Shown: positions 1-64,000 of the stretch, piece after piece
How positions within the stretch are numbered: the stretch's first letter is position 1
Layout: every line of letters starts with the position of its first letter
Source of the DNA: Chlorokybus atmophyticus
Taxonomy: Eukaryota > Plantae > Mesostigma and Chlorokybus algae
DNA length: 64,000 bases
NCBI GenBank assembly: GCA_009103225.1
Contig: RHPI01001168.1
Coordinates: forward strand, 125,337-189,336
Reading direction: 5' to 3'
Position numbers and translations under genes: made by a program
Notes under the pieces: model-generated
The model's input: the letters and a program-made list of their open reading frames with translations, nothing else
Database searches by the model: none
Told to the model about the DNA's origin: nothing

Positions 1-47
1 TTGCATGCCAGAGGCGGGAAACTTGGCCGCCAGTCACTGGCTCCGTC

Positions 48-240
48 GTACCATTATAATGGTACCATCGAGCCATTGCACGTCCAGGGTGAGTCTCTGG
101 ATATTTTTATATACATATATGTTCTGATTGAACCGTTTCAATGGTACGAAGATGCCTTTGCCAAAAGGTATAGGCATTGTACAAGGGTACCATTGAAATG
201 GTACCTTTGTACAATGGCAATGGCAGTTCGTACCATTGAC
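48..240. repeat. Cluster of GTACCATT/AATGGTAC palindromes and a 22-bp-arm hairpin
   Basis: Perfect 18-bp palindrome gtaccattataatggtac at 48-65. Hairpin 173-216 has 22-bp arms with 2 mismatches and a 2-nt loop. Further half-sites lie near 140 and 230. Confidence 0.75.
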
Positions 241-1810
241 AACTCTGGCAATGTCAGTCCCCCTGCGCATGAAAACACCATTGATAGCTCCGCCAAGCTA
301 TGCCCTTACAGGGGCGTGATGCCGAGGGTATGTGGCGTTTGGAAGATCGTTGGCGGCGCTGCCAGGGGCGTAGTGGGCATTGTGGTCGAGGTCCGGGATG
401 AATTCCATGTTCGCACAGGGCGGGCAGGGTGCCGGAGGGGTGTCCTCGGTGTCAAACCCCACCAAGACTACCAAGGGCACATCCAATGACAACAGTGACT
501 CGGGCGATATCTTACAGGGCTCCCCCTCCGAGTGGGCAAAGGTACACCACAATACTGCCTCTAAGAAAATCCGACCCACCAGCAGCTGCGACCACGGCGA
601 CATGATTGAAAGGACCAAACAAGACTGGCATAACCAAGGTGGGTTACGATGCACTGTCAATGCCACATGCTAGGGTTCTTTTATCTTGCACATGCACAGC
701 CTCAAGTATCTTGCACTTGACATACATTGTCAATACGACATGCACACCCTCATGCACAACCTCACCTGTCATGCACATGAACAGCATGACCAATCTCGCA
801 AATGCACAGTCTATTTCTACTTGCGGGAGCTCACAAGTCGCAAAAGAGAAGCTGCGGAGTCAAACGAACGGGTAATCTATAACCTAGTTTAATGTTTTCA
901 GCGGTAATTAAGCAGTATGCTTGCTGATTGCCATGTTGGTCAGAGTGAACCAAGAGCAGCGCGGCAGGCTGACTGTCTGCCTGGCGGAGTGCAACAAAGC
1001 GGAAGACGAGGTAAGCGTGTGTATGCTGATGGGCTAGTCCTCTGGCAGCGCCACTCTTACAGCATTACCAATGCAGGTGGTCACTCTCAAAGCGACCATC
1101 AAGCGCATGCGCGTGCACGGCGAGGCGCTGACATTCAAGCTGAAGGACGAAGTAGCCGCTGTACTGTCAGCGAGCGAGGCAGCGGATGAAGATGACTCCG
1201 GCGTTGAAGCAGAAGACTCGTCGGAGGAGGAACAGGAGGAGGGGGTTTGAGGAGGAGTTCTGAGGCAGGCACCACGGGTTGACAAGCTGCGCATGAGTGC
1301 GACAGCTAGACTCGCTGTTATAGGATAGTTTCATGCGCAAGTCGGCTGCTCAGTTGTAAGTGGACATACTCTCACCACTGCCCGTACATTGTATATCGTG
1401 GGCTTTTAGGTGCAAGACCAAACAATCAGTCCAAGATTTGTACAAGCTGCATGGCATGTTAGTGTTGGCTTACGGCAAGAATTGCCAGCTTTCGTCAAAC
1501 GGCAAGGGTCACATGTTAACAGCAGCGTAACGGCAAAGAAACTGCCGGCTATTGCTGTCAGCTGTCCGTAATCACCGGTCAACGGCCGGCTGTGCACATC
1601 GACCAAAGGGTAACTGGTTGACAACTCTCGGCCGGTTAGTGCCACTGACAACCACTTTCGGCCCGCGGCCGTCTGCGTCATTCCACTTAAGCCAACGGCA
1701 AACCCAACAGTCCAAAAGTAATATTTCAAGCAGCGACAGGCAGGCTCAGGTAGGCTCAGGCACCAGTCAGTCTCTCAGTCCTTAGTCAGTCACCGTGTAA
1801 AATTTGCGAC

Positions 1811-2390
1811 GATATATAGCATAACATATATGTATCATTTATGTATACAACTTATATAACTTATAAATGTATGACCTATACATATGTATACATATAAATG
1901 GTAAATACATATAGTACAACATATACGTATATATATATATATATATGTATAGCATTTATATCTTTTACATATATAATTGATATATGTATGACCTATATAT
2001 ATATAGTTGGTAAATACATACATTACAACATATACGTATATATATATAGAGCATACATATATAGCATAACATATATATATCCTATATATATGTATACATA
2101 TATGTATGTATAGCATACATATATATCATAACATATATATATCTTACATATGTATATATATATAGTTGGTAAATACAAATATTACACTATATACGTATAT
2201 ATATAGCATACATATATAGCATAACATATATGTATAATATATATATGTATATATATATGTATGTATAGCATACATATATATCATAACACATATATATCCT
2301 ATATATATGTATATATATAGTTGGTAAATACATATATTACAACATATATGTATATATATATGTATGTATAGCATACGTATATAGCATAAC

Positions 2391-2427
<37 letters not shown>

Positions 2428-2708
2428 AACTTATATACATGTATGATGTCATACAAGTTTATAAGGCCTATGTATATGTATATATATACATATATATATG
2501 TATGTATATGTATGTATGTATATATGTATGTATACATATACATGTATGTATATATATGTATATATACAAGCATATATATACATATATATACATATACTTA
2601 TATGTATCTGTATATATATATACATATATATACATATATACGTATACATATGCTTATATGTATCTGTATATATATATACATATATTTACATATATATACA
2701 TATATCTC
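1811..2708. repeat. TA-rich low-complexity tract with a degenerate ~155-160 bp higher-order repeat
   Basis: Almost pure TA/TATG sequence; ttggtaaata recurs at 2007, 2166 and 2321, and tagcataaca recurs several times. Confidence 0.9.
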
Positions 2709-2895
2709 TCTTCGCAAACGACGGCGCTGGTGCGGACGGGCGTCGGCCCGGGGGTGAGCGCCGACGGCGCGACGCTCGGTTAACCGAGGGCAGTCGCGCG
2801 GAAGGTGCGGCGCCGGCTAGCGCGCGGCTCCCGGCCATTCCCGCCGGTCGGGCCGCGCGGGCCACGCGGGGCGTCTCTGCGGCCTTCTGAGAGCG

Positions 2896-5504
2896 GTGCG
2901 GGCTTCCGACACCGACAAGTGCCGCGAGGTCTCCCTTCTACTCACTGGTACTGCCGCTGGTTGGTTCATTAACCAACCAATTGACATTAAAACCACCTGG
3001 TCCAAGCTCCGTGATGCATTACTTTTTGCCTTTTCGGCAACACCAGCTACATCCGCCTCAGCATGGTCACATATCTTCGCCATGAAGCAACGTGAACAGG
3101 AGACAGTCACCGCGTATTTTGTGCGTTGTAATGAGACCCTAGTGTTTGCGGATGATAATTTAACGGAAAGACCAGAATTGGTTTGTTTTGGGCCACCGTT
3201 AAGCCACATTATGGAGACAGAGCAGCAACATCTAAAGCTAACACATTGGAGGAAGCTTTTGCATTAGCAAGAAGGGTGGAGGCAACAATTAATGATTTAC
3301 AGCCCAGTCAGGTGCCCAAAGTGACTTTAAATGCACAGTCAGTTGCTCCAAGACCCCACAGTCATTTTAACCGCTCACAGCCACGCCGACTTGTTGCCAA
3401 CAGTGGCGGCAACGTACGCCACTCTCACATTCGTGGCAAGTCACGTCATGATGGCTACCAGTCACATCAGCATGCACAGCAGCGTCCCATGCCGAAATTC
3501 AATCAACAGGGGGAACCAAGATGTTCTAATTGCAACAAATATGGCCATTATACCAATGATTGTCGCTTGGCAGGCCGTCGCATGCAGCAGAACGCCATGC
3601 TTACTACCGGCGAGGAGGATACGCCGCTCATCACTCATTTTGACATCCAAGCAGTGACGTCTACGACAGCAGCAGCCAGAGGCGTGTGCACCGTTTTTGG
3701 CAAGTTGGAGGGCAAAACTGTGAATGTTCTCTTGGACACCGGCTCCTCTATTTCGTCAGTGTCCTCTGCACTCGCCGCCGAGCTTGGCTTACCAGTCACG
3801 TCAGCCCCACGCATTACTGTACACTTGGGTAATGGCCACATTACCACCGAATCTGGTACTGCATGCTCTGCTACCCTCATCATTGGAGAGGCGTACACCC
3901 AACGTTGGAGGTTCCGCATCTTGCCAACACAGCTATTTGATGTAGTCCTCGGCACTGACTGGCGGAGGGCGACAGACTGCAGTGTGTCTGCGCATTTTTT
4001 GAGGTTTCCTAACGGCACGGAGACTGCGCTGTCCCCACCAACTACTGTGTGTGCTACCACTATCGCTGCTCATGTCCCACTCTCAGCAGTGCACGTACCA
4101 ATACGTGTCCGGCCTCAATCGCGGCCAGTTCCGTCTGCTGGAGTGTCAGCTCTGCTATCGGAGTATACAGCACTGTTTGAGGTGCCGGATCCTGCAAAAA
4201 CCACTGACGTTGTACAACATGTCATTGATACGAGGGGGGGGAGGCCTGTTCGCATCAGACAGTACAGGCGCTCACGGCAAGAAAACAATTTGATAGAGAA
4301 CCTTGTCATCGATATGTTGGAGGAGGGCTTTATTGTACCATCCTCTTCAGAATGGTGCAGTCAGGGGGTCCTCGTGGACAAGCCTGACGGTGGCAAACGT
4401 TTTTGCGTTGATTACAGAGCACTGAATGACGTAACAATAAAGGACAAGTACCCTCTGCCGAACATAGATTCCAGGTTCGATAGACTGCAAGGATACAACG
4501 TATTCTCAAAGATGGACGCTGCCTCGAGGTTTTTGCAGGTCCGTATGCACGCTGAGAGCCGTGCAAAGACAGCGTTTCAAACAGAATCTGGTTTGTAGGA
4601 ATGGACTGTCATGCCTTTTGGCTTGTGCAACGCGCCAGCAACATTTCAACGTCTGATGCACAGTTTTCTACGTGACCTGCCCTTCGTACTAATCTACATC
4701 GACGACATTCTGGTGTGTTCTCGAGACGAAGAGGAGCACGCTACTCATCTGCGACAGGTGTTTGAGCGGCTCACAGCAGCTGGCATCGTACTGAAGGAAC
4801 CTAAGTGCATGTTCGCTGTCTTCTCTTTACGGTTCTTAGGCTTTGTCGTGTCATCTGAGGGCCTGCGCGCTGACCATGACAAGACCAACGCCATCAGTGA
4901 GTACCCTCAGCCTCATGGTGTTTGGCTGTACGTCGATTCCTTGGCATGTGTGCATTCTACGCACGTTTTATCCCTGGCTTTGTGACCGTATCAGCGCCAC
5001 TGCGTGCTCTCGTGTGCAAGGACATTAGCTTTGAGTGGACAGAGGATTGTCAGAAGGCATTCGTTTAGTTGAAGACAGCGCTGGCTTCAGCACCGCTGCT
5101 TCGTTTCCCTGACTTCTCATCAAGCTTTGTGCTACGCACGGATGCAAGCAACTATGGGCTCAGGCTTGTGTTGCTACAATACTCTTGCGCGCACGATGCG
5201 TATGCGCCATTGTTGTTCGCGCTCGTTGACATCCGCGGAGAAAAACTACACCACGACGGAGCGCGAGTGTCTCGCGGTGGTGTGGGCGTTCAACAAGCTT
5301 CGTCCTTACCTACATAGTGCGGACGTGCAACTCAAGACCGACCATAGCGCGTTGGTGGAACTTTTGCGTACGAAGCAACCTAGAGGTCGCATTGCACGGT
5401 GGGTGCTATCCTTGCAAGCCTACACCTACACTATCTCGCACCGCCCGGGTGCATTGTGTGGTGATGTTGATGCGCTTTCGCGCGCACCCGTTGGTGATGT
5501 TTAA
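2896..5504 (+). pseudogene. Gypsy gag-protease-RT-RNase H, disrupted
   Basis: ORFs 2896-3267, 3183-4598, 4611-4985 and 5127-5504 carry successive domains; in-frame TAG at 4596-4598 and several frameshifts. Confidence 0.9.
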
Positions 5505-6139
5505 GCCGCACGCGTGGTGTTAGAAATACCACCACCACCACGCCGAACACGCTGCAGCATCACACGTTCAGCATCGGCAAGCAGCAACAGCAGCGCACAG
5601 CGGCAGCCAATAGCATCATATGAGGGAACTGTGCAGAGACTGCACGCACTGCAAGTTCTCCCCCTGTCTACTCATCATTCATTGATGAGCCCTATTAGGA
5701 CGTTCCTGCTGGTTCTTACAACCCTACTGAACCCTACGAAGACAACCGCAGCGCCAGCGACACCACCCCCTTTTCCTGTGCAACTGCCTGCACTGCTCTA
5801 CAAGGCCGCCCCAAGCACTACCCCTCAGCGTATTCCAGCTGAGATTAGACAAAATACAACGTCTCCAGTGCTGCATCCACGCCAGTCATCTTCTACTCTT
5901 TAGGATCTACAGGACAAGCATGCAACATTGCCTCCGCCGCCGCCGTTGCCCTCACCCTCAACGCCACCAACCACGCCGCCGCTAACATCCTGGCCCAGTC
6001 CGACCAGATCAGCCCTGCCCAGCGTAACCGAGTTACGCAAGACCCAGATATCGGACTCTGCGATATCTAAGGTCCACGATATCCTGGAAGCTGACGTCGC
6101 AGGTACCGTCCCCAGTGGCACCTGATCTCGCACGCGTTA

Positions 6140-9100
6140 CAGTCTACCCTCGCTAAGAGCATACTGTTTATCCTCAGCCATCTTATGCTCTTGGCGGGGT
6201 TATTCTCTAAGCGTTTAAGAGCATAATATGCTATTGACTGCCAAGAGCATAAATATGCTATTAGCGGGGTCTTGTGTCTTATACTTTTTCGCTTTAGCAT
6301 GGTGAGCAATGAAGCTCAACAATGCCCATGTTGCTACATTCTAACTTGAATATCATACAATTGCGTTGCTATAGTCAGATGAATGCAAACAACATTCTTG
6401 CCATTTGTGTGACATGCAGCCAAGATGCTGCGGTTGTAATGCATTGTTTAATGTACATCTGCTAAGCCTGTCAATGGGCTTGAAATGTGTTTCAGTGTGT
6501 TGACTTTTGTGTATGATGCAAAGCATGCACACTTGCATGCATGTCTCATGCCTTGAACATAATGAAAGTTCGCATGTACATCAAACATCTCAGCCACTAG
6601 TCATCAACTACAAGAGGGTCTTCGGCCGTTGCACTGGTGGTGGCTGCGTGTGATGTTGATGCCTCATTGCTCGAGGCATGAAAGAACTCGTGCAAGCGTG
6701 TCTGGTGCGAGGAGCCAAATAGCTGATGACGAATCACCACATTGCGGATGTGCCGCAACGCCAACTGTAAATGCTCAGGCATAAAGCACTCACTGCCAGC
6801 CACGAAGGCCTCAATACTGCCCAAGTGCTGAAGACACCCGAATGTCGTCACAACCGGCGGTGCGCACTCACCATCATCTGCAATGTGTTATGTGAAAATT
6901 ATGAGAAGGAAAGCTACATACGGTGTGCATGCACGCGTACACACCTTCCGCGTCGGGATCGGCGGTGTCGTCCGTCGGTGGAGTCAGTGCCCCAATACTC
7001 ATCAAAATGTCCTCGTCACATTGGCTAGCCTCAGTAGGAAGATGATCATCCGCCTCGACGAACTCGTCAGCGGAGAGCATGTCAACACGTGGAATGGGCA
7101 AACGCTGCATCATCTCACCCATGTCGTGTATCACCGCGTGAATGATGCGCTCGGTGTCGGTGGGAGTGGCCTCATACCATTCCACGGGGGTAATGCCAGT
7201 CTTCCTCCAGCAGTTGGCAATGGTTGTGGCAGTCAGTTCGTCCCACGCCTCGCGATTCCACATGATGGCTTCACGCATCTGCACCTTCACTTTACTCAAG
7301 TCGAGGGTGGGGTCTGCATCATATTGCTGGAGAAGATGCTGCACAAGCTTCCTTTTGTACCTGCACATGAAGACCATCAACAACATGATGTACACCACAA
7401 CAAACTCTGACAAACAAGGGGGGTTTGGGGGGCCCCCCAACCCGAAAATTCTAATATCTTGATAGAAATAAAGGCTCTGTTTGTTCATAACACGGCATGT
7501 ATTGTGACTTACCTGGCCTTGTATGCAGCGATGATGCAGCATCCAGCATCCAAAGGTTGGACTCTGGATGTAGTGTTGGCCGGAAGAAACAGACACTTTA
7601 TGTGGCTTAGTGACAGCGTTCGGAAGCCTTCTTCCAAGCCCTGTTCTGCATACACGCAGGCATGTGTTGAGGAGTTGTCCATCAGCAGCAAGATGTGGCG
7701 GTTCTGTAGCTTCATATCTAGATTGAAGGCACACAACCACCGGCTGAAGACCTGTTGCAAGCATCACAACAGTAAGTGACATGCACAATCAATGCATATG
7801 CAGCTGCAAATGAAGTTGCATATGCACATGCACTCACCCCGGAGTTCATCCAAGCCTTCTTGTTGTAGTCGTAGTCAACGCCAATGCGGATTGGCGTCCA
7901 AGTGCTGCCAAAGGACTTCGGACGCTTGTAGGTGCCAATGATGAGGACTGGTCGCTTTTCAGAACCGTCAGCGTTGACACACAAAACTGCCGTGATTCTG
8001 TCCTTCTCTCGCTTGCCCCCTCTTGCTTCCTCCGATGCAACTACTAATGTACGACGCGGACGTGCTCTATAGAACACTCCGCTCTTATCCATGTTCCATA
8101 CATCAATGATGCGATAGTTTGATAAGATCAAAGGCAATCTACTACGAGCTGCATCCACACCCCCCGCATCTGCATCAGCTGCTTCGCCATGCAGAGTTTT
8201 CGCAGCAATTGAATGACGCTTTTTGAAACGGTGCACCCAACCTTGCGAAGCGTTGAACCCTTCTATTCCTAACCGGTTGGCAAAATCTGATGCTTTCTCC
8301 ATCAACAATGCATCAGTGACCAACGCATTGCGTGTTTTGGCCTGTGCAAACCACTCATACAATCCATCTTCTAACTTGGGATGAGCCCCAATCCGCATCC
8401 TTTTGTTTTTGGCCGCATGCTTGCCACCCACAGCCAACGCATCGGCTATTTGCTGTCGCTATTTATTGAGAAGTTTGGAGAGCGAACTCTGCTTGATAGT
8501 GAACTTCAACTCAGTTCTAATAATAGCAATCAAGTCCGCTTGCTTAAGACCTTCATTGGCGTCACACAACTCAAGGATGCGCTGCTTGTCTTTTAGTGGA
8601 AGGTTATCACGCTTGATTTGTGCGGCCATGCTGACCTACAACAACAATCACACACTACATTACTGTTTGTGCATACACAATCACACACTGCATGTACGTG
8701 CATGCACTGCATATGCGTTGCAAACCCTTACTTGTTGTGCGCCGCCAGCAGCGGCGCTGCAACAGCCTGTGACCAGCTAGCCGCCCTACAAGTTGAGCGG
8801 CATGCCCATCAACTATACCCCGCCCGCCACCGCTGCCCCAGCCTGCGTCTCCTCACCGCCGTCGCTGCCCCCAGCCTGCGTCTCCTCACCGCCGTCGCTG
8901 CCGTCCGAAGTGGCGGCGGTGATGCTTTGCAACGCTAAGTTACATTAAGATACAGTGAATTACATGCATCACGCCCATCATGCTCATCACGCTGTGCGCC
9001 GTATGCATCACACTTGCACCCCCGATACAAGCATATCCTCACTTAAACTTACGACTTTTTTAAGGAAAAAAAATATGCTCTTCGCGGTTAGTCATATTCT

Positions 9101-9203
9101 CTTGAGACGCGTGATTTGCCTGTAGAACGTTTGGTAATCTCATTTTTTATGATACTAACGGGGTTATTCTCTTGAAACGAATTCTCTTGGCGGGGGTAGA
9201 CTG
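6140..9203 (-). mobile_element. pogo/Tigger-family (Tc1/mariner superfamily) DNA transposon, 3064 bp
   Basis: Imperfect ~25-bp TIRs: left cagtctaccctcgctaagagcat, right (reverse complement) cagtctacccccgccaagagaat. TA duplication at 6138-6139 and 9204-9205. Encodes a CENP-B-HTH/DDE_1 transposase. Confidence 0.95.
6597..8629 (-). pseudogene. Intron-containing pogo transposase (N-terminal HTH, CENP-B HTH, DDE_1), inactivated
   Basis: MAAQIKRDNLPLKDKQRILEL..; LEDGLYEWF..FNASQGWVHRFKKRH; WNMDKSG; YDYNKKAWMN; ILLLMDNSSTH; FLPANTTSRVQPLD; TIANCWRKTGI; QTRLHEFF. GT-AG introns separate the segments. In-frame TAG at 8461-8459. Confidence 0.9.
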
Positions 9204-9229
9204 TATATGGCGCGCCTGGTACAGGCGAT

Positions 9230-10396
9230 CTGCTGTACGCGCGCGTCGCAGGGTCGGAGCCGCGCCTCGTCATTCCGGAGCGTTACAAATCCCTTTATTT
9301 ATTAGCTTGTCATGATGACCCACCGATGGGCCATTTAGGGTTTCACAAGACATTGGGGCGCGTGCGCTCGTCGTACTTTTGGCACGGCCTCCGCGGGGAC
9401 GTGCACAATCTTGTAAAATCATGTGACACCTGTCAGCGTCACAACGATGCTTACGACAAAGCCGCGGGCTTACTACAGCCAATCATTGTTACAGAGCCGT
9501 TCGATCTGCTGGCCTGGGACATCACCGGTCCTCTGCCCACATTAGCATCCGGCAATCAGTACATCATCGTATGCTCGGAGTACGTGACACGCTGGACGGA
9601 GACGGCACCCATTGCGGTTGTCAATGCTGACACCGTGGCATCCTTTCTGCTTGCCATCATCAAGCGCCACGGCTGCCCTAAGAAGATCCTGTCAGACTGT
9701 GGCTCATATTTTACTGATGATGTGACGGCGAGCGTTGCCAGTGCCCTTGGCATCGCACAAACCTTCACCTCACCGTACCACCCTCAAACGGACGGCCTAG
9801 TGGAGCGTATGAACAGGACGCTCAAACGGACAATTTCCAAGTACATCAACGAGTTTCATAACAATTGGGACTCAATTTTGGGGGCTGTGACCTTTGCCTA
9901 TAACACCTCAATTCACGCCTGCACCGGTCATACACCTTTTCGCCTGTTGTATGGCCGAGAAGCCCAGCTGCCGCCACAGGCCCAGTTGCCCTCATTCGGC
10001 CCAGCCATTGATGGTACTGCTTGGTACCGCCAACTCACATAGGAGTTGCCCATTTTGAGGGAGGTAGCAGCTGACAACCTACGTACGGCACAAGAGCGCC
10101 AGAAGAAAAATCATGACGCCCGCCACAAGACTGTGGAGTACAACGTGGGTGACCAGGTCCTTGTGAAGACTGTGCGCATGACTTCTAAGAAGCGCAAGTA
10201 TGGCTACGATGGGGTCACTCGTCACACGGGAAAACTGAAGCCCAGATGGTCCGGACCTTATATAGTGTTGGAACGCATCCGCCCCAACACATATAAACTC
10301 GAGAGGAGGGACTACACACCAGGTGCAAGGAAGACCAGTAACAAGCAACATGTTTCTCACCTGACGCCTTATTTCGAGCGTAGCTCTCCTTTTTAA
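9230..10396 (+). pseudogene. Gypsy integrase (H2C2 zinc finger, rve core, C-terminal SH3-like region)
   Basis: RLVIPERYK..HDDPPMGHLG..CDTCQ; AWDITGPL; ILSDCGSYF; YHPQTDGLVER; YNVGDQVLVK..KLKPRWSGPY. One TAG at 10040-10042. No chromodomain seen. Confidence 0.9.
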
Positions 10397-10407
10397 GGAG
10401 AGGGTAA
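10395..10407 (+). other. Polypurine tract
   Basis: aaggagagggtaa immediately precedes the TG start of the 3' LTR. Confidence 0.8.
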
Positions 10408-10696
10408 TGTAGCGGCGCAATGCTTATTATCAGTGTTCTTATTAGCGCCGCATTATCAACATGCTCTTAGTGAGCCAGCGAGGCCACACGCCTCAATAAA
10501 ATGCACAGTAGATATTGCATTAGCCAATAGCATGCTTTGTTTCTCATAAGCTTGTACTAGCTACACGCCACACTTGTGCCCTATTTAAGCGAGCCCTTTC
10601 TATTTCATTAATGCAGTCCTGCTTATTATCACCTGCTCAGTGTGGCTTGCTATATGCATGCGAGATGCCGCCGTTATAGTGAGTGCCGACATTACA
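10408..10696 (+). repeat. 3' LTR of the Gypsy element (~289 bp)
   Basis: Begins TGTA after the PPT and plausibly ends TACA; contains aataaa and a TATA-like ctatttaa. No partner LTR in the window, so the right edge is inferred. Confidence 0.7.
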
Positions 10697-11985
10697 ATCT
10701 CCATAGCTGACTCAGAGGTGGCAGTCTGAAGGCAACTTGCTTGGGCAAGGCGGCTTTGGTTGCATGCACGTGGTGGTGCATAATGGCGGTAGCGGGCGAA
10801 GCCAGTTCATCAATGGCGGCGGGGGTGCAGAAGCGATATGTGTGGCCAAGAAGGGGTGAGGCCGTCACAGTGAGCGCTGGCCTCATCACACAAGAAGAGG
10901 AGGAGGTGACGGAGCCATGCTGGGGAAGCACGGCGGTTGTGGTTCGGTCGCCTCCGCTCACGCGGGAGCTGACGGGCAACTGGCCTTGTGGATATACCCC
11001 GGGTGGGGTCCGGCTGGGGCCCAGCATTCTGGACCCCTGTCCGTCGTCATGGTTTGCCTGTGTCCATGCGTGCGTATGAACTCACATGAAAAGATGTACC
11101 TTGTAGCTACTCCATGACGCCCTACTTCTGGGTGGGTGGCGCAGAACGTTGCTGGTGTCTTGCAACAAGGGTGTATTTCCCTGAATGCCCGCCCTCAGAG
11201 ATCTGTATAGGGTTGTGCCAAGCAGGCGTGCCTGGTTGGGTTCACCGGTGTAGATAATGTGAACATACACGTTGTCGACGGGGTTGCCCTGCTCTGCACT
11301 GCTCTGTGATGCGCTTGTACAAAAGCTGGTCTCCCTCTGTTTAGGAAGCGCCCTCATAATATGCATGTTGTGGGGTAGAATGCCTCCTTCCTTTCTACTG
11401 AATCATACATGCATGGTCGGGCATGTCTCATATGGCATGATAACTGTGCGTACTTGCAGGCCCTATGGCAGGGGGTACGCACCTTCATAACAGTTGGGTT
11501 GGAGGTGCTCTCCAAAGTTCTGGTCTGCTGTACGCCGACATGGGTGCCCAATACCGCTGCTGTACAGCTTAGGAGCGTATGAGTATGAGTATTAGTATGC
11601 ATAGGTGACCTAGAGAATACCCCTGAAGCACCCTGTGTTCTGGATGCGTGGTGCGGAGCAGCGCTGGTGCCGTGCTTGATGCACAGCCTGCCCTGACTGT
11701 CGGGTACCAGCAGAATGTGGGTGGGGCTGTCGGTCTTTGCAGCCTGAGCGACCATGGCACTATTGCCAATGCCTGCGACGCTGCCCCTCTCCTCCTTCCA
11801 GCAGTGCAATGGCACTTTGGCACTGCTATTGTTTAGCAGGAGGACTTTGCAAAATAGTCACTAACTGTATATGGGTAAATGGTGCATATGTGTAGGTACG
11901 GCTACATGCGTCTCTCAGCAGCGTGTGCATGAGACTCTGCATGTGTCGGGTAACTATGGCAACGAGTGCTCATGACCCCCCCCTC

Positions 11986-13217
<1,232 letters not shown>

Positions 13218-13832
13218 NACACCGGCGTGCTTGTGCGTGCTTTAAGACACGCCGGTTCCCCGAGGAGTGCAGAACACGACGATGGCATCGCAGACAGCTC
13301 AGCCACCCCATAGCCGACGATCAGGCTACCCGCTGGACATCCTCTAGCACTGCAGCCAGGGCCTAGGGGTAGAAGGGGGTTGGTCTGAACAAAGGTGTTG
13401 ATTAATCTTTCCAAGTCAGGCATTTGTAGCATAGCCACCGGTGGCCTAGCTTCAATGTTTTCGCGTACATTCATTGCGACTGTACAGTGTGTTGAGTTTG
13501 AGTGTTCATACAGTACAATATATGGCAACAGAAACGTGATCAGTCAATACACAGTACAATTTGCCACGTGCTGCGTGCACATCAACAACACAAACGTTCC
13601 ACACATACAGCTGTCTTAAATTTGTTGTCTTACCATAATGCCAACCAACTCCCCTTTAGCAGCTCCAACCCTCCAGACGCGCTTGATAACATGATGCATT
13701 CTTAAGCAACGAACAACATGTCTACTGTTGCGACTGTACAGCTAAGATATTCCCTACATAACATAACTATCTGCTTCCTATTGCGCTGGCCTAAGAACAA
13801 CAGCTGGATAGGTCACCAGGCTAGGTAAGTAG

Positions 13833-16540
13833 TCACAATACTGTGATGTTGTCATCCGTCCTCATTGCGCACACGTAATGCGTCCGCGCAGGCAACTGCG
13901 TTTCTTCCATAAACCAACCATAGCTTGCTTGCGGGCTACCATGCTGCAGCGGGATGGGAGTTTGGCAAGATGCATATATTATGCAATGAATGCAATGACA
14001 TATTATGCAATGAGCTGACCAACACAAGAACAGACAAAATGCTGCGTGCGCTTACGGGCACGTTAGACACCACGCTCCAACCCCGCTGACCAAAGTACGC
14101 CTCCGGCGTGTTGGTGCCAAACTTCCACTGCTTCATTGCCTCATGCTCGGACTTCTGCGCGCTCTCTATGGCCTCCTCTGTTTGCTGAGAGCACGCACAA
14201 ACATTTGCGCACCTGTTGGCGTGAGATGCGCTTGTGTGCTCTCTGCACTCGCATAAGCCAAGCACGCACGCACTCACATACACGCACGCACTCGTTACTC
14301 ACCACGGATGCGATAAACACGGAGCCTTCCGCAGACACCTCTGCCATGGTGCGCACGAGAGCATCGACCGCTACCGGCTCCAAGTACCTTACATCAAGGA
14401 GGACAAGCGGGTATGTTGTCATATAGTTATTGCTGTACTGTTAACTACGTCTGTCACATAGAAAGCTCTATGCCATTGATCATGCCATGCAATGTGCTGA
14501 TCAGCGCATTTAATCGTGCTCATCAAAGTGGGTACACTGTTACACACGTAGATAGTCGATAACTCATCAGCTACAGTCAATGGATAATTGGTTTGCTGCT
14601 GCTTGCAAAAGCCATCGCAACAACTTGGCAAACTGTGTTATTACCAGTTTGCAACCATCACCTGTCTTATAAGCAGTTGACAATAACCATCTTGACTCAC
14701 TTACATGAGCAGGCCCTCCATGACCCACACCGCCGGTGCAGCGCTGTTGTACCCGCTTCGTGCGAGCGCACGAGCCCATGCGGGGTCCATTAGATCCGCC
14801 GCCACGGTCACGCGCGACCTCGCCAGCTTCGGATCGAGGCTCAGCGCACCATTCTGCCTTAGCTGTGTGATTTATGACTTGAGAGAATGTGAATAACAAC
14901 ATAATCCAAAGGGTGTGCATGTGCATGTGTGCACCTGCTTGAGCATTGCTTCCTTTGCAGCAATCACACCCGGCTGGTCCACTTCAAACAGTGACTCTGC
15001 AAGCCAACTGTTGCATGCATCATGAACAGATGTGAATGTGCGTGTCTCAGCACACCATGTCACCATTCAAGCTCACCCTTCGCCCTCACGCCTTTGCTCC
15101 GGCAGCCTCCACACTCTGGCGTCCATCCCCGCACCCAACATGACGACTTGCGTGGGGAACGCGGGACCACGAGACGACTGACACAACAACTCCCCCCTCA
15201 ACGCAGCCACGGTTGCATCGTCAAAGTACTTTGTCCTGATGGCGATGTGCCTGGGGTTCATCCCTGCAGATGTGGCACTCATGATGGTTGCAAGTGGATG
15301 CGCTGTTTGTGCATGCGTGTGTGCGTGTGTGCCTGCTACTGTGAGCACGTGAGTATCTGGTACAGGATTGTACATGTTACTTGTGTGTACTTGGTCCTGT
15401 ATGTCTACAGCTTTATGCATGGGCGAGCATGCGCAATGCAGTGCTCTCTTGCGAGCTTCAAGTGCGTGAGTGAGCCAAGTCGACCTCACCGAGCACCATC
15501 ATCACGCAATGCTCACTCACATGTAGACAACGATTCTCACAAACTCGCACCAATGCTCACTCACAGTGACTGGGCCAGAATGTCAACCCAGCACCCTAAT
15601 TTCTTCCTGCCACGCACAGAAAACACACACTCACTCGCTTGCAGAGACAGAGCTGCAGCAGCAGCGCATGGCGCGCACACGCACATACACACATGCACTC
15701 ACACATTGCTGTCACATACTCGTGTGTTTTGCAGCCATCTCGCGGCACTGCTCAAGGGCCTTTTCTCCGGCAAAGTGGCGTGCCCACGGGTCGTTTATGA
15801 GAGGCTGCTCGGCCTCCATCTCAAGCGCGCGGCAGGCAGCTATCAGCCGGGAGGTGAACGACACGGCATCTGGTGACAGTGTTGTCATGTTGTGAGAAGG
15901 GTCCTTACCTTGGATAGTACGTGTGCACATGCACAAATGTAGTGTATGAGCTATGGGAGTATGTTCGTGTACCAATGCACTTGCATTATTGCCCAATAGT
16001 CGATGCCCCATACTTGCACGTGCATGGTTGCAATGGTGCTCTGGTCAAGCGAACTGATGCGGAAGCCAAAACAACAAGCACAAAAGAGTAAGGAACAACA
16101 ACAAGACAAAACCACAACAGTACGCACCGCTGAGGCCACCGTATGCGTCCTCACTTGCGCTGTGAGCTGTGAGCACAGTGTGAATTGCAACTGTCAGCAA
16201 TGCAGGAGCTGTGGACGTTTGCAAGAACAAGTAAACGGACAAGACAAGATGCATGCAATCGATGCACATACACCGTCCATCAAACACTGTCTGTGCGATA
16301 CGTATGCACACGCACACAGAGATTGCGCTGGCGTGCCACTGCGCAGCAACACCGTGCATTGAGACCTACACACTGGCTTACTCTCAAGCAAATAGATTGC
16401 ACCACCACCAGACTACACGCGTATCATATGCACGCTGCAATGCCCTAACGCTACTTGTTCGCCTAAGAGAATGACTGTGTGCAACGACAGCCATCACCTT
16501 CCGTAGGTTGCTGCTCCCTCTCCGTCAAAGCAGCGGCCAT
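13833..16540 (-). CDS. SAM-dependent methyltransferase, LCM / putative polyketide O-methyltransferase family, multi-exon
   Basis: Exons: SFTSRLIAACRALE..LINDPWARHFAG; HIAIRTKYFDD..QVVMLGAGMDARVWRL; FEVDQPGVIAAK; VAADLMDPAW..AVWVMEGLLM; YLEPVAVDALV; QWKFGT..RGW; last exon ..RTHYVCAMR. Start uncertain (16540 or 15888). Confidence 0.85.
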
Positions 16541-16890
16541 TGCCCCGTGATCCTCTATCCGTAGCTGCCGCCTCCCCACCACCACCACCTCGCCCGTGCA
16601 AATAGCACAGCGGCGGCAGGCAAACGACAGCACCTACTGACCAGCCGGACCCCAGCTCCGCCTCCGCCGCCTCCTCCGCCGTGTTGTTGTTGTGCACCTT
16701 CTTAAACAGGTGTGAAGCACGACGCTGCTCACCTGCATCATGCAGCTGCATGCGCATTGGGTCCCTTGCAAAGCATGCCGTGCGATCGGCACTAAGGCCC
16801 ATCGTGGCCATCAAAGCAGACCAGCGTTTTGACGAGTCAAGACGCTTGTGCAGGGGTCGTACATAATCCGCTACGAACAGACAATGCTGC

Positions 16891-17087
16891 ATACCTTTCT
16901 CGGCCTTTTGGCTAAGATCAAGTGTAGTATCTGTTCTTATCAGCTTAATATCTGATACGTGGCCCATCGGGTCACAATGATATTAAACTAATTTGTTTGG
17001 GTGGGGGTCTCATCTGGGTGGGCTTGCTCACCCGAGGCCCCCGGCGTCGCCTCAGCATTGCACTGCCGCAGAGGATGGCGCAGCCCA
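16891..17087 (+). ncRNA. U2: U2 spliceosomal snRNA
   Basis: atacctttctcggccttttggctaagatcaagtgtagtatctgttcttatcag matches the plant-type U2 5' end. Branch-pairing GTAGTA at 16924-16929, Sm-like site near 16990-17000, 3' stem with gcattgcac loop. Confidence 0.97.
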
Positions 17088-17810
17088 CCCCTACCCAGGG
17101 GACCCCACATCACTCCACACACCAACCCCATAAACACCACATCCCATGCGCGCACGGCACGCCCATGCATACACCCAGCCAAACGCACACGAGCCAACAC
17201 ATGTGTGACAACTAAAAGCGAGACGGTCAACCTCACCGCAGCGGACGCATCGCCTCACAGTCAAAGACACAAGAAAGGTGATCAGTAGTATATACGATAT
17301 CAACCCACTCATGAGGGTAGCAGCCACCACCGTGGCATTTTCGCTAAACAACAGTAGTGTCTTGAACACTTTACCCAAGAGTTGCGTATGCGGTTAGCGC
17401 ATGACTTGTGTGCGCAAAGCATGGTGTGCATCCATTTATACTTTATGCAGCCTGACGGGGAGGACTGTCATCGGACAAATATAGTTAAAGCATGAGTGAG
17501 CGCACCGACATAACAGCAATCACAGCACATCCAACTTGCACAGCGCCATTGCTCGCGCGTGCGTCAGCGCCCAACCTTTATCATCCACGACATATACCTA
17601 TAAGTTTATGTTCTATTTGTGAACCACCACTACTGTATCATAAAGGAGTGAAGCTATATGTTGGCACATATGCATGACACCCTATGCTTGCGGACTACCT
17701 AGCATACTATCTCTTGTACACTACAAGGAGACCATAAAAGCAATGACATTGTAATGGAGGATCCGGGGCTAGCTGCCTTCTCCCAAGTCACTCATAATCC
17801 CTCTGCCCGC

Positions 17811-18505
17811 TCCATCAGCAGCAAGATGTGGCGGTTCTGTAGCTTCATATCTAGATTGAAGGCACACAACCACCGGCTGAAGACCTGTTGCAAGCATCAC
17901 AACAGTAAGTGACATGCACAATCAATGCATATGCAGCTGCAAATGAAGTTGCATATGCACATGCACTCACCCCGGAGTTCATCCAAGCCTTCTTGTTGTA
18001 GTCGTAGTCAACGCCAATGCGGATTGGCGTCCAAGTGCTGCCAAAGGACTTCGGACGCTTGTAGGTGCCAATGATGAGGACTGGTCGCTTTTTAAAACCG
18101 TCAGCGTTGACACACAAAACTGCCGTGATTCTGTCCTTCTCTCGCTTGCCCCCTCTAGCTTCCTCCGATGCAACTACTAATGTACGACGCGGACGTGCTC
18201 TATAGAACACTCCGCTCTCATCCATGTTCCATACATCAATGATGCGATAGTTTGCTAAGATCAAAGGCAATCTACTACGAGCTGCATCCACACCCCCCGC
18301 ATCTGCATCAGCTGCTTCGCTATGCAGAGTTTTCGCAGCAATTGAATGACGCTTTTTGAAACGGTGCACCCAACCTTGCGAAGCGTTGAACCCTTCTATT
18401 CCTAACCGGTTGGCAAAATCTGATGCTTTCTCCATCAACAATGCATCAGTGATCAACGCATTGCGTGCTCTGGCCTGTGCAAACCACTCATACAATCCAT
18501 CTTCT
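17811..18505 (-). mobile_element. Internal fragment of the same pogo transposon (no TIRs seen)
   Basis: Near-identical to 7678-8372 including the intron; encodes WNMDESG where the full-length copy has WNMDKSG. Confidence 0.93.
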
Positions 18506-19766
18506 NCGCGACATGCCAGGTGGGTGTCATTGACATGTTATTAATAACTGAGAGTATAAACCATTAGCTGATCTTCTCATAAGCAGCAGGTTGATTAAGC
18601 GTAAGTCATTACATAAAAAGAGGCAATTTACACTCCTCACAATAATTGTAGACAATGACAATGCATGGCAACTCACAACAAATTGTATATTGATATTGTA
18701 GACTTCTTGTATATGTTGAAAGCGGTTTGAACTGTACGGTTTAAAATGTACAATGCTTCTGTACGCTTCTGTACACTTCTGTACACAGAAGCACTGTACA
18801 TTTTACATATATGTGCCTGCCTACGTGCCTGCAGGATGTCCGCTTGGTTTGCCCCTGCACTAACATTGCACGCATACCCATATTTAGATGAGGGGTAGGA
18901 TAGATAAGCTACAGCTATACCCCCTGATGTAATAAGTCTTCCCATGCGTGTATACAGAAAATGCAAGTGGTCATGATATATGCAACATGCATAATTCACA
19001 AAGCTCACCATCATGCAATGATTAATGCCATCGGAGTCTACCTCCAATAGCCACACCTAGCTATTGTAGCTACTGCCTCCAAACCCCCATCAGACATACA
19101 TGCATGCGTGTTTGCTGATTACCTGCACGCGTACAGAATATGCACGTGATGTGTGCAGCTTGCACGACACATGCATGCAGGACATTTAACCACAACCACA
19201 CTCAGCTCTATCACGACCACCGGGCTAGGTGCACACTACCTACTACTTACCTCACTACTCTACTGCCCAACCCTGTCAGTCTGGAAGCATGCATTCCCTG
19301 CCATGTCACCAGTAGAGTCAGCCTTGAGTAGGACCACGTTGATGACCACCACGACCAGCAGACTCCCCCCGCCACCGCTCCCAACCTCCGCCACCATGAC
19401 AATTGCTGTCGCAGCCGCCTTTGCCATTGCATACTTAGGGTTTCGTCAGCCGTACCAAGGCCACAGACCTTGGCATGCACGGCAAACAAAATCCCTGAGT
19501 TGCTGCGGCCATGTGTTTTGCTTGCCGCTAGGTGATAGGATGCATTGATTACCGCCTCATGTGTATATTATGAAGACGAGGTTGACGGTGAATTCGACAT
19601 GCGTTAAGTTTTGCCTGCCTACCTTAAACCAATTAGTTGCCAGCTTAACGAAAATTGAAAATGTTGCCATACTGTGTGCTTTCCATTCATGCACGTATGC
19701 CGTAAACATGTGTGGATCTGAAGCCATGTCAAGGCCATTGATAGCAGCGTGCAACGCAATGAAGCC

Positions 19767-20133
19767 NNNNNNNNNNNNNNNNNNNNNNNNNNNNNNNNNN
19801 NNNNNNNNNNNNNNNNNNNNNNNNNNNNNNNNNNNNNNNNNNNNNNNNNNNNNNNNNNNNNNNNNNNNNNNNNNNNNNNNNNNNNNNNNNNNNNNNNNNN
19901 NNNNNNNNNNNNNNNNNNNNNNNNNNNNNNNNNNNNNNNNNNNNNNNNNNNNNNNNNNNNNNNNNNNNNNNNNNNNNNNNNNNNNNNNNNNNNNNNNNNN
20001 NNNNNNNNNNNNNNNNNNNNNNNNNNNNNNNNNNNNNNNNNNNNNNNNNNNNNNNNNNNNNNNNNNNNNNNNNNNNNNNNNNNNNNNNNNNNNNNNNNNN
20101 NNNNNNNNNNNNNNNNNNNNNNNNNNNNNNNNN
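19767..20133. other. Assembly gap (367 N)
   Basis: Run of n. Confidence 1.
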
Positions 20134-20562
20134 CCGGCGCCCACCCCATCGGGCGCGTAATGCATGCATGCAGATGTCTCTTTCATATTCTATACATATG
20201 CATAAACTCGATCACAAAATACTGCTGTACATGTTGGCATGTACAGCTGAGTACCCAGCGCACACGATAGCACACTCAGACTGTGTACACGCTCGCGCGC
20301 GCGCGCGCGCGCGCTCACAGCGGCCTGTAAAGCACCGTTGTATGTATGTTGGGTGCACACGCATGCGAGTATGCGCTCCCTCATACCGGCAGCACTGGTT
20401 GTTGGCTGGTTTCAGCCAATGCCGAACTGTCAGGACCGGTTGTAAACACAACTATTATCGACATCTGTACAAACAATTGCAGGATGGACTGTGTGAAGCA
20501 AAACTGGAGATACATGAAACTTGCCAAAGGTCTGCTCACACTATGATGGCAGTGTGGATGAC

Positions 20563-21143
20563 TCATTGGGAAGACACAGGTGCAAAGTCCATTCGCGTGA
20601 TGCCAAAACTCGCCCGCTTGTTTTCGAGGTCCTCATCCCCGAGGTCTTTGAGGTAACAATTGGTCACAAATACGTGGCCCTCATCATCTACCGCCGCTGC
20701 TGTTGCCTCGCGCACAGCTTCCACACTGGCACTCTCCATCACATACGCGCTGTCCCAATCATCATCCGACTTGAGAATTAACACCTGCATTGGAGAGCTT
20801 GAGTGCCTCTATTGCATAGTTGTCGTGACCAAGTGACCGATACAATGCATGGGTACGGTACTTTGCCAAGTGGTGAGGTGACTAGCAGGCGTCCGTCTTT
20901 CAAGAAGTGAATGCCGTCAGGCCGTTGCAGTGCATCAGATGGGGTTACTGAAACTTTGGTCACGCGCTTGTCAGCAATGCGAATCTGAGGGTCAACAGAA
21001 TGGTCAGAATGGCCAGTAGTTGAGCTGGGCGCATGTGTCGCCCAACATGCAAACGATCTCTCGAGTCTGCCACTCATAAGTGCAGAGCACGTCTGAGTGT
21101 CTACCAAGTGGTGGTTTAGGTTCAGGCTTGAAAGCCACTGCTT

Positions 21144-21184
<41 letters not shown>

Positions 21185-22843
21185 CAAAATGGATTCAAAC
21201 CAGCCCCTTGCAAGTTGCAACTTACAAATGCTGAGTGGGGAACAGATCCCATTCTGTTGTGCAGGTTGGCTTGGTCAATGGTTAGAAATTAGCTGTGCTT
21301 GTAGCCAAATCATGGCGAGCAAACTTTGACGCCACTAAGCAGTTCACACCTCCAGAAAGCTATGATATCACAACCAGTACACACACCTTGAAGCCCACAA
21401 AAACAACAAACATAAGCCCTACTGACCTTGAAAGCAGTGCCAGAACCGTAGCTGGTGGTGATCAGATGGTCTCCATCCTTAGTCCGCAAGTATTCAATGC
21501 CGTTGACCCCCAGCGTGCCGGGAGGATTGTCCCTGATCACTTCCTCATCCAGCCAGACACTGGCATCTCCTCCATCAGCATTCATGCGCCAGAGCAAGCC
21601 CGCGAGCGTGTCCGTAACATAAACCTACATAAAAACACTGTCAAGAAAGTAAGCCCTGCTATGGCCAATCTGCACGTATGCACAACAGTGACATGATTAT
21701 CACCAGACACAACTCTCACCTCTCCACTGCTCTCCACTGCCACCAAGTCATTTGCGCTGTGCGGGGCGGGCGGCCTCCCTGCCAGAGTCGGGCGCAAGTC
21801 TGCCACCCATTGCGGCTCCTTTGTGGACATGTCAAAAGAAACGACTCCAGTGAAAGACCCGGGTGCAAAGAAGTTCTGCGGTGTAAGAAAAGCAATTAGC
21901 CGATTGGTATCATCTGCAAGTGTTGAACAAATCACGCACTCCTTGGGTGTACTAAGCTCAAAACCTGCATGCCACCTATCACAGGATAGCACAACTATAA
22001 ACCAGATGCCAACAAATGCGCATTTACAAACTTCGAGACCAACACACGAGTACTACAACAAGTAACAATTTCCATCAGACTGGGTTCACACTGGAGCTCA
22101 TTTTTACGTGCTTGTGAAGGCCATGCGAGCAAAGTGGCTAATGTTTCGCTGCATTTTACGACAGCATGCATGCTGTACTGCTCCTGAACATGCATGCATG
22201 CATGTTCAGGAGCAGCACTAATGCTCGCTACTTGCAAACTACTACAGTACACAACAACTTCACCTCGGGTGGTGCTGACATGCTACAGACTGCAAGAACG
22301 ACAAGACACTGCGACAATGCTATAATAGTGCAGCTTGCGTGCATTGTCTAAACAGCTGCATTGTCCAAGCATGCACTGTCCAGGAGCAGCACTGACGTTT
22401 TAGTGATGATGGCTCACATGAGCGGCGCCGACGGCGAGGAGGCGGTTGCGAGGGTGGTCTATATGAAGGCCGACGGTGGCGCTGGCGCCAACGTCGGTGG
22501 CGGCAGGGGGCAGCTTGGCCCATAGGGCGGTGGTGCCATCGGCGGGGTTGACCTCGTAGACGGCGGGGGAGCGCAGGGAGGAGACGAGCAGGCGCTTCCG
22601 CTGAGAGTCATATTCTATGCTCTCAGGGTATAGCTTGGGGTGCTTAAGCTCCAGCTGCTTGGGCGGCAGCGGTGGGTTGCTGGCACTGCTGCCCGCAGCA
22701 GCAGAAGCCATGCTGCTGCCAGTCCTGCTCCCCCTTCCAGCTCCAATGCTCAGCGCAAGCCCCAACGGCACCGCCACCACCAGCGCCCCAGCAAGACGCC
22801 GAGCAGAGTAAGCCCACCCCGCCGCCGCCGCCGCCGCCGGCAT
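20563..22843 (-). CDS. SMP-30/gluconolactonase-like six-bladed beta-propeller (plant 'calcium-dependent phosphotriesterase superfamily' type) with N-terminal hydrophobic segment, 5 exons
   Basis: LYPESIEYDSQRKRLLVSS; VGLHIDHPRNRLLAV; SANDLVAV..VYVTDTLAGLLWR; GVNGIEY; PDGIHFLKDGRLLV; ATAAAVDDEGHVFV. Confidence 0.8.
21144..21184. repeat. (TAG)n microsatellite, intronic
   Basis: About 13 tandem tag units. Confidence 0.9.
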
Positions 22844-23921
22844 TGTCGCCGCCCTGGACGACGTCGCACTTGTGCTGGAGCGCTGCACAGCAAATGCTGC
22901 GTACAAATGGCAACAAGCATGCCGTTGGCAGCAGCCTGGTGCAGCAGTGCTGGATGGAGTGCGATGAATGTGCATGGAATCGACATGGGCCTTGCATTCT
23001 GCCTGTCCTGGTTGATGGTGTTGTCGTCGTTGTTGCCATGCTGCAGCTTGGAGGCGGCAGACGCGAGGGTGTACTTGGCGTCATGTGGAAGGCGCCGCCT
23101 CGTAGCTGCTGGCACGCTGCTGCTGTCACTCACAGCTGGTGCCACTGCCAGCTATGGAAGGCATTGGCTAGGTAAGAACGCAGGGTGCAGCTGCAGCATG
23201 CAAACCAGCAGATGACAGCTTCCTGTCCAATGCTTGCCAACGTCAAAGAAGCACCACGCCTTGCAAAATGCTGCTGCTGCAATGCTTCGGAAACAAAAGG
23301 GGTTCAGTGGGAGGCATGCATGCGTGTTGGGTTTGGTCAATGTAGTTCCATGCAGCACGGTTCAACCACACCCCGCTGACTAGCCTGTGTGCACAAAGCA
23401 GTAGTCCGAGGCTTGGCTGTCCACACGACTGCAACGTGCATCAGAAACACTTAGCACCTGACAAATCAATGCGAGATGTTGCCTGTGTTTCAACTATCCA
23501 AACCGTCCAACATGCCTGTGTACACGCATGTTGGACGGTGCGTTGCTTGTGACGTTAACAGCTTCCCGCTTACTCAATCATGCATTCAGCAGCAGCCCAT
23601 CCACACTGACTGTAACAGCACTGCAGGTAACGGCACAGTCTGCAGAGTTGTTGGAGTCCTGTGGATTGCACGGCCATGTGGGTTGTACAGTCCTCAGGCA
23701 CACACAGCGTTTGGCGACGTATAAGAGGTCAGGCATATCTTTCACAAACTCAGAACCAGCAACTGCACGAACGCTTTTCCTCTGCTTAGTAGCGCACTCA
23801 GTCATTAGCCGACATTCCCACAAGCATGGCCAAGGCAAGCGTGAGTCATGTGTCCAACACATGCACACACAAACATGCATTTAGCATGCCATGAACTAAC
23901 CGCCTATCCCCTTGTCTACAG

Positions 23922-25524
23922 GTGTGGGCGCTGCTGCTATGTGCGGTGCTAGCCATCTCTTGCTTCAGAAGCTTTGCACGCGGTGCTGGTGGGACTCGTC
24001 GGCGGGGTCTCGGTGCGCTGCCCACCAAGTTTGGTCTCCTCCCCCTCGACGATCTCACCACAACGGATCAAGGCGGACCATACTTCGTCCCTCAATAACA
24101 GCAAGCTGAAGTGCAAGGTGCGTGCGTAGGTGTGTCTTGCTGTGTCTGTCTCTGCCAGTGAGCAACCGTGTGTATGTTGGTGTACGCAAGCAGCGCTCTT
24201 ACTCTGCATGCGTTGCAGCTACAATCGCTGCCAAGGCCGGCTCTCAGACCATCTTCGACAGTGATGTGCTCAACTTCCTGGCCAACACGGAGTGCTTGGA
24301 GGCGCGCTTCGACACGTTTGCAGCATTCGGTCAGGACATTCCACTCGACCTGCTATCCTTCAATGGAACGGGCTTCGGTGAAGCCATCGGCGGCAGGTAC
24401 TTGCCTTTCGTGCACTGTGGCAGCATAAGTGTTTGTCTCCGTTGTGCTGGTCAGCACATTGTCATCGACGCTGTCCTGTTGTTGAATGCAACTGTGCCAA
24501 ACAGGAAGGCAAGCCTGAGCAACCAGCCGCAGCCCTGGGCTGAAGAGGTAGCACTGGACGAGCAAGGCGGTAAGTTGTGTAGCACTTTGTGCAGTCAGTG
24601 TACACATGCGGCCAACGAGTCCACCCACCCATGTATGTCTACACGCACAGCATGATTTGCGAGGTGCTGGAAGGGTGCTCGGTGCCGTGCCCCATCACTG
24701 ACATCGACTTCGCTTTCACCAAGTTCTTCGACGCCGCTGTTGGCAACGTCAGCAACCCCCGCTTCGACTGCTACAAAGACGACATCCGCTTCCTGATGTG
24801 CACCTGGCTCGTGGAAGGTAACGGTACAGTACGGTAATGTTGGCTTTGTGCGTGTACGTGTGTGTGTGTTTGTTCTAAAGTTCCGAATGCTCACTTGTAA
24901 ACACTGGCACTTATCCTTGTTGCTGCGTGTGCATTGCAGAGATTGGCAACTGGAGACAAGGTAAGCTCACCTGCCTATGTTGTGTGAAAACTGTGCACAC
25001 GCGCGCACATGCGCACGGTGTTTACTACAGTGCGATGATGACTCATTACTTACTTCGGGTTCAAGGGATGTATCTTGCTGATGAGCAACCCGGGCCTGGC
25101 GGATGCGGTGTCGGGTCTGGCGTGTCCCGCGAGCTACCAGTCGGCGGTGGACAGGCAGCTGCTGTGGGACCGCCACAACTACACGATCGAAGAGTACGGC
25201 CTGCGTGTGTTTGAGGTGGTGCAGGCGGCCTCGAACCTCCGCAACTCCCGCGACGGGCCCATCAACGATGACCAGGGACTGTACAACTGTGACACCAACT
25301 TCATCGCAGTCCCCACCCTGAAGATCAACAACGTGCCCACCGACATCCGCGGCCTCACCTGCAGCCGCACGCCCAAGCAGGTACTTATAATGTGCGCGTG
25401 CATGTTTGAAGAGAACACGACTCAGTTTGAGCACAAAGAGCCACACACGTGTGCACGCGCTCGCACACACACATGCACGCTTAACGCGCAATGCGTCGTA
25501 GGTTCTCAACATCTTGATCTTGGG
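23922..25524 (+). pseudogene. Desiccation-related PCC13-62-like ferritin-like-domain gene, probably pseudogenised
   Basis: Signal-like VWALLLCAVLA; DVLNFLANTECLEARFD; RKASLS..EEVALDEQG; PCP..IDF; NPGLADAVSGLA; PTDIRGLTCSRTPKQVLNIL. In-frame TAA at 24096-24098, two splice-phase mismatches, and no terminal exon found. Confidence 0.75.
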
Positions 25525-27066
25525 GTACGTACTTGTAGTACATAACTTATGTATCAGAGTTAAACTCCAACAACACTATAGAGGTATGCTACACTCAATC
25601 TATTCCAAATAATATGGCAATGCGTCGAAGACTTAATGCCCAGACTCCATTCATGCAAAGCAAGACGATCAAGCATTGCAAGTCAAAAGTACGCCACAAA
25701 ATATATATATTAAACAGAAGTTGTACATGAACAGCTTGAAATTTTATAAGCATTGTCGCAATGGCAACCATGATTACAACAAGACTGATTCATAATGCAT
25801 CCACTATTAACGGACGATATTGCACATAACATGATGATAAGTGTTCGTGATATATATATGACTAATATCATTACCACTTGTGCCACACGATTGCATCATG
25901 TAACAAACATTCAATGTACTACGGCTCCTCAACTGGCCACGGGCCGTGCCCCACGGCAGCTTCAATTCAAAAAGCTACATGGTCGCTTATGGCAAGACTG
26001 CTTGTACCTATACAGAGCAGTATAGCCTTGACGCCTTAAACTTTCAAGTTTAAGAAGATGACCCCGTCAGTGGACTGTAAAGTTGCAAAAAAGTAATCGA
26101 AATGCTATAACGAGGGCAGAGTTGTCAATCGGTGACAAGCTATCTACCGGTACATCTAATCTGACGCTTCGCAAACGTCGTGGCAAATCGCCACGGCACC
26201 CAATCCAACGCTCACGCGGTCCTCCACGCCGCCCTCTCACCACTTATGAGCTCAGCACACTGTCCGAGGCGCAGCTCGGCGTCAATCCAGGCCTGAAGCA
26301 GGCCGTCGGTGTGTCTTCTTGGGTATGACTAGACTCGGACTCAGCAACGGTGGCCTGACACGGATGGCCTGACTGACTGACTGAGTCACTAGACTTGCAA
26401 GGAAGCTGATGGAGTGATCGACCAGACCAAGGGCCAAAGCGAAGCTCTTGCAGAAAGGTGGTGAACTACAGCAGTGTAGCAGAGTGTGGTGCAACCTCTT
26501 CCTGCTTGCGAGAGCTCCGCTGGGGTTTGGGGGCAAGCGATCAGCTTGCATGGTTCAGGTGGGTGCATGTGGGATGCTTCTTTGTCAATTGTGTGTGCTG
26601 GCTACTTCATGTTAAGCATGCATGCCTTCTTGTTTGTAGGTGTGCTTGCAGTGCTTGCTAGACAACAGCCTACATTGCACTTGGTTGCACCATACCATGA
26701 CATACACCTGTAGCAATTATGCGCTTTTAGAACTGAGAGCACGCTAGCGGCCATCAAAAGCAGCTTGACTGTGCCTGCCCAGCACCTAACATGCAAGAGT
26801 GGGCGTTAGTCTCAAGTTTCCTCATTGCATGTACACATGCCTAGCACTAGCAACAGTACTTGCAGCCTGCTGTGAGCTGCATCCTTCATCCCAAAGTTGT
26901 GGTAGAGACACTCACACACATACACATGCACAGGCACATGCACATACCCACGCACCCACGCGCGTATGCGTTACACTACATACCAGTCTTCAGTTGCGTT
27001 GGGGTTGTAAACTCATGGTTTTTGGTGGGCTGGGTTGCCTGACATTGATCTTCTGTGGTGCAAAAG

Positions 27067-30000
27067 ATGGGTGGCTTCGGGCGCTTGGTTCGCTTCGGCA
27101 CAGACGTGGCAGAAGACTTTCTGAACCTGTTCACAGGCGGGGCAGAGGTTACAAAAGCCAACAAGTACTTGCATGGCGGCCGGCAGCCTGTTCTCGATGA
27201 GCTGTTCGTGGAGGTGCTTGTGTGCCTTTAAACTTGTGTCGTATGTTGATGGATTTTCATTGCAATCGCAATGTGGCAATTGAACTTGAGTTGTATTGTC
27301 GGACAGAATCTTGAAGTAGTCGGCAAGCTGCCTGCGGAGCTGAATGGCGAGTTTGTGCGCAATGGGCCCAACCCAAAGCTCCCTCCTCGTCACGGCTACC
27401 ACGCGTACGTGGAGAGTGTTTCGTGTTGTTGATCATGCATGTGCACGCATGCTCGCACATTTATTACTGCATGCGCACTAGTGTGTGCGCGTGTACACAC
27501 ACATAAGCTTTTGCAAGCACATGCGCGCATGAGCATGTGTGCGCGACAGAAACGCACGCATGCACACGCACTGGTGCAATGCTTGCAAATGTACAACGAT
27601 GAGGCAAGTATATGTGCGTGCTCATGTATACACACATACCCAACTTACACATCCTGATAGTGGCCTTGCCGCTCTGAACGCTGCGTGTGGTATGCAGGTT
27701 TGACGGCGATGGCATGTTGCACGGCGTGCGCATCAAGGATGGCAAAGCCACTTACATCAATCGCTTCGTTCGCACTGCCCGCCTCGCTCAGGTAAGGGCC
27801 AGAGCCATTACGAACAATCTCATCAACCATACTACTGCTGTTGTGTGTTCCCACTCACACTCAATGTGACATCTTTCAGGAGGAAGCGCACGGCCGTCCA
27901 ATCTTCATCAAGATGGGTGACGTGGTCGGCTTCATCGGGTTGTTGAAGCTGCTGCTCTGGAAGTTAAGAGTCCTGCTTGGCGCAGTTGACGTCACCGACG
28001 GCTATGGCACAGGTCAGGTGGTGTTTGTTACTGTAGCAATGTTGTTGTGGCACGCAGATGCACTTGCGTCCGAGTACAAGGACATGCGTATGCAAGTGCT
28101 CATACGCACACGTATATGGACGTGTGCTCGCCCATCAGCGTGTGTGCATGCACCCACATGCGGGTGGCCAGGCTTAGCCATTGCGCTTCAAGCAGCATCT
28201 CATTGTTTTGGACTTCAAGTCATGACCACACAATTGGAGAGGTTCAGCACCATGCTCTGAGATGAACCTGTATGCATTGCAGCCAACACGGCCTTGGTGT
28301 ATCACGACGGCCAGTTGCTGGCGCTGCAGGAAACGGACCATCCTTATGCCATCAAAGTGCTGATGGATGGACAGGTACAGTTTATGTGTGTGTGTAGTGC
28401 ACGTGTGTCATACACTCAACCGTCCCTGTGTTGAGCAAGTGTATATCTCACCGCTCTTGTTTGCCCCTTGTAGCTGGAGACACTTGGCGTGCAGCATTAT
28501 GATGGGCGGTTGAAGCATCCGTTCTCTGCGCACCCCAAAGTGGATGCAAAGACAGGTTGGCTGTCAACAGACATCTGTCACTTACTGTTGTTGGTGTCAC
28601 TCGTTTGCATCCCTTATATGCATGCGCATGCACGCGCGTACACACACAGGCGCGCGCCCACCCACTCGTCCAACTGCCACACGCGAACACAAACGTGCGT
28701 GTATATGCGCATACACACGCATATCACTTGCAGGTGAGATGTTGATATTCGGGTACAGCGTGGAGCAGAAGCCGCACTGCCACTTCAGCGTCGTCGATGA
28801 GAAGGGCAAGCTGGTTAGAACAGTGGCGATCAACACTCCTGACCCTGTCATGATGCACGATTTCGCCATCACTGAGCGCTACGCTGTATTTATCGACGTG
28901 CCACTCATATTCAGACCCAAGGTACGGGACACATTTGGCATGCAGAAGCACGTCACCGGCAATGTTGCTGCATAGAGCCGAAAGACACGCACATGCACAC
29001 ATGCGTACACAAGGCTAACAGCACTTGATGTGGTGTGCAGGAGGTAATGAAAGGCCATGTCCCGTTTGTCTTTGACGACAAGCGGTCTTCCCGCTTTGGT
29101 GTGCTGCCACGAGACGCCGAGTCAGAGGCTGAGTGCAAGTGGTTTGAGCTACCATCCTGCATGATATTCCATACAGGTAAGGCCAACACCTGCTACATCA
29201 CTTACACGCATGCACACTCCTCGTCAAATATCAACAAAACTGGCTACACGCAGTGAACGCATGGGAGGAAGGTGATGTGGTGAAGATGTACGCGTGTCGC
29301 ATGGACAACTTGGTGCTGGGCGGGACGGAGGCACAGAAAACCATACCCAGCAGCCCTTTGCTGTGAGCCTCTCAAACACCACATAGAGCCACGGATTCTT
29401 GTGTTTTGCAATGCGTGCATTCTGTGTTTAATCTTTGCTATTGACAGGACGGAGTTTTCATTCAACATGAAGACTGGCGCCGCCAACATGAAGCTGCTGT
29501 CCAATGTGGCTGTGGATTTCCCTCGCTGTCGGGAGACACTCATTGGCTAGTAAGTGTGCACACTCAGTTGTTGGTGACCGCAAGGAAACACTTGCGCCAT
29601 ACATGACCTGTCTTGCGTGGACAGCCAGAATCAGTATGCGTACTGCGCCGTGTTTAGCAACTTTGAGGCCAACGATCCGATTGCCTCGGGCTTGATGAAA
29701 TATGACTTGAGTAAAGCCGGCGCTGGTCTTGTAGAGGTATACCCAAGTATGGATGTTTATCGTAAATTGTGTGGTGTTGACCATAGATGTGCATGCACTC
29801 GCACGCACGCACACATCCATGCATACACGTGCGCTCACAATTTTACAGGGTCTGTGTGTTCTGTGCGCGTGCGTATGCATGTGTGCGCGCGCACATAGGA
29901 CGCTTGCATGCTCAACAATCACTGTTACAGGCTGGCCGCATAGACTATGCAGTTGGGTGCAGCGGAGGTGAGCCCGTATTTGTGCCACGCGACGAGCAGG

Positions 30001-30300
30001 CCGCGGGCGAGAACAGTAAGATTGGTCTACAGTCATATGCTCTTTGCCTTGCATGTAGTTGTGTGCCGTGTTGCTGTCCGTCTCATCCTATTGTTACTGT
30101 TCACAGGTGAAGACGATGGCTGGCTCTTGACCTTCGTCCAGGACTTTACGAGTGACAAGTCCTACTTGTGCGTGTACGACGCAAAGACGATGTCCAGCGA
30201 GCCTGTAGCTAAAGTGGTTATCCCGCGCCAGGTCCCCAGTGGGTTTCATGCCATATTCGTCAGCGAAGCGCAGCTGCAGGCTCAGAAGTACAACAGATGA
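27067..30300 (+). CDS. CCD1: Carotenoid cleavage dioxygenase, CCD1-like (RPE65 family), multi-exon
   Basis: [13 protein letters not shown]; [19 protein letters not shown]; ANTALVYH; FSAHPKVD; MMHDFAIT; IFHTVNAWEE; GGEPVFVP; EDDGWLL; VPSGFHAIF. All four Fe-binding His present; junctions checked are in phase. Confidence 0.92.
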
Positions 30301-31120
30301 CAAGCAGTGATACACCGGCGAACATCAACAGTTGAATAAGCTCATCGCATACATGTCTCAGGCCTTGCAATGACACGATAAATACAGCCTCCTTTGGAGG
30401 TTGCTGTGCAACATGGCGTATTGTACCTGTCCTTATATTCGGGTGGTTGTTTGTATCATCTGGGCGTGAGCAACTATGTTCTACATTAACACATTGCCCC
30501 ATCAGCAACAAGAAACCCCACCTTCATCAACCCTAGCATTCGCTGGCAATTCTCATATTCAGCACACGATAAGTGTATTGCTGTCGGATACTGCAAGGGT
30601 ACAGAAGCTGTAAAATTGGCGCACAGCTCGCAGAAAACCGTACGTCATGCAGTGTCCAGACTTTGCATGGCTGACCCATGTGCATACTGCACAAGCAAGA
30701 TGCGACATTGCAAACAGAGTCATGCCTTGCCTGCGGCACTTGCGACTGCGGCTGTGGGCGGACGTGAAGCAGGCCGTGGGTTGTGAGCCAGGCATTGTGA
30801 CAACATTCTGATAGTCACCGAGACGCATGCGTGCAGTGTTGTGCGCATGCATGTTGCTGCGAGTAGCATCAACAATGCAGCAACAACTCAGATGCATGTT
30901 GACTTTGCTTATTTCCATTTCCACCTCACCACTTGGAACCAGTCAGAACTACACTGGCTCAAGCGTGAGCGAGTTTTTGTTACAGTCTACACAATCCATT
31001 TCACCGGTGAACACTTGCTTGACCAGTGACGGTGCAGCACAGCAGTAATTCCAGCTAGTGGGCTCCAACTACATCAGTGGCTCCACCTTAATCACCTTCT
31101 TCTCGCCGCTTGTATGGCAC

Positions 31121-32483
31121 CTAAGCACTGTAGTCCGGCTGCTTCTCAGGGTGTGCAGATTGGAAAGCAGGCAGCTGCAAGCACTCTGCCTCGATGGCTT
31201 TGAGATTCGGGAACTGGGACGTGTCGACTCCCCGCTTAACAGAACCATACAGCTGAGGGATGAGAACCACATCGGCCAACGTAACCTGATCACCGACACA
31301 GTACCGCCCTTTGGTCAACTGCACGGCCTTCTCCAACGCTGCCAACACACAGCGCACACCACTCAGTTAGAAATGTACTGCGCGCAGCACATGGGTATGC
31401 GCATACTCGCACAAAAATCATGCACGTCGTCTTCAATGAGAATGAGACTGCTCACCCGATAGACCACGTCCGATGAAGTGCAGGTTCCATTCCTTCTTCG
31501 CCTCCAGACCAAGCTTTTCTTGAATGTACCTCTGCGGCGCCCGAGAGTTGGCGTGCAGCGTGCAAGCGGGGATTTGTTTGCACCTAGTGTCTTACCGTTG
31601 GTGCCAGGTTCTGCAATGGTTGAATGCCAGCGTTCACCATCTCCACCAGCTGGCAAGCACACCGTTAGGCAGTTTACAGGGGGCCTATGCGAAAATAACT
31701 TGCTGCTGCTGTCATGGGCTGGCAAATACACAGCGTTGACCTACCCGTCGCACTTGAGCTCGCTGCACTGCCTGGTTTGGGAGAAGTGGTGATACTTCAG
31801 GCCGCGCCTCCTCCAAATACTGGCAAGGAAAAGCTGCGTTATTGCATTTTGTCTATTGCTTTGCTCAAGGACCTTCACAGTTGATGGTGTACCTATAGCA
31901 ACAACACCATGCCATACCTCCATGATAGCAACTGATTCTGTAAGAACGGCGTCATCGATTACAAGGCATGGGACTTGGCTGATGGGATTGATGGCGATAA
32001 ACTCTGCACACGGTTGAAACGTCAGTTGTTAGTCACCACACTCATGCACATAGGTTTGCACGCACATCACAATGTGCTTGGTACCTTCACTGAACTGTTC
32101 CGATTTGTTTTCACTGGTTCCCTTTGCAATGTCAATTGGCACATAATCGTACTCAATGCCTGAGTGCATACAATTGTTACTGATTGGCGCCTCTGCAATG
32201 CAATAAGCACTGGCAGCATACGATGCGGTTGCGTGTCGTCCAATCAGTTAAGCAACATGCGCATATGCAAAGGAGCAAACCTTTCAATGCAAGAGCAATC
32301 CGTACTCGGTATGAAGACGAGCTGCCGTGATAGCTGTAGAGCTTCGGTCTGCCTGTGGCCTGGCAGGTAAGCGTTGCATGAGCGTTGCTGTTTGCAAAAT
32401 ATGTGTGTGTGACTGCAGCTTGATGCAGCGCCGATTGATATCAAGTACTATGAAGTACTATCAAAGAACTTTACCTGTGCCAT
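31121..32483 (-). CDS. GSTZ1: Glutathione S-transferase zeta / maleylacetoacetate isomerase
   Basis: MAQ|ATGRPKLYSYHGSSSSYRVRIALALK|GIEYDYV..; INPISQVPCL..LTESVAIME; YLEEARP; NAGIQPLQNL; YCVGDQVTLADVVLIPQ; AHPEKQPD. Confidence 0.93.
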
Positions 32484-33513
32484 AATCACGGTCGTAGGTA
32501 CTGTGCACGTTAATCGCCCCTAGGGTACAATCAACATACGATATGATCAGGTCGTCACTCTCCCATGCAACCTTCAAAGCAACACTGAATCCTCTCTATG
32601 TCTACGTCCTTGTCCGTATCTTCGCGCAGCTTTTTAACTCTTGGTGCACACTAAATGCTTAACAATGAGATGCTTTGGCACCTGAGCGATACATTTGGTT
32701 GCCAAGCGTTCCAAGTGCAACAAGAACCACAAAAGCTGCACAAAGACATGGACAAGGACATACAAAGGTGACAAGGCGACAGGACAATGTGAAGAGTTTG
32801 GACATAACTATGGTAAAAGAAAACACTGTCTGTTTCCGGATTTGTGAGGATGCAAGCATTTCTAAAGACAACACACATAAGAGATTGGCCGCGTAAGATG
32901 AATAACCGTGGACGTCACGTCACTTCCAAACGCTGACGAGATGTTAACGTGTTGAACATGGTTGGCTATTTTGTGAAGGGGTCCGAGCTTTGCTTGATCT
33001 CAATATGATCATCATGTACTTGGTAATGTAGTCGCGACGAGCCTCCATGCAAACTTAGAGCACACAGTACATCCTACACTGCATGCAATCCTAACCTCAC
33101 ATGGAATGTTACTGCCAATAAGTGTTATGTGACGGTTGACGACATTGACAACGTCTACAACGCAGCGCGCACAGTGCCTACGAGCCTCAAGCGACATGCA
33201 TGCTTTATTGCTGATGGCTTGGCGATGCTTTGCTAACAAATGCACTGAATTGGTTGGCATGGTAGTAATGACACTTGCGAAAAGTAGCAAGGTGTTACAT
33301 GTTACGCACCGTTGCTGAAATTGTCAAAGTATTAGCAAAAGTCGGGGCTACTGTGCATCAAGCAAGCAGTAGATGTGCTATCTGGTCTGATTTATCTGCG
33401 CTGAGAGATTTCCAACAATTAAGTAGCGTTTTGCGCGCACATGCTGCAGCTTGCATGCATGCAAGCATGCACGCACTTCGCTTCTGCTACAGGTATTGCC
33501 AGCAACGGAACTC

Positions 33514-36500
33514 ATGCCACATACCGGCGATCGCTGCTGCTGTCTGGCACGCCAAGTAGTTTCCCCAAGCTTCAAAGGCAGTAACAACACGCCGCCCGCT
33601 GGCGAAGCCGCCGCCGCCGTGACTGCCACCCACATGGACAACAATGTCCGGACGTCCACTGACGCAAAACCCAACCCGTGGCTAACTAACTCCGCTGTGG
33701 TTAGCTTATCACCAGATTTCGACAGATGTTTGATTCAAGCTCACAGACCCCGCTTTAAACAGGTAGATTTCCATGTAAGGTCGGGATATACAGTGTGCTC
33801 GGTAAGAATTGAAGCATCACTAACGGAGCCAAGTAAGCATGATCGTGCTCGCTATTGTGTGCAGCGCAGATCTGAACTCCTACGTGGCAGCTTCAAACGA
33901 CGGTGGCGGCGGCAGTGGTGTGGTCATAGTGGGTGTTGACGCTCTTAACGTGTCGGTGTGAAGTGGTGAAGCACTGCCTCAAAAGCAATCTGTCATTGCC
34001 CTTTTCAGGCAGCTGTGACAGTGGGCAACTGTCCAGTAGTGGGCCATGCAGCCAGTTGCAGTGGTCTGTGGCTGTGCTTACTTGTAGACCCAGACTGCAT
34101 AGTCTAGCTGGTGAAGAGGGTCGTGGTTGCTGTTTGGTGCTGCCATGCTGGACCTGCCTTGCGGCGTCTGCTCGCAGCATAGGGTCGGCCTTACACTGCA
34201 ACTGGCTGCGACAGAACCCGGGTTGGGTGCAGCTTCACGGTAGGTGTCCGTTACTTAATGCTGACAAACGTGTCTGAGAACGGTTGTATGGCATAACTCG
34301 TTGGATTTAGTCGTAAACAATGGTCGTACCTTCCTACTGTGTATACCTTGCACATTCATTATATGATGGGCAATCGCAGTTAGCATGCATGTGATGCACA
34401 TGCATGCGCACTTGGCTGTAGAACGCCTGCCGATGCAGTGTCTGCCAATTGTGGTGGCACATACACGTGCATATGCTGCCACTAGTCAACTGCACGCTGC
34501 ACTGAACTTGCTGATAGAACTCGATATCTGCACGATGCTGATTGAACAATCATGGTAGAAACATTGTCGGCTCACCTGCGACGTACAGTTGAACACAACG
34601 CTTATACTTGGGACACACATTATGGACAACATAGTGGAACTTGCACATCTGGCGATCACAGCTGTTACTGTTGTTGTTGGTATGCAGACTGGTTGGACAC
34701 TTGCATCATGCGAATGCACGTAGAAGTGTGAAATAAAACACTTCTACGTGCATTGGCATGATGTCCAACCAGTCTGCTATGTACCCGGCTCAGCAGTTAC
34801 TCATTGTGTACCACATCACAGTTCATCGCGTCATGGGTACGGATGTAGTACCTCCAGGTCACACCAGAGAGAGGGGCTCAGCTTCCAGCCGCCATCACAT
34901 AAAGGCAGCAGGTTACGAGCGCCATGTAGGAAACCCGATCATGCAAAGCTACGATGGAGGTTGCAAGTAGCCAAGCAGGATGAGTCACTCACCACCGCTT
35001 TTGCAACAAGGTTCAAGTCGCTTCTGTTGCAAGACCCTCCGAAGCACGCGTCGCCAGAAAAGCACAATGCACCGCCCGCAGACAAGACACCTCCCAAAGA
35101 CAGGTTTGGTTGAGCAACGGTTACTGCCATATTTTAAGGCTCTGAGGCCATGCAGCACTGGGAGGAGTGAGAAGTCGGTGTTCAACTTGATCTCTAATGT
35201 AATGCAGGAGTATGCGTATACGAGTGGCATCTGAGAGGCACATAGCAACTGAGAAGGAAGAGCTCGCAGCTGTCCTGTTGAATCGTCTTCCAAGCAAAGA
35301 GGCGCGCAAGGACTTTCTCATGTTGTGCTCGTACGTGCGCTGTTTCTAGACTGCGCTTGGCTGACTGCTTGCAAGAAGTGATTGGCAGCAACTGACTAAG
35401 CATGTGGCAGGTCAGTGGAGTCCATCTTGCATGAAGAGCACCGCTCCATATTGGAGTGGCTGATGATGCAGCTCTCTCGGCACAGCACTGACAGGTCCGC
35501 AGCTGCCGGCATCCTGAACAGAGTACGGCCGCAAGAGCTGTGCGAAGATGGCCTTGAGTACGAGGATGAGTTGGGAGGTGACGTCAATGGGGCTGTAACT
35601 CCAGCTGAGCTCGTCAATGCAGTCACGGAAACTGCGCAGAAGCTGTTCAGTGAATTGAGTGGAGAAAATGGCAGCGAATCACAGACTGATGGCGTCACCA
35701 AAGATGCCAAGAACAACACATCTGAAAGGTACATAGTCAGTGTTTTGTGGTTATACCTCGCTTGAGTCAACGTTCCTGACGAGCTAAACGTTCATGGCCA
35801 GTGATGCAGCAGACGATTTGGAGGCTGCCTTTGTGCAACTGTTGACTCGAGCCAAGTACTTGCCACTGTCGCCAAGAGATCTCGATGTGGCAGCAGCATT
35901 GAATGAGGACTACCTGCTGACCTTACCTGTTGAGATTGATCAACGAGGGTCGTCCTCCAACGTGCTAATCTACCGGTATGGTACACCAGCATGTACGCAG
36001 TTGACATTGAGCCTTTGGCTTGGTACATGCCCAGGCCTTTTCACGAATAGACACTGCAAACCGTGGTTGAAGCGTACGAGTCCACTCCTGTCCTGATTTT
36101 TGTTTGTGTCCTGCAGGCGTGGCTACTCAGCGGTTTATGATGGAGGACGGTTGCTGGGCCAAAAGTTGGATCACCTGCAAGCCGCAGGAGTGCGGTTGTT
36201 GTTCAACGTAGTGGCGTTCCCGGTTTACAGTGTCGGGCGCTGGTTGGTAGACACATGGCGCATCGCCAAAAAGACCGGAGAGCTATGGGGCTGGGCACGC
36301 GGGCTTGAAGCCTGGCTGGACAGGAATGTCTCCAGCAATGTGACAGACGAAGCCTATGATCCGCTGAAGCCAAGATACCTTGCTAGCTTGTCCTCTGCTG
36401 GTGAGCTTATGGCAGTATAGGTTCATGAACTCTTATGTGGTTGCATTAGCTCCGGCTAAAGTAAAGGTATCCAAAGGTATGCAAGTGAAGGTATGTTGTG

Positions 36501-37867
36501 CAGGCACACGAGGTAGGTGGCTTCGGCGCTTAATGATCAACATCGGGTTGCTGCCGGAACCGCGAGGGGGGGAGGTTTCGGCCATCGCCGAAGCGTACTC
36601 TGACCCTGCTGCGCGTGCGAGGCCGCAGTATGTGCAACGCATCTCGCTGCGGGAGCTGTTTGAGCGCGTGTGCGAGAAGGACGATCGCTCTTTCTTTACA
36701 CGCCTTCGGCAAGGACTGGAATGCTTCTGGCAGGAGACGCGGCTTGAAGAACCTGCCTTCAAAGAAGTTGTTGTGATGTATCGTAAAGGCACCGCACAGG
36801 ATCAGAGCAACCTCAGCCAGCATCCGGACTACTCGGGCGTGTCCAACTTCTACGTGATGGCGTACAAGGACATCCCCATGGCGGATTTGAAGGTTGTCTT
36901 TCCGGACAACAGATTGCGCTTCAGGATTGCAGATGTCATAAGGGTGGACCTGTCCGTAGCGGCCGGTCTGTTCCTGGCAGCATACCCATTCCGGTTCCGC
37001 AATCCGGACTCCCTGCAAGCCCTCGCGCTCGATATCGCCGCCATCTCCACTGTTGTCCTGTGGGGCGGACGAGCGCTGCTGGAGTTCAAACGCTCATGGG
37101 ACAGGTAATACTGGCATCTCATCAGCCAGTAATTACACACCGAACAGTTGTAGTAATCTTGCACAAGGCAGCACTGTCACCTTTGTTGGCATCAATGAGG
37201 CTGAATGCCGCACTGACTTGCAACTTACATGTCACAGTCATAGTGTAAGTGTTGAAACTTTGATGTCGCTCGTATTATTGGATGCATGCATATCAAAGAA
37301 AACAGAACGATGATTCTGTGGGACGACACTGAGTGCGGGAGATCTTCATGCGTGTTTTATGAAGTGGTGCCAAGTTGGAACGTTGGCTATCTTGGTGTCC
37401 TGAGCATACACACCGTTCGCAGGTACCAGTTGTTCAACAACAGGACGCTGTACGAGAAGACCGTGGCTAGCAGTTTTGGCGTGGTTCACGTGCTGGTGGA
37501 CGCTTCAGAAGACCAGCAATTCAAGCTGGTGGTGACTGCGTACTGCATGCTGCTTCAGGCCGAGCACGCGTTGTCCGCGCAGGAGCTCGCGTGGCGATGC
37601 GAAACCTTTCTTGCAGAGGCCTTCCTGGAGAATGTCACATTCACCGAATGCGAACCGGTGGAGGCTTTGCTCAGGCTGGGCCTGGCGGAGCTTGTTCCTG
37701 TTGTGAATGGTGATGCCAATGGTGTTGATGAGTACACGCACATCCCGGAATGGGAGAAGAAGTATCGCGCACTGCCGCTGGCGCGGGCGCGCACTCAGCT
37801 GCAATCGCATTGGATGCGGCTGCTGCAGATGCCAACGCTCGAGCTGGCGTCCTTGCACAAGCAATAA
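33514..37867 (+). CDS. DUF3754 / TMEM143-like membrane protein (plant long-form type); 5' extent uncertain
   Basis: ESILHEEHRSILE; LSPRDLDVAAALNEDYLLTLPV; RRGY..KLDHLQ; LEEPAFKEVVVMYR; YKDIPMADLKVVFPD; YQLFNNRTLYEKT. The conserved part is ~35220-37867. Confidence 0.8.
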
Positions 37868-38418
37868 TGACGGGAAGCATTCGTGGTGTACAGAGGTTGG
37901 GTGGGTGGATATGTGGTTTGCATTGTTTGGTTGGAGTGCACGAGTTGTACAGACATTGATAGATAGCGCTGAACATGCTTGTAGCAGTAATTGCCCACGC
38001 GTACATTGCAGCGCCAATAACTTATTTCACTGGATGTCTCCTGCTGCTTGAGTATGTTTGGCTGTTTTGTTTTGGGGGCATAATCTGAAAGCACGTCGGA
38101 AGCCAAATGCTTGACAAACAGCTATGAGCATGATTGGTTGATGTACACAGTGTCATGGAATTTCACCCAATGTAATGTTATGGCATTGGGCGCCTCGTAC
38201 CTTATCAATTCTAAGGTACGACATACATGCAATTGTCTGGCTGCGGTGTCTGTTACCGTGCCTACCCCCACACGCACTACATGCGACGCGAGCACCACTG
38301 TGTGGCGCTCCCAGCAGCACCACGCCCCCCTCCTCCACCGTTGTCAGCAATGCCGCATGCCGGGGTCCACGTACAATCATACTATACACCCTGACCGCGC
38401 GCTCTCAGTACTTGTACG

Positions 38419-39480
38419 CTATCCCCAAGCAGGAGTACAGGCGTAGTTCAACTTGAGCTCTCCGTTCTGACCAAAGTTCTGCGTGCCAACGGTTGGAGTC
38501 AAAACTACACATCAAGTAAAGCAAACGACCGCGCGCGAGCAAGTAGCGTGCGCATGTGTGCGCATGCACACACAGACACGTGAGCCTCACCAGAAACAGT
38601 TCCTGCACGAGCGCATCAGGGCTGGGTGAAAACGCCATGTTGCAATATATGAACTGCCAGAAAGCAAGCAACATCATCAGTTCTCCTGCATAAACATTAG
38701 TGCATTGCAGTATTGCTACTCTACAAGCTGTATAACATGAACAATACCAATAGCAAACGTGCTAACTCGTGAAATGTTGCACCAACACTATGCCTGCAGC
38801 TGTGTGATGTTGGCCTAACTGTGAGTTGCATGTAATGATGCGCGTCTGAGCAAGGACAAATGACTTGTGTTCACATGACAGCATAGATACAGCTGAAACT
38901 GCGTTACAATCAAGAACATGTACCACTGTGTTGTTCACGACACAACATACCGACAAGTAACATGACTGACCACGTTGTCTCGATGCAGCTGCCTCCTGAG
39001 GAAATCCTGAACCTTGCCCAGACGGTCCTCCGCGGAGACCTTGAACTTGGACTGCTTCAGGATCGGTGCGTCGCCCGTTGCATTCAGATGCACAGTCACT
39101 GCGACATACATAGTTGTATCACGTTTCCTATGTTGTCTGTTTGTTTTAAGCCTACAATAATATGAGACAGCATGCATGGTGATGGCACACGCACGTGGTT
39201 ACCACGTTCTGACTTAATGCATGCACACAAGTCGTGTAAAACCAAGCAATTGTTCGAGAAACCAAGGTGGTGCCATTTTTCCAGATTTTATGCGCAAACT
39301 TTGACACGCAAGATTGGCTTCACAGTGTGCATAGGTAAGTCCTGCATGCACACCCTTGACCATATTGTGCCGACTCAGCGCTGTTCGTTTTCTTGCAACA
39401 ATCATCATTGCAGTATGCGAACCTTTACGGGTAGGCTGTGGACTTGGGGCAGTATCAGTAGGAGTAGCAGGGGCCGACAT
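38419..39480 (-). CDS. ATG12: Autophagy ubiquitin-like protein ATG12, 4 exons
   Basis: VHLNATGDAPILKQSKFKV..VQDFLRRQL; FIYCNMAFSPSPD; NFGQNGELKLNYACTPAWG*, ending in the conjugating Gly. Confidence 0.95.
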
Positions 39481-40472
39481 GACAGCATACTACCTCATGT
39501 ACGTGCGCCGCCGCCGCCGCTGATGACTATATCCATGCCGCCAACACTGCCAGCAACGATACTGTATAAGTTATTCCGAGCCCGAGAACCATGTTTATGA
39601 GAGACGTGCATTACCCCGGCGTCTGCAATCAGCCATGTATCTGATAACCCGTTATGCATGGAAGCACTTAGTATAGTAGTGCCCCGGGTGCAACGTATCT
39701 GTGTGTGCCGGCCTGTTTCTTCGCTTGCTTTACTCTTGTGGGATTTGTGAGCTTGTGTGAGCTTGTATGTGAACAAACTGCATGTATGAAAGATGACTTC
39801 TACCCTATGCATCGTTCGTTTTGCCGTGCTGACCTGCAGACATACACACAAGTCCCTGCTACAGACCATGAACAGAACTGCTATATTATCACCAGCTTTT
39901 GACTAGTTTGTAACCTTGCAGTGCGCATGTGCATGTATGCGTGGCTGCAAGGCACATGACAGCTCTGTATTATCATTAATACACAAGCGTTCGCTGTCAG
40001 CGCTGCCATACCATACCCAATTGCCATCATGCTCAACACACAACCCAACATGCACACCCCGTCATGCTGAGCAAGCGCGGCATCTGCAAGGTTGCGCGCA
40101 TGCGCGCTCGTATAGGTGTACAGGGATTAGTATGCATCTGTGTCTGTGCACGCGCATGCATGTGTAGGTTGGGAAGACACATTATCGTAGGCATGCACGG
40201 GCATGCCTACGATACAATTTCACAGCACACCCTAACCCCATGGTGTCTTAGGTAGTGTGAGTGTACAAAAGATGCAAGCTACATCACTTATGGTGTCTTA
40301 GGTATCGCACATGAGCATACAAACGCGCGCATTTCCAATCAATAAAACTCTGCGGTTTCACCAGCAACAACACTGCACATCAGATCGCACACACATACCC
40401 ATGTTACGAACTGGCACATACAACGTAAACACCAACGGTGTGTATCTACACTTAAGGATGTGTTGCTGCTCA

Positions 40473-43400
40473 CTAGCTCAGTTCTCCAATCGGGACTATC
40501 GCAAGCCACATCTCGTGCAACAAATCGTAGAGTTGTTGGCTGACACTGATCTGTGCAATGAGACAAAAGTCAACCACGCCTGCAAGTGATGAAGTACATT
40601 GATACTTATTGAATATGAGTGCAAACCCACCTTGTAGGGGACGGGATTTGACAGCCGCAAATGCTCCTCATTGATCGTGTTGAGCGAATTGCGGCAGCGT
40701 TGTTGCAACTCCAGCAGAGACTCTTTTCCAACATTGCCTACTGTACAACCACAATCACATGTGTATGTGTTAAGGCTTACTGTAGCCCACGATTTTGTTT
40801 CCTGACATGCAAAAACAGTGCTTTGATTGCGTACCACGCAAGCACGTTATAGTACGTTACCTGGCCTTCCGTCCCAAACAAGCATGTTGAGTTCTTCCAC
40901 TTTCGAGGGGACCACATATGCATGTATGCTGGCTTGGAAAGGGTGCCTGATCAACACCCTCTCGCCCACCTGCAAGACAACATTATGAAACTGTGTGCCT
41001 CTTAACCTGAGACTCGTGTGTTGGCACTGTGCGCGTGCGCGCACAAACTGTCAAGCAGAGTTTTGACCAGACAAAGTGGGAGGGCTGACTTTGACCCAAA
41101 CAGCATTGCCGACTAGTACAGAGCATACAGGGTGAGGTGACAATGCAGTTGACACGAAGCAACAACTTTCATGTGTGTACCTTTGGATCCGGCTCTGTGA
41201 CGCGCTGCATCAAGTCCGCCACCGCGCGCCCGTCCTTACCTACCCACGCAAGCGCAGCGCATGTTGCAAGGTTATGTATGATCGCACAGTCTATGGTCTG
41301 CTTTACTATAAGTTGAGACTTACCATACAACCGGAAAGCCTTCTTCTTTCCCGGCAGTGTAAGCTGTCACACATGCAATGTGTGTGGTTGTCAACAAGCG
41401 CATGCCTTGCAAACATGTGGAGACATCGCGAGCAACGTGGTGAAACAGCACACAATGTACCCACCCACCCGACCCACTCACCAACCCGCACACACACACA
41501 CCTTTTCCTTGTCTTGCGACACTTTGATGCGCGGCTGTTCGCCGATCTGTACGAGCTTGTAGACGCAGCCCAAGGCCGGCTGCTTGTAGCAAGTCACGAG
41601 GTGGGTGCCGATACCAAAGGCGTCAATCTCGTGACCCTGCAATAATCAATCTTTGATTGAGCAACATAAAAGGGTACAATGTGTGTGTATGTGTGCGTGC
41701 GCGTATGTTGTTGCATGTGCGTGTGCGCCTGCATGTGAGTGCGGAAACTTGCTTACACACGCACACGCACGCACACGGGTGTGCGTGCGTGTGTATGCCA
41801 TGTGTCTCGCACTGCCCGCATGCACATGCCACACGGCAACGCTGGCAATGTGGCTGTTTAACAGAATGAACTCATACACATGTTGAACTTCACACTCCCA
41901 ACACGCTCCCATTACAAACGTGACGTCACTCACCTGCTCATTGAGTGCCACGATCACGTCTTCGCTGAGATCGCTGCTCGCAAAGATCTGCCTCCCCGCA
42001 AACCCCTCCACCCCGAACCCCTCCTCCACCAGCCGAAACACCTGCCGCACCCGTTTCGACAGCCAGGCCAAGTCGCCTGAATCCAGCCTCACACCCACAG
42101 CCTGATACCTGAGCACACATAACGACATCGTCACGTGATGTGGTGTGGCGTGGGAGTGTGGGGGAATGATGAGTGTACCCGAGGGTGTGGAGGGCGAGGG
42201 CGACGGCGCAGAAGTTTGGGGTGCCGGAACGGAGGGTGTCGTACGTGTCGACGAGGGCCAAGAAGGATCTGTGCGCTTGTTGTGGAAACAATCCAACAGC
42301 AATGTCACACACAGAAGCATAGACTACAACATAGACGAGTGTAGAGACACATAAACGTGCTTTGCGAGTTGGGCAGCACATGATACGCATGCCTTACCTG
42401 GGGAAAGCGATAGCATAACTCGCAAATGCGGCTAACTCCGAGTCGTTCGTGTCGTGGAGGTGAGTGGCAAATGCTTTGTGTTCAAGCATCTTGTTGAGCC
42501 AATCGCGTGAAAGCTGCAAGAAGTCCTCGCACACTTCATCGCTGTTTGCTGCACGGCAAGCATCAAGTTTGGCCTCAAGTTGAGAATGGCACAACACTTG
42601 CACAGACAATGACCAGAGTCCGACCCGATGATTGTAGTAACCTGGCCTGTAACTGCGTGCGTGCGTGTATGTGTGCATGTGTGTGTATGTGCGCATGCAA
42701 CCACGCACTCTCACAACATCAGCTTGATTCAACTTGCACACAAACACCCATGCATGCTCATTGCGACCGTGTGTGTATGTGTTCTCACGCTATGCGCATA
42801 CGTGTGTACAAAGAGCTTGCTTCCAAGCAATATCTCACCATAACGTAAGGACCGAACTGTAACTGCATCAAAGTTTACAAACGAGCTGACAAATGCATGC
42901 GCGTGCGTTCCCTTCACCGGTATGTCGAACAGCTTGCCGGCCTGCACATTGCTGCGACGCAAGTGAACGAAGTGTGCTTTTCATGTGTGAGTTCGGTATT
43001 GAAACACGATACACACTTGAAGAGGCACACACAAAGTGCACCTTGTGGAGTCGAAGAGCCCCAGCATAGCGTAGCGCGAAGCTGAGATGCCACCATCTGG
43101 ACCCTGGGTATGAACAGCCCTGTCATTGGAAGCAAGCTACTACAGTGTAGCACATTCACGACTATGCATACGCAACACAACGCGGAAGCAGCAGGACATA
43201 CTACCCAAAGGCACGCGCATGCATGCACACGCCTTGAGAGACAGGATTGCTGAGCTCTTGGTCGTGACTGCGCATGCACACGCACACAACTACTTACATA
43301 CGTACGTACTGAGCGCTTGTTGTATATTTTGGAAGTAAACTAAAGTACAGGCGGAAAAAGTGGCAAGGTAAAGATCACTTACTTGCGCCCGTCGCAGCCC

Positions 43401-43827
43401 AAACTCAACCAGCGTCTTGTCGTCTCCAGCAGCGCGTCGGTGCCGCACGGCGTTGGTGGCAAGCAGCGACGGGTAATTGATCAGAGTCAGAAGAGTGGTC
43501 TCCAAGATTTGAGAAATCTGAGCACAGACATGCAAACGTACATCAACGCGCAAAAGCGTACACGCACGCATATGTGCACACACACAGACACACGCACAAG
43601 TGTGTGTGCGTTTGTTTGCATGCATGTACGTGTATGCGCACACGCGTGCGCGCGTCAACACGCGCGCATGCATGCACATGTACTCGGACACAGACACGCA
43701 CACAGACACAAAATAGAGCAACGCACGACCATAGCAGCACACCAACAACATTAGTCAACTTACACACTGCCCAAATAGGCTTGCAAGAGACGCTGATATT
43801 GTCTCTTGCAAGCCTTGCAACCACGCC

Positions 43828-43868
<41 letters not shown>

Positions 43869-44830
43869 CTCACCAGCAGCGGCCCTTCAACACGTATAAT
43901 AGGCACATGCGGGAACACGACCGTTCCTTCCGGTACAGCCCACATTTGCACTCGTGAGCAGTCGAGTTCTCTCAGGTAGTCCCAGAACCCCTCCTCCTCC
44001 GCGGCCTCCGACACCACCGTCTTGAGGTAGCTTATGTCCTCGCTTGTGAAATGAAACGAAGCCACAAAAGAGAGGACTTCGGAGAGACCGGCGAAGACGG
44101 TGAACTCGCCGTTGAAAGGAGGCTCGCGGAAGTAAAGGTCATAGCTGCGTACAGATCACTTACATTTCACACGTCCTTGCACATGCACACGCGTGCACGC
44201 AAATGCAAATGCAAACGCGCGTGCACACGCATGCACAAGTACAAGCACAAGCACACACACTGTGTGGCTTACACGCACGCAAGCACGCACACTATTGTTA
44301 GAGTAGTATTCAGTCGAGTCTCGCAGAAATGCTGTGCCTCAACGCTGGCACAGCATTTTTGGTGGGACCGACAATCAACTTGCATGAAGACTGGTTGGTA
44401 AGCCTACAATGCAGGAGTGAGCAACAGTCCAGCTGTACACATCTGTGATCAGCAGTACATGAAAACAGTACAACGCATTGTGCTGAAGCGTGAGTAGTTG
44501 AATTCCGCTTGCACGCACGCCTGTTGTTGATCACTTACACAGCTGGCTCGTCCGCCTTGCCGCTCTTCCAGTAAGCGTACGCCATAGTCAGCTCATACAT
44601 GTCTGAAGCACAAGCACATTGCCGAGAAAGTAATAAACAACCAACTCTCAAGCATGGCTCAGTACAATCACACTAACAGACAGAGCAGAGCAGCACATGC
44701 TTGACACTGCATGCATGCACTGCTGCCATGCAACCAGCCTCCCTCCCTGCTTGCCTGTGAGCAAGGGCCCCACGAGGCTGTTGGTGGGTCTGGGCAAGGA
44801 GGGTGTTGAGGACGACGTGGTGGCGGCCAT
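40473..44830 (-). CDS. NAPRT: Nicotinate phosphoribosyltransferase, multi-exon
   Basis: LLT|[12 protein letters not shown]; [11 protein letters not shown]; [15 protein letters not shown]; [11 protein letters not shown]; [13 protein letters not shown]; GTHAHAFV; LVDTYDTL; [10 protein letters not shown]; FASSDL; [13 protein letters not shown]. Confidence 0.96.
43826..43870. repeat. (AAC)n microsatellite in an NAPRT intron
   Basis: About 14 tandem aac units. Confidence 0.9.
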
Positions 44831-45809
44831 GGCGGCGGCGGCGGAGGAGGAGGAGACTGAGGGGGGTGTCGCCGCATGCGGTGGCTTGCAGCTCACACCC
44901 TGTACAGTGTGCATGTGCTAGTAGTGCGTGTTTTCTGGTCGTTGTGCTGATGTGGACGGGTATGCTGCGGGCTGGAGTGCCACGTGGCATGCCAGCCCGC
45001 CAACTTGAAGGCTATCTGGGCTATTACATGTACTATGCAGCACCCTTACACCACAACATTGTGAACTTTTGTGTTCTTTAATCTTCTTGATTTGTATGTT
45101 CATACTATTTATTTTGCTGGTAGAATTTTGGATCCACATGTCAATTGCCGCACACGAAGCGTAAGCAATAGCATTTCCAAATGACAACCTCAAAAAATGG
45201 GGAGAACATCATTGCAAGTTGCAAACCCTTCCGTATGCACTTGCAATCTACATTTCTTGTATAAGTACTTAATCTTTGATTTCCCTATGTTAACGATAAG
45301 CGGCACAAGTATTGAAAGCATGCTAAAATTAGCTTCGAGTTGAGAAATAAAAACCGGCTTTGATACGATTGTCAGTACAATTATTGATGATATCTTTATG
45401 CAGCGCTGCAAAACCTTAGCCATTTAACACCTTTGCGTACAATCAATTGCTCATGCTTACATATAAATTATGTACTACTGTTCATGATATGTACAAATAA
45501 TGCAAGCGACATAATACGTCCAACAACCATTGATGTGTTGTACTTGGTTTGAAGGATCCATGTACAAATACTATGCAATCCTTTGCGCATTACACCAAAG
45601 CTATACTTCAACATAACCTTGGAAGCCAACTGGTACAATGATGACAATATCGTTGTACGGTTGATGGGTGGCCCATACGCAACTATCGTAATATACAACA
45701 TCTTTAAATACACTGTACACACATACGTACATGAGCTGCACATACGATTTTAGCCTAAATGTTCGTCATATGCAAGTCAGCCTTTTATATTACCTTGATT
45801 GCATAATCG

Positions 45810-48800
45810 TTACCAATCGTGCATATCGAGTAGACACCATGCTGCAAGCATGTGCAACTCTTGGAACTCCTTCATGTTTTCCTGCCATTCACTTCATGTC
45901 ACTACACATTCACCAATGTCCACATGACACTCAAAGCTTGTTGCACTGCTCTGCATGCACGACAAACTACCTGGAGGTTTTCCATTGTCACATAGAAACG
46001 GAAGAGCGTGTCTCGCGGCCATACGGCCTCCTCTTCCACGTTTGTTATTGCCCACTCCAGCTGCCTCAAAATCTGAGGCCTGCAGAAAAAGGGCAACCAA
46101 CACAACATGAACACATGACCACAGCACCAACACATGACTCAAATGAGATCAGAAGCTTGTCACGCGAAGTCAGTAAGCACAATGTAAAAACTCACCACTC
46201 CTCCTTTTCGTTCTTTTCTGCGAGCTGCGCCGCGGCTGCAGCGGCCCGATTCGGCAAGTCTTCAAATAGAGTCACGACGCTATTCTTGCGTGATGAGTAC
46301 CTTGAGCTGTTAACAGAAGAAAAGAGAACGAAAGAAAGTAAGAAACCCAACTTGCAGCTGAGATACTGAGATACTTTGTACACAGTGCACGGCATGTTGT
46401 TTTCAACACGTCTCGTGCAAAGGACTTACATGTGTTGAAGCAACTGGAGTTGACTTCACATTGTGTGACAGCAAATGTTACATGCCATCACTCTGACACA
46501 ACAGCAAGTCTCACGCACAAGCATCATTTCTCATACGAACCCAGCCACACCACAATACAACAACACCAGAACAGCATGCATCCCATCAGTCCGTCACCTG
46601 TGCTCGCCGTCCCCGTCGCGTCCCGTCGCCACCTCCCCCTCCTCGTCCAGTGCGGGCACGCCTCCACCAAGCGCGGTCGGCGGCATCGGCAGCGGCGGGA
46701 CAACGTGCGCGTGGCCGTCACCGCCGCCCGCACCGTGACCCGGCAGACCCACCTGAGAGCATGGTCACAAGCATAAGACAAAGGTGTTATTGCGTTGCTT
46801 GTTGTAATGACACTGTGTTGTAAAGTGCAATAACAGGCAACAGTACACCATATTGCTGCATTGACAACATTTTGTTGCGATGTCGCTAGTTGCAACAAGT
46901 AGCAACAGAACAACAAAGTTGCCGTCACGGTAACAACACCAAGTTGTTTATGCTTGTAAACGCAAAACACGAGCACGCAACAACATGGTGTGATCACAAC
47001 AACACAACGCTTACTATGGCCCCAGAGCGGTGATGCGCAAGTTCGCGTCGCTGGGCCATCCAATGATTGTAGTCCATGACTTCGACATTGTTGTTGTTGT
47101 TGCTGTTATTGTTGTTGGTGGTGTGGTTGTTGCTATGGCTTGTGCCCATCAAGTCCTCATCGTCCCCGCCCCACGCATCCCCGCCACCGTGCGTCCCAGG
47201 GCTGCTACCGGCACTCGACGGACGACTAGAGTTCCTTGAGTCTGCCCTTGATGACGCCCTCGACACCGACGAGTTGACTAAACCAACAAACATCAGCTCC
47301 ATTCAACAACAACAACAACAACATCAACAACGACAACTTGATATTAAGATGAAGTGCACGCTGTAACGAACTTACAGGAGCCTCTCTTCTTGCCGCTGGC
47401 GCTCATGTGGTCGTCATCTTGGCCCATGTCCATCTTGTCCATAGCTCCTCCTTCAATGATAGCTTCCGCCGCAGCAGCCTGGACACGAGAAACTGTAACT
47501 GCAATGCAACACACCCCCACACACACCTACACACCACCACACAACATGCGAGGGGTCACTCACGCGGGCAGCGGCGGCGGCGGCGGCAGCGGCGGCCTCC
47601 TGCGCGGCGGCAGCAGCAGGGTTGGAGTTCATGGTGGATGCTTTGCGGTTCTTGTTTGTTGAGCTGCCTCCACGCTGACTGGATTTCAATGTCTCCTGCA
47701 TGTGTGTGTGTGTGCGTGCGTGCGTGCGTCCGTGCAAAACGCAGCATGTTGTCATGGATGCATGGCTGACTACACCCTAGTGCGTGTGTTGTGTGTGGTT
47801 TTTGTGATTGCGCGGACAGAGGCCAATATGCGATTGCTGCGACTCCGCTGGACGCTCGATCACGCAACACGAAAAGGTTGGACCGAATGTCCATGCGCTT
47901 ATGCAACGAAGCATGTGTGTGCATCAAGAGGACACAACTTGGTAGTTAGCAAAACCATCCTACAACCATCATCAAACCCAACACCAACACACACCTTGAC
48001 AGCATTGGCAGCCTCTTCAGCCTCCATCTGCTGCATCTGTGCCTTCTTCTTGTTCTGTCAGCACAGAGCAAACAGATACAACACATACTCAACATATGAC
48101 TCTATCTATGAACTTGATGAATTGCAACAACAACAACATGGACACAACTGACAACATGAGAGTTGAATGAGCGTACCTCTTTCCTCTGCTGTCTCGTAAT
48201 CTCCTCCAGCTCCTGCGCAACAGAGCTGAAGTGGCGCACCATCACGCCAACAAATATGTTGCGGAAAACAAAGCCTCCCACCCAAATCCACGACACGAAG
48301 TACGCCGCCACCACCGCCCCGTTGACCTACACACGAGTGTGATCATCAGGCTAAGTTGTTGTCAATATGGTTGTTGTTGCTGTTGTCGTTGACGACGAGG
48401 TCGCAGATGATGATGTTATGTCTCACCTTTGTTTTTACTTCCACCAAGAACCCGTACCAATGGTCAAAGGTGAGAAGCTCGAACAGCGTGGGGAACATGA
48501 ACTGGAAGCTTGCCAACCTATACTGTGAGCACAACATCAAGTAGTACAGTATTAGTAACTGCCACAGTCCATCACTCTGTATCTATAACAACGTCAGACA
48601 CGCTGATTGCTTCAGTGACTTGTTGTTGTGTCCAACTCTGCTTCTCTTACCTGAGACTGGAGCGTTGGGTCCCTGCTGCGGACATAACCAACAAACAGCA
48701 TGACGCCGAAAACAGCGTAGATGTAAAGCACGATTGCCAGCAGCATCATGATGAAAGTCATAGACTGGAACGCCTCCCAGAGGGTCCTCACGATCACACG

Positions 48801-50933
48801 CAGACTCTGCACGTGCAACACCACACATGAGGCACATGCTGCGCGCTTGTGTCTGTGGGCATGTGTGTACTTGTGCAGTAACATGGCAACACGCGCGTGT
48901 AAACGTGCACGTGCATGTTGGTATTGATGTGTGCTTGTTGGCGTGTGTGTATTTGTGTGTTGGTGTATGCACGCAAACTCACCCGAAACCTGGCAATGAT
49001 CTTCAATACTCGCAACACCCGAAAGATCTTGAACTACACGCAACAACAAGTCAGCCAAGGCTCATGAAGACACTTGTCTACAACATCGGAGTGTCACATA
49101 CATAGGCGGCGATGCCTCCCGAGGACGAGCTCGAGGACGTGATGAACAGCGTGAACACTTCGGGGACGGCGGAGAGCGCGGTGACAGTTGCGTCGAAGAC
49201 GTTCCAACCGTCGCGCCAGAAAGCCTTGAACGAGTCCGTCATCTTTAACGCGAGCTCAAGAATGAACGCGAGTAAGATCAAGATGTCCAAGATTCTGAAC
49301 ACCTGAGAGGTGTGATCAAATGTGAGCGACAACATAGCAGGGTGATGATGGAGTTGGTGGTGATGAAGCTGATGCTGGTGGAGAATGACAATGATGATGA
49401 TGATGATGATGATGAGAATGTTGACGATGATGATACTGATTGATTCAGCGATGATGTTGCTGATGATTAGCATCACCATCAACAAGAATATCAGCCACAA
49501 CAGCAACAACGACAACAACAACATTAACGGCAGCAACACTTGCTTGCAGGGCGGTTGAGTGTCTGGATGCGTGTAGCTCAGTCTGGCACGAGACCACGAC
49601 GGCGTTGAGAACGATCATCCACGTGACCGTCGCGTTGAAGTGCCGGTGTCCCGTCATCCAATGCGCCCATAGATCGATCGGCACCTTGAGAGTGGAAAGA
49701 AGCGTTGGTCTCATAGGGCGATGGCTGCAGACTCACAAGCTTGCAACCCTATACTTATCACTGGACGGTTGGTAAAGGCGAGATAGCAGCTAACCAATCT
49801 GTACACAGAAAATAACAAGCATACAGATATATACAACTACTGGTCAACATGCACGCGCCAGCAGGCACGAGAGAGCATGTGTGTACGTGTGCGTGTGCGT
49901 GGGACGTCACATGTACGCACGCATGCATCAAATAACTGGCTGCAGGGATGCAGAAACATACAGACTTGACACATATACAATCACACAGACAGCTCCATCC
50001 CCTCACCCAATGACTCTTCCTCAGTCTCGCAAACCTCCTCGTTGCCTCCAGATCAAAGCCGATCCCTCCTCCTCCTTCGCCATCCTCCCCTCCGCCCCCA
50101 TCTTCCCCTCCCCCGCTACCGCCCCCTCCCCCCCCTCCCCCGCTGCGACGGAACAGCTTGAAGTCGACCAGCTGACGGGGACGCTCGCGGAGCTGGTGGG
50201 AGAAGGCGTCGGGGTCGAGCATCAGGTCGCGACTGCAGTGAGATGTTGGTAACATGCATCTCGTGTTGTTGACATCTTGTATGGGCAAATACATACATAC
50301 CGCATGCCGCTGAGTACACATGTTACATACTTGGTGATTTGCTTATAGTGTGTATTTTACACGCGAGAATACTTGCACAACAAGTGCAGGGCGAATCATC
50401 ACGCAAGCACTGCGTTGGCTACATGTCACACTTAGGTGTCTTATACAGATTGATGCATGTGAGTCGCTATTATGGGAGGACTAAGAGCACCACTCATTGC
50501 GTGCCTTGTGAATGCGGGGGCGATGTTGGGGTCACCCACGACGAGGCTCTTCTCGGCGAGTTGAAACTCCTCAATGAGGCGCCCACGGAAGAGCGCTGTC
50601 CTCTTTGCCAAGTCCTGATTGAGAGAGCAGTAAGTGTTGTTGTTGCATGCGTCACATATGTGGAGATTGCAATCCTGTGTACTAGTTGGATCAGCAACAT
50701 GTGGCAATGTCAAACTGACTCCAACAGCAGCAGTTGATGTCAGTAGCTGTAGTGAAATGTTCGGTTGAGGTATGCCTCTAAAGGATGACAACTTCGCGGA
50801 GAACCGTTGATCTTCATAACTACTTATTTCATGTGATGTTAACAGAAGCCAACAGCGCGCCTGCTCATACCTGCAGCGTGCCGGCAGGCGAGAACCCCGC
50901 CGCAGCGGCCCCAAAGGCTGCCGCCGCCGCCAT
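45810..50933 (-). CDS. CATSPER2: CATSPER2-like 6-TM cation channel subunit, multi-exon
   Basis: N-term FRGRLIEEFQL, QLVDF, LLSRL, LWAHW; S2-S3 FILELALK..FWRDGWNVFD; S4 FKIFRVLRVLKIIARFR; S5 SMTFIMMLL; pore LTFDHWY; S6 FVFRNIFVGVMV; C-term VWPRDTLFRFY..ENLQENMKEFQEL. These match recalled human CATSPER2 motifs (RSRLIDTF, LLSRL, SMTFLLMLL, TLDHWY, VWPRDSLFRY). Confidence 0.88.
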
Positions 50934-51579
50934 GTTTGAGCAATCAGTTCAGGGCCCTGGAGTCAAGAGATATTCCAACCACCTACAACTCCTCCACCAT
51001 GAAGCAATCGCCGCCGCCGCCGTGGGCCAGGCCTGGCGCTATGGGCGGGTTCACTGAACCACAGTGAGCTGCATCTGATCCATCTCAACCAACACTGAGC
51101 CAGATCAAGCACAAGCTGATCTTCACTAAACTGCGATGAGGCCGTATCGATATCAAAAAGGCCGGCTTACCGCATGCTCAAGAGTGGTCACGTGACTGTA
51201 GCGCGGCGTCTAGCCCGGACCAGCGCATACAAGTGTGCCTCACGTGACTTGTTCGCGTCCTGCTCTAAAGGGCTAATTACGGAGAGATTTTCCTTCACAC
51301 TCTTGGTGGTGACTTTGGCGGATCTCACACACATACCGTGCCGCTTCAGTGCGCTTGCCATACCTGTTTCTGGTTTTGGTGCTCCCATCTGTGTGTTGTA
51401 CCGCGCAGCGTCGTGGTTCGGGAAGCTGCGTGCTGTGGTTGATACACACAAGGGGTGATAGGGCGGTGGTGGTGGTGTTAATCTTGAGGTGGTGGGTACA
51501 GCTGTCTGCTGTTCGCCATGAGTAACTCGCCAGGGAAGGCCGCAGGGAGGAGGCCAGGACTGACTGAAGACTTCTGGAA

Positions 51580-52960
51580 ATGGCGGGTAAGTACCAACGC
51601 CACCAAGGTCATTGTCCAGATGCAGACTGGACCGGCACGCATGTAGGCTGGGTCGACGAACACCTCATGGTTCTGGCACACTATTCGCCAATGCCAACAC
51701 GTGTGCTCAGACAAGTATCACGCAATCAGTTCGTGCAGTCACTGTTCGGTGCACGCGAGTCTTGCGTGTCAAGAGACAGCCCCTCACTCATACCAGAATA
51801 GCAATATGTGAATCAGATGATACAATAAGAAACCTTGGCAAAGTGCATTGCACAGTGTTTCACAAGAAAGCTTCAAATGTGCACACATGAAGATGGCAAA
51901 GCACTCACCACACGTACCACGTACAGATAGAGCGGGAGGAGTCTCAGTTTTACAAGACGCTGGCTCAGCAGTTCAGTCCCCCTGCACGGATGCGTCCCGT
52001 CCCAAACGCACTCGGAACGGTGTCTTTCCTTCCTCAGGGCGGTCAGCAGCTCGACCGCAGGGCCTTGATCGGGACTTTCCGGAAGGCGGACTTGCGCGAC
52101 CTGCTGATGATGAGTGGAGGAGGGGAGCTGCTGATGGATAAGGGAAAAGAGGAGGGTAAGGGGGAGAAAGAGGGGGAGAAAGACGGTGAGAGCAGGCGGG
52201 CAAAGAGCGTGAGGAGCGATCCAAACAGGAGTGAAAGTCAACACAACTCATTCTTGGGTATGCCGGGCATCGTCCAAGCGCCAGCGAGGTGAGACACAGT
52301 GGCTGCTTGTGTGTGCGTATGCCATCGTTGTGCGCGTCGTGTTGTACCACCTCAGAATGGCGAGTGCACACGGTGATGATTTGTGCATGCACTTGTCAAA
52401 GGGGTGGTCACAGTGCATGCCAAGCACTGTGTACACAAACAGGCACACACATGACTTGCGCATGCACACATGTGCTCGCGCTGACACGTGCGCATGTGAC
52501 GCACACACAAACACGTGTGCAGTATACCTTACTGCATTTGACTAGTTCAAACAGCTTGAACGCAGTACTATGAACTGACCCAGCAATTGACCAACAGGCC
52601 AAAGTCCCTGCGCTCCCAGTCCATGAGGTCTCAGTCAATGAGTGTCGGCGGCGGGGCAGCAAAGTCCAAGACCGCATCGGTGGCATCAAGAGGGTCTTCG
52701 CACTACCCGTCCACTCCCTCTGCAACAAGCGAAACCAGCCTCACTGAGAGCGCCGTCCTGCGTAGGGTTGAACTCCTGGAACAGGTGAGCTACACGCACA
52801 GAGTGTACAGGATCCAAACACAACTGCAAGCAGTGGATGTTAATTCGAAGTTTGGTGGTTGTGTGTGCAGCACTTGGAAGAAGAGAAGCGCGCAAGGATT
52901 GAAGCGGAGAAGAGGTTGGACGAGTTTCGAAAAGAACTCAGTCGAGCTAGCATTGCATAA
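51580..52960 (+). CDS. Hypothetical protein with Ser-rich region and C-terminal coiled coil
   Basis: In-phase GT-AG exons 52038-52289, 52598-52785 and 52871-52960 (..LRRVELLEQ|HLEEEKRARIEAEKRLDEFRKELS). 5' exons are uncertain. Confidence 0.55.
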
Positions 52961-53051
52961 GGGTATACACAGCATACTGTATAGACACAATACACACAAG
53001 CACGCACACACAATCCCGCCGCAAGTGATCTGCAGTCCCATTTTCTATTAA

Positions 53052-55416
53052 TCACGTCCCTTCAGCCAGTTCATGATGACTCTGTTGAGATCGTTCAACT
53101 GCTGTCAGAGTTTCTGGCGTGTACTCGTCCTCATCCTCGTCCTCATTAACGTGGTCAATGGTTGCGCCCTCGGCACCAGCATTGTCTGCACCGTCATCAT
53201 CATCAGCAGCTTCAGCTTCATCGTCTTCATCTGGATCTTCTTCATCATCATCATCCTCATCGTTCTTAGGCCGGTTGACATTTCGCACAAGACGAGGCAT
53301 GCCATCCTCATCATCGTCCTCTCCTGAAAAGTCAAACAGGCAAAGTGATCAAGTAGGTGTGTGCTGGCTTCTGAAGCTCTTCTCAATGCCACTTCATACA
53401 TATGCACAAGCGAGCAACAAAGAAAGCAAGAGTGTGTGTGAGTGGTTTACCGCATGACTGTATGAAGACCCGCACAATACACGCGTGTTGTAACAACGCA
53501 ACGTTTCAAAGCATGCAATATCGCTTGCCTTCCGAATAAGCCTCTTCAGTAGATGCATATCTGGCTTCCGCGAGGAATTTTGCCTGCTCAGCAACGACGT
53601 CCGCACCATTGCTGCACGCAGCATACGCATCCAGCAATTCCCTATGTCACAATTTTCAGTTTACGCTACAGCATAACAACCCACAAGGACACAAAATGGC
53701 ACAAGGACACTCACTTGTTGAGGGTGATGAACCCATGACCCCACTTGAACTTCTCCAGCAGAAGCTCTGCCCAATCAGGCCTTCCACTATAAGAAGCCAA
53801 TGTAAATTCATGTAAGTCATGGCTTCTACAAAATACGAGAGATACCATGGACGGTTACGAAGGGTTATGCTTGCTCACCATATGTACATTGCGGCTGCCA
53901 ACGCTTCCACGCACGACAGCTTGCAAGGGCGGCCGTAGTTTATTGGGTTGGCGGCCACCAACCAAGGCACTGCAGAGACGACAAACAACCGTGGGCACAC
54001 CCCAAACACGCAACCAATGGATGACAAGCAACAAGGTTAACTGCGCCACAACAACATACATAAGCGCGGTGCAGGGGTCTTGATTCGTGTGAACGGGACA
54101 TCATCGAGCTTCGCCCACGAACAGTCCACAACCGCAAGGCCCGCCTCCTCCATGAGTGCCTTGTCCTCGCGTGACACGCATCGCGTCCCGGTTGGACTGC
54201 ACACAAACGCATGTTGATGAACCTTCTGGTTCCATAGGTGTGCGCGAAAGGAGGTAACTAAATGACCAAAAGACTAACCTCAGTACCACGCCAGCAAAGC
54301 GCTGATTTATGCGCAGCTCCTGCATGCAACTCACACCATCAGCTTGGCACGCACCCACCCACGCACCCACGCACGCATTGCTTTCATGCGCAGGCATCAA
54401 AGGATGGTTGTGCGACGCTGTGAACGCAACGAAAACACTGCTCCTGGCAATGTTGGTGTGTACCCTCACAAAGCCGAGCCGCGCCAGCTTGCGACCAGTG
54501 CACTTCTTTGAATCGCACTGTCCAAAATCCTGTCCAGCAACAACTGACCTCGGTAAGTCTGAGACATCACACGCACGCACACAGCCACCAGCTGTGTTCC
54601 ACGTTAACATGCACGAGCGTACGACTAGGACCACACAAAGCTGATTGAGCTCAAGAAGAGGCTCACCCACATAGCTAAGCGTAAGGGAAACTTGGCACGA
54701 GGTGCTTGTGCTGCATATCAATTAATATGGCATGTTAGTGAACCAACCTCACAGCACTGGACATGGTGATTTATAAAGAGAAAAACATCAGTACCTGGGT
54801 CAACGTCATCAACGTTGCCATTAGTAAACGCCCCTCCACCACCCTCCCTGCGCTCACCGGCGTGAGCTGCTTACATGCGCATGCACATGGACATGCGTAC
54901 ACGCACATGCAAGGACTTGCACCAGAATCATCTAAACAACACGTGCTTGATTGAGGCAAGCACTGCCTGCATAACAAGACGACACTGTGCACGTATGGAA
55001 GTATAGTCAGCACACGCAACGCCCATGTGAAATGATGTACTTTGATAGATAGGCGTATTATATCTTCACAAACAATGGTCACCAAACTGGTTGCAACGAG
55101 CACGTAGCTATTAGGCTTGTTCTTGCCTGCTGACAACCAGACAAGAACAAGCTATCACTCGATACTCGGGGACACACGAGCTGCATGCAGACAGAGCGCA
55201 ACACACATACGGTGACATGGTGTTCCACACGTTCCGTATGTGATCATCTTGACATGAACCAGTTGTGAAGCAGAAATCAAACATTCACCCCTTGTGCAAT
55301 ACACAAACCGATCCATCCACCCACCAATTGGCCGTCTGGCGTTCTCTGCTCCACAGTTTAGCTCCCCGCCCACCACTACTACAACCACCTCCTCCTCGAC
55401 CTCTTCCCTTGCCCAT
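53052..55416 (-). CDS. TSR3: 18S rRNA aminocarboxypropyltransferase TSR3
   Basis: LRLAMW|[15 protein letters not shown]; [22 protein letters not shown]; [25 protein letters not shown]; KFKWGHGF; acidic tail. Start codon inferred. Confidence 0.94.
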
Positions 55417-55589
55417 CCTTCCGCCGCCGCTGTCACCGCCGCCGCTGCTGACACTTGGTCACCAGCTAGCAACACAACCAGACAACCAGAGCTGCGCCAA
55501 CCCTAGCACACAGGACATGCACATGCTTGCGGCGGCGGCGGCGGCGGCAGCAAGGAGGAGGAGCAGGAGCAGTAGACGAGGAGGTAGGG

Positions 55590-58500
55590 ATGGGGCGGGG
55601 CAAGGGTGGAGCCGCGCTGTACGACGATGACGACTTTGACGATGGATACGATGACTACGACTATGACGAGGACGGCTATGAGGAGGAAGTCGCTGCTCCA
55701 GTGCAGCGTAAGCTTGCTTGGAGCATTGCTTGCTGCTGTGTGCTTTGCGTGTTTATGTTTATCATGTTTATTCATGCAATCCAAACCCGCACATCGTAGC
55801 TGGTATTGTGACTGCTTGCCCTAAACATAGCTTTTCTTGATGTAGTAGAACTGCATTTTACTTTGTTCAAAACGCACACAACCGCATGAGAGAAAAGCTA
55901 TGCACTCAAAGTATTCACTTCTGGTGTTCCTATTATGTGCTTCCTACGTGGGCGTGTCTTTGTCGTGGTTAGACCCTTTCCTTTGCACTTGCTCTTGTCT
56001 GGACGGTGTTAGCATGCGCAGCAGTTGTGCTAGCTCAAACTGATCACTCTTGTCGGTGTTGCTCTTAGCAGCGAAGAAGTCCGTTTCAATCGAGAAACCA
56101 TCAGCAGCGCAGACCATATCAGCTAAGCAAGCGACAGATAAAGCACCAGCAGCCTCCACAAGTTCACAACCATTGTTAGGTAAATGTCTTAACGTACCCT
56201 ATGCTTGACTTAAGCAACATTGCAATGGTAACTGCTGGACACTAACATCAAGACCTGTTGTTGTGTATGTTGCATCTTTGAGCAGAGCACAGAACTGTCT
56301 CCCAAAGTGTCACTCAACAGTACACTAATCACCACCAGCAGCAGCACCAGCATGCAGCTGTTGCCGTTGCACCGATTGTGGATGCGGCGTCAGCCTCACA
56401 GCTGGCGCGGACCCTGTGCGAGCATCCGCCACGTCCTCCTGATTGGGTGCAACCCAACAGTACCGTTGCTGTGCGCGCAATGCCCACACGAATCGACTCA
56501 TCAGCGCCTGGGCTAGGTGAGTGGGTATGAACAGTTGTGCGTTTACCCAGAAGTTGTTCATCCAATTGCATGGTTGATGAAATGGTGCGAATGAGAGAGA
56601 TAAAAAGTGTAGCATCATAGCATAACGTTCATTTGCAGTGCCGTTTGACTTCAGCCAGCCTTCACCTGATGATGCGGTGCGTGCAGCACAGCAGAAGTCC
56701 GGTAAGTGCCTACAACAATATCTTCATGCACACAGATATCGTAAACACCATCATCATCGCTGCATTGTTTGCTTGTTCTGTAACACCACATTGCTGCAGT
56801 GACCAAGAAGCCCATGGTTGCAAAGCCTTTGTTGAAGCCGATTGCCCAGCCCAAAGCACATGCGAGCGTCAAGGCCAAGGCAACACGCGAAGCAACGTCG
56901 CCATCGCGTGGCGAGGAGCAAGCCGGGCCTTCCGGCCGCGACAGCAGCATAGTGGATGTTGAGCGGCTGGGCGAGAGGTTTGCGGAGGTGCTCGAACCCA
57001 AGGGTTGGGTTCGCGCGGGCCTGCCGCTGTCGTCCTTTAAACCGGACGTGAAGCTGATTCAAGAAGCTGGCAAGGAGGACTTGCCTGGGCTCCACTTGGT
57101 TGTGGTACGTGTATGTGTGGCATATGTTGTGCTTGTGGTAGTACCGTGTGCTTGTTTGACAACTGTTTGATTAAACATATTCTATCAAGCATGCATTTGT
57201 ATCAACCTGTCAGGCTTCAAGCCAGCCATTGTCTCGCTTCATGCAGTAGGCTAGATCTCATGTTGATTGTGTCATGTAGCACATTGATTTGGTCAAGGTC
57301 TGTTGTTAAGGTCATGTCCTTGCGGTCAAACATCTGTAGTTAGGAAAATCTAGGCGTTGCTTAGTAGAGTGCGCAGCTTCTTGCTGCTTTAGCATCAAGT
57401 TGGAGTGCCAGTAATGCATCTTCATGACCCTGCAGGCATGCTTTTTATTGTTGGTTTCAGGTGGGGCACGTGGATGCCGGCAAGTCCACGCTCATGGGAC
57501 GACTGCTTGCTGAGCTTGGTGTGGTACGCATGAAGGCGATTGCGTGCATGAATGCTTTCAGCAGTAGAAACGGAGCTGAGCAGTGCAAGCTCAGGTGACG
57601 GAGAAGCAGATGAAGAAACACGTACGGGATGCTGCTGCAAGTGGCAAGTCCTCCTTTGCGTATGCGTGGGTGCTGGACGAGCAGGTTGATGAGCGTCAGC
57701 GGGGCGTCACCATCGACGTTGCCACTGTACAGGTGGGCTCATACTACCAGAGTTGTTTTTGTTATATATTGAGTTGTCATCTCACCTTCTGGCTTGCTTC
57801 TACAGTTTGAGACGCCTCATCAGCGTGTCACATTGCTGGATGCACCCGGCCACCGAGACTTCGTCCCAAACATGATTGCAGGTAAGCAATATTTGAGATG
57901 AGTTGTGCTTGCCGCTAAGCTGTGCAGAATTGTTTTGTGCGTCACACCCACGTTTGGTCTTTTCCAAGGTGCTGCCCGTGCGGATGCGGCGCTGTTGGTC
58001 GTGGACGCGTCACCCGGGGAGTTTGAGGCTGGCTTTGCTGAGGGTGGGGGCAGCACGGGCGGTGGACAGACACGTGAGCATGCGCAGCTGGCAAGGAGCC
58101 TTGGAGTGGAGCAGCTTGTTGTTGTCATCAACAAGGTAAACAGCAAGCTTGAGCTATTACTGTGACATCCAGGCAGCCACAAATACGTGTTGAAGAGAGC
58201 ATGTGCCCGGGGGCATGTGTTTACGTGTGTGCGTAACTGCGTGTGCTTGTGTGCTTGTGCTTGTGCATTTGTGTGTGTTAGTCATTAACAGCTTTAGTGC
58301 AGATGGACTTGGTGCAGTACTCGCAGCAAAGATACACTCAGATCAAAGAGTCGCTCGCACCGTTCCTCAGGCAATGCGGGTTCAAAGACAGCTCTGTACG
58401 GTGGCTTCCAGCCGCAGGAGTAGAAGGCCAGAACCTGGTATGCAAACTTTGACGAGCACTTTGCATAACCGTCAGCTATATTGACTGTGCCAATCAACCA

Positions 58501-59739
58501 GGCCAAACCTCCTACCGACCCGCGCTTTGCGTTGTGGTGGAGCGGTCCTCATCTGGTGGAGGCAATCGACACGTTTGAGAGGCCGGCACGCGCATCCCAC
58601 TTGCCACTTCGCATCACCGTCACGGACGTGACGCGCAGCCGCACACTCAATGCTGCTGCTGCCGGTGGCAAGGTAATTGTGTTTATATGTGTTCGTTCTC
58701 TTGATGTGTTGTTAGCTGTGTTGTACTTAACTGCACTCATAACACTGTGCGTGGCACAGGTTGAGGCTGGTGCCGTGCGCAGCGGTGCACGTGTGCTGCT
58801 CATGCCGTTGGGACAGGTGCTGTTGAACCGCACCTGCATCTGTTATGTTCTATGCACGCACACAGACAGGCGCACATGCACACGCGTGCGCACACACACC
58901 CCTCCCCCCATCGTTGTGTGGCATGCTTTGTGTGCTTGAGCAGATATTGACGGTGAAAGCCTTGGAGCGCCAAGGCACAGGCATACAGCTTGCGTGTGCC
59001 GGTGACATCGTCGAGGTGGTGTTGCACACTTTGGACCGCACAGATGCGTCTTCCGAAGCCAAGCCCGGGGACGTCATATGCGATCCAGATTATCCGGTAT
59101 GACGGCACTGTTGACTTTGTGCTGATCTTTTATACGGTGCTTGGAGTATGTCTTTGTACTTGTCTTCTGCCTTCCTACGCCTTTCAGAACTGAGGGCATC
59201 GCTTAATCAATAACTGTTCCTGCAGATACCAGTAGTGGCTCGCTTTGAAGCCCGCATACTCACCCTCAACTTGGCCATCCCCATACTGAGAGGCGCAACA
59301 GTAGTGGTGCATGCGCACAACGCACAGGTATTGTTCAGACAACGTGATGACCGCAGCAGTCAGCTTCAGTCAACGGATGCATGTGTGCGAACATGTGCCT
59401 GTAAACAAACACGTACATGTACATGCCCAGGGGCGCAACAATTGTAGTCCCCCCTCACAACACAAGATGAACTGGTTTATGTTGTTGATTGTTGTATGTC
59501 TGGCTCAGGAGTCGGGCTCGATATCTGAGCTGGTGGCGCTGCTTGATCCCAAGTCGGGCGCGGTGGCGAAGAGCAAGCCGCGTGCGATCATGAAGCGGCA
59601 GAGCGCCCTTGTTGACATTACGCCCGCGCGGCCGATCTGCCTCGAGTGCTACTCTGATGTCCGCGCGCTCGGGCGCATCGTCCTTAGGGATGCTGGCAGG
59701 ACGCTTGCTGTGGGCATTGTCACGCGCATACTTGCGTAG
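55590..59739 (+). CDS. HBS1L: HBS1-like translational GTPase
   Basis: Acidic N-term [13 protein letters not shown]; [12 protein letters not shown]; [20 protein letters not shown]; [15 protein letters not shown]; GEFEAGF..GQTREHA; VINK; [16 protein letters not shown]. Confidence 0.95.
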
Positions 59740-60386
59740 AGGCTTGCATGTGTAAGAAGAATGCAAGATGTCGCTCTCAAGTGTTAGCTGACGGCACTCT
59801 ATTGCACACATGTGTCTGCTGCAACCCAAGCGTCGCGCGCCTGAGTTGCTTGTAGTGCACATTGTGCATAGCTCCACAAGTAAAGCATGGTGAATGCTAG
59901 TTGTGGTGCATGCCATGCACATTGTCCGCACACCATGCATGCTGGCACAGCAGCATACCCCCTCTATACATTGGCAGCACGCCCCACCACAATATGATGC
60001 TGCGTGACCATCTGAGACTTATTGCACCAGCAATGCTGTACTGCGCATGCCTGGAGACCAGAGAGACTTGAGTACAACAGCATGGTATTCATGACTGATA
60101 GGGTTGACGTCATACCAACGTGTACATATAATGCAATGCAGTATTAACAACACATGTGCACGTTGTCACTACTGCATTGCATTCTTCGTGCATCAACTGT
60201 GTGACCAGCAATTGCCGCCTCTAGTGCAATGCGACTGGTGGGCTGTACATAATTGCTCCGCTGTGCAAGGATGCAACTTGGTATACTCAGGCTGTTGACA
60301 GGCAATTTTCAACACCTGTGCAGCAATGAGATGCTAGTGCAGTGGCCCACTCGCATTTGCAGCACACCATCACGTAACACTTTACA

Positions 60387-61984
60387 TCAGCTGCTGTTGC
60401 TTTTAGTCCTTTCGTCCTCATCAACCCGCTGCTGCATCTTCCTGCGCATCGCGAGCTCTTTCAGCATCAGCTCCTCGGCGGCGCGCTGGTTGACCTCTTC
60501 CTCGCTAAGTCGCCGGATGGGGAACCATGACGGGAGGGTGAAGTTGTCCAGCATGTTGGGTTGAGGTTGGCCTTCACCCACTGTGACTGAGTTACGAGTC
60601 TCGTCCGATGCAAGAAGTATTCGCCTCAGCCGCCAGGAGTTGACGGCATCCAACGCTGCGTGCGTGGCGGAACCAGCGCACGCAAGCAACAGCGCCGCGC
60701 TTATCGCCCGCCACTTACCACCTGAAAAGGGAACAGTAGCTTTTGATACTTGACAGAGTTTGTTGTATGCCGACAACAACAATAACAACTATGTATAACA
60801 ACTACGTATTAAATCACTCCTGCACGAGTGGATAGGTGAATGGCTCCATGCATGTGTGGGAAATTACCGTGTAAGGCGCCTATAAGGAGGCCCGTGCCTG
60901 CTCCGGCCAGCGCGGTCCTGGTCACGTCGTGGACGGGTCTCACCACATGCAACGCCTCGTGCGCAACTGCACGTAGAGATGGCGTGCATGCGAACACGAC
61001 AAACCATCAACATACGGGCGCGCGCGCCAGCCCACAGTCGCACATACATGCGCGCACATGCAGACACTGCCCCTCCCCCCCACCACCACCACCCCCCNNN
61101 NNNNNNNNNNNNNNNNNNNNNNNNNNNNNNNNNNNNNNNNNNNNNNNNNNNNNNNNNNNNNNNNNNNNNNNNNNNNNNNNNNNNNNNNNNNNNNNNNNNN
61201 NNNNNNCCACCTAACACACACACGCATTCATGAGCACAGGCTCTCTCACCGCAGTAGGCGCCGGCAATGATGGCGCAGTTGGCCCCCACAGCTGCAGCGT
61301 AGCCGGGGACCGATCGCGCGCTGGACAGCGCCATGAACGCGCCAGCAGCAGCACCCAACGTGCCTGACGTGGGTGGGTGCTTGCCATGTTTGTCGGACCC
61401 ACACTCAAACACAAAGACACATCAACACACAGCGACTAGCTTATGCACGCATTGTGGGAGGCTATGAGTTCAGAGAGCTGCTTTCATACTCGGTTTGGCA
61501 TGCAGCATGACCAGCAGGGTTGCATGAATGCAACTGCGAATCACAGCTGCAATCAAAGTCTGTGTGAATGCATGCTACACTGGAGGTGTGTCCCATTTAC
61601 CAAACCCACCATACTGTTATTGCTTTCCTGTCGCTTTTTTGCTCACATGATGAACTGGATTTATGTACTATTTACACAGCCCACAAGGGCGTGACACATG
61701 CAGGATGTTTTCAACAAACAGATCCTCCGTGCTGTAATGCCCACCACTGTTGTCATGTGCACCACAAGTGTATGCTGACCACCACCATCATCAACATTAT
61801 CATCATCCGCATTATTATCATCGTCAACGCCAACAATCACACACAGGGTCTGTTGTCTCTGACCAGCAGCGGCGGTTCGCTGCAGCGACAGGCGGCGCCA
61901 CTCCGGCCCGTGCAGCTCCCTCCGCCGCCTCCTCGCAGTCTCCTCGCCGCCACCGTTCCCCTCGATCCTCTCCTCCTCCTCCAT
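60387..61984 (-). CDS. Tim17/Tim22/Tim23 (PRAT) family protein
   Basis: Small-residue TM segments (GTLGAAAGAF..GANCAIIAGAYCG; ALAGAGTGLLIGALHG) and a C-terminal LPSWFPIRRLSEEE motif. An intron contains a gap; start uncertain. Confidence 0.7.
61098..61206. other. Assembly gap (109 N)
   Basis: Run of n. Confidence 1.
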
Positions 61985-62156
61985 GTCCTCCCTGTCCACC
62001 GCGCCGTCCTCCGCCACCGCCTCCTGCGTCTTAGCCAATTTTGCCCAACTCAGCTAGCACAACACGTTACGTGGATGTTGTAGAGCGGCGGCGGCGGCGG
62101 GGTTGTCGTCGTTGTTAGTCGTCGTTGGTACTGGTGGCTTCACAGCTAGCTTAAGC

Positions 62157-63789
62157 ATGGCTGAGGCGGAGGTGCTGGTATTTGACGACAAGGATGATGA
62201 GGGCCATGCTGACTATGAGCATGACTATGAGCGCGGCTACAGGGGCGGCGACCCCAGCAGCAGCGGCTCAGACGTGAGTGTTTGCAAGAACACAGTATCA
62301 AGTATATGTGTAGGGGCATTGTCTTTCTTCACTCAGTTGCTCACGTTCACTTGGGCTAATCGATGTCGCCCTGTCTCAGGTTGTGCATGCGGTATATCCG
62401 CTTGATTGTCATTTAATGTGTACACCTGCAATGCTAGCCATGCAAGCCAGTCTATAGCACAATGTCTGATTACATACATGGCAGCACATGCGCATGCACA
62501 CGCGCAGAGGTACGCAGACTTGGATATGCGCACGTACGCACCCGCGCTTGAACGTGTGCAACCTTGTGTCTACGCGCACAAGCGCACATATATATGCCTA
62601 ACGGACGTGTGTCAGGCATACATATGTGCGCACGCACGCTGTGCAATCCACTTTGTGCTGGTGTTTTCTTCTTTGGTGCTTTGTTCATATAGGTTGTGTG
62701 TATACGGTTCAGACTCTTGTTATGGTCATGCGGACACCTATAGCTAACCACTACTGTCTTCAGCACTCCTGGGGCGGCGCCATCCCCGAGCTCGCCGATA
62801 TCCGCCGCGCTGTTTCACTCTTATCGGACGACTCCGCCGATATCCGCGCCGCGGGAGCAAAGGCACTAACGCCCGTCGCACGCACGCGTCCACGCCACTC
62901 TTGTGGCATTGTGTTGTGGTGATCTGTTGATGTGTGGGTTGTTGATTAGGTTCTGGAAGGGTTTCATCCGGCGGACGTGGCGTACAATCTGATGTGGCCT
63001 GAGATTGTGAGCGCGTTGACGCGTGGCCTCGCCGATACGGAGACCAGGTGTGTACAAGAGGCAAACGACCCGTATGCGCGCACGAACACAAGCATGTGTG
63101 CTTATGTAGCTCATTTTTTTTGCCATGTGTACAGTGCATGCCACGAATAAAGCAAACACTACTGATGCTTTTGTGTGTGCGGTTGCGGCATGGTGTGTAC
63201 ATGCACACACGGACGCACACGTGCGTACGAACACGTGTACATTATGTGTACAAGTTGGATACGTGCACGACACATACGGCGTGTATATCGATACAAACAT
63301 CAAATGCATGTACGCGTTGCACAGGTGCAACATGTGTACACATCTCAGTGAGTGTCTTGTTGTTGTAGTGAGCGTGAACAGATGCCACAATATGCAGGGA
63401 CTAATCCATCACTGCTGCAGAGTCGCAGATTTCGCTCTGCGCTACCATCTCGCCCTCTTTGACGAGCTCCTTCTCTCCTCTCCTCGCCAGGCTTGCGATA
63501 TCGTCGGGAGCCTGATCATCCGCAGCACGGCATCTGTTATCGAGGCCGGGGTTGGTCGCGATGACGCGTTTGATCAATACCCACTGAACAGCGACGTGCT
63601 TCGTGAGGTGAGGAGTGTTTGAGGGGTGTTTGTATGGTGGTGTTGTTTGTGTGGTTTTTGTGATCTCTTTGTGGTTAATGCAGTTTCGTCTCTTAGATCA
63701 CTTCCTGAGGGGGATAGCGAGACATCTGCATTACCTTCCCGAATGCCAGCAGGCTGCGTTGATGGCAATGCTGACCTCCTTGATGAGGT
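62157..63789 (+). CDS. TBC1D32: BROMI/TBC1D32-like ciliary protein, 5' part (continues beyond the window)
   Basis: IRAAGAK|VLEGFHPADVAYNLMWPEIVSALTRGLAD; LLLSSPRQACDIVGSL; FRLLDHF..L. Spacing matches the recalled BROMI domain ([36 protein letters not shown]). Confidence 0.62.
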
Positions 63790-64000
63790 GCATGTTTATG
63801 CAGTAATGTTGTTGTTCAGTCTAGTTTATGCATGGTTATTTGCATACACAGACGTGCACATACACCCACATATTTGGCCACATGCAGTTATCCAGCAAGT
63901 CAAGTCGGGTGTCACACACGCACTGTGTGTGTGTACACACTGCGCGTGGGTCACACCCGCAGTCACAAGCGCATACCCATGTGCACACATGAACGCGCAT

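What the first reader, a model, noticed from the sequence alone, without database searches (positions are those of the whole stretch)
45810..50933. Apparently intact CATSPER2 orthologue in a green-lineage genome
Seen: exon-by-exon colinear similarity to CATSPER2 that extends beyond the generic channel core. It covers the N-terminus (FRGRLIEEF, LLSRL, LWAHW), an Arg/Lys S4, the Asp pore TFDHW (48457-48471) and the CATSPER2-type tail VWPRDTLFRF. The junctions I traced from the start through S6 are in phase with no stops. Established: CatSper is the flagellar Ca2+ channel of animal sperm, works as a CATSPER1-4 heterotetramer with auxiliary subunits, has been reported patchily in a few non-animal eukaryotes, and is not known to me from land plants or Chlamydomonas. 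Inference: this alga may retain a CatSper complex controlling zoospore or gamete swimming, a potentially undescribed green-lineage system.
Basis: partly seen in the sequence, partly recalled or inferred. Interest (0 to 1): 0.92.

Follow-up and report, generated by a model that had tools for sequence, protein, structure and literature searches.

The report
CATSPER2 sperm-channel gene in an alga
This alga carries an intact, transcribed gene for CATSPER2, one of the four pore proteins of the calcium channel that steers animal sperm tails, so that subunit is far older than animals and survives in at least two green-lineage algae.

Summary
RNA contigs from two studies show 14 of the 16 introns spliced out; a fifteenth is shown by a 14-letter contig overhang.

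The protein is a single-repeat six-helix channel. It has S4 charges K-R-R-K, an Asp pore TFDHW, and the two blocks specific to CATSPER2. These are the N-terminal FRxxLIEEF...QLVxFKxF block and the WPRDTLF tail, which starts 40 residues from the C-terminus as in mammals.

In a careful ML tree it lies inside the CATSPER2 clade (support 100/99). That clade holds mammalian, ctenophore, fungal and protist CATSPER2. The window protein is sister to an unannotated Chara braunii protein (96/97), apart from CatSper4, four-domain channel repeats and BacNav.

Three things remain unsettled:
- Intron 2 has a GC donor, no RNA support, and is retained in the only contig that covers it.
- CatSper1 and CatSper3 were not in my tree.
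- The host taxon rests on the Chara sister relation.

I did not test whether a whole CatSper complex exists. The scan had already flagged CatSper1-, 3- and 4-like and auxiliary-subunit genes on other DNA of this genome. I class this as a new member of a known kind, of moderate interest.

The parts
50871..50933 (-). Exon 1. Start codon at 50933-50931; Ala/Gly-rich first 21 codons.
   Evidence: ORF and GT donor. The exon 1/2 joint is seen in an X1 contig.
50505..50614 (-). Exon 2. CATSPER2 N-terminal block DLAKRTALFRGRLIEEFQLAE...APAFT. Proposed GC donor at 50504-50503.
   Evidence: tblastn of 18 orthologues; the alignments of Rhodelphis P0012, Ploeotia P0023 and Paratrimastix P0014 stop at 50507. 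The donor is inferred from homology. It has no RNA support, and the X1 contig retains this intron.
50007..50232 (-). Exon 3. Conserved RDLMLDP...PRQLVDFKLFRR block, followed by a Gly/Glu-rich low-complexity insert.
   Evidence: tblastn against orthologues. The 3' end is joined to exon 4 by an X1 contig overhang.
49544..49684 (-). Exon 4. VPIDLWAHW motif and helix S1. GC donor at 49543-49542.
   Evidence: In the solved-structure search BacNav and CATSPER2 are the only hits.
49102..49302 (-). Exon 5. Helices S2-S3, including GWNVFD.
   Evidence: RNA joints. Pfam Ion_trans positions 35-81. Best solved-structure hits are CATSPER2 chains 9ubw_B at 6.5e-9 and 7eeb_B at 1.9e-8.
48983..49033 (-). Exon 6. 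S4 voltage-sensor helix FKIFRVLRVLKIIARFR.
   Evidence: RNA joints. K249, R252, R255 and K258 fall at every third position.
48651..48806 (-). Exon 7. S4-S5 linker and helix S5.
   Evidence: RNA joints. Pfam Ion_trans positions 115-156.
48427..48522 (-). Exon 8. Pore loop with the selectivity filter TFDHW at 48457-48471.
   Evidence: RNA joints. T-x-D-[QHRND]-W is found in all 38 CatSper2-clade rows and all 28 mammalian CATSPER2.
48177..48326 (-). Exon 9. Helix S6 and the start of the cytoplasmic C-terminal region.
   Evidence: RNA joints. Pfam Ion_trans positions 204-239.
46196..48054 (-). Exons 10-15: 47995-48054, 47564-47695, 47376-47478, 47015-47277, 46598-46752 and 46196-46306. A long low-complexity cytoplasmic linker rich in Ala, Ser, Asn and Gly.
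   Evidence: RNA joints. Exon 11 is masked as a repeat in the tool output; I recovered it from the contig length and an X2 overhang.
45971..46079 (-). Exon 16. Start of the CATSPER2-specific C-terminal domain (VWPRDTLFRFYVTMENLQ).
   Evidence: The top solved-structure hit of 177,635 sequences is mouse CATSPER2 7eeb_B residues 544-565. The motif starts 40 residues from the C-terminus, as in 23 of the 29 listed orthologues.
45810..45881 (-). Exon 17, coding part. End of the tail (ENMKEFQELHMLAAWCLLDMHDW) and the stop codon. The 3' UTR runs on below 45700.

Best explanation
This is an intact, spliced and transcribed orthologue of CATSPER2, one of the four pore-forming subunits of the CatSper flagellar Ca2+ channel.

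Shown here:
- One six-helix Ion_trans repeat.
- An S4 helix with four regularly spaced K/R residues.
- A pore loop carrying the Asp of the T-x-D-x-W filter.
- The N-terminal and C-terminal cytoplasmic blocks found in CATSPER2 from mammals to protists and in none of the CatSper4 or multi-domain channels I compared.

Inferred:
- The protein assembles with CatSper1-, 3- and 4-type partners into a heterotetramer, each subunit giving one Asp to a DDDD ring that selects Ca2+.
- The conserved 40-residue tail and the N-terminal block are assembly or regulation surfaces.
- The channel sits in the flagellar membrane of the alga's motile cells (zoospores or gametes) and turns a voltage, pH or chemical cue into Ca2+ entry that changes the flagellar beat.

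The gene was inherited vertically from an early eukaryotic ancestor. It has been kept in at least two green-lineage algae, this one and Chara braunii.
For: - Gene model: 17 exons, 732 aa, no stops.
- Spliced RNA contigs at 99%+ identity come from two studies of the same labelled organism.
- Exon pieces map colinearly onto Pfam Ion_trans at positions 35-81, 115-156 and 204-239.
- phmmer of the spliced protein gives three colinear blocks (aa 20-88, 120-440, 665-731). E-values are 7.9e-108 for Rhodelphis, 7.1e-103 for Chara braunii and 3e-59 for stoat CATSPER2. The core scores 160-290 bits against CatSper2 proteins, at most 84 bits against any repeat of a four-domain channel, and 46-104 bits against CatSper4.
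- BLASTP aligns aa 16-467 to stoat CATSPER2 aa 6-427, and the tail aa 688-731 to aa 489-532.
- Solved structures: the S2-S3 exon and the tail exon both hit CATSPER2 first. CATSPER2 is the best CatSper paralogue for every piece that gave hits.
- The Chara sister protein hits 7eeb_B at 4e-58, and no other CatSper chain is in its top 60.
- Careful ML tree: CatSper2 clade 100/99, window plus Chara 96/97, CatSper4 clade 100/98.
- The tail motif occurs in 29 of 38 clade members and 27 of 28 mammalian CATSPER2. It occurs in 0 of 52 CatSper4 hits and 0 of 22 multi-domain channels.
Against: - Intron 2 needs a GC donor and has no RNA support. The only contig there retains it and meets a stop at 50443-50441, so some transcripts would not encode the full N-terminus.
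- Core pieces alone are not CatSper2-specific. The S5 and S6 exons hit Cav channels first and the S1 exon hits a BacNav first. The pore exon gave no hit.
- CatSper1 and CatSper3 sequences could not be fetched for the tree.
- I did not test partner subunits, localisation, conductance or the cell type that expresses the gene.
- The window's own protein was not found in either protein collection.
Confidence: 0.8

Rival explanations
1. It is a CATSPER2 orthologue that works without a canonical CatSper complex, for example as a homotetramer, with fewer partners, or in a non-flagellar membrane.
For: I verified no partner subunit; they are known only from unchecked scan notes. The literature says nothing is known about CatSper regulation outside animals (PMC6660944).
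Against: The CATSPER2-specific N- and C-terminal blocks are conserved as strictly as in animals, which argues for conserved partners. Cyanophora appears to have both a CatSper2 and a CatSper4-type protein, though the species of the latter (P0259) is inferred only from its gene-name format.
Confidence: 0.1
2. It is a transcribed but functionally decaying gene. The 5' part is not correctly spliced, so the protein lacks the conserved N-terminus or is not made.
For: The X1 contig reads through the proposed intron 2 into an in-frame stop. RNA depth over exons 1-3 is low or nil.
Against: The whole 2199-nt frame is open. Both conserved N-terminal blocks are intact, and the junction they imply matches the spacing in Rhodelphis, P0044 and P0078 without gaps (AP..T[TS]RD). 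Retained introns are common in short-read assemblies. A second GC-AG intron in the same gene is spliced in RNA.
Confidence: 0.06
3. The scaffold or gene is not from a green alga. It would be contamination or horizontal transfer from a flagellated fungus, protist or animal.
For: CATSPER2 orthologues are common in chytrids and protists. I tested no flanking-gene phylogeny. The one DNA run that holds part of the stretch carries another organism label.
Against: The sister is Chara braunii at 96/97, not a fungus or animal. RNA from two studies carries the same organism label. Base composition is even across the 64 kb. The window also holds ordinary nuclear genes, namely an ABCE1-type Fer4_RLI exon, a DUF3754 exon and a U2 snRNA.
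Confidence: 0.03
4. It is a generic single-domain voltage-gated channel (EukCat or BacNav type) that merely resembles CatSper in the channel core.
For: Some core pieces score best against Cav or BacNav chains.
Against: The clade has 100/99 support and is separate from BacNav and four-domain repeats. The CATSPER2-only N- and C-terminal blocks are present.
Confidence: 0.01

Closest known systems
Mammalian CATSPER2 (mouse chain 7eeb_B; stoat P0153)
   Same: End-to-end colinear alignment: one six-helix repeat, S4 pattern [KR]I.RVLR.LK..A.FR, pore T-[LF]-D-H-W, an N-terminal R..LI[DE].F block, and a tail WPRD[ST]LFR... that starts 40 residues from the C-terminus.
   Different: Only 32% identity. 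The algal protein has a Gly/Glu-rich insert before S1 and a low-complexity linker about 250 aa long between S6 and the tail, giving 732 aa against about 530-590. No sNHE-type partner is known outside animals (PMC6660944). Function is untested.
Chara braunii GBG79341.1 (P0041), annotated as a hypothetical protein
   Same: Nearest relative: 41% identity over 372 aa and 48% over the 81-aa tail. It is the sister in the tree at 96/97 and has the same three conserved blocks.
   Different: The Chara gene model is a single 2841-nt exon, whereas this gene has 16 introns. The Chara protein is 946 aa with pore TLDQW and tail WPKDTLF.
CATSPER2 orthologues of protists and zoosporic fungi (Rhodelphis, Cyanophora, Paratrimastix, Gefionella, Ploeotia, Cantina, Diphylleia, Rozella, chytrids)
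   Same: Same clade at 100/99 and the same N-terminal, pore and tail blocks.
   Different: They come from other eukaryotic supergroups, and most are shorter (about 450-530 aa), without the long linker.
CatSper4 family (chytrids, corals, sponge, Cyanophora-type P0259)
   Same: Single-repeat channel with an Asp pore (TQDGW). It groups with the CatSper2 clade at 95/93, apart from four-domain repeats and BacNav.
   Different: A separate clade at 100/98. It has no FRxxLIEEF block and no WPRD tail (0 of 52). It scores only 46-104 bits against the window core.
EukCat and BacNav single-domain channels, and repeats of Cav/Nav channels
   Same: The same Ion_trans fold. S5 and S6 pieces score comparably.
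   Different: The pore residue is mostly Glu. They lack the CATSPER2 terminal blocks and fall outside the clade. EukCats were reported as distinct from CatSpers (PMC6509283).

Membership tests
CATSPER2 (pore-forming CatSper subunit 2) | Single six-helix Ion_trans repeat, not a two- or four-domain channel | tested here: met
   Exon pieces map once and colinearly to Pfam PF00520 at positions 35-81, 115-156 and 204-239. phmmer finds one core block, aa 120-440.
CATSPER2 (pore-forming CatSper subunit 2) | Selectivity filter T-x-D-x-W with Asp | tested here: met
   TFDHW at aa 334-338, window 48457-48471. The same pattern is in 38 of 38 clade members and 28 of 28 mammalian CATSPER2.
CATSPER2 (pore-forming CatSper subunit 2) | S4 helix with positive charges at every third position | tested here: met
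   K249, R252, R255 and K258, then R262 and R264. They align residue for residue with stoat CATSPER2 RICRVLRSLKLFARFR.
CATSPER2 (pore-forming CatSper subunit 2) | CATSPER2-specific C-terminal domain (WPRD[ST]LF...) about 40 residues from the end | tested here: met
   WPRDTLF at aa 693, 40 residues from the C-terminus. Its top solved-structure hit is 7eeb_B residues 544-565. The motif is absent from 52 CatSper4 hits and 22 multi-domain channels.
CATSPER2 (pore-forming CatSper subunit 2) | CATSPER2-specific N-terminal blocks (F/IR..LI[DE].F and QLV.F) | tested here: met
   FRGRLIEEF at aa 30-38 and PRQLVDFKLFRR. Both are colinear with 18 orthologues and with stoat CATSPER2. The loose form of the motif is in 25 of 28 mammalian CATSPER2 and 0 of 52 CatSper4 hits.
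CATSPER2 (pore-forming CatSper subunit 2) | Falls in the CATSPER2 clade rather than with paralogues or generic channels | tested here: met
   The careful ML tree gives the clade 100/99, with CatSper4, four-domain repeats and BacNav outside it. CatSper1 and CatSper3 were not in the tree. The solved-structure searches that include all four mouse chains rank CATSPER2 first among CatSpers every time.
CatSper channel complex | CatSper1, 3 and 4 and auxiliary subunits (beta, gamma, delta, epsilon, EFCAB9) present in the same genome | not tested
   This rests only on earlier unchecked scan notes on other pieces of the genome.
CatSper channel complex | Flagellar localisation and an alkalinisation- or voltage-activated Ca2+ current | not testable with these tools
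   This needs proteomics, imaging or electrophysiology.

The most novel reading that the evidence does not exclude
This streptophyte-type alga keeps a complete CatSper complex: CatSper1-4 plus beta, epsilon, theta, tau and EFCAB9-type subunits. The complex gates Ca2+ in the flagella of its zoospores or gametes. That would be the first CatSper system in the green lineage. Together with the orthologues in glaucophytes, Rhodelphis, metamonads, euglenids, malawimonads, CRuMs and stramenopiles, it would date the complex to the last eukaryotic common ancestor, with later loss in land plants and in Chlamydomonas-type algae.
Probability: 0.45. Interest if true: 0.75.

Novelty: new member of a known kind. 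Interest (0 to 1): 0.55.

Why it matters
CatSper is usually treated as a sperm channel of animals. One recent review places its origin in the ancestor of apusozoans, animals and fungi (PMC7935092).

A bona fide CATSPER2 in a green-lineage alga extends the subunit across most eukaryotic supergroups and into Archaeplastida. The supporting orthologues I found are in Chara, Cyanophora, Rhodelphis, Paratrimastix, Gefionella, Ploeotia, Diphylleia and Cantina.

It also gives plant biology a concrete candidate for the unknown Ca2+ entry route that controls flagellar beating in streptophyte zoospores and sperm. Finally, it offers a non-animal system in which to ask how CatSper is regulated without sNHE, a question stated as open in PMC6660944.

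Tried and rejected
- I could not obtain an id for the window's own protein. The exhaustive representative search with the S2-S3 exon found no identical protein. The word-indexed search with the Chara orthologue did not list it either. Full-length tool searches on the window protein were therefore impossible. I worked with exon pieces by reference and with the spliced protein in local scripts.
- Searches meant to bring in CatSper1, 3 and 4 yielded only CatSper4.
- The pore exon alone gave no solved-structure hit.
- I hoped to compare intron positions with Chara, but the Chara gene model is intronless.
- Taxon check by neighbours failed. The ABCE1 and DUF3754 exons are too short for the length-filtered homology search, and the Atlas look-up on DUF3754 gave only chance-level hits.
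- The DNA-run search found one weak holder under another organism label.
- Cai et al. 2014 (PMC4169769) is not held, and the EukCat paper's supplement is not held.
- My first reading by eye of the exon 3/4 joint as non-canonical was a coordinate slip. A script showed it is a canonical GT-AG intron.
- I rejected an upstream acceptor at about 49722, which would bring HRPMRPTLLSTLK into exon 4. It is out of phase with exon 3 and disagrees with the RNA overhang.
Full report
**Observation**

Six-frame translation showed a chain of open segments carrying channel motifs.

Contigs of two RNA data sets of the same labelled organism hold the locus: X1 from 2021 with 32% of the sampled words, and X2 from 2013 with 13%. 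That is GT..AG on the minus strand.

- One exon, 47564-47695, was masked as a repeat. I recovered it from the length of contig record 1 and an X2 overhang.
- Script-checked boundaries give 17 exons, 14 GT-AG and 2 GC-AG introns, and a 2199-nt CDS running from the ATG at 50933 to a stop codon ending at 45810. That is 732 aa with no internal stop.
- The exon 3/4 junction (50007|49684) is shown only by a 14-letter contig overhang.
- The exon 2/3 junction has no RNA support. It works only with a GC donor (AAG|GCACGC). The single X1 contig there is spliced at intron 1 but then runs unspliced from 50613 to at least 50350, through an in-frame stop at 50443-50441.
- Homology fixes that junction. Rhodelphis P0012, P0044 and P0078 read AP..T-T-RD without a gap, and the predicted product reads APAFT-S-RDLMLDP.

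**What it is**

Exon pieces map once and in order onto Pfam Ion_trans. The protein has:

- S4 charges at K249, R252, R255 and K258;
- the pore TFDHW at aa 334-338 (48457-48471);
- FRGRLIEEF at aa 30-38;
- WPRDTLF at aa 693-699.

An exhaustive search of 1.84 billion representative proteins with the S2-S3 exon returned mainly single-domain channels with a T-[LF]-D-[QH]-W pore and a C-terminal WPRD[ST]LF motif. Look-ups named them as follows:

- Chara braunii GBG79341.1, annotated as hypothetical;
- Rhodelphis, Cyanophora, Gefionella, Cantina, Ploeotia, Diphylleia, Rozella, Cladochytrium and Blastocladiella;
- Paratrimastix, annotated as CatSper2;
- annotated CATSPER2 of ctenophore, priapulid, amphioxus and salmon.

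The Chara protein's named relatives among 5.8 billion proteins are mammalian CATSPER2 at E 1e-59 to 1e-35, far ahead of Cav and Nav.

**Orthology tests**

- phmmer of the spliced window protein against all fetched proteins gives three colinear blocks: N-terminus aa 20-88, core aa 120-440 and tail aa 665-731. E-values are 7.9e-108 for Rhodelphis, 7.1e-103 for Chara and 3e-59 for stoat CATSPER2.
- The core scores 160-290 bits against CatSper2 proteins, at most 84 bits against any repeat of a four-domain channel, and 46-104 bits against CatSper4.
- BLASTP aligns aa 16-467 with stoat CATSPER2 aa 6-427, and the tail with its last 44 residues.
- Against all solved structures, the S2-S3 exon hits CATSPER2 first (6.5e-9; CatSper4 scores 0.019).
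- The tail exon's best hit of 177,635 sequences is mouse CATSPER2 residues 544-565.
- The S5, S6 and S1 pieces hit Cav or BacNav first. CATSPER2 is always the best CatSper paralogue.
- The Chara sister hits 7eeb_B at 4e-58, with no other CatSper chain in its top 60.

The tail starts exactly 40 residues from the C-terminus in the window protein and in 23 of the 29 listed orthologues, mammals among them. It is present in 29 of 38 clade members and 27 of 28 mammalian CATSPER2. It is absent from all 52 CatSper4 hits and all 22 multi-domain channels.

A careful ML tree of 66 rows under LG+C20+F+G4 gives these supports:

| Grouping | Support |
|---|---|
| CatSper2 clade | 100/99 |
| Window + Chara braunii | 96/97 |
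| CatSper4 clade | 100/98 |
| CatSper2 + CatSper4, apart from four-domain repeats and BacNav | 95/93 |

CatSper1 and CatSper3 sequences could not be fetched, so they are missing from the tree.

**Mechanism**

The shown features are the channel architecture, the voltage-sensor charges, the Asp filter and the paralogue-specific cytoplasmic blocks.

The rest is inferred from what is established for animal CatSper. There, four different subunits each contribute one Asp, and the channel lies in the flagellar membrane (PMC13674862). I infer that this protein is one quarter of a heterotetrameric Ca2+ pore in the flagella of motile cells. The strictly conserved tail and N-terminal block would be surfaces for assembly or regulation.

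The gene is assembled in X1 but not in X3 or X4 of the same study. That hints at stage- or condition-specific expression, but I could not decode the samples.

**Complex and taxon**

I could not test for partner subunits. Earlier notes of this scan, on other pieces of the same genome, flag the following genes, and only the CatSper3 note had a follow-up:

- CatSper1-like, CatSper3-like and CatSper4-type;
- beta, epsilon, theta and tau;
- EFCAB9.

The scan has therefore found this system before on other DNA of this genome. These notes are leads, not evidence.

The green-lineage origin rests on three points:

- the Chara sister relation;
- RNA from two studies under one organism label;
- a normal nuclear context, with an ABCE1-type exon, a DUF3754 exon, a U2 snRNA, retrotransposon and Tc5-type transposase remnants, and even GC content.

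No flanking-gene phylogeny was possible.

**Comparison with the literature**

- CatSper outside animals is known. Allomyces is one case (bioRxiv 10.1101/230292).
- A 2019 survey cites Cai et al. 2014 for CatSper occurring in all eukaryotic groups, and states that nothing is known of its regulation outside animals (PMC6660944).
- A 2021 review still places its origin in the ancestor of apusozoans, animals and fungi (PMC7935092).
- A 2017 review says land plants such as Arabidopsis lack it and asks for more plant species to be examined (PMC5406480).
- No held paper pairs CatSper with Chara braunii or Klebsormidium. The only two that pair it with streptophytes merely cite CatSper papers in their reference lists.
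- Subscription papers are not covered by this library.

**Verdict**

This is a real, intact, expressed CATSPER2 orthologue, and a new member of a known family in a lineage where it appears undescribed.

Noticed in passing
window 11989-13217: A perfect (CT)n dinucleotide array of 614.5 copies (1.2 kb, 100% matches). It explains the extreme GC and AT skew in that bin and the long spurious ORFs on both strands.
   Followed up: partly
window 16891-17088 (+): A full-length U2 spliceosomal snRNA gene (Rfam RF00004, 169 bits, model positions 1-192 of 192).
   Followed up: no
window 3183-4598 (+) and 9326-10042 (+): Gypsy-type retrotransposon remnants: ORFs with aspartyl protease plus the start of reverse transcriptase, and integrase (Integrase_H2C2 plus rve).
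   Followed up: no
window 17851-18495 (-) and 6874-7788 (-): Tc5/pogo-type transposase ORFs (HTH_Tnp_Tc5 plus DDE_1).
   Followed up: no
window 54101-54718 (-): An exon with the Fer4_RLI domain, probably the N-terminal part of an ABCE1 (RNase L inhibitor) gene. This is a good marker for a flanking-gene phylogeny.
   Followed up: no
window 36380-37108 (+): An exon encoding a DUF3754 domain (E 4e-21).
   Followed up: partly
window 49199: The X1 RNA contig reads G where the genome has A. This changes Val215 to Ala inside the conserved GWNVFD motif of S3. It could be a strain or allele difference, editing or an error. Six more differences lie in and around exons 1-2, in intron 2 and the 5' UTR.
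   Followed up: partly
window 49685-49732 (-), in intron 3: The frame of exon 4 stays open for 16 codons upstream of the RNA-supported acceptor (VCSHRPMRPTLLSTLK). It resembles mammalian CSQRPPLSLW and Chara ERPRPTIYATISLW. This may be a relic of a longer ancestral exon or chance. The only alternative acceptor (about 49722) is out of phase with exon 3.
   Followed up: partly
L001 10001-12841 (Chara braunii BFEA01000316.1): The Chara CATSPER2 orthologue is modelled as a single 2841-nt exon, whereas the window gene has 16 introns. This could be intron loss, a retrogene or a modelling issue.
   Followed up: no
P0259 (EukProt tig00021623_g23019.t1) and P0027: Cyanophora paradoxa has a CatSper2 orthologue (P0027). 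A protein with the same 'tig...' naming (P0259) falls in the CatSper4 clade, so a glaucophyte may also keep several CatSper pore subunits.
   Followed up: partly
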